From: Coleofasciculus sp. B1-GNL1-01
Lineage (GTDB): Bacteria > Cyanobacteriota > Cyanobacteriia > Cyanobacteriales > Coleofasciculaceae
Assembly (NCBI GenBank): GCA_040220235.1
Contig: JAVJTO010000141.1
Direction: 5' to 3' (one strand)
DNA length: 26,210 nucleotides
The notes beneath the pieces were generated by a model. It made no database searches. It saw only the letters and a list, made by a program, of their open reading frames with translations, and was not told the origin of the DNA. The translations under genes were made by a program, and so were the position numbers. Positions 1 to 26,210 of the stretch are shown here, piece by piece. Position 1 is the first letter of the stretch. Each line of letters starts with the position of its first letter.

Positions 1-140
1 GGGGAAGCAATGATACATTTTCCCTGATAATGGTGCAAAGGTATGAAAGGGTTTTATCCTTTTTCTTTGAAGATGAGCCAATGTTCATGCTACTCAAAGC
101 TTTGGTAGCCAAGGGTTTCGGTCTTGTGCAGCAAGCCCTA
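1..140. mobile_element. Right part of a MITE-like element, cut by the window start; homologous to 5923-6065
   Basis: Ends in TTGTGCAGCAAGCCCTA (124-140), identical to 6049-6065. The preceding ~120 bp are co-linear with 5923-6048, sharing blocks GGGG-AGCAA-G-TACATTT, TATGAA, TTTTCT-TGAA and CTCAAAG. Confidence 0.65.
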
Positions 141-164
141 ACGATGATTAAGCCAGCCAACGCT

Positions 165-737
165 TTAGGGCTGAGGCGACTCATTCCCTTGACTTGCTCC
201 CACAGCAATCAAATGCTGGCGCACCAGATACTCCAACTGATACAGATACGCCACCGTCACCAACCGATACAAGGTGGGTAAGGTAAATAAATCCCTCAAT
301 TCATCCCACCACGCCAACGTATCATACAAAGAACCCATCTGAGGGAGGAAGATAATCTGAATCATTTGACTCACCACAAATGCCAGTGTAATCGCCATCC
401 ACCCATAGAAGCCTTCCCACCAACTCATCAGTGTGGGAACAATTCCCGTCACTTCAGCCATTTCCTGCGATCGCGTATTTGGGAAAAATCGGTCAAGAAC
501 GATGTGCAGCCAGTGATGAGTAACGGCGATAATTACTATTGGTGAGAGTAACGTAACAAAATATAACAAGAATCGCCACTTCGGGGCAATCACCATCAGA
601 GAATCACCCAGTTGTAAGATTGAGAGGATAATCCGGATAATCACCGAAATTCCCCGAAAGAGCAGAATTAAAAGAACGGCACTTAGCCATGCAGTGGGGT
701 AAGGAATAAAAGGGGGCCAATTTCTCATATTTTCCAT
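165..737 (-). CDS. Hypothetical integral membrane protein, last gene of the dynamin cassette (start could be ATG 728)
   Basis: 190-aa ORF with 3-4 hydrophobic segments and a PTLMSWWEGFYGW motif; co-oriented downstream of the BDLP pair; contains HIP1 at 467-474. Confidence 0.8.
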   Translation of the reverse strand: MENMRNWPPFIPYPTAWLSAVLLILLFRGISVIIRIILSILQLGDSLMVIAPKWRFLLYFVTLLSPIVIIAVTHHWLHIVLDRFFPNTRSQEMAEVTGIVPTLMSWWEGFYGWMAITLAFVVSQMIQIIFLPQMGSLYDTLAWWDELRDLFTLPTLYRLVTVAYLYQLEYLVRQHLIAVGASQGNESPQP

Positions 738-770
738 TGGTGATTGGTGATTGGTGATTTGTCATTGGTT
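736..770. repeat. 7-bp short tandem repeat (STRR-type, ATTGGTG x3 plus 2 degenerate units)
   Basis: attggtg attggtg attggtg atttgtc attggtt, abutting the start codon of 165..737. Confidence 0.85.
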
Positions 771-814
771 AGGGAACCGAGGGATAGGGCAATTTTTGGG
801 TTACTTAAAACTTA

Positions 815-878
815 GTCGGGGCGGGTTTAGTCACTTAGGGGTGCGGTAAAAAACGATAGTAGTGAAACCCGCCCCTAC
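815..878 (-). repeat. GTAG-REP doublet / REPIN-like 64-bp element, copy 1
   Basis: Minus strand reads GTAGGGGCGGGTTTCACT...GACTAAACCCGCCCCGAC, with inverted arms GGGGCGGGTTT / AAACCCGCCCC. Confidence 0.85.
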
Positions 879-915
879 ACACCTTCCTCGAAGGTTGTGA
901 ACAATATTTCATTCT

Positions 916-2994
916 TCAACTCGCTTCTACCAACAAAGTCTGATACGCCGCCTCAATCCGTTCCACTTCCGATGACACATCTGTCTCTAATTTCTTCAAC
1001 CGCTCTAATTCCGTCCCTTGATTAATCTCATGGGACTCTTTTTGAGCGATTAAATTATCCAACTCTGACTGGCGAGCATTAATATCATCATTCATCCGTT
1101 CCGTCACTTCTCGCTCATAAACATCAAAGCATTCTTTCACCGCATCGTGAATCGGTTGCCATTGTTCTCGTGCAACTTGAGGCAAATATTTCACCAACTC
1201 TTTCTTCGCCGCTTTCACCAACTCTTTCCGCGCTTGATCCGCTTGCACCACCCCAACGCCTAAACCAAGTAATCCAAGTCCTACGGGTCCTAAAACCGTT
1301 CCAGATACCGCTGTAATTATTGCCCCAACACCCATGACAGTAATAAAATTAAGGGCGATATTTTTCCAATCAAACCCGGCTCCCGCCATAGCCACCCCAG
1401 CAATATTGCCCCTGGCTAATGAAAAGAGTCCCGCCGCCCATTTTGCCCAAGCGGGAGCCTTATCGTCTGGGGTTGTTCCAATTACTGGAGATATACGTTG
1501 TCCGGTTAATTTTTCGGTAATTTTATCTGTAACTTGGGTATAGGATGCGCCGTAATTAGCGGCACTTTTCGATAACTGCAAAAACGCACTATCCATCTCT
1601 TTTTCAGCCATCAAACTCCAAGCGGATAATTTATCATTCACATACCGCTCAAATGCCTGTTGCAATCCAGCTTCAAAGGCTTCGCGTCTCCCTTTGTTCA
1701 AAAAATCCATAAATCGCAAATCGGGCTGATACTGCATGAAATCAGCTTCAAACGTATTTCCCAAATTTAAAGTGTATGTGCGGAAGGAATCAGCCACCGC
1801 CTTTGCCTTACTATCCCGTACCGATTTGATTTCATCTTGGAACTGCTGACAGATGTCATTCAGTTTCTTGAATTCGGGTTCTACGGAATTAATCCGTTCT
1901 TTTAACTCCTGAACATCCTGTTCCAGCAACGGAATTCGCCGTTCAATCGCTTCCCGAACATGACTATACCCTTGACGCGCCAAGGTTCTGGCTTGGCGAA
2001 ATTCAGCCACGGCGCGTTCATTGGTTAAGAATGTACTTAATGCGCCCAGAAACTCTGGAAATCCGGTTCCTTCCAGAGAGGCTTGTGGCTGCTTGACTCG
2101 TAACCGCAGCGCTTTAATCGCGGAAATCTCAAATACTCGTTCATCATAAATATCATGCCCATCAACTTGACAGTAATCGGCTAAGTTAGCTCGAAATACA
2201 CGCCGCACTTTATCTTCCGATTCTTCTAATTCTTCGATATCATCCGGATCAATCAAACTTTCGCGAATCTGATCCCAAGCATTAATTAAAAAGAAAACTG
2301 ATAATCCTCGATTCTTAATGTAATTTTCTAAATAACGGCGTTCAGCCAAGGTACAAGGTTGAGTTGCCCGCAGTACAAATAAAATTGCATGGCAATTATT
2401 GATATATCCCAGAGATAACTCGTTCCGGGCTTCAGTATCATTAAGTCCAGGGCTATCGACAATTTCTATACCTTTTTGTAATAGCGGTAAGGGATAGTCC
2501 ACGACAGCATAATCAACATTGGGGAATGCCTGTTTCTTCTGTTGTTCCAGTTGTTTGGCTTCGGCGGGGTCAATCGTGTAGCGGCGCTTAAAACTTTTAA
2601 AGTCAATATCTTCGGGTGGTGTGCCATCGTTAAAATGAACGGTGACTTTTTTTTCAGATCCGTACCGCAACACGGTTAATAAGGCGGTACAGGGATTCAC
2701 ATCGGAGGGTAATAAGTTCTCGCCAATCAAGGCATTCAGAAACGTACTTTTGCCCCGTTTCATATCCCCCAACACCAGTAATCTGAATACACCTTGTTGT
2801 AAATTTTTACTGGCTCTGCTTAAATCATCAATATCCCGTTCCAACCCCAAACCGCCAGAGGTATCCTTGCCCATGGTTTCCCCTTGTTCCAGGGTTTGGG
2901 CGATTTCACCCAGGCTGGTGGCGACTTGCGATCGCACTCTGGCAACTCGCTCTAAATTATTCAGGAAACTGTCTGTTTCTATTTTGTAACTCAT
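916..2994 (-). CDS. Bacterial dynamin-like protein (BDLP family GTPase), paralog A
   Basis: G1 GDMKRGKS, G2 NPCT, G3 DSPG, G4 NAWD, long helical stalk and hydrophobic paddle (NFITVMGVGAIITAVSGTVLGPVGLGLLGLGVG). 692 aa; closely resembles Nostoc punctiforme BDLP as I recall it. Confidence 0.95.
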   Translation of the reverse strand: MSYKIETDSFLNNLERVARVRSQVATSLGEIAQTLEQGETMGKDTSGGLGLERDIDDLSRASKNLQQGVFRLLVLGDMKRGKSTFLNALIGENLLPSDVNPCTALLTVLRYGSEKKVTVHFNDGTPPEDIDFKSFKRRYTIDPAEAKQLEQQKKQAFPNVDYAVVDYPLPLLQKGIEIVDSPGLNDTEARNELSLGYINNCHAILFVLRATQPCTLAERRYLENYIKNRGLSVFFLINAWDQIRESLIDPDDIEELEESEDKVRRVFRANLADYCQVDGHDIYDERVFEISAIKALRLRVKQPQASLEGTGFPEFLGALSTFLTNERAVAEFRQARTLARQGYSHVREAIERRIPLLEQDVQELKERINSVEPEFKKLNDICQQFQDEIKSVRDSKAKAVADSFRTYTLNLGNTFEADFMQYQPDLRFMDFLNKGRREAFEAGLQQAFERYVNDKLSAWSLMAEKEMDSAFLQLSKSAANYGASYTQVTDKITEKLTGQRISPVIGTTPDDKAPAWAKWAAGLFSLARGNIAGVAMAGAGFDWKNIALNFITVMGVGAIITAVSGTVLGPVGLGLLGLGVGVVQADQARKELVKAAKKELVKYLPQVAREQWQPIHDAVKECFDVYEREVTERMNDDINARQSELDNLIAQKESHEINQGTELERLKKLETDVSSEVERIEAAYQTLLVEAS

Positions 2995-3038
2995 TGTTTG
3001 TTTATCCCGTAACTATATTCATTCCAAGTTGTTTAATA

Positions 3039-3102
3039 GAAGGGCGGGTTTAGTCAAGTTATCGATTTTTTGCAAAACGTTATCGGTAAAACCCGCCCCT
3101 AC
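3039..3102 (-). repeat. GTAG-REP doublet / REPIN-like 64-bp element, copy 2
   Basis: Minus strand GTAGGGGCGGGTTTTACCGATAACGTT...TAACTTGACTAAACCCGCCCTTC; internal sequence shared with copy 3. Confidence 0.85.
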
Positions 3103-3142
3103 AACCGATAAAGACAATACCCATCCGACAAATCCTTTCCGT

Positions 3143-5224
3143 TTAACCGGGTAACGATAATAACTCCTCATACACAGATTCAACCTGCCGACATTCCGCT
3201 AAAATATCAGCATCTAAACCTCTCAACCGTTTCAACTCAGTTTGCCGATTAATCTCACGAGATTCTTTTTGCTCCAGCAAGTTATCTAACTCGGCTTGAC
3301 GGGATTTAATATCATCATTAATCCGCTGAATTACTTCCTTTTCGTAACTATCAAAAGAATCTTTCACCGCTTGACGAATCGGTTCTTGTTGTTCCTGGCT
3401 GAGTTGCGGTAAATATTTAACAAACTCTTTTTTCGTCGCTTTAATCACTTCTTGGCGGGCTTGTTCGGCTTGCAGTGCGCCCACACCCAAACCCATCAAC
3501 GCTAATCCAATGGGATTCCAAAACGTTAACCCCGTAAAAATTAATAAAAAGCTGCTAATCCCAATTACCGCTAACCAATTAACCAGGATATTTTGCCAAG
3601 TAAACCCAGCAGCAGCTAACGCCACACCCGCCACATTTCCCGATGCTAAGGAGAAAAACCCCATCGCCCATTTTGCCCAAGTGGGTGACTCTTCCCCTGC
3701 ATCAACCCGAACGCCTGACGGTATGGTTTGTCCAATTAACTTCTCAGTCATGGAATCAACAATCTGATTATAGGTTGCACCGTAGTTAGCGGCACTTTGG
3801 GCAAGTTGGGAAAACCCCTCTTGTAAATACTCCTCCGCCGTGCGTTCCCACTCAGCTAATTTATCCTGAATATACTGTTCAAACGCTTGCTTTAATGCCG
3901 CATTAAACGCCTCCCGTCTCTCCGTTTGCAAGAACTCCAGAAAGTCAATTGTCGGCTGATAGCGTAAGAAATCAGATTCAAATGTCTTTTCTAAATTCAG
4001 CACATAAGTGCGAAACGAATCCGCCACCGCTTTAACTTTTGTATCCCGCATCGTCCGAATTTCATCCTGGAATTGATCGCGGATTTGGGTCAATTGATCA
4101 AACTCCGGTTCAACCCCCTGAATCCGTTGTTTTAATTCCTGAATATCTTGGTCGAGTAAGGGAATTCGCCGTTCAATCGCTTCGTGAGTGCGGCTATAAA
4201 CTTGACGCGCCAACGTTCTCGCTTGGCGTAATTGTGCCACGGCGCGTTCTTGGGTCAAAAAGGTATTCAGCGCCCCTAAAAATGCTGGTAATCCTGTTCC
4301 TTCTAGGGAAGCTTCTGAATCTTTTACCCGCCGCCGCAAGGCTTCCAGAGAGGAAATCTCAAACACTCGCTCATCATAGCGATTCTGTCCATCTTTTTGA
4401 CAGTAATCAGTTAGATAGGTTTGGAATACCGTGCGTAACCGATTTTGTGCTTCTTCAAGTTCATCGGGATCATCCGGATCAATCAATCCTTTACCGATTT
4501 CATCCCAAGCGTTAATTAGAAAGAAAACTGTTAATCCGCGCCCTTTAATGTAATTTTCTAAATAGCGGCGTTCTTCCAGGGTACAAGGCTGCATCGCCCT
4601 GAATACAAACAAAATTGCGTGACAGTTATGGATATAGTTGAGTGATAATTCATTCCGGGATTCGGTATCGTTAAGCCCCGGACTATCAACAATTTCAATC
4701 CCTTTTTCTAAGAGGGGTAAGGGGTATTCGACAACGGCATAGTCAACGTCGGGAAATGCCGAACTTTTCTCAGCCTCAAGGCGTTTGGCTTCGGCAGGAT
4801 CGATGGTATAGTTTTGCTTAAAACTGGCAAAATCGAGGGATTCTGGCGGTTTATCCCCTTTAAAGTAAACCGTGACTTTTTTTTGAGTTCCGTAGCGCAA
4901 AACTGTCAGCAGCGCTGTACAAGGATTCACATCGGCTGGCAATAGGTTCTCACCAATTAAGGCATTGAGGAACGTACTCTTACCTCGTTTCAAGTCTCCC
5001 AATACCAGCAGCCGAAATAAACCCTTCTGCAAATTGTCACTGGCAATCTGGATATCTTCGCTTTCCCGTTCTAGACTCAATTTCCCGGAGGTTTCTTCAG
5101 CGTCTAATTCGGCTTGATTTAGCCGTTTGGCAATTTGACTCAGATGCGTCGCCGCTTGATGGCGCACTCTCACCACTCGCTCCAAATCCCTGAGGAAGCT
5201 GGTATTATCCACGGTATAGCTCAT
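3143..5224 (-). CDS. Bacterial dynamin-like protein (BDLP family GTPase), paralog B
   Basis: G1 GDLKRGKS, NPCT, DSPG, NAWD. 693 aa, co-linear with 916..2994 over the full length, with a more aromatic paddle (NWLAVIGISSFLLIFTGLTFWNPIG). Confidence 0.95.
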   Translation of the reverse strand: MSYTVDNTSFLRDLERVVRVRHQAATHLSQIAKRLNQAELDAEETSGKLSLERESEDIQIASDNLQKGLFRLLVLGDLKRGKSTFLNALIGENLLPADVNPCTALLTVLRYGTQKKVTVYFKGDKPPESLDFASFKQNYTIDPAEAKRLEAEKSSAFPDVDYAVVEYPLPLLEKGIEIVDSPGLNDTESRNELSLNYIHNCHAILFVFRAMQPCTLEERRYLENYIKGRGLTVFFLINAWDEIGKGLIDPDDPDELEEAQNRLRTVFQTYLTDYCQKDGQNRYDERVFEISSLEALRRRVKDSEASLEGTGLPAFLGALNTFLTQERAVAQLRQARTLARQVYSRTHEAIERRIPLLDQDIQELKQRIQGVEPEFDQLTQIRDQFQDEIRTMRDTKVKAVADSFRTYVLNLEKTFESDFLRYQPTIDFLEFLQTERREAFNAALKQAFEQYIQDKLAEWERTAEEYLQEGFSQLAQSAANYGATYNQIVDSMTEKLIGQTIPSGVRVDAGEESPTWAKWAMGFFSLASGNVAGVALAAAGFTWQNILVNWLAVIGISSFLLIFTGLTFWNPIGLALMGLGVGALQAEQARQEVIKATKKEFVKYLPQLSQEQQEPIRQAVKDSFDSYEKEVIQRINDDIKSRQAELDNLLEQKESREINRQTELKRLRGLDADILAECRQVESVYEELLSLPG

Positions 5225-5273
5225 AGTTTTTTCTGATTCACGCTTTGGGTGAGATGAAGGCAGGTTTGAGTGT

Positions 5274-5338
5274 GTAGGGGCGGGTTTGACCGATAACGTT
5301 CAGGAGAAAACCTCTAACTTAACTAAACCCGCCCCGAT
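5274..5338 (+). repeat. GTAG-REP doublet / REPIN-like 65-bp element, copy 3
   Basis: GTAGGGGCGGGTTTGACCGATAACGTT...TAACTTAACTAAACCCGCCCCGAT. Confidence 0.85.
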
Positions 5339-5355
5339 CAAATGCAAGAGTTAAA

Positions 5356-5404
5356 TTCCCTGTTCCCTGTTCCCTGTTCCCTGTTCCCTGTTCCCTGTTC
5401 CCTA
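5356..5404. repeat. 7-bp tandem repeat (TTCCCTG)6 + TTCCCTA
   Basis: Directly visible; the last unit supplies the TAG stop of 5402..5722. Confidence 0.95.
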
Positions 5405-5722
5405 AGACTTCTTATCGCCTTCGAGGAAAATCTTATAGCCAATAAAGCCAATAACGCCGATAATCATAATCGTCGCGATCGCAGCACTCACCCGTACAAC
5501 CAGAACAGCCGCCACGACAAAGGCTAAGAACTTACCGAACATCACTAGCTTTCTCCCCCACCGTTGCAGCTTTCCTTCTGGTTGCTCATGCTTAACGGTT
5601 TGGTAGAGAGGAGGTTGATTAATTTCCGCTTCGAGTTCGCGTAGTCGGAGTTCTCGCTCTCGTTGGATCAGGTCGTGTTCCCGGCGCTGAAGCTCCCGGT
5701 CTTGATTATTGGGAGAAGTCAT
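5402..5722 (-). CDS. Small membrane protein: N-terminal charged coiled coil plus C-terminal hydrophobic hairpin (possibly DUF3040-like)
   Basis: RELQRREHDLIQRERELRLRELEAEIN followed by ~40 hydrophobic residues; AGGA upstream of the ATG; co-oriented directly upstream of the BDLP pair. Confidence 0.85.
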   Translation of the reverse strand: MTSPNNQDRELQRREHDLIQRERELRLRELEAEINQPPLYQTVKHEQPEGKLQRWGRKLVMFGKFLAFVVAAVLVVRVSAAIATIMIIGVIGFIGYKIFLEGDKKS

Positions 5723-5869
5723 GTCAGTTCATCCTAGTCAGAAATCGATCACAATAGGTTATGAAAAGGTTAAAAGACTCTAGCAATTTAGCTGACTCGT
5801 ATTCACCATAAATTTTCTCTTACTTTAACCTTAGAGCCTCAGCATCTGCTAGATCTGGTTAAAAAACTT

Positions 5870-6065
5870 TAGGGCAAACCTCCACTCCGGGAGCTGGGGA
5901 AGCTGGGGGAGCTGGGGAAGCTGGGGGAGCAAGGGTACATTTGTCTTGAGCAAGGTGATGCCATACTTATGAAGGATGCTACCCGATTTTCTTGAATCAA
6001 ACCCTCTGTCAATAAAGCTCAAAGTATTCATTGTTAATGGTTTTGGCTTTGTGCAGCAAGCCCTA
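5870..6065. mobile_element. MITE-like element containing a 9-bp tandem array
   Basis: Degenerate left end TAGGGC (5870); (GGGGRAGCT)n array at 5889-5930; ~140-bp segment homologous to 1-140; right end TTGTGCAGCAAGCCCTA. Confidence 0.6.
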
Positions 6066-6074
6066 CTTAGATCA

Positions 6075-6497
6075 CTATTCTTGTTGGGTTGGCTGATGTT
6101 CAGCATCAACCAGGGTTTCTTTAGATTGATCGAGCATACCCTTACCAGAAGACGTGCGCTTTTTGGCATGAGTTGATGATTCTACAGGACGGATGTCGTC
6201 ATGCAGATGAATCTGAATTTTCGGTCCCGAACTAGCTAGACGGATAATCATCCCATCCACAACCGCCGTCTGGGTAATGCGTTTTCCATCGATATAGGTT
6301 CCGTTAGCACCTAAGCTGATAATTCGCCAACCTGAACCATTCCGCCGAAGTTCAACATGGTGACGTGAAACGACGGCGCTGTATAAAATGACATCATTAT
6401 CCGTAGACCGCCCAATCCGAATCACCGATTCCGATTTAAACGGCCAACTTTGAACAGGTACAGACTGGAGAGGATGCAGCAGGGTCAGAGTAATCAC
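6075..6497 (-). CDS. FHA domain-containing protein (probable GTG start at 6497; the ORF track extends to 6602)
   Basis: FHA motifs IRIGRSTDND, VVSRHH, GANGTYIDG. (M)ITLTLLHPLQSVPVQSW is a typical N-terminus of this cyanobacterial family. Confidence 0.9.
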   Translation of the reverse strand: MITLTLLHPLQSVPVQSWPFKSESVIRIGRSTDNDVILYSAVVSRHHVELRRNGSGWRIISLGANGTYIDGKRITQTAVVDGMIIRLASSGPKIQIHLHDDIRPVESSTHAKKRTSSGKGMLDQSKETLVDAEHQPTQQE

Positions 6498-6729
6498 CGG
6501 TGTTACATCATTCAAAAACGTGGGTCCTTTCGACTGACTGAATACTTCTAGAGTGTCCCATGAGTCTAGAACAGGTTGTCCTTGAGGGATACCATCGATC
6601 AACCCTAACTATTTGTCAATGGTCAGGAGTCAACACGGTAAAAGATTTTTCCGGAAACATTATAGAATTTACCTGTAAATCAGGCTTCTATGATTAACCC
6701 CCCTCAGCTTCAGTACATAGGCAAGCGAC

Positions 6730-7509
6730 TCAGGACACTTGGAACAAAAACGTTACCATGTCCCCTTTGCCGAGGCTAATGCGATCGCCTTTGCGTAAGC
6801 GATGGCGATCCCCTTTCGGTAACGGGGTATGGTTGATGTATGTTCCATTGGCGCTGCCCACATCTTCAAGATAGTAGGTATCTCCCTCGACGCGAATATC
6901 TGCATGAACTCGCGAAACAATCTCAGAATTCGGAAAGCCAGACACATCAATATCCGGGGGAATCTGATCGTTGGGTTTACCGATATGAATCACACTGAGA
7001 TGGGAGGGGAGTTCCATTTTGGTTTGGGTTTGTAGATGCAGCAGATAAACGGACTGCACCTGTAACTGTGTGACACTACCTGGCGTTGGTGTGGCTACAG
7101 GGGGCGGAGGGGGTGCTGTTTCCGGCTCCGGTGGGGCTGGCTTTTCTTCTTCTTCTGTTGTCGTTCCGGATTGCCCAACCTGGGTAACGGGTAGCTCAGA
7201 AGGGGGATCGGGTTGCGGGTCAGGGATGGGTGATGGGGAACTCATTGAAAGAGGTTCGGGTTCAATTAGAGGGTCAGGGGGGTCTAAATCGGGTACATCG
7301 GGAACCGACACTGGAGCTGGTGTATCTGGGCTTCCCGTTGAGCCACTGGCTTTCAGGTTAAAACCACATTGACCGCAGAAGCTAGCGTCTGTTTGAACTG
7401 TTGTACCACAGTTGGGACAACTCATGCTTGCCGGTAAAGGTGTATAGCAGGCTTCGCATTGAGTCGCACCATCTGGATTTTGGTGATTGCAGTTAGGGCA
7501 AACAATCAT
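6730..7509 (-). CDS. fraH: FraH-like protein: double zinc ribbon, Pro-rich linker, FHA domain
   Basis: CPNC..CEAC..CPNC..CGQC at the N-terminus, Pro-rich middle, FHA (VSRVHA, GSANGTYIN). Lies downstream of pgl, as in Anabaena PCC 7120. Confidence 0.85.
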   Translation of the reverse strand: MIVCPNCNHQNPDGATQCEACYTPLPASMSCPNCGTTVQTDASFCGQCGFNLKASGSTGSPDTPAPVSVPDVPDLDPPDPLIEPEPLSMSSPSPIPDPQPDPPSELPVTQVGQSGTTTEEEEKPAPPEPETAPPPPPVATPTPGSVTQLQVQSVYLLHLQTQTKMELPSHLSVIHIGKPNDQIPPDIDVSGFPNSEIVSRVHADIRVEGDTYYLEDVGSANGTYINHTPLPKGDRHRLRKGDRISLGKGDMVTFLFQVS

Positions 7510-7559
7510 AAGCTATTCAATATTCACGCATTCAAAATTACCAACAAAAGCGGTTTCAC

Positions 7560-7587
7560 GTAGAGACGTTGCATGCAACGTCTCGAC
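7560..7587 (+). repeat. GTAG-type REP-like palindrome
   Basis: GTAGAGACGTTGCATGCAACGTCTCGAC; perfect 22-bp palindrome at 7563-7584. Confidence 0.85.
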
Positions 7588-7715
7588 TGAGGACAAAACC
7601 GCCGAAATCCTTCGAGTCAGCATGAGCCTTCCTCCTTCATCAAAACACAGTTAACCGTTCTACCTTAATAACTTGTTACATCAGGCTCACGGATTCTCTG
7701 TCGTAGAAATGAGCA

Positions 7716-8438
7716 TTAGTCTTTCACCGCTTGACCAGCTTGCTGATCTAAAAGCCACCACAATTCGCCTTGAGGCTGAATGAATCGCGCCGGATAGGTC
7801 AAAGGATCAGCCTCAGCCGCGAAGATTTGAGCCAACGCTGGTTGCTTGCCCGCCCCCGCCACCAGAAACATTACACAATGGGCTTGGTTAATTAACGGTA
7901 CAGTAAAAGTAATCCGAGGTTGACCGTCTTTATTGCCCACAGTAATCCGGCGATCGCAAACCTGTAGCGCTTGGGTATGAGGAAATAAAGATGCCGTATG
8001 CGCGTCGTCACCAATACCCAACAAGATCAGATCAAATTGGGGAAACTCGTCGGCGGCTACACCAAAGAACTCCCCCAGTTGAGTATCATGCTTCGAGGCG
8101 TCTGCTTCCGGAGACTCTCCGTCTGTGGGAATGGGGTGAATATTCGTGGCTGGGATATCAACGTGATCCAACCAAGCCTGACGCGCCATCGCTTGATTGC
8201 TATCCGGGTGATCGGCTGGAACATAGCGTTCATCACCCCAAAAGATATGCAGTTTATCCCAGGGTAGATTCTGGCTAGCTAGGGCTTGATAGAGGGGCTT
8301 GGGTGTACCGCCCCCCGCTAAAGCCAGCGTACAGCGCCCTGAGCGTTGGATTGCCTCCTGTATCTTCGTGAGGACAACATCACGCGATCGCTCAATCAGC
8401 GCGGCTTTATCAGGCAAAACTTCGACAATTTTCTTCAT
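7716..8438 (-). CDS. pgl: 6-phosphogluconolactonase (probable start ATG 8438, 240 aa)
   Basis: ALAGGGTP, FWGDERYVP, DLILLGIGDDAHTASLFP, RITFT motifs; GGAGGA RBS upstream of MKKIVEV. Confidence 0.95.
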   Translation of the reverse strand: MKKIVEVLPDKAALIERSRDVVLTKIQEAIQRSGRCTLALAGGGTPKPLYQALASQNLPWDKLHIFWGDERYVPADHPDSNQAMARQAWLDHVDIPATNIHPIPTDGESPEADASKHDTQLGEFFGVAADEFPQFDLILLGIGDDAHTASLFPHTQALQVCDRRITVGNKDGQPRITFTVPLINQAHCVMFLVAGAGKQPALAQIFAAEADPLTYPARFIQPQGELWWLLDQQAGQAVKD

Positions 8439-8928
8439 CAATCTGTGATCCTCCGGCTCAAAAGGTAAGTTGGTCTCGCCGACCATTTCGTTGGATAATT
8501 GCAGTAGACCCCTAGGGTAATCATTCAAATATCCATGAGTTAATATGGGCAAGTCATACATGAACCCTAATTGTCCCATACCGTATGGGGTACACTCGGT
8601 TCTAGGGTAAAAAATTCCACTACCCCACTGTGTAGACGGCGGGGATTGCTAAGGACTTGCCTTAGTAACGCAAGTGTTGAATAGACCATAAGCTGCTAGC
8701 TGATATGTACTTCCAGATACTTCCCTAGTCTGGATGATTATCTACCAACCCTTAGGTCTGGGTTCGTCTAAAAGGTGGAGATTTTGCTAGTAGTGGTATC
8801 GTTGGGACTAAAACAGGTTTTGCAGGTTCCTGGGTTTCTCACCATTAAAAACCTGCTTGTAAACCATAGTGGGCGCGATTTCGGACCCAACGTAAGACGA
8901 TGGGGTATCCGTCGCGGAATCAGGTTCA

Positions 8929-9687
8929 ATGAAAAGTAGTACTATGTATTCTTCGTTCGCGGGTTTAGCACTTAAGATAGTCGGATTGATCATGATCCTA
9001 TCGTCCCTGTTGGATTATCTGATCCTGATTATTCCCTCTCCTGGTGTTAGCCCCCTTGAGAATGAATGGCAGCTTAATTTAACCACCCAGCTCGTTGATC
9101 GGGGTGTTATCCCGATGGTGGGAATTGCCTTTTTGGTAGCAGGATATTGGATCAGCAATAACAGTGGTGGCTCATTACCTGAGCAAAAATCCTCAATCAC
9201 CGACTTGAGATTCTGGGCATTTTTACTCTCGAGCCTATTGGGTTTACTCTTCCTGTTGCTTGTCCCCTTGCACTTTAACAATGTTCGCATCCAAAGTAAT
9301 CAAGCGATAGAACAGATTACTCAGCAAGCCCAGCAAGCTGAAACCCAACTGGAAACGCAAGTTCAGCAAATTGATACTCTGCTTCAAGATCCACAACAGC
9401 TAGAACGACTAGACCAAGCCATTGAAAGCGGTCAAGCTCAAGGAGAGCAACTCCAGCGACTCCAGGCACTCCGAGAACAATTGCAGGCGCTCAGAACAGA
9501 TCCCGAAGCGATCACTCAAAGAACTGAGCAAGCTCAGACTCAAATCCGCAGTCGTAGACAAGAACTTGAGCAACGCGCCCGAACTGAGGCATTAAAAAGA
9601 GGTATCCGCATCGGTTTAAGCAGCCTACTGTTAGCCATTGGCTATAGCATCATTGGCTGGATGGGATTGCGGAACTTGAGCAGTTAA
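8929..9687 (+). CDS. hpsJ: HpsJ-family membrane protein (hormogonium polysaccharide / motility associated)
   Basis: Three N-terminal TM segments with WQL...TQLVDRGVIPMVG, a Gln-rich coiled coil and a C-terminal TM. Architecture recognised from memory as HpsJ family. Confidence 0.7.
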   Translation: MKSSTMYSSFAGLALKIVGLIMILSSLLDYLILIIPSPGVSPLENEWQLNLTTQLVDRGVIPMVGIAFLVAGYWISNNSGGSLPEQKSSITDLRFWAFLLSSLLGLLFLLLVPLHFNNVRIQSNQAIEQITQQAQQAETQLETQVQQIDTLLQDPQQLERLDQAIESGQAQGEQLQRLQALREQLQALRTDPEAITQRTEQAQTQIRSRRQELEQRARTEALKRGIRIGLSSLLLAIGYSIIGWMGLRNLSS

Positions 9688-9970
9688 TCTGCAAGTCATT
9701 GCTATGCGAGCAACAGGCAAAAAGGTTTGATAACCGTCTCTAAATTGTCAGTTGATAGAGATTTACGATTCAATAGAAGATACACACAAGCGTCCTAATC
9801 ACCCATTCCCAGATAACAAATAACCTCTATTCGAGCCAGTTGCCAACTGCTGTAGGTAATCCCCAGTTCTGCTTTTATGTGCCATCGGTTACGATTGGCA
9901 TTGAGGCGGATTGGGGTTCTCAATTTCAGCAAACCGCTTTAGCTAGACTCATTTTTTTACAACCTTTGAC

Positions 9971-10825
9971 ATGTTCTCGATTTATATCCTTACCTACAAC
10001 GAAGAACGAGATATTGAAGCGTGCATCAACTCAGCGCGGCTCTCGGATGACATCATTGTGGTGGATTCGTGTAGTAGCGATCGCACGGTAGAATTTGCCC
10101 AACGCTATCCGGTGCGAGTTGTATCTCATGCCTTTGAAAGTCATGGGCGTCAGCGGACTTGGATGCTGGAAAACCTCCCCACTAAGTATGAATGGGCTTA
10201 CATCCTAGAAGCCGATGAACGGATGACTCCAGCCCTATTTGCTGAATGCCTAGAGGCGATAAAAGACAACCAGTACGTGGGATATTATGTCGCCGAACGG
10301 GTGATGTTCATGAATCGATGGATTCGTCACTGTACTCAGTATCCCCGTTACCAACTTCGTTTACTGCGAAAAGGTCTAGTCTGGTTTACCGATTATGGTC
10401 ATACGGAACGGGAAGTCTGTGATGGATCTACAGGGTTCTTGAAAGAAACCTACCCCCACTATACCTGTAGTAAGGGATTTAGCCGTTGGATTGAAAAACA
10501 CAACCGTTACTCCACCGATGAAGCCCGGGAAACCTTACGCCAGCTTGAACAAGGCACTGTCAACTGGGGGAATTTGCTGCTGGGGCGATCGGAAGTGGAA
10601 CGGCGTCATGCCCTTAAAGATCTGTCGTTACGCTTGCCCTTTCGTCCATTACTCCGCTTTCTCTATATGTACATTTTCCTCGCAGGCTTCCTGGATGGAC
10701 GCGCTGGCTTTACTTGGTGTACCTTACAGGCATTTTATGAATATCTAATTACCCTCAAGGTTTGGGAACTTAAGGAGGAACAACTGCCCACCATTGAGGC
10801 AACCGATTCCCAACTCTCTTTCTAA
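9971..10825 (+). CDS. Glycosyltransferase family 2 (possibly the HpsK orthologue, given its position after hpsJ)
   Basis: SIYILTYNEE, IIVVDSCSSDRT and EADE motifs of the GT-A fold. Confidence 0.9.
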   Translation: MFSIYILTYNEERDIEACINSARLSDDIIVVDSCSSDRTVEFAQRYPVRVVSHAFESHGRQRTWMLENLPTKYEWAYILEADERMTPALFAECLEAIKDNQYVGYYVAERVMFMNRWIRHCTQYPRYQLRLLRKGLVWFTDYGHTEREVCDGSTGFLKETYPHYTCSKGFSRWIEKHNRYSTDEARETLRQLEQGTVNWGNLLLGRSEVERRHALKDLSLRLPFRPLLRFLYMYIFLAGFLDGRAGFTWCTLQAFYEYLITLKVWELKEEQLPTIEATDSQLSF

Positions 10826-10860
10826 AGACCAACAGGTATTAGATTACAGTTGCTAACCCC

Positions 10861-11859
10861 TCATCGTCCCCATTCAAAAATAGCCGCCCCCCAGGTTAAT
10901 CCTGCACCAAAACCGGAACTGGCAATAATATCACCGGGTTGAATTTTTCCCGATCGCACGGCTTCATCTAAAATTAAGGGAATCGACGCCGCCGATGTAT
11001 TCCCATACTGACTCAGATTACTCAATACCTTATGGCTAGGAATCTTCAACCGTTGCGCCACTGCATCCAGAATCCGTTGATTGGCTTGGTGCAACAGCAG
11101 CCAGTCTACATCATCTGCCGTAATATTTGCCTGAAATAGTGCCTTCTCTATCACTTCTGGCACCTTCTGCACGGCAAATCGATAGACTTCTTTGCCGTTC
11201 ATGGTAATGGCGGCAAAATTCCCTTGTCCGACCTCAATTCCCTTGACAAGTTGCTGGGCTTGTGGTTTATAAGCCAACTGTAAACATTTATTCTGAGTGC
11301 CATCACTGCGAATCTGGAATCCCAACAGGCGATCGCGCTCATTTGCCTGTAACATCACAGCCCCTGCACCATCACCAAATAACACACAGGTGCCGCGATC
11401 GGACCAATCCAGCCAGCGCGACAACATATCCGCACCAATTAATAAAATATTTTGATAAACGCCTGTCCGGATAAACTGAGCCGCCGTGACTAAACCAAAC
11501 ACAAAACCCGAACAAGCCGCCGTGAGGTCAAACGCCACCGCATTGGATGCACCGAGTATCGCCTGAACTTGACTCGCCGTACCAAACAGATCATCAGGTG
11601 TAGACGTTGCCAGAATAATTAGCTGTAACTGATCAGGCTCAACACCCGCCATCGCGATCGCCCGCTTCCCCGCTTGGGCAGCTAACCCACTCAAACTGGC
11701 TTTAGCGTCAGCTAGACACCGTTGACGAATTCCTGTGCGCGTGGCAATCCACTCATCTGATGTCTCAACTATCTGGCTGAGTTGATGGTTATCCAAAACA
11801 CCATCGGGTGTCGCCGAACCACTCCCGGTAATCGCAATCCCTGTGCCTAGTTGATTCAA
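10861..11859 (-). CDS. fabH: 3-oxoacyl-ACP synthase III (TTG start)
   Basis: AACSGF catalytic Cys, HQAN, GNTSAAS, GFGAGLTWG; GGAGA RBS upstream. Confidence 0.97.
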   Translation of the reverse strand: MNQLGTGIAITGSGSATPDGVLDNHQLSQIVETSDEWIATRTGIRQRCLADAKASLSGLAAQAGKRAIAMAGVEPDQLQLIILATSTPDDLFGTASQVQAILGASNAVAFDLTAACSGFVFGLVTAAQFIRTGVYQNILLIGADMLSRWLDWSDRGTCVLFGDGAGAVMLQANERDRLLGFQIRSDGTQNKCLQLAYKPQAQQLVKGIEVGQGNFAAITMNGKEVYRFAVQKVPEVIEKALFQANITADDVDWLLLHQANQRILDAVAQRLKIPSHKVLSNLSQYGNTSAASIPLILDEAVRSGKIQPGDIIASSGFGAGLTWGAAIFEWGR

Positions 11860-11973
11860 AATGATTCTCCATCAAAGAAACTGCCAATTCACTCTTCGCT
11901 GCTTAGACTGGCTATCCGTCACCAAATAACTGCGTTGTCCACAGTTGCCCAGGGTTAGGTGGATAGCACCACG

Positions 11974-13062
11974 CTAACCTGTCGCATCCTCTGATGGCTC
12001 ATTGGTCACCTCTAACGGTTCACTACCCATATTCGTTGTTGTTGCCGATTGTTTCGCCGCTTTGATCTCAGTAGACTGAATACGCTCCAGCACCTGATTA
12101 TCAATCGCTTCTTTTGCCAAGCGAATCCCATTAAAAATAGACGGTGCCTGAGAACTACCATGGCTAATAATACAGACTCCATCCACGCCCAAGAGCAACC
12201 CACCCCCATGTTCGGCATGATCGATACGCTGCTTAATCCGCTTCAGATTCGGCTTGAGAATCGCCGTCCCCAGTTGACCATGTAAGCCTTGGGGCAATTC
12301 CTCCCGCAGAATTTGTAAGACGATTTCTCCCACAGCTTCGGCAAACTTGAGTAAAATGTTGCCGACAAAGCCATCACAGACAATCACATCGAACTGACCT
12401 GAGAGTACATCTCTCCCTTCAGCATTACCCAGAAAGGCTACTCTGGGATTCTGCTGGAGCAGTTGATGAGTCCGAATCGCTAAATCATTCCCCTTACAGT
12501 CTTCTTCCCCGATATTGAGCAATCCGACTTTGGGTTCTGGTATTCCCAGCACATACTGGCTATATACCGTCCCCATCACCGCAAATTGCTCCAGATATTT
12601 GGGACGACAATCCACATTTGCACCCACATCTAGAATAATCACTGGCTTTCCAGCAATGAGGGTGGGGAACATAGCGCCAATCGCTGGGCGATCAATGCCC
12701 TTGAGCCGTCCCAAACGCAGTAATGCGGCTGCCATAGCTGCGCCAGAATGACCCGCCGACACTACAGCTTGTGCCTGCTTGGTTTTAACTAAATCCATCG
12801 CCACGTTGATTGACGCCTTGGGTTTGCGTTTAATCGCTACCAAGGGTTCCTCTTCCATGGAAACTACGTCTTCCGCCGGGGCTATTTCTAGCTGGCACAG
12901 ACTATTGTGTTCTTTCAGGGACGCTTCAATAGCTTGAGGATCGCCAACCAATATAACCTCTACGCCCAACTCTTCTTGGGCTCGGATAGCTCCAGCCACA
13001 ATTTCTGAGGGAGCGTGATCCCCTCCCATCGCGTCGATTGCGATCCGTTCGCGAGATGCCAT
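11974..13062 (-). CDS. plsX: Phosphate acyltransferase PlsX
   Basis: IAIDAMGGDHAP, LDVGANVD, GNAEGRD, VCDGFVGN, HGSS. Confidence 0.97.
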   Translation of the reverse strand: MASRERIAIDAMGGDHAPSEIVAGAIRAQEELGVEVILVGDPQAIEASLKEHNSLCQLEIAPAEDVVSMEEEPLVAIKRKPKASINVAMDLVKTKQAQAVVSAGHSGAAMAAALLRLGRLKGIDRPAIGAMFPTLIAGKPVIILDVGANVDCRPKYLEQFAVMGTVYSQYVLGIPEPKVGLLNIGEEDCKGNDLAIRTHQLLQQNPRVAFLGNAEGRDVLSGQFDVIVCDGFVGNILLKFAEAVGEIVLQILREELPQGLHGQLGTAILKPNLKRIKQRIDHAEHGGGLLLGVDGVCIISHGSSQAPSIFNGIRLAKEAIDNQVLERIQSTEIKAAKQSATTTNMGSEPLEVTNEPSEDATG

Positions 13063-13270
13063 TGCTCAAAGAGATAGAAACCTTAAAGATTTTAACAGAA
13101 GCCGTTGATTGAGTAATCCTCTTTTAGCGTATTTGGCGAGAAGTGCCACCTCCTACACCCCAAAGCCCACACTTGATCAAGAGTGCTGATCCAGAAGAAA
13201 AACCCTTGAAGAAACCTTTTCATTGATGCCATACACTTCGTACAATAAAGCACCGTGGAGGAGAAATGGA

Positions 13271-14590
13271 ATGTTACAACGAATTGGTGCTGGATTAATT
13301 GCTTCATCGATCGCGGCTTTATTGGTCAAGATTGTCGGGATGCAGGCTGCTACCTTGGATTTGGCTCAGGTCGAGACTGTCCAATTGCTGCCCTGGCAAA
13401 ACACTGCCTTGTTTTACCTACCTGAGCCTGATCCGAATGCCGAAGCGACGATTAATCAGTATCTCCAAGACCTCAAAAACAGAGGTTCACTGGCAGACAA
13501 TCAAGGAATCTGGATACAATCCGGGCTGAATGTTCTGGCAGAACATCAGGGTAAAATTCCTCGCCCTGCTGCTTCGTTGACCAAAATTGCTACCACATTA
13601 GTCGTGTTAAGTCAATGGAAACCCGACCATGAATTTGAAACCCAAGTGGGAGCGACAGGGGATATCCGGGATGGTGTATTAGAGGGAGATTTAGTGATTC
13701 GAGGTGGTGGTGATCCTCTTTTTGTCTGGGAAGAAGCGATCGCGCTGGGGAACAGTCTGAACCAGCTGGGGATTCGCCGCGTCAAGGGGAATTTAATCAT
13801 TGCAGGCAAATTTCATCTAAACTACGAAGAAAATCCGACGCGATCGGGAGAGCTACTCAAACAAGGATTAAATGGCAAAACTTGGTCTCGTTCGGTGATT
13901 CGTCACCATGGCAGAATGTCTCCGGGAACCCCCAAACCTGAACTGGTGATCAGCGGTCAAGTCAAAACGGTAAAAATTCCACCTGATAAAACTAGGATAC
14001 TATTACGTCATCAATCCCTACCCTTGGCGGAAATCCTCCTAGAAATGAATATTTACAGTAACAATGGCATGGCTCAAATTTTAGCCGATGCTGTTGGTGG
14101 GGCTGATCTGGTTGCCAAAGAAGCCGCCAAGTTAGCCAATGTCCCTCCAGAGGAAATTCAACTGATTAATGGATCAGGATTAGGAACAGAAAACCAAATC
14201 TCTCCCCGTGCGGCTACAGCTATGCTAATCGCCCTGGAAAAATTATTAACACCCCATAACTTAGGTGTAATTGATGTATTCCCCCTAGCTGGGCGGGATA
14301 AAAACGGGACAATCTATGCTCGCAATCTGCCAGAGGGAACCGCAATGAAAACCGGAACCCTACGCCAAGTGAGTGCTTTGGCTGGGGTAATGCCTACGCG
14401 AGAGCGCGATCGCGTGTGGTTTGCGATTATAAATGGTGGCAATAACGTCTGGGAATTTCGCCAACAGCAAGACCAACTGTTAAACCAGCTTACCCAAAAC
14501 TGGGGCAATCAACCCAGTCTCAATCCGAAAACCACTCTCTCCCGTTCCAAACTGGGTGATCCCAAGCGCAATAAAGTTGTTGCAAATTAA
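13271..14590 (+). CDS. dacB: D-Ala-D-Ala carboxypeptidase/endopeptidase (PBP4/DacB, peptidase S13); probable start ATG 13271
   Basis: SxxK (ASLTK), GGGDP, SxN (SNN), NGSGL, KTGT; N-terminal hydrophobic anchor; GGAGGAG upstream of 13271. Confidence 0.88.
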   Translation: MLQRIGAGLIASSIAALLVKIVGMQAATLDLAQVETVQLLPWQNTALFYLPEPDPNAEATINQYLQDLKNRGSLADNQGIWIQSGLNVLAEHQGKIPRPAASLTKIATTLVVLSQWKPDHEFETQVGATGDIRDGVLEGDLVIRGGGDPLFVWEEAIALGNSLNQLGIRRVKGNLIIAGKFHLNYEENPTRSGELLKQGLNGKTWSRSVIRHHGRMSPGTPKPELVISGQVKTVKIPPDKTRILLRHQSLPLAEILLEMNIYSNNGMAQILADAVGGADLVAKEAAKLANVPPEEIQLINGSGLGTENQISPRAATAMLIALEKLLTPHNLGVIDVFPLAGRDKNGTIYARNLPEGTAMKTGTLRQVSALAGVMPTRERDRVWFAIINGGNNVWEFRQQQDQLLNQLTQNWGNQPSLNPKTTLSRSKLGDPKRNKVVAN

Positions 14591-14644
14591 GATCAATGGC
14601 ACTGAAAATTTGCAGTGTTGGAGCGCCAACACCCTTGATATCCC

Positions 14645-14665
14645 GTAGGGTGGGCATTGCCCACC
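14645..14665 (+). repeat. GTAG-type REP-like hairpin
   Basis: GTAG GGTGGGCA T TGCCCACC. Confidence 0.8.
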
Positions 14666-14710
14666 AGCCCTTAAATCAGCTCGATCATTATTCATCATTC
14701 AAATAACTTT

Positions 14711-15499
14711 ATGTCAACTGATGCTCCCACTATTCTCGCCCTCGACTTTGATGGCGTCATCTGTGACGGACTTCTGGAATACTTCCAAACCGCTTGGCGT
14801 ACCTACTGCAAAATTTGGCAACCGGAAACCACAACACCCCCACCAGACTTAGCTGATAAATTTTACCGCTTGCGCCCTGTAATTGAATCCGGGTGGGAAA
14901 TGCCTGTTTTACTACGAGTGTTACTTTTAGGCGTTTCAGAATCCCAGATTTTGCCAGATTGGTCAACCGTTTTACACCAATGTATTGACTCCGAAAACCT
15001 ACAGCCAAGCGACTTAGGTCAACAAGTCGATAAAATTCGCGATGAATGGATTACTAATGATCTAGAAGGCTGGTTAGCACTGCACCGCTTTTATCCTGGG
15101 GTAATTGAGCGCCTACAGAGCATATTAGAAACACCGACGCCCTTCTTTATTGTCACCACTAAAGAAGGGCGCTTTGCTAAACAGTTATTACAACAACAAG
15201 GTATCGAATTATCAAAGGATAGAATTATCGGCAAAGAAATTAAACGTCCCAAACACCAAACTCTACGAGAACTTATACAAGAATTTACAGATGAATCTGC
15301 AAGTCTTTGGTTTGTAGAGGATCGATTAAATACCCTACTATCAGTGGAACAGCAAACAGACTTAGCTCAGGTGAGACTCTATTTAGCGGATTGGGGCTAT
15401 AATACAGCAGCGCATCGAGACGAGGTTCGCAATCATCCGAGAATTCAGTTATTGTCTCTGTCCCAGTTTGCTCAGAATTTCTCAGCTTGGTCTACATAG
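14711..15499 (+). CDS. HAD-superfamily hydrolase
   Basis: Motif I DFDGVICD, motif II IVTTK, motif IV FVEDR, and DWGYN. Confidence 0.9.
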   Translation: MSTDAPTILALDFDGVICDGLLEYFQTAWRTYCKIWQPETTTPPPDLADKFYRLRPVIESGWEMPVLLRVLLLGVSESQILPDWSTVLHQCIDSENLQPSDLGQQVDKIRDEWITNDLEGWLALHRFYPGVIERLQSILETPTPFFIVTTKEGRFAKQLLQQQGIELSKDRIIGKEIKRPKHQTLRELIQEFTDESASLWFVEDRLNTLLSVEQQTDLAQVRLYLADWGYNTAAHRDEVRNHPRIQLLSLSQFAQNFSAWST

Positions 15500-15594
15500 A
15501 ACAGGTTAAATCTCCAATACTTCATATATCTTAATTAGTTAATCATCAAAAAATGATATAATCAGGAATAATTAATCAAAAAATCAAAATCAAT

Positions 15595-16476
15595 ATGGCT
15601 TTTAAACCATTTTTCAAAAAACTTAATTATAGTATAAATTTTTTACTAGAACATCCTGAAATGCATAGAGTCCCTCATCTAGTTCTTTTTCGTTTAGCGT
15701 TGTGGGAAATTTACAAAGCATTACATTACCAGCCATTAATCACAATTCATAGCCATAAAAAAATGCGTTTAATCCCAGGTAAACGACGCGGGCTTTATGG
15801 CTTAATATTTATTTTCAGAGAACAATATGAACCTGTGGTGTTTAATGCAATTCATAAATATTGTTCTTCCGGAATTGTTTGCTATGATATTGGAGCCAAT
15901 ATAGGAGTTTGGAGCCTTAAACTGTCAGAATTAGTCGGTGAAGAGGGTCGAGTATATGCTTTTGAACCTGTCTCAAAAAACATTAATCTCTTGAAAGAAA
16001 ATATTTATTTTTCAGGTTTAAATAATATTGAAATACTTCCTGTAGGTTTAGGAAGCCAACAGAGTACTTGTAAAATATATGTCCCAACTGATTCGGGTAG
16101 AGCAGCTCTTGCACCAGAATCTATTAATGATAGATCTGAAGATATTGAAATTAAGTGCTTAGATGATATTTGGGAATCACAAGGTTTTCCCAATGTAGGT
16201 TTTTGTAAGATAGACGTTGAAGGGTCAGAACCTTTAGTACTTAAAGGAGGCTCAAAATTCTTTCAGGAGGTTCGTCCTATTGTTTGTTGTGAAATTAATC
16301 CCTTTAAACTCAAGAAAATGGGTCAAAAACAAGAAGATATATTTGAGACATTTCAATCATGGAACTACATTTATTTGATGTGGAACAATATCAAAAAAGA
16401 CTTTATTCAATTTCAAAACATTGCTGATATACAAAATCAAAAAGGATATGAAGATATAGTCTTTATACCAAATTAA
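15595..16476 (+). CDS. FkbM-family SAM-dependent methyltransferase
   Basis: YDIGANIG, VYAFEP, KIDVEGSE, RPIVCCE; strongly AT-rich coding sequence. Confidence 0.92.
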   Translation: MAFKPFFKKLNYSINFLLEHPEMHRVPHLVLFRLALWEIYKALHYQPLITIHSHKKMRLIPGKRRGLYGLIFIFREQYEPVVFNAIHKYCSSGIVCYDIGANIGVWSLKLSELVGEEGRVYAFEPVSKNINLLKENIYFSGLNNIEILPVGLGSQQSTCKIYVPTDSGRAALAPESINDRSEDIEIKCLDDIWESQGFPNVGFCKIDVEGSEPLVLKGGSKFFQEVRPIVCCEINPFKLKKMGQKQEDIFETFQSWNYIYLMWNNIKKDFIQFQNIADIQNQKGYEDIVFIPN

Positions 16477-16623
16477 AAATTTAGCAATTTTAACATTTTA
16501 ACAATTTTCAACAACTTAACACTTTGAGTCAACATCGGGAAATTTACTATAAATATTTGACTTGAAGGATTACCTTGATATTGTCAATTTGAGAAGGGTA
16601 AATTAATCGCACTTATACAAAAC

Positions 16624-17904
16624 TCAGGCAAGTACCTCTTCATAAATTTCAATTATTTTGTGTCCTTTGCGTCCCCATTCAAACTCTCTGGCTCTGTCAA
16701 TGGCTTTGGTTGACATCCTTTTACGCAACTCTTCATTTTCAATAAGGATTTCTATTTTATTTGTTAATTCCTGCGTTAGATATTCTCTAGAAATCGGTTC
16801 AATTTTAAATCCCGCTTCCTCTGTTACATATTCACTTATGCCACCAGTGTTTGCAATAATACAGGGTAGTCCGCAAGCCATCGCTTCCAATACTACTGTT
16901 CCACCAGATTCTCTGATAGAGGGAAAGCAAAAAACATCAGCTTGTCGATAATAATTAAGGGTTTCTTTTTGAGGTATTTTACCAACAAATTGAATCATAT
17001 CACTTAGTTTAAGAACCTGCACTCTTTTTTCTAGATTACTTCGTTCTTGTCCATCACCCACTATAGTTAATTGAATTTTATTTTTAATGGCTTTGTTCAA
17101 TCTACTAATTGATTCAATGAGGATATCAGGACATTTAAAAGCTATCAATCTCCCCACAAAAAGTAACTTTACTTTTTCAGTTTTTTGAGGCTTTGAATAA
17201 TTAATAAAAAAATCATTTGACACTCCATTTTCTACAAGTAAACACATTTTATTTTCTTTGAATTTAAAAAAAGATTGTAATTTATTTAAGGTATAGCTGG
17301 AAGCTACCAATATTTTATCTGCTTGCTTATAAGTTTCTAGGTATCCCGGAATAATGAATTTAGCCAGATCTTGTAAAAAGCTTAAATTCAAGTATTTCTT
17401 CATGGCTATTTCCTCAAACCATTCTGGATATGGAACACCCCCATTGACGGGTCCTAGAATAAAAGGTGTATGCTTACAGGCTTCCACTATCTTAACGGGA
17501 TACCTGGTATTCATAGGAGTAATTGAATGGACTATATCATAATCTCCTCGAATAAGTGGGATTTTAAATTTTTGGTAAACTTGATGACTAAAATCTGCAT
17601 AATAAGGATAATTTAGAGCAGCGCCTAAAGCTCTTCTTATAGCTTCATTTTTTAGTTTTGATAAAATGGTTCTTTTGACAAAATTACGATACGTTTTTGC
17701 ATGGTAACTTTCTGATATGTAAACAACATTGTTATTATACCCATGACGTTCTAGACCTTTTTTAACAAAATCTCTAGTAACCAAAGTCACTTCTACATGT
17801 TTATTTATTTCTTGAAATAATTTAAATCCTGTCAAGGGATCAGAACTCGCATTAGGATTACATTGTTCTATGATTAACAAAACTTTAAAGCGTTTTTTAC
17901 TCAT
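16624..17904 (-). CDS. Glycosyltransferase family 4 (GT-B)
   Basis: LFVGRL, IVGDGQER, FCFPSIRESGGTVVLEAMACGLP (Ex7E); strongly AT-rich. Confidence 0.92.
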   Translation of the reverse strand: MSKKRFKVLLIIEQCNPNASSDPLTGFKLFQEINKHVEVTLVTRDFVKKGLERHGYNNNVVYISESYHAKTYRNFVKRTILSKLKNEAIRRALGAALNYPYYADFSHQVYQKFKIPLIRGDYDIVHSITPMNTRYPVKIVEACKHTPFILGPVNGGVPYPEWFEEIAMKKYLNLSFLQDLAKFIIPGYLETYKQADKILVASSYTLNKLQSFFKFKENKMCLLVENGVSNDFFINYSKPQKTEKVKLLFVGRLIAFKCPDILIESISRLNKAIKNKIQLTIVGDGQERSNLEKRVQVLKLSDMIQFVGKIPQKETLNYYRQADVFCFPSIRESGGTVVLEAMACGLPCIIANTGGISEYVTEEAGFKIEPISREYLTQELTNKIEILIENEELRKRMSTKAIDRAREFEWGRKGHKIIEIYEEVLA

Positions 17905-18007
17905 CTCTTATCTCATGAACACAAATAGCCACACACAAATGAAATCCCTCAACCTGAGAACATAGTCCAGTTTTGTTCTCTAGGCGAGGGATACGCTTAA
18001 TTTTTGG

Positions 18008-19081
18008 TCAATTCCGCAGTAGCTTCATTCCCATCAAAACCTTATCCTTAAGCGTCTTTTGCGACACACAGGTAATCAAACAAAGTTTACCGCAGTCCAA
18101 TGTTTGCTGGCGAATCTCTTTGGCTTTTTCTCCATACCAGATTTCTTTAGCACTCTGGTGTTTAACATTACCAATCACTGGATAATCATTACAGAGTTTC
18201 ACATTCCCATCTGTTTCAATCCAAAAATTGCGAAGTCCGACTCGACAGGGGCGAACAGATTCGGGAGCTTTTTCTTCACGGAAATGGGGTAAGAAAAGCC
18301 GCAGAACATCATCACCTGTCATAATGGGTGCACCCTTTTGCTTCATTTCAATCAGGCGCTCAATTACCTGAGCAAAGTCCTCATAGTCTTCGGCTTTGAG
18401 CCACAGTTCATTATAGGTTTCGGGTGTCCAGAGATTGACGGGTTGGAAATTAACAGCAGTAGCGCCAATTTGTTGCGCCCATTCTACCAGTTCAGGCATT
18501 AAGCGGAAATTGAGGCGATTTAATGTCGGTTTGACAATAATTGGAAAACTTATGCCTTGTTTTTCCTGTTCCTGACGTAGATACTTAATACCGTTAGAAA
18601 GTTTAGCAAATAAACCGGGATAACCCCGCAGGTAATCATGAAGTTCTGCATTGGGAGCATCCACAGACATATTTACGTTAAAGGGACGCGCTGCTACAGT
18701 TTTGGCAGCATTTTCCTGGGTCATGCACGAACCATTTGTAGTCACACCGCAGTGAATACCATTGCTATTAGCGAAGGCTAGTATGTCGAGAAATCCTTTT
18801 TTGATATAAGGTTCACCGCCACTAAAGTTGATGGAATACTTACCGACAAAGTCTTTTATGCTGAGGAGGGCGCTTTTCCACTCCTCAACCGTCATTTCGT
18901 CCTTATATTTCGGGAGCCGCCAATACTCACACTGGCGACATTTAACATTACAACGTTCATTGATAATCCCGTAAAACGTGACTGGCTTTGTCCGATCTAA
19001 TCCGGTTTGAATCCGCAGGGATTCTGCTACGGCATTTTCAGCATGTTTTACACCGAGTTTTGAAAGGGTTGCAACATCCAT
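18008..19081 (-). CDS. Radical SAM enzyme with a C-terminal Twitch/SPASM-type auxiliary Fe-S domain
   Basis: CNVKCRQC (CxxxCxxC), FSGGEP, TTNGS, and C-terminal PC..DGNVKLC..IGN..CGKLCLITC; AGAGG RBS upstream. Confidence 0.92.
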   Translation of the reverse strand: MDVATLSKLGVKHAENAVAESLRIQTGLDRTKPVTFYGIINERCNVKCRQCEYWRLPKYKDEMTVEEWKSALLSIKDFVGKYSINFSGGEPYIKKGFLDILAFANSNGIHCGVTTNGSCMTQENAAKTVAARPFNVNMSVDAPNAELHDYLRGYPGLFAKLSNGIKYLRQEQEKQGISFPIIVKPTLNRLNFRLMPELVEWAQQIGATAVNFQPVNLWTPETYNELWLKAEDYEDFAQVIERLIEMKQKGAPIMTGDDVLRLFLPHFREEKAPESVRPCRVGLRNFWIETDGNVKLCNDYPVIGNVKHQSAKEIWYGEKAKEIRQQTLDCGKLCLITCVSQKTLKDKVLMGMKLLRN

Positions 19082-19381
19082 AATATACCTCTTTGGTACT
19101 ATTTGTTGATAAACTTGATGCCAATAACATCCAATTTTCTTTTTCTTTAATTATCCTTAGTTTGTGGGAAAAGCCTTTTGAACTTATTCTCCACAGAGCG
19201 TTGTTCCAAATCAAGTCTCAGTTATTTATGTTTTTCAATCGGGGTTAAACAATGCCCTCATGAGAGCTAATTAGATTGACTTGACTCTAAGACAGCTACC
19301 GATATAAATTCAAGTTTTTTTTATATAACTTAATGTTTTGTGATTTAAGCTTACAATCCATGCCTGAAGAAAATCACAAAC

Positions 19382-19397
19382 TGTAAAATTGGTTACA
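19382..19397. promoter_or_regulatory. Putative NtcA-binding site
   Basis: TGTA-AAATTGGT-TACA matches TGTA-N8-TACA in the divergent radical SAM/nurA intergenic region. No -10 hexamer lies at the canonical ~22-nt distance. Confidence 0.4.
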
Positions 19398-19517
19398 ATG
19401 ATTCCTAAGTAAGTCGAAGGTTTGCTTCGTTTAAGCAATAGTTCTAATTATTACTACTGAAATCGTTAAATAAAGATAACATAAATATACATATCCGGCA
19501 TCGGGTACTATAATTCA

Positions 19518-20711
19518 ATGCTCGATCTCACGAAACTCGCGAAACAAATCCCTGGAATTAGCCAGCATCTGAAAGGGGAGGCGCTGGCAAGTCGCCAGCG
19601 CTGGGAACTGGCGCAAAAGCTGATGCTGGAGGCTAATACCCGACAAAGTGAGTTAATTCAATCCCAACAGCAATGGCGCGATCGCATAATCTTCACGGCG
19701 GCTGTTCCGGTTGAATCCCTGGATACCAGCCTTGATCTGGATTCCCCGCCCGAAAGCCACACGATTTTCGCCACCGATGGGTCTCAAATTTCTCCCTCCC
19801 ATCACGAAATCGCCTATTGTTATTTAATTAACGTGGGTCGGGTGATGCTGCACTATGGACAAAGTTTACACCCACTCTTGGATAGCTTACCCGAAGTCTT
19901 TTACCGACCCGAAGATTTATACATATCTCGCCAATGGGGGATTCGTACCGAAGAATGGATGGGATATTGTCGCACTGTGTCTGAGGTGTCGATATTGGCA
20001 GAAATGGCGTGTCGCTGGGTCAATCCGCCCGGTTCTCACTTTGATATTCCCAATCTGGCGATGGTGGATGGATCACTGATTTACTGGTTTCTGGAGTCCT
20101 TACCCACAGAAGCCCGCGATCGCATCCTACCCCCGATTCTAGCGGCTTGGGATCAGTTGCGATCGGTGAATGTACCACTGATGGGCTATTTGAGCGCATC
20201 TCGCAGCAACGAAGCCCTGCATTTTCTCCGCTTACAAGCCTGTCCTTATGACACCCCAAACTGTCTCAGCCATTGCGCCTCTGTTACCGATAAATTGCCT
20301 TGTCAGGTTGTTGAACCCTTACGTGATACGATGCTCTGGTCGAGTTTACTGCAACCCGGACAACGTAGTCCTTTATTTCGCAGTTCAGTGCGAATTTTAG
20401 ATCTATACGATCATCACCGGATTTACTTCTGCTATGTTCACGTTGGTACAGAAATTGCCCGCGTCGAGGTTCCAGAATGGGTAGCACAGGATACTATGTT
20501 ATTCAATCAAGCCCTAAGTTTAATGCTGGCACAGGTTTACAAAGGCTATGGCTATCCCATTGCTATAGCAGAAGCCCATAATCAGGCTGTCGTTCGAGGC
20601 GGCGATCGCGCCCGCTTTTTTACCCTATTAGAACAGCAGATGATTCGCGCTGGGTTACGAAATGTGGGAACATCCTACAAAGAAGCCCGTAAGCGTGGCA
20701 GTATTTCTTAA
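19518..20711 (+). CDS. nurA: NurA-domain nuclease
   Basis: ATDGS and MVDGSL acidic motifs, EIARVE, GYPIAIAEAH; typical cyanobacterial NurA-domain protein. Confidence 0.85.
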   Translation: MLDLTKLAKQIPGISQHLKGEALASRQRWELAQKLMLEANTRQSELIQSQQQWRDRIIFTAAVPVESLDTSLDLDSPPESHTIFATDGSQISPSHHEIAYCYLINVGRVMLHYGQSLHPLLDSLPEVFYRPEDLYISRQWGIRTEEWMGYCRTVSEVSILAEMACRWVNPPGSHFDIPNLAMVDGSLIYWFLESLPTEARDRILPPILAAWDQLRSVNVPLMGYLSASRSNEALHFLRLQACPYDTPNCLSHCASVTDKLPCQVVEPLRDTMLWSSLLQPGQRSPLFRSSVRILDLYDHHRIYFCYVHVGTEIARVEVPEWVAQDTMLFNQALSLMLAQVYKGYGYPIAIAEAHNQAVVRGGDRARFFTLLEQQMIRAGLRNVGTSYKEARKRGSIS

Positions 20712-20770
20712 AAAGGGAGGGAGAGAATAGTTTTGACCCTTCACTTTGTTCAAGGAAACCTGGCGCGTGT

Positions 20771-20846
20771 GTGGGGGCGGGTTTCACTATTATCTTTTGA
20801 AATGGTGCGTTAGCGAAGCGTAACGAACCCTACACCCGCCCCGATC
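20771..20846 (+). repeat. REPIN-like element copy 4, with a different REP (20804-20833) nested inside
   Basis: GTGGGGGCGGGTTTCACTATTATC...[GGTGCGTTAGCGAAGCGTAACGAACCCTAC]ACCCGCCCCGATC. Confidence 0.75.
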
Positions 20847-20862
20847 AAGTGTTAAGAACAAG

Positions 20863-20890
20863 AATGACAAATGACCAATGACCAATAACA
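20863..20890. repeat. 7-bp STRR (AATGACM, about 4 units)
   Basis: aatgaca aatgacc aatgacc aataaca. Confidence 0.75.
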
Positions 20891-20910
20891 ATTAAAGGAA
20901 CTATAAAACT

Positions 20911-21522
20911 ATGGTTAGCTTAGTCCGAATGTTGTCTACCCAAGATACAATTCTTAAACAAGAACCTATTCAATCCAGTTTACTGCCAAGCTATAAACTT
21001 CAGCCGATTCCGGCTAGCACATTATTAGTTCTACAATCCTACACGCCCCCAGATTTGACCCGACATATTCGGGTCAGTTTCCAGGATATTGGATTTCAGG
21101 GTAGAAATTTAAATTGGTATGCGTTTATTGATCATATTCAAATCACCAAAGAACCCCTGAGACCAACAGAAACGGTGGCACAGATGCTCTCGAAGCAAAT
21201 AGAAAAAGATGTTGTCAAAATGATGGTTTACCGACAAAGTTTGCCACCTGAAGGGGGATTACTCAAAATTGTATTTAACGTGGATACTGTCATTAAGCGT
21301 GCCCCTGTTCAATCGATGTATCTCAGTCCCAATGCTCTGCAACCCATTCCCGCAGGTACTGAACTGGTGCTATTAACCAATAAACCTGATGCCTATAATA
21401 TGGTATCGTTGCCAATTGAAGATTCTCACCTAAAATTTACCCTAAAGGACGTTGAATTTAAAGGTTTCAATCAAGATTGGTATGCCTTTGTCAAACATGT
21501 TGGGTTGCAATTAGTGGGTTAA
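20911..21522 (+). CDS. Hypothetical protein built from two copies of a ~75-aa domain
   Basis: DTILKQEPIQSS..LQPIPA.T.LVL..H....F.G....WYAF..H occurs twice; AAGGA upstream. Confidence 0.85.
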   Translation: MVSLVRMLSTQDTILKQEPIQSSLLPSYKLQPIPASTLLVLQSYTPPDLTRHIRVSFQDIGFQGRNLNWYAFIDHIQITKEPLRPTETVAQMLSKQIEKDVVKMMVYRQSLPPEGGLLKIVFNVDTVIKRAPVQSMYLSPNALQPIPAGTELVLLTNKPDAYNMVSLPIEDSHLKFTLKDVEFKGFNQDWYAFVKHVGLQLVG

Positions 21523-21595
21523 TTTTGGACAATAACCCAGGTGGAGACGTTTATTTTATATGATGTCCCGCAAATCACCCATAATAAATAAAAAT

Positions 21596-21622
21596 GTACG
21601 GGCTTGGTTACCAAGCCCCTAC
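21596..21622 (-). repeat. GTAG-type REP-like hairpin between convergent genes
   Basis: Minus strand GTAGGGGCTTGGTAACCAAGCCCGTAC. Confidence 0.8.
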
Positions 21623-21661
21623 TCCCCCTCACTTTGGTATAAGACCAATGACCAATGACGA

Positions 21662-22312
21662 CTAAACCTTACTACTTTCAATCGCCCAACGCGCTAATTC
21701 GGTACGGTTATGCAATCCGGTTTTGCCCAGCATATTAGACACATGGCTTTCAATTGTGCGTTGGCTAACATTAAGTTCCTGGGCAATTTCCCGATTTGCC
21801 AACCCGCGTGCAACAAACTGTACCACCTTCAGTTCGGTTGGTGTCAATTCCACATTAGCGGGAACCTGAATGTTAGATGGCGTCTCTCCTCCAGGTGTTT
21901 GAGGGCGAGTTGTTAAGCGGCTAGCCTGTCTCAGGGATGATTCAACTTGGGCGACTAATTCTTCTGGCTCAAAGGGTTTGACCATGTAAACATCAGCACC
22001 GGTGTTGAGTCCCTTCACCCGATCATTGCTCTGTCCTTTGGCAGAGAGAAATAGGACAGGAACCCAGTTCATGCGCGGATCTTGCCGAACATACTCAACC
22101 AGAGCATAGCCATCCATCTCTGGCATCATTACATCACAAATAATCATGTCAGGAATGTCTTGAGCGAGAACGTCCAACGCCTCTCGACCATTTTCTGCTG
22201 TGATCACGTCATACCCGCGAAACTCTAGGTAGTCCTTAACGAGCAAAATCAGATTAGGGTCATCGTCAATCAGCAGCAGTCGCTTGTTAGTTCTGACACC
22301 GTTGTCTTTCAT
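21662..22312 (-). CDS. Two-component response regulator, NarL/LuxR family
   Basis: REC domain (LIDDD, CDVMMP, KPF) plus LuxR HTH (LTPTELKV...NREIAQELNVSQRTIESHVSN). Confidence 0.95.
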   Translation of the reverse strand: MKDNGVRTNKRLLLIDDDPNLILLVKDYLEFRGYDVITAENGREALDVLAQDIPDMIICDVMMPEMDGYALVEYVRQDPRMNWVPVLFLSAKGQSNDRVKGLNTGADVYMVKPFEPEELVAQVESSLRQASRLTTRPQTPGGETPSNIQVPANVELTPTELKVVQFVARGLANREIAQELNVSQRTIESHVSNMLGKTGLHNRTELARWAIESSKV

Positions 22313-22591
22313 ACTTTGATACTGGTCATTCGGAAGGTTAGGTGGATAGAGTGAAAATTTCGTTGTTCTGGTTCCACGCCTGCTACCCGGACATTATTGA
22401 GCGGCTACAACTGATCAGGTGTAAGGGTACTTGCTGAGTCCGAGGATTAGCTGTCAATGTTATAGCCTATGTTAGTCTAGCGAACCCGAAAACTAAATAG
22501 GCAAGAACTCATACACTGTGGCAAAAAAAGCAACAGCTTCCCCGTTTCCCCGCCTGAGAACGAACTGCTCAAGTATTTGCGCCATGCTGCG

Positions 22592-23128
22592 CTAGTCTTT
22601 CCAGAAGCGCTGGACAATCTTGCTCCAAAGGCTTTTCGGTTGATCTACACTGGCAACTTTTTCAGGAGTTATCTGCGGTTGGGATTTACGGTTCGCTCTT
22701 TTAGCTTCTGCTGCGTCGGAGATAGGAGATCGATCGCTTTCTGGGAGAGGATGAACCAAAAAAGCATAGTCTTCCACAATCTTATTGCCAATGAGATGCT
22801 CTTGAATAATGCGTTCGATCACCTCTGGCGTTGCGTTACGATACCAAACACCATCCGGGTAAACCACCAGAATTGGACCACTGGCACAGACGCGCAGACA
22901 GTTAGCTTTGGTGCGGAAGATGCAGCTTGGTCGCTCCTGAGTGGGTTGATCCAGCTTAAGCTGTTTCAGGCGGGTTTTTAAGTAATCCCAGGAATCAAGA
23001 CCCGCTTGTTTAGAGCAGCACTTCGGTTTAGTCTGGTCAGCGCATAGCAAAACATGGCGTTGAATTTGATTCAGTCCCAGGCTATGCACATTTTTTTCCA
23101 ACAGCGTTTTGTCTGAGGCTTTATTCAT
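22592..23128 (-). CDS. Thioredoxin-like [2Fe-2S] ferredoxin with a C-terminal extension
   Basis: [14 protein letters not shown]...[25 protein letters not shown]. Confidence 0.88.
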
Positions 23129-23217
23129 ATTTATCGTTTTAACCCACTAAACGTTCCCACTATCCTGTAGAGTAGCGCTTCACTAACCGTCTTGAGTGTC
23201 CCAGACATGCTATGGCA

Positions 23218-23242
23218 CAGACGTAGCATGCTACGTCTCTAC
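23218..23242 (-). repeat. GTAG-type REP-like palindrome, same family as 7560-7587
   Basis: Minus strand GTAGAGACGTAGCATGCTACGTCTG. Confidence 0.85.
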
Positions 23243-23320
23243 TCCCCCAGCTTCCCCAGCTTCCCCAGCTTCCCCAGCTTCCCCAGCTCCCCCAGCTTCC
23301 CCAGCTCCCCCAGCTCCCCC
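23243..23320. repeat. 9-bp tandem repeat (TYCCCCAGC), about 8.5 units
   Basis: Directly visible; reverse complement of the array at 5889-5930. Confidence 0.95.
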
Positions 23321-23350
23321 AACACCCCACACCCAAACCCCCATCCTTTA

Positions 23351-23366
23351 GTTCGGGAACCCGTAC
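23351..23366 (+). promoter_or_regulatory. K-box element of the cyanobacterial groESL promoter
   Basis: GTTCGG-GAAC-CCGTAC matches GTTCGG-NNAN-CCNNAC, upstream of CIRCE. Confidence 0.85.
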
Positions 23367-23377
23367 TCGGAAATTGA

Positions 23378-23407
23378 TTGCAGTTTCATGCCTAAGTTGA
23401 GTAAATT
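23378..23407 (+). promoter_or_regulatory. Putative sigma70-type groESL promoter (-35 TTGCAG, -10 TAAATT)
   Basis: 18-bp spacer; the -10 overlaps the left arm of CIRCE. Confidence 0.6.
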
Positions 23408-23432
23408 AGCACTCAGAAGCAGAGAGTGCTAA
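23406..23432 (+). promoter_or_regulatory. CIRCE element (HrcA operator)
   Basis: Perfect TTAGCACTC-N9-GAGTGCTAA. Confidence 0.97.
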
Positions 23433-23490
23433 TCACTCGACAGCAGAAAGTGCAAAGTGAGACTAAACTACTAGATTAGGAGGGAATTCA

Positions 23491-23802
23491 ATGGCAGCCG
23501 TATCTCTGAGTGTTTCTACAGTCAAGCCATTAGGCGATCGCGTTTTTGTCAAGGTCAGTGCCGCTGAAGAAAAAACGGCAGGTGGCATTTTGTTACCTGA
23601 CAACGCCAAAGAGAAGCCTCAAGTTGGGGAAATTGTCGCCACCGGTCCTGGCAAGCGCAACGATGATGGCTCTCGCTCGGAACTGGAAGTCAAAATTGGC
23701 GATAAAGTTCTCTACTCCAAGTATGCCGGTACTGATATCAAGCTAGGCAACGAAGAGTATGTTCTGCTTTCAGAAAAAGACATCCTCGCTGTCGTTTCCT
23801 AG
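23491..23802 (+). CDS. groES: Co-chaperonin GroES
   Basis: [31 protein letters not shown]. Confidence 0.99.
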
Positions 23803-23818
23803 TCGTGATCGCTAAACG

Positions 23819-23859
23819 TTCAGGAGTATACAAGCCAGTTCTCTGGCAACTCTCCTGAA
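23819..23859 (+). other. Stem-loop in the groES-groEL spacer
   Basis: TTCAGGAG...GCCAG TTCT CTGGC...CTCCTGAA nested inverted repeat with no U-tract. Confidence 0.6.
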
Positions 23860-23883
23860 TGATGAACTCATAACAATTAGTAA

Positions 23884-25560
<1,677 letters not shown>

Positions 25561-25590
25561 TCGCTGATGGTGTAGGGGCGATTTATAAAT

Positions 25591-25788
25591 CATTGGTGTC
25601 AACTTAAGGCTGAAACTTAATTAGAGATCCCCCTTCCGTTCCCCTTTTTAAGGGGGAGACCAAAGGTTGCTCCGCTTTTTTTTGCACGGGGGAACCAGAA
25701 ATTAATCAAAGTCCCCCTTTTGAAGGGGGATTTAGGGGGATCTAAACTTTGAGCGCTAGTTATACAAAGTCTTAAGTTGACACGGATG
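25591..25788. mobile_element. 198-bp MITE with 18-bp TIRs and a 9-bp TSD, inserted into a REP hairpin (25572-25806)
   Basis: TIRs CATTGGTGTCAACTTAAG / CTTAAGTTGACACGGATG (16/18 match); flanking TTTATAAAT (25582-25590) / TTCATAAAT (25789-25797). Confidence 0.85.
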
Positions 25789-25829
25789 TTCATAAATTGC
25801 CCTTACGCCCGATTGGATTGTACCCGATT

Positions 25830-25861
25830 AAGCTGTCTCTTCTTAGACGAGACAGCTTTTT
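25830..25861 (+). terminator. Rho-independent terminator of groESL
   Basis: AAGCTGTCTC-loop-GAGACAGCTT followed by a T-run. Confidence 0.75.
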
Positions 25862-25927
25862 AAGTTATTCAAGGGCAAAAATTATGAAAATGAAGGATGT
25901 CAAACTTTCAGTTGGTCGGAATTTAAA

Positions 25928-25952
25928 GTAGTGCGAGCATCTTGCTCGCTAC
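25928..25952 (+). repeat. GTAG-type REP-like hairpin
   Basis: GTAGT GCGAGCA TCT TGCTCGC TAC. Confidence 0.8.
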
Positions 25953-26001
25953 CTATACTGAATGAAATACAGCAGTTTGCTCTGCTATGCGGTACATTGT
26001 C

Positions 26002-26043
26002 GATCCCCCTAAATCCCCGTGCAATAAAAGCGAAGCATCCTTT
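26002..26043. repeat. Partial inverted copy of the repeat inside the MITE
   Basis: GATCCCCCTAAATCCCC is the reverse complement of 25726-25742; TCCCCGTGCAATAAAAGCGAAGCATCCTTT approximates the reverse complement of 25662-25692. Confidence 0.7.
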
Positions 26044-26067
26044 CGCTTCGCGATCGCAAGAGCTACT

Positions 26068-26210
26068 TAGGGGCTGCTGAATAAGTCTTGTGGTGGGGAG
26101 AGGCAATAGGGAATAGGCTTTCTTGCAATGGTTTTAACCCTCTGTCGAGGTAAAATTTGGTGCTGTTGTCGGCGAAAATTCCAGGATGCAAGACGGTTAT
26201 AGTGTAAAAA
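26068..26210. mobile_element. Possible left end of another MITE/IS of the TAGGGCTTGCTG class, running off the window
   Basis: TAGGGGCTGCTGAATAAG matches the reverse complement of the end at 123-140 (TAGGGCTTGCTGCACAAG) at 14/18 positions. Confidence 0.45.

Follow-up and report, generated by a model that had tools for sequence, protein, structure and literature searches.

We consider it probable, with some reserve, that the stretch of DNA analysed here carries a pgl-fraH-FHA trio beside the 5′ part of a known cyanobacterial BDLP1 operon, that this operon contains an old dynamin duplication, that the small protein S106 is its likely anchor or recruiter, and that the FHA genes are probably bystanders. 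The kind of operon is known, and its layout here is a family-specific variant; it contains one real accessory gene, S106, of which the literature searched holds no description. The window, by which we mean the whole stretch of 26,210 nucleotides, is an entire 26-kb contig of the 8.66 Mb genome of Coleofasciculus sp. B1-GNL1-01. The original prediction joined seven of its genes into a single membrane-remodelling system, but linkage counts across the phylum and within the family (Coleofasciculaceae) instead separate them into two adjacent clusters.

The seven ORFs themselves are borne out, consecutive on the minus strand and at the predicted positions. All seven are real genes under purifying selection: pairwise dN/dS against two relatives was 0.07–0.23 for every one of them, so there is no dead gene in the block. 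The intergenic gaps span 127–352 bp, and all but one contain dispersed repeats. Scans for promoters and terminators gave results close to chance (11 against 13.3 expected and 11 against 10.0 expected, respectively), and Rfam models had no match in positions 1–10000. Four public runs labelled as RNA consist of contigs only, with flat depth across a divergent promoter and records of up to 78 kb, and so behave like DNA; in the strain they represent, the 190-aa gene is left uncovered. Elsewhere in the window lie two neighbours that we take, from their translations, to be fabH and plsX.

The two large ORFs are full-length dynamins of the BDLP1, or ‘Tandem B’, type. Both greatly exceed the profile cut-offs for the GTPase and helical domains (114 and 110 bits for PF00350; 625 and 585 bits for PF21808), and both carry intact G1–G4 motifs at residues 76, 99, 180 and 238 and a hydrophobic paddle segment at about residues 544–585. 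The downstream copy, BDLP1a (916–2994, minus strand, 692 aa), matches the Nostoc BDLP end to end (PDB 2j68, residues 4–689, 1084 bits). The upstream copy, BDLP1b (3143–5224, minus strand, 693 aa), is 64% identical to BDLP1a and has a more aromatic paddle. The closest named relatives of the window, at 93–96% BDLP identity, are Coleofasciculus records. The prediction of a tandem dynamin pair therefore stands as far as two dynamin-like genes are concerned; since the copies share 64% identity and both keep the G motifs and paddle, they are paralogues of one subfamily rather than the usual dissimilar pair.

The adjacent, strongly dissimilar second dynamin of the canonical Tandem B/Tandem A pair is absent from this locus. 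A Tandem A gene, encoding 555 aa with 27% identity, no strongly hydrophobic segment and no J domain, lies unlinked on another contig, whereas in 33 of the 39 BDLP1 genomes among 271 sampled it is no more than 3 kb away from BDLP1. The original prediction had overlooked both this canonical partner and a J-domain gene, which complete the operon elsewhere. The duplication is already on record: for Coleofasciculus chthonoplastes, Jilly et al. 2018 (PMC5827413) give in their supplement two genes of the Tandem B type and one Tandem A gene far from them. Among 78 loci, BDLP1 is present in tandem at 25. In a quick tree of 55 proteins, mostly vertical and with SH-aLRT support only, all 18 upstream copies fell into one group of 23 sequences (SH-aLRT 96), together with five divergent non-tandem copies and not a single downstream copy. 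As this group spans Coleofasciculaceae, Microcoleaceae, Aerosakkonemataceae and a further family, the duplication probably predates Coleofasciculaceae. The two sets of copies diverge most at the paddle, with 55% identity between sets and 67–71% within them.

The gene directly upstream of the dynamins, S106 (5402–5722, minus strand), encodes 106 aa and is conserved at the head of the BDLP1 operon. Its product, a putative membrane anchor, has a charged N-terminal helix followed by one long hydrophobic stretch (residues about 56–102), which we read as a hairpin. No Pfam or NCBIfam family was matched above its cut-off. The score against DUF3040 was 19.9 bits (cut-off 24.7); DUF3040 also matched 28 of 132 S106 relatives at E≤0.01 and 11–25% of the members of two Atlas clusters. 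There was no match to PF22571 (LiaI/PspC-type), to which one remote paralogue scored 16.7 bits (cut-off 27), and neither the DUF3040 nor the LiaI profile singled out S106 in the genome. A search of solved structures returned no relative, the best E value being 0.017.

S106 is tightly linked to BDLP1 across a wide range of genomes. Among the 271 cyanobacterial genomes, 117 of which come from one family that gave no hit, S106 was found in 39, BDLP1 in 39 and both in 34; because many of these genomes are akin, such counts overstate independence, and recounting by genus gave 19 with S106 and 22 with BDLP1 out of 124. In all 34 genomes carrying both, S106 lies directly upstream of BDLP1, within 236 bp. 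In a separate scan of 78 loci, some of which probably overlap with the genome sample, 71 had sufficient flank, and in 60 of these S106 immediately precedes BDLP1. On these sequence comparisons, S106 is a true member of the BDLP1 operon. The idea that two small membrane proteins are dedicated dynamin partners thus holds for the linkage of the 106-aa gene (34/39 genomes; 60/71 loci) but finds no support for the 190-aa gene.

Five genomes have S106 only: two of these (G101 and G166) retain a dynamin fragment right behind S106; in a third (G237) S106 is joined to a J domain, the outcome expected of a deletion through both dynamins; in a fourth (G057) the gene is interrupted by two stops; and the fifth (G229) carries a remote paralogue. 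From their sequences, the orphan copies are mostly deletion relics. Conversely, BDLP1 occurs without S106 in 5 of 39 genomes, including one with an intact BDLP1-Tandem A pair, and without an upstream S106 in 11 of 71 loci; one family genome has lost S106 from between the FHA gene and BDLP1. Three genomes of one genus, g132, have S106 parted from BDLP1 yet intact.

Because the first S106 profile had been built on dynamin-linked genes, the search was repeated with 132 diverse relatives. As a check on circularity, the broader profile returned the same 38 strong matches (E≤1.9e-23), together with a separate family of weakly matching paralogues (E≥1.8e-12), with which the count comes to 79 of the 271 genomes. 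These paralogues, hairpin proteins of about 110 aa with one copy in this genome, are homologous to S106 (hhalign probability 98.8%); in 8 of 13 loci they adjoin an RDD-pentapeptide gene, and dynamins are absent from their shared neighbours. Given a homologous family without dynamin linkage, S106 seems to be a branch of an older group of hairpin proteins that became linked to dynamins.

Another explanation is that S106 shares its expression with the dynamins but works independently of them and might, for instance, bend or mark the membrane by itself, as its paralogues may. The wide occurrence of the paralogue family away from dynamins and the intact S106 copies found apart from BDLP1 in genus g132, G101 and G166 are consistent with such independence. 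However, members of the strong S106 subfamily rarely occur outside BDLP1 operons and the relics of such operons, and we regard separate action as unlikely.

On the other side of S106 lies the trio. The pgl gene (7716–8438, minus strand) encodes a 6-phosphogluconolactonase of 240 aa that passes TIGR01198. The FraH orthologue (6730–7509, minus strand, 259 aa) follows pgl and has a double N-terminal zinc ribbon, a proline-rich linker and a C-terminal FHA domain. The third gene (6075–6602, minus strand) encodes a stand-alone FHA-domain protein that groups with pgl-fraH and measures 175 aa if read from TTG; as its orthologues align only from about residue 23–36, the true start is probably later. 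We searched for the trio in 50 genomes, namely all but one of the 39 with BDLP1 and a further 12. Adjacent pgl and fraH genes were present in 46 of 48 genomes, with or without dynamins. Of the 38 BDLP1 genomes, 37 yielded a fraH gene; all lie outside this family, and in none of the 37 is fraH within 10 kb of BDLP1: in eight the two genes are 0.1–4.2 Mb apart on one contig, and in 29 they are on different contigs.

Within the family the picture is different. With the FHA gene taken as a proxy for fraH, the join to BDLP1 (within 5 kb) was seen in 20 of 41 family genomes from 11 genera, against 0/37 outside, and a fraH/FHA link to dynamins beyond the family is not supported. The separate scan found the join in 8 of 63 loci, nearly all of this family. 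Of 21 family genomes that seemed unlinked, 16 had their flanks checked: five looked linked across contig ends, one was ambiguous and the others were breaks, with clear breaks in at least seven genera. Where the join is broken, S106 has remained beside BDLP1 in eight genomes of six genera (the layout in two of them being inferred from matching loci of the separate scan) and with the FHA gene in three genomes of one genus. The fullest family layout, seen in two genomes, is pgl-fraH-FHA-S106-BDLP1b-BDLP1a-M190-Tandem A-small J protein; in the genome studied here Tandem A has split off and the small J protein has no full-length match. Viewed across cyanobacterial neighbourhoods, the 106-aa gene is widely linked to BDLP1, whereas the 190-aa gene stands beside BDLP1 only within the family and the FHA/fraH genes almost only there. 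On these comparisons, the join of trio and dynamins dates from the ancestor of the family and has been broken repeatedly since, and the FHA genes are probably bystanders.

It had also been suggested that the join might be recent, on account of a MITE-like repeat at 5870–6065. The repeat is real, with 27 matches in the genome (E≤1e-8) and shared terminal inverted repeats, although its left end is degraded in this copy; a further member of its family, diverged in sequence, occupies positions 1–141, at the contig end, and is identical to three other contigs. As a sign of a recent join, however, it is not tenable: 11 genera share the gene order, and of the 11 spacers between the FHA gene and S106 that were compared only 2, from this genome and one relative, contain the complete MITE. 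Three other spacers have MITE matches of 27 nt or less. As the gene order is identical without the MITE, the insertion is younger than the join.

A further reading confines the original prediction to the family and holds that, within it, pgl-fraH-FHA and the dynamin operon form a co-regulated unit, in which FraH or the FHA protein reads phospho-threonine on the dynamins or S106 and so steers membrane remodelling. The join in 11 genera, with five more genomes linked-looking across contig ends, is compatible with this, as are the single strand throughout, the lack of any minus-strand terminator-like site in the gaps of the gene block, and reports that FraH influences how heterocyst membranes are organised and interacts with a protein of the CurT family. 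Yet the join is confined almost wholly to this family and broken in many of its genera, fraH follows pgl almost everywhere whether dynamins are present or not, and the ORF list and Pfam profiles reveal no kinase or phosphatase gene in the block. We consider such a unit improbable. The persistence of the FHA-S106-BDLP order across 11 genera is an observation that selection could also explain.

M190 (165–737, minus strand), at the downstream end of the block, encodes a 190-aa helical membrane protein of a cyanobacterial family without a name, and had been proposed as a dedicated dynamin partner. The counts do not support this. M190 occurs in 20 of the 271 genomes, 12 of which also have BDLP1, and the two are adjacent in one of those 12, namely this genome. 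In a survey of 51 family genomes (one unpublished genome left out), M190 adjoins BDLP1 in 16 of the 22 genomes with both, from nine genera, and is missing from 20 of the 42 with BDLP1, including four of nine in the genus Coleofasciculus, where the deletion is clean. Two genomes in which BDLP1 was not found keep M190 directly behind the FHA gene. M190 had no Pfam or NCBIfam match; many of its distant homologues are domains of longer proteins, in which no Pfam domain exceeded its cut-off. Structural models (pLDDT 48 from 7 aligned sequences, 79 from 101) predict a helical bundle, with which Foldseek found nothing at E≤0.001, and Atlas matches outside its own cluster all fell below 0.9. An RnfA/NqrE-type fold, the best VIA-align match (Z 5.4, rmsd 4.6, 122 aligned), was rejected because the match is within background for helical bundles. 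M190 is optional at best, as a passenger or minor accessory.

It is improbable that the dynamin block works as an anti-phage module in the manner of B. subtilis DynA or a Leo-type Dynamins system. In favour are partial PADLOC matches to LeoA/LeoBC models (best E 3e-20), the reported delay of phage lysis by DynA (PMC9950537) and the patchy, repeatedly deleted state of the operon. Against it, the PADLOC matches are remote and their models carry no cut-off; dispersed repeats aside, the window contains no gene for defence or mobility; the position among housekeeping genes is fixed family-wide; and descent in the tree is mostly vertical. Protection against phage would in any case be something that the same machine might do, not another architecture.

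In the mechanism that we propose for the BDLP1 operon, S106 would insert into the membrane as a hairpin, leaving its charged helix in the cytoplasm, where the helix could bind BDLP1 as LiaI binds LiaH. GTP-bound BDLP1a and BDLP1b would then insert their paddles and polymerise, as the Nostoc BDLP does in vitro; Tandem A may join through BDLP1, and the assembly might fuse or reseal stressed membrane. The FHA genes would be neighbours inherited since the family ancestor, and M190 an optional passenger or minor accessory. Direct binding of S106 to BDLP1 has, in our estimate, slightly less than an even chance. It is improbable that the fullest version of the model applies, in which S106 is a dedicated BDLP1 receptor and seeds a polymer made up of Tandem A and two long-diverged BDLP1 paralogues, with phospho-control by FraH/FHA through a shared transcript in mat-forming Coleofasciculaceae. 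The receptor part alone is likelier than this combination of receptor, polymer and phospho-control, and we rate it just short of evens.

If S106 is a true BDLP1 receptor, it would be the first found for a bacterial dynamin, as far as the literature searched extends. The Nostoc-type BDLP1 has so far been studied as a lone purified protein, and S106, whose gene immediately precedes BDLP1 in about 85% of operons, is plainly a component that BDLP1 assays have lacked. Together with Tandem A, S106 bears on the targeting of a bacterial dynamin to its membrane, and the retained second BDLP1 paralogue, with its different paddle, represents a natural comparison for lipid specificity.

Four known systems provide context for this operon, with further background from PMC6104087, PMC5333519, PMC3141674 and PMC7766704. 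Anabaena FraH (alr1603) resembles the FraH of the window in its layout of zinc ribbon and FHA domain and in its place after pgl, and the first eight residues equal those encoded by the published fraH forward primer. Its role in filament integrity and membrane reorganisation is reported, in the sources consulted, for Anabaena only. Its listed partners are not dynamins: PMC9035410 gives Alr4359, Alr4119 (CurT family), SepJ, Alr0548 and Alr0547, a kinase being among them, and the word ‘dynamin’ is absent from that paper and from its seven supplements. In the heterocyst-forming family sampled, fraH is never within 10 kb of BDLP1, and the literature open without subscription, bioRxiv supplements aside, yielded no paper linking FraH to dynamins.

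The Bacillus LiaI-LiaH system, in which LiaI is described as anchoring and recruiting LiaH, shares with the BDLP1 operon a gene for a small hydrophobic protein just before a membrane-remodelling gene, and serves as a working analogy only. S106 matches no profile above its cut-off, LiaH is PspA/ESCRT-III-like and not a dynamin, and binding by S106 is proposed by analogy. No paper found in the same openly accessible literature describes a small gene upstream of BDLP1, and the available text and supplement of PMC5827413 do not mention it.

Another of these systems is Nostoc punctiforme BDLP1 (PDB 2j68/2j69/2w6d), described in the accounts consulted as polymerising on and tubulating membranes and liposomes in a GTP-dependent manner, with the Tandem B/Tandem A pair to which it belongs. 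Both window dynamins are full-length members, and a Tandem A gene is present in the genome. Unlike the pair described by Jilly et al. 2018 (PMC5827413), the arrangement here has two BDLP1 paralogues and an unlinked Tandem A, with neither a J-domain fusion nor a full-length small J gene found. The heterotypic pairs of Campylobacter (Cj-DLP1/2, PDB 5owv), Bacillus (DynA) and Streptomyces (DynAB) share with this locus neighbouring dynamin genes whose products probably co-assemble on membranes. Heterotypic pairing is reported, in the sources consulted, to activate Cj-DLP1/2, whose partners are 24% identical; in contrast, the pair in the window is 64% identical with a paddle in both members, and the dissimilar partner is encoded on another contig.

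In a genome of genus g24 (G237), S106, the 106-aa hairpin membrane protein gene, forms an in-frame fusion with a DnaJ domain (L122:4884-5690), and both dynamins have been lost. This fusion is apparently one among several deletions of the dynamin operon in the genus, with G101 and G166 likewise affected. A close relative carries BDLP1, the dynamin present as two paralogues in the window, in three tandem copies (L011:5622-12076, and also L090), the extra copy grouping with the upstream paralogue. Three consecutive, more distant dynamin-like genes, with ~30% identity to BDLP1, occur in G270 (L128:3440-8999), and this run lacks S106.

Within the window, three of the intergenic gaps in the dynamin block hold copies of a short dispersed repeat with 70-200 matches genome-wide (815-880, 3042-3103 and 5273-5334); two of these copies, in inverted orientation, flank the upstream BDLP gene; a 7-bp tandem repeat lies at 5356-5404. 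The dissimilar partner dynamin, Tandem A, stands alone on another contig of the source genome, G000:C40 (L096:9323-10990), between what we take to be an oxidoreductase-like and a thioesterase-like ORF, with no J-domain gene 3′ of it at this locus.

Distant homologues of M190, the 190-aa membrane protein, are domains within 260-520-aa proteins (L101, L102, L117, L110 and L116) that gave no Pfam match; archaeal Atlas neighbours (score 0.85-0.86) offer a lead only. Elsewhere in the window, hpsJ (8929-9687; NF050014, over cut-off) and pgl are divergently transcribed, an arrangement kept throughout the Coleofasciculaceae, and the stretch 19518-20711 holds a NurA-domain gene (PF09376) and, next after it, an ORF of 203 aa that has no Pfam match.

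S106 is also homologous to an unnamed, widespread family of ~110-aa hairpin membrane proteins (L135, L136-L146), represented in the source genome at L135:4279-4566 (G000:C17, about 85.3-85.6 kb). The family gene adjoins a conserved 155-aa gene in 10 of 13 loci and an RDD plus pentapeptide-repeat gene in eight; genes recognised from their translations as presumably petB/petD lie nearby in three.
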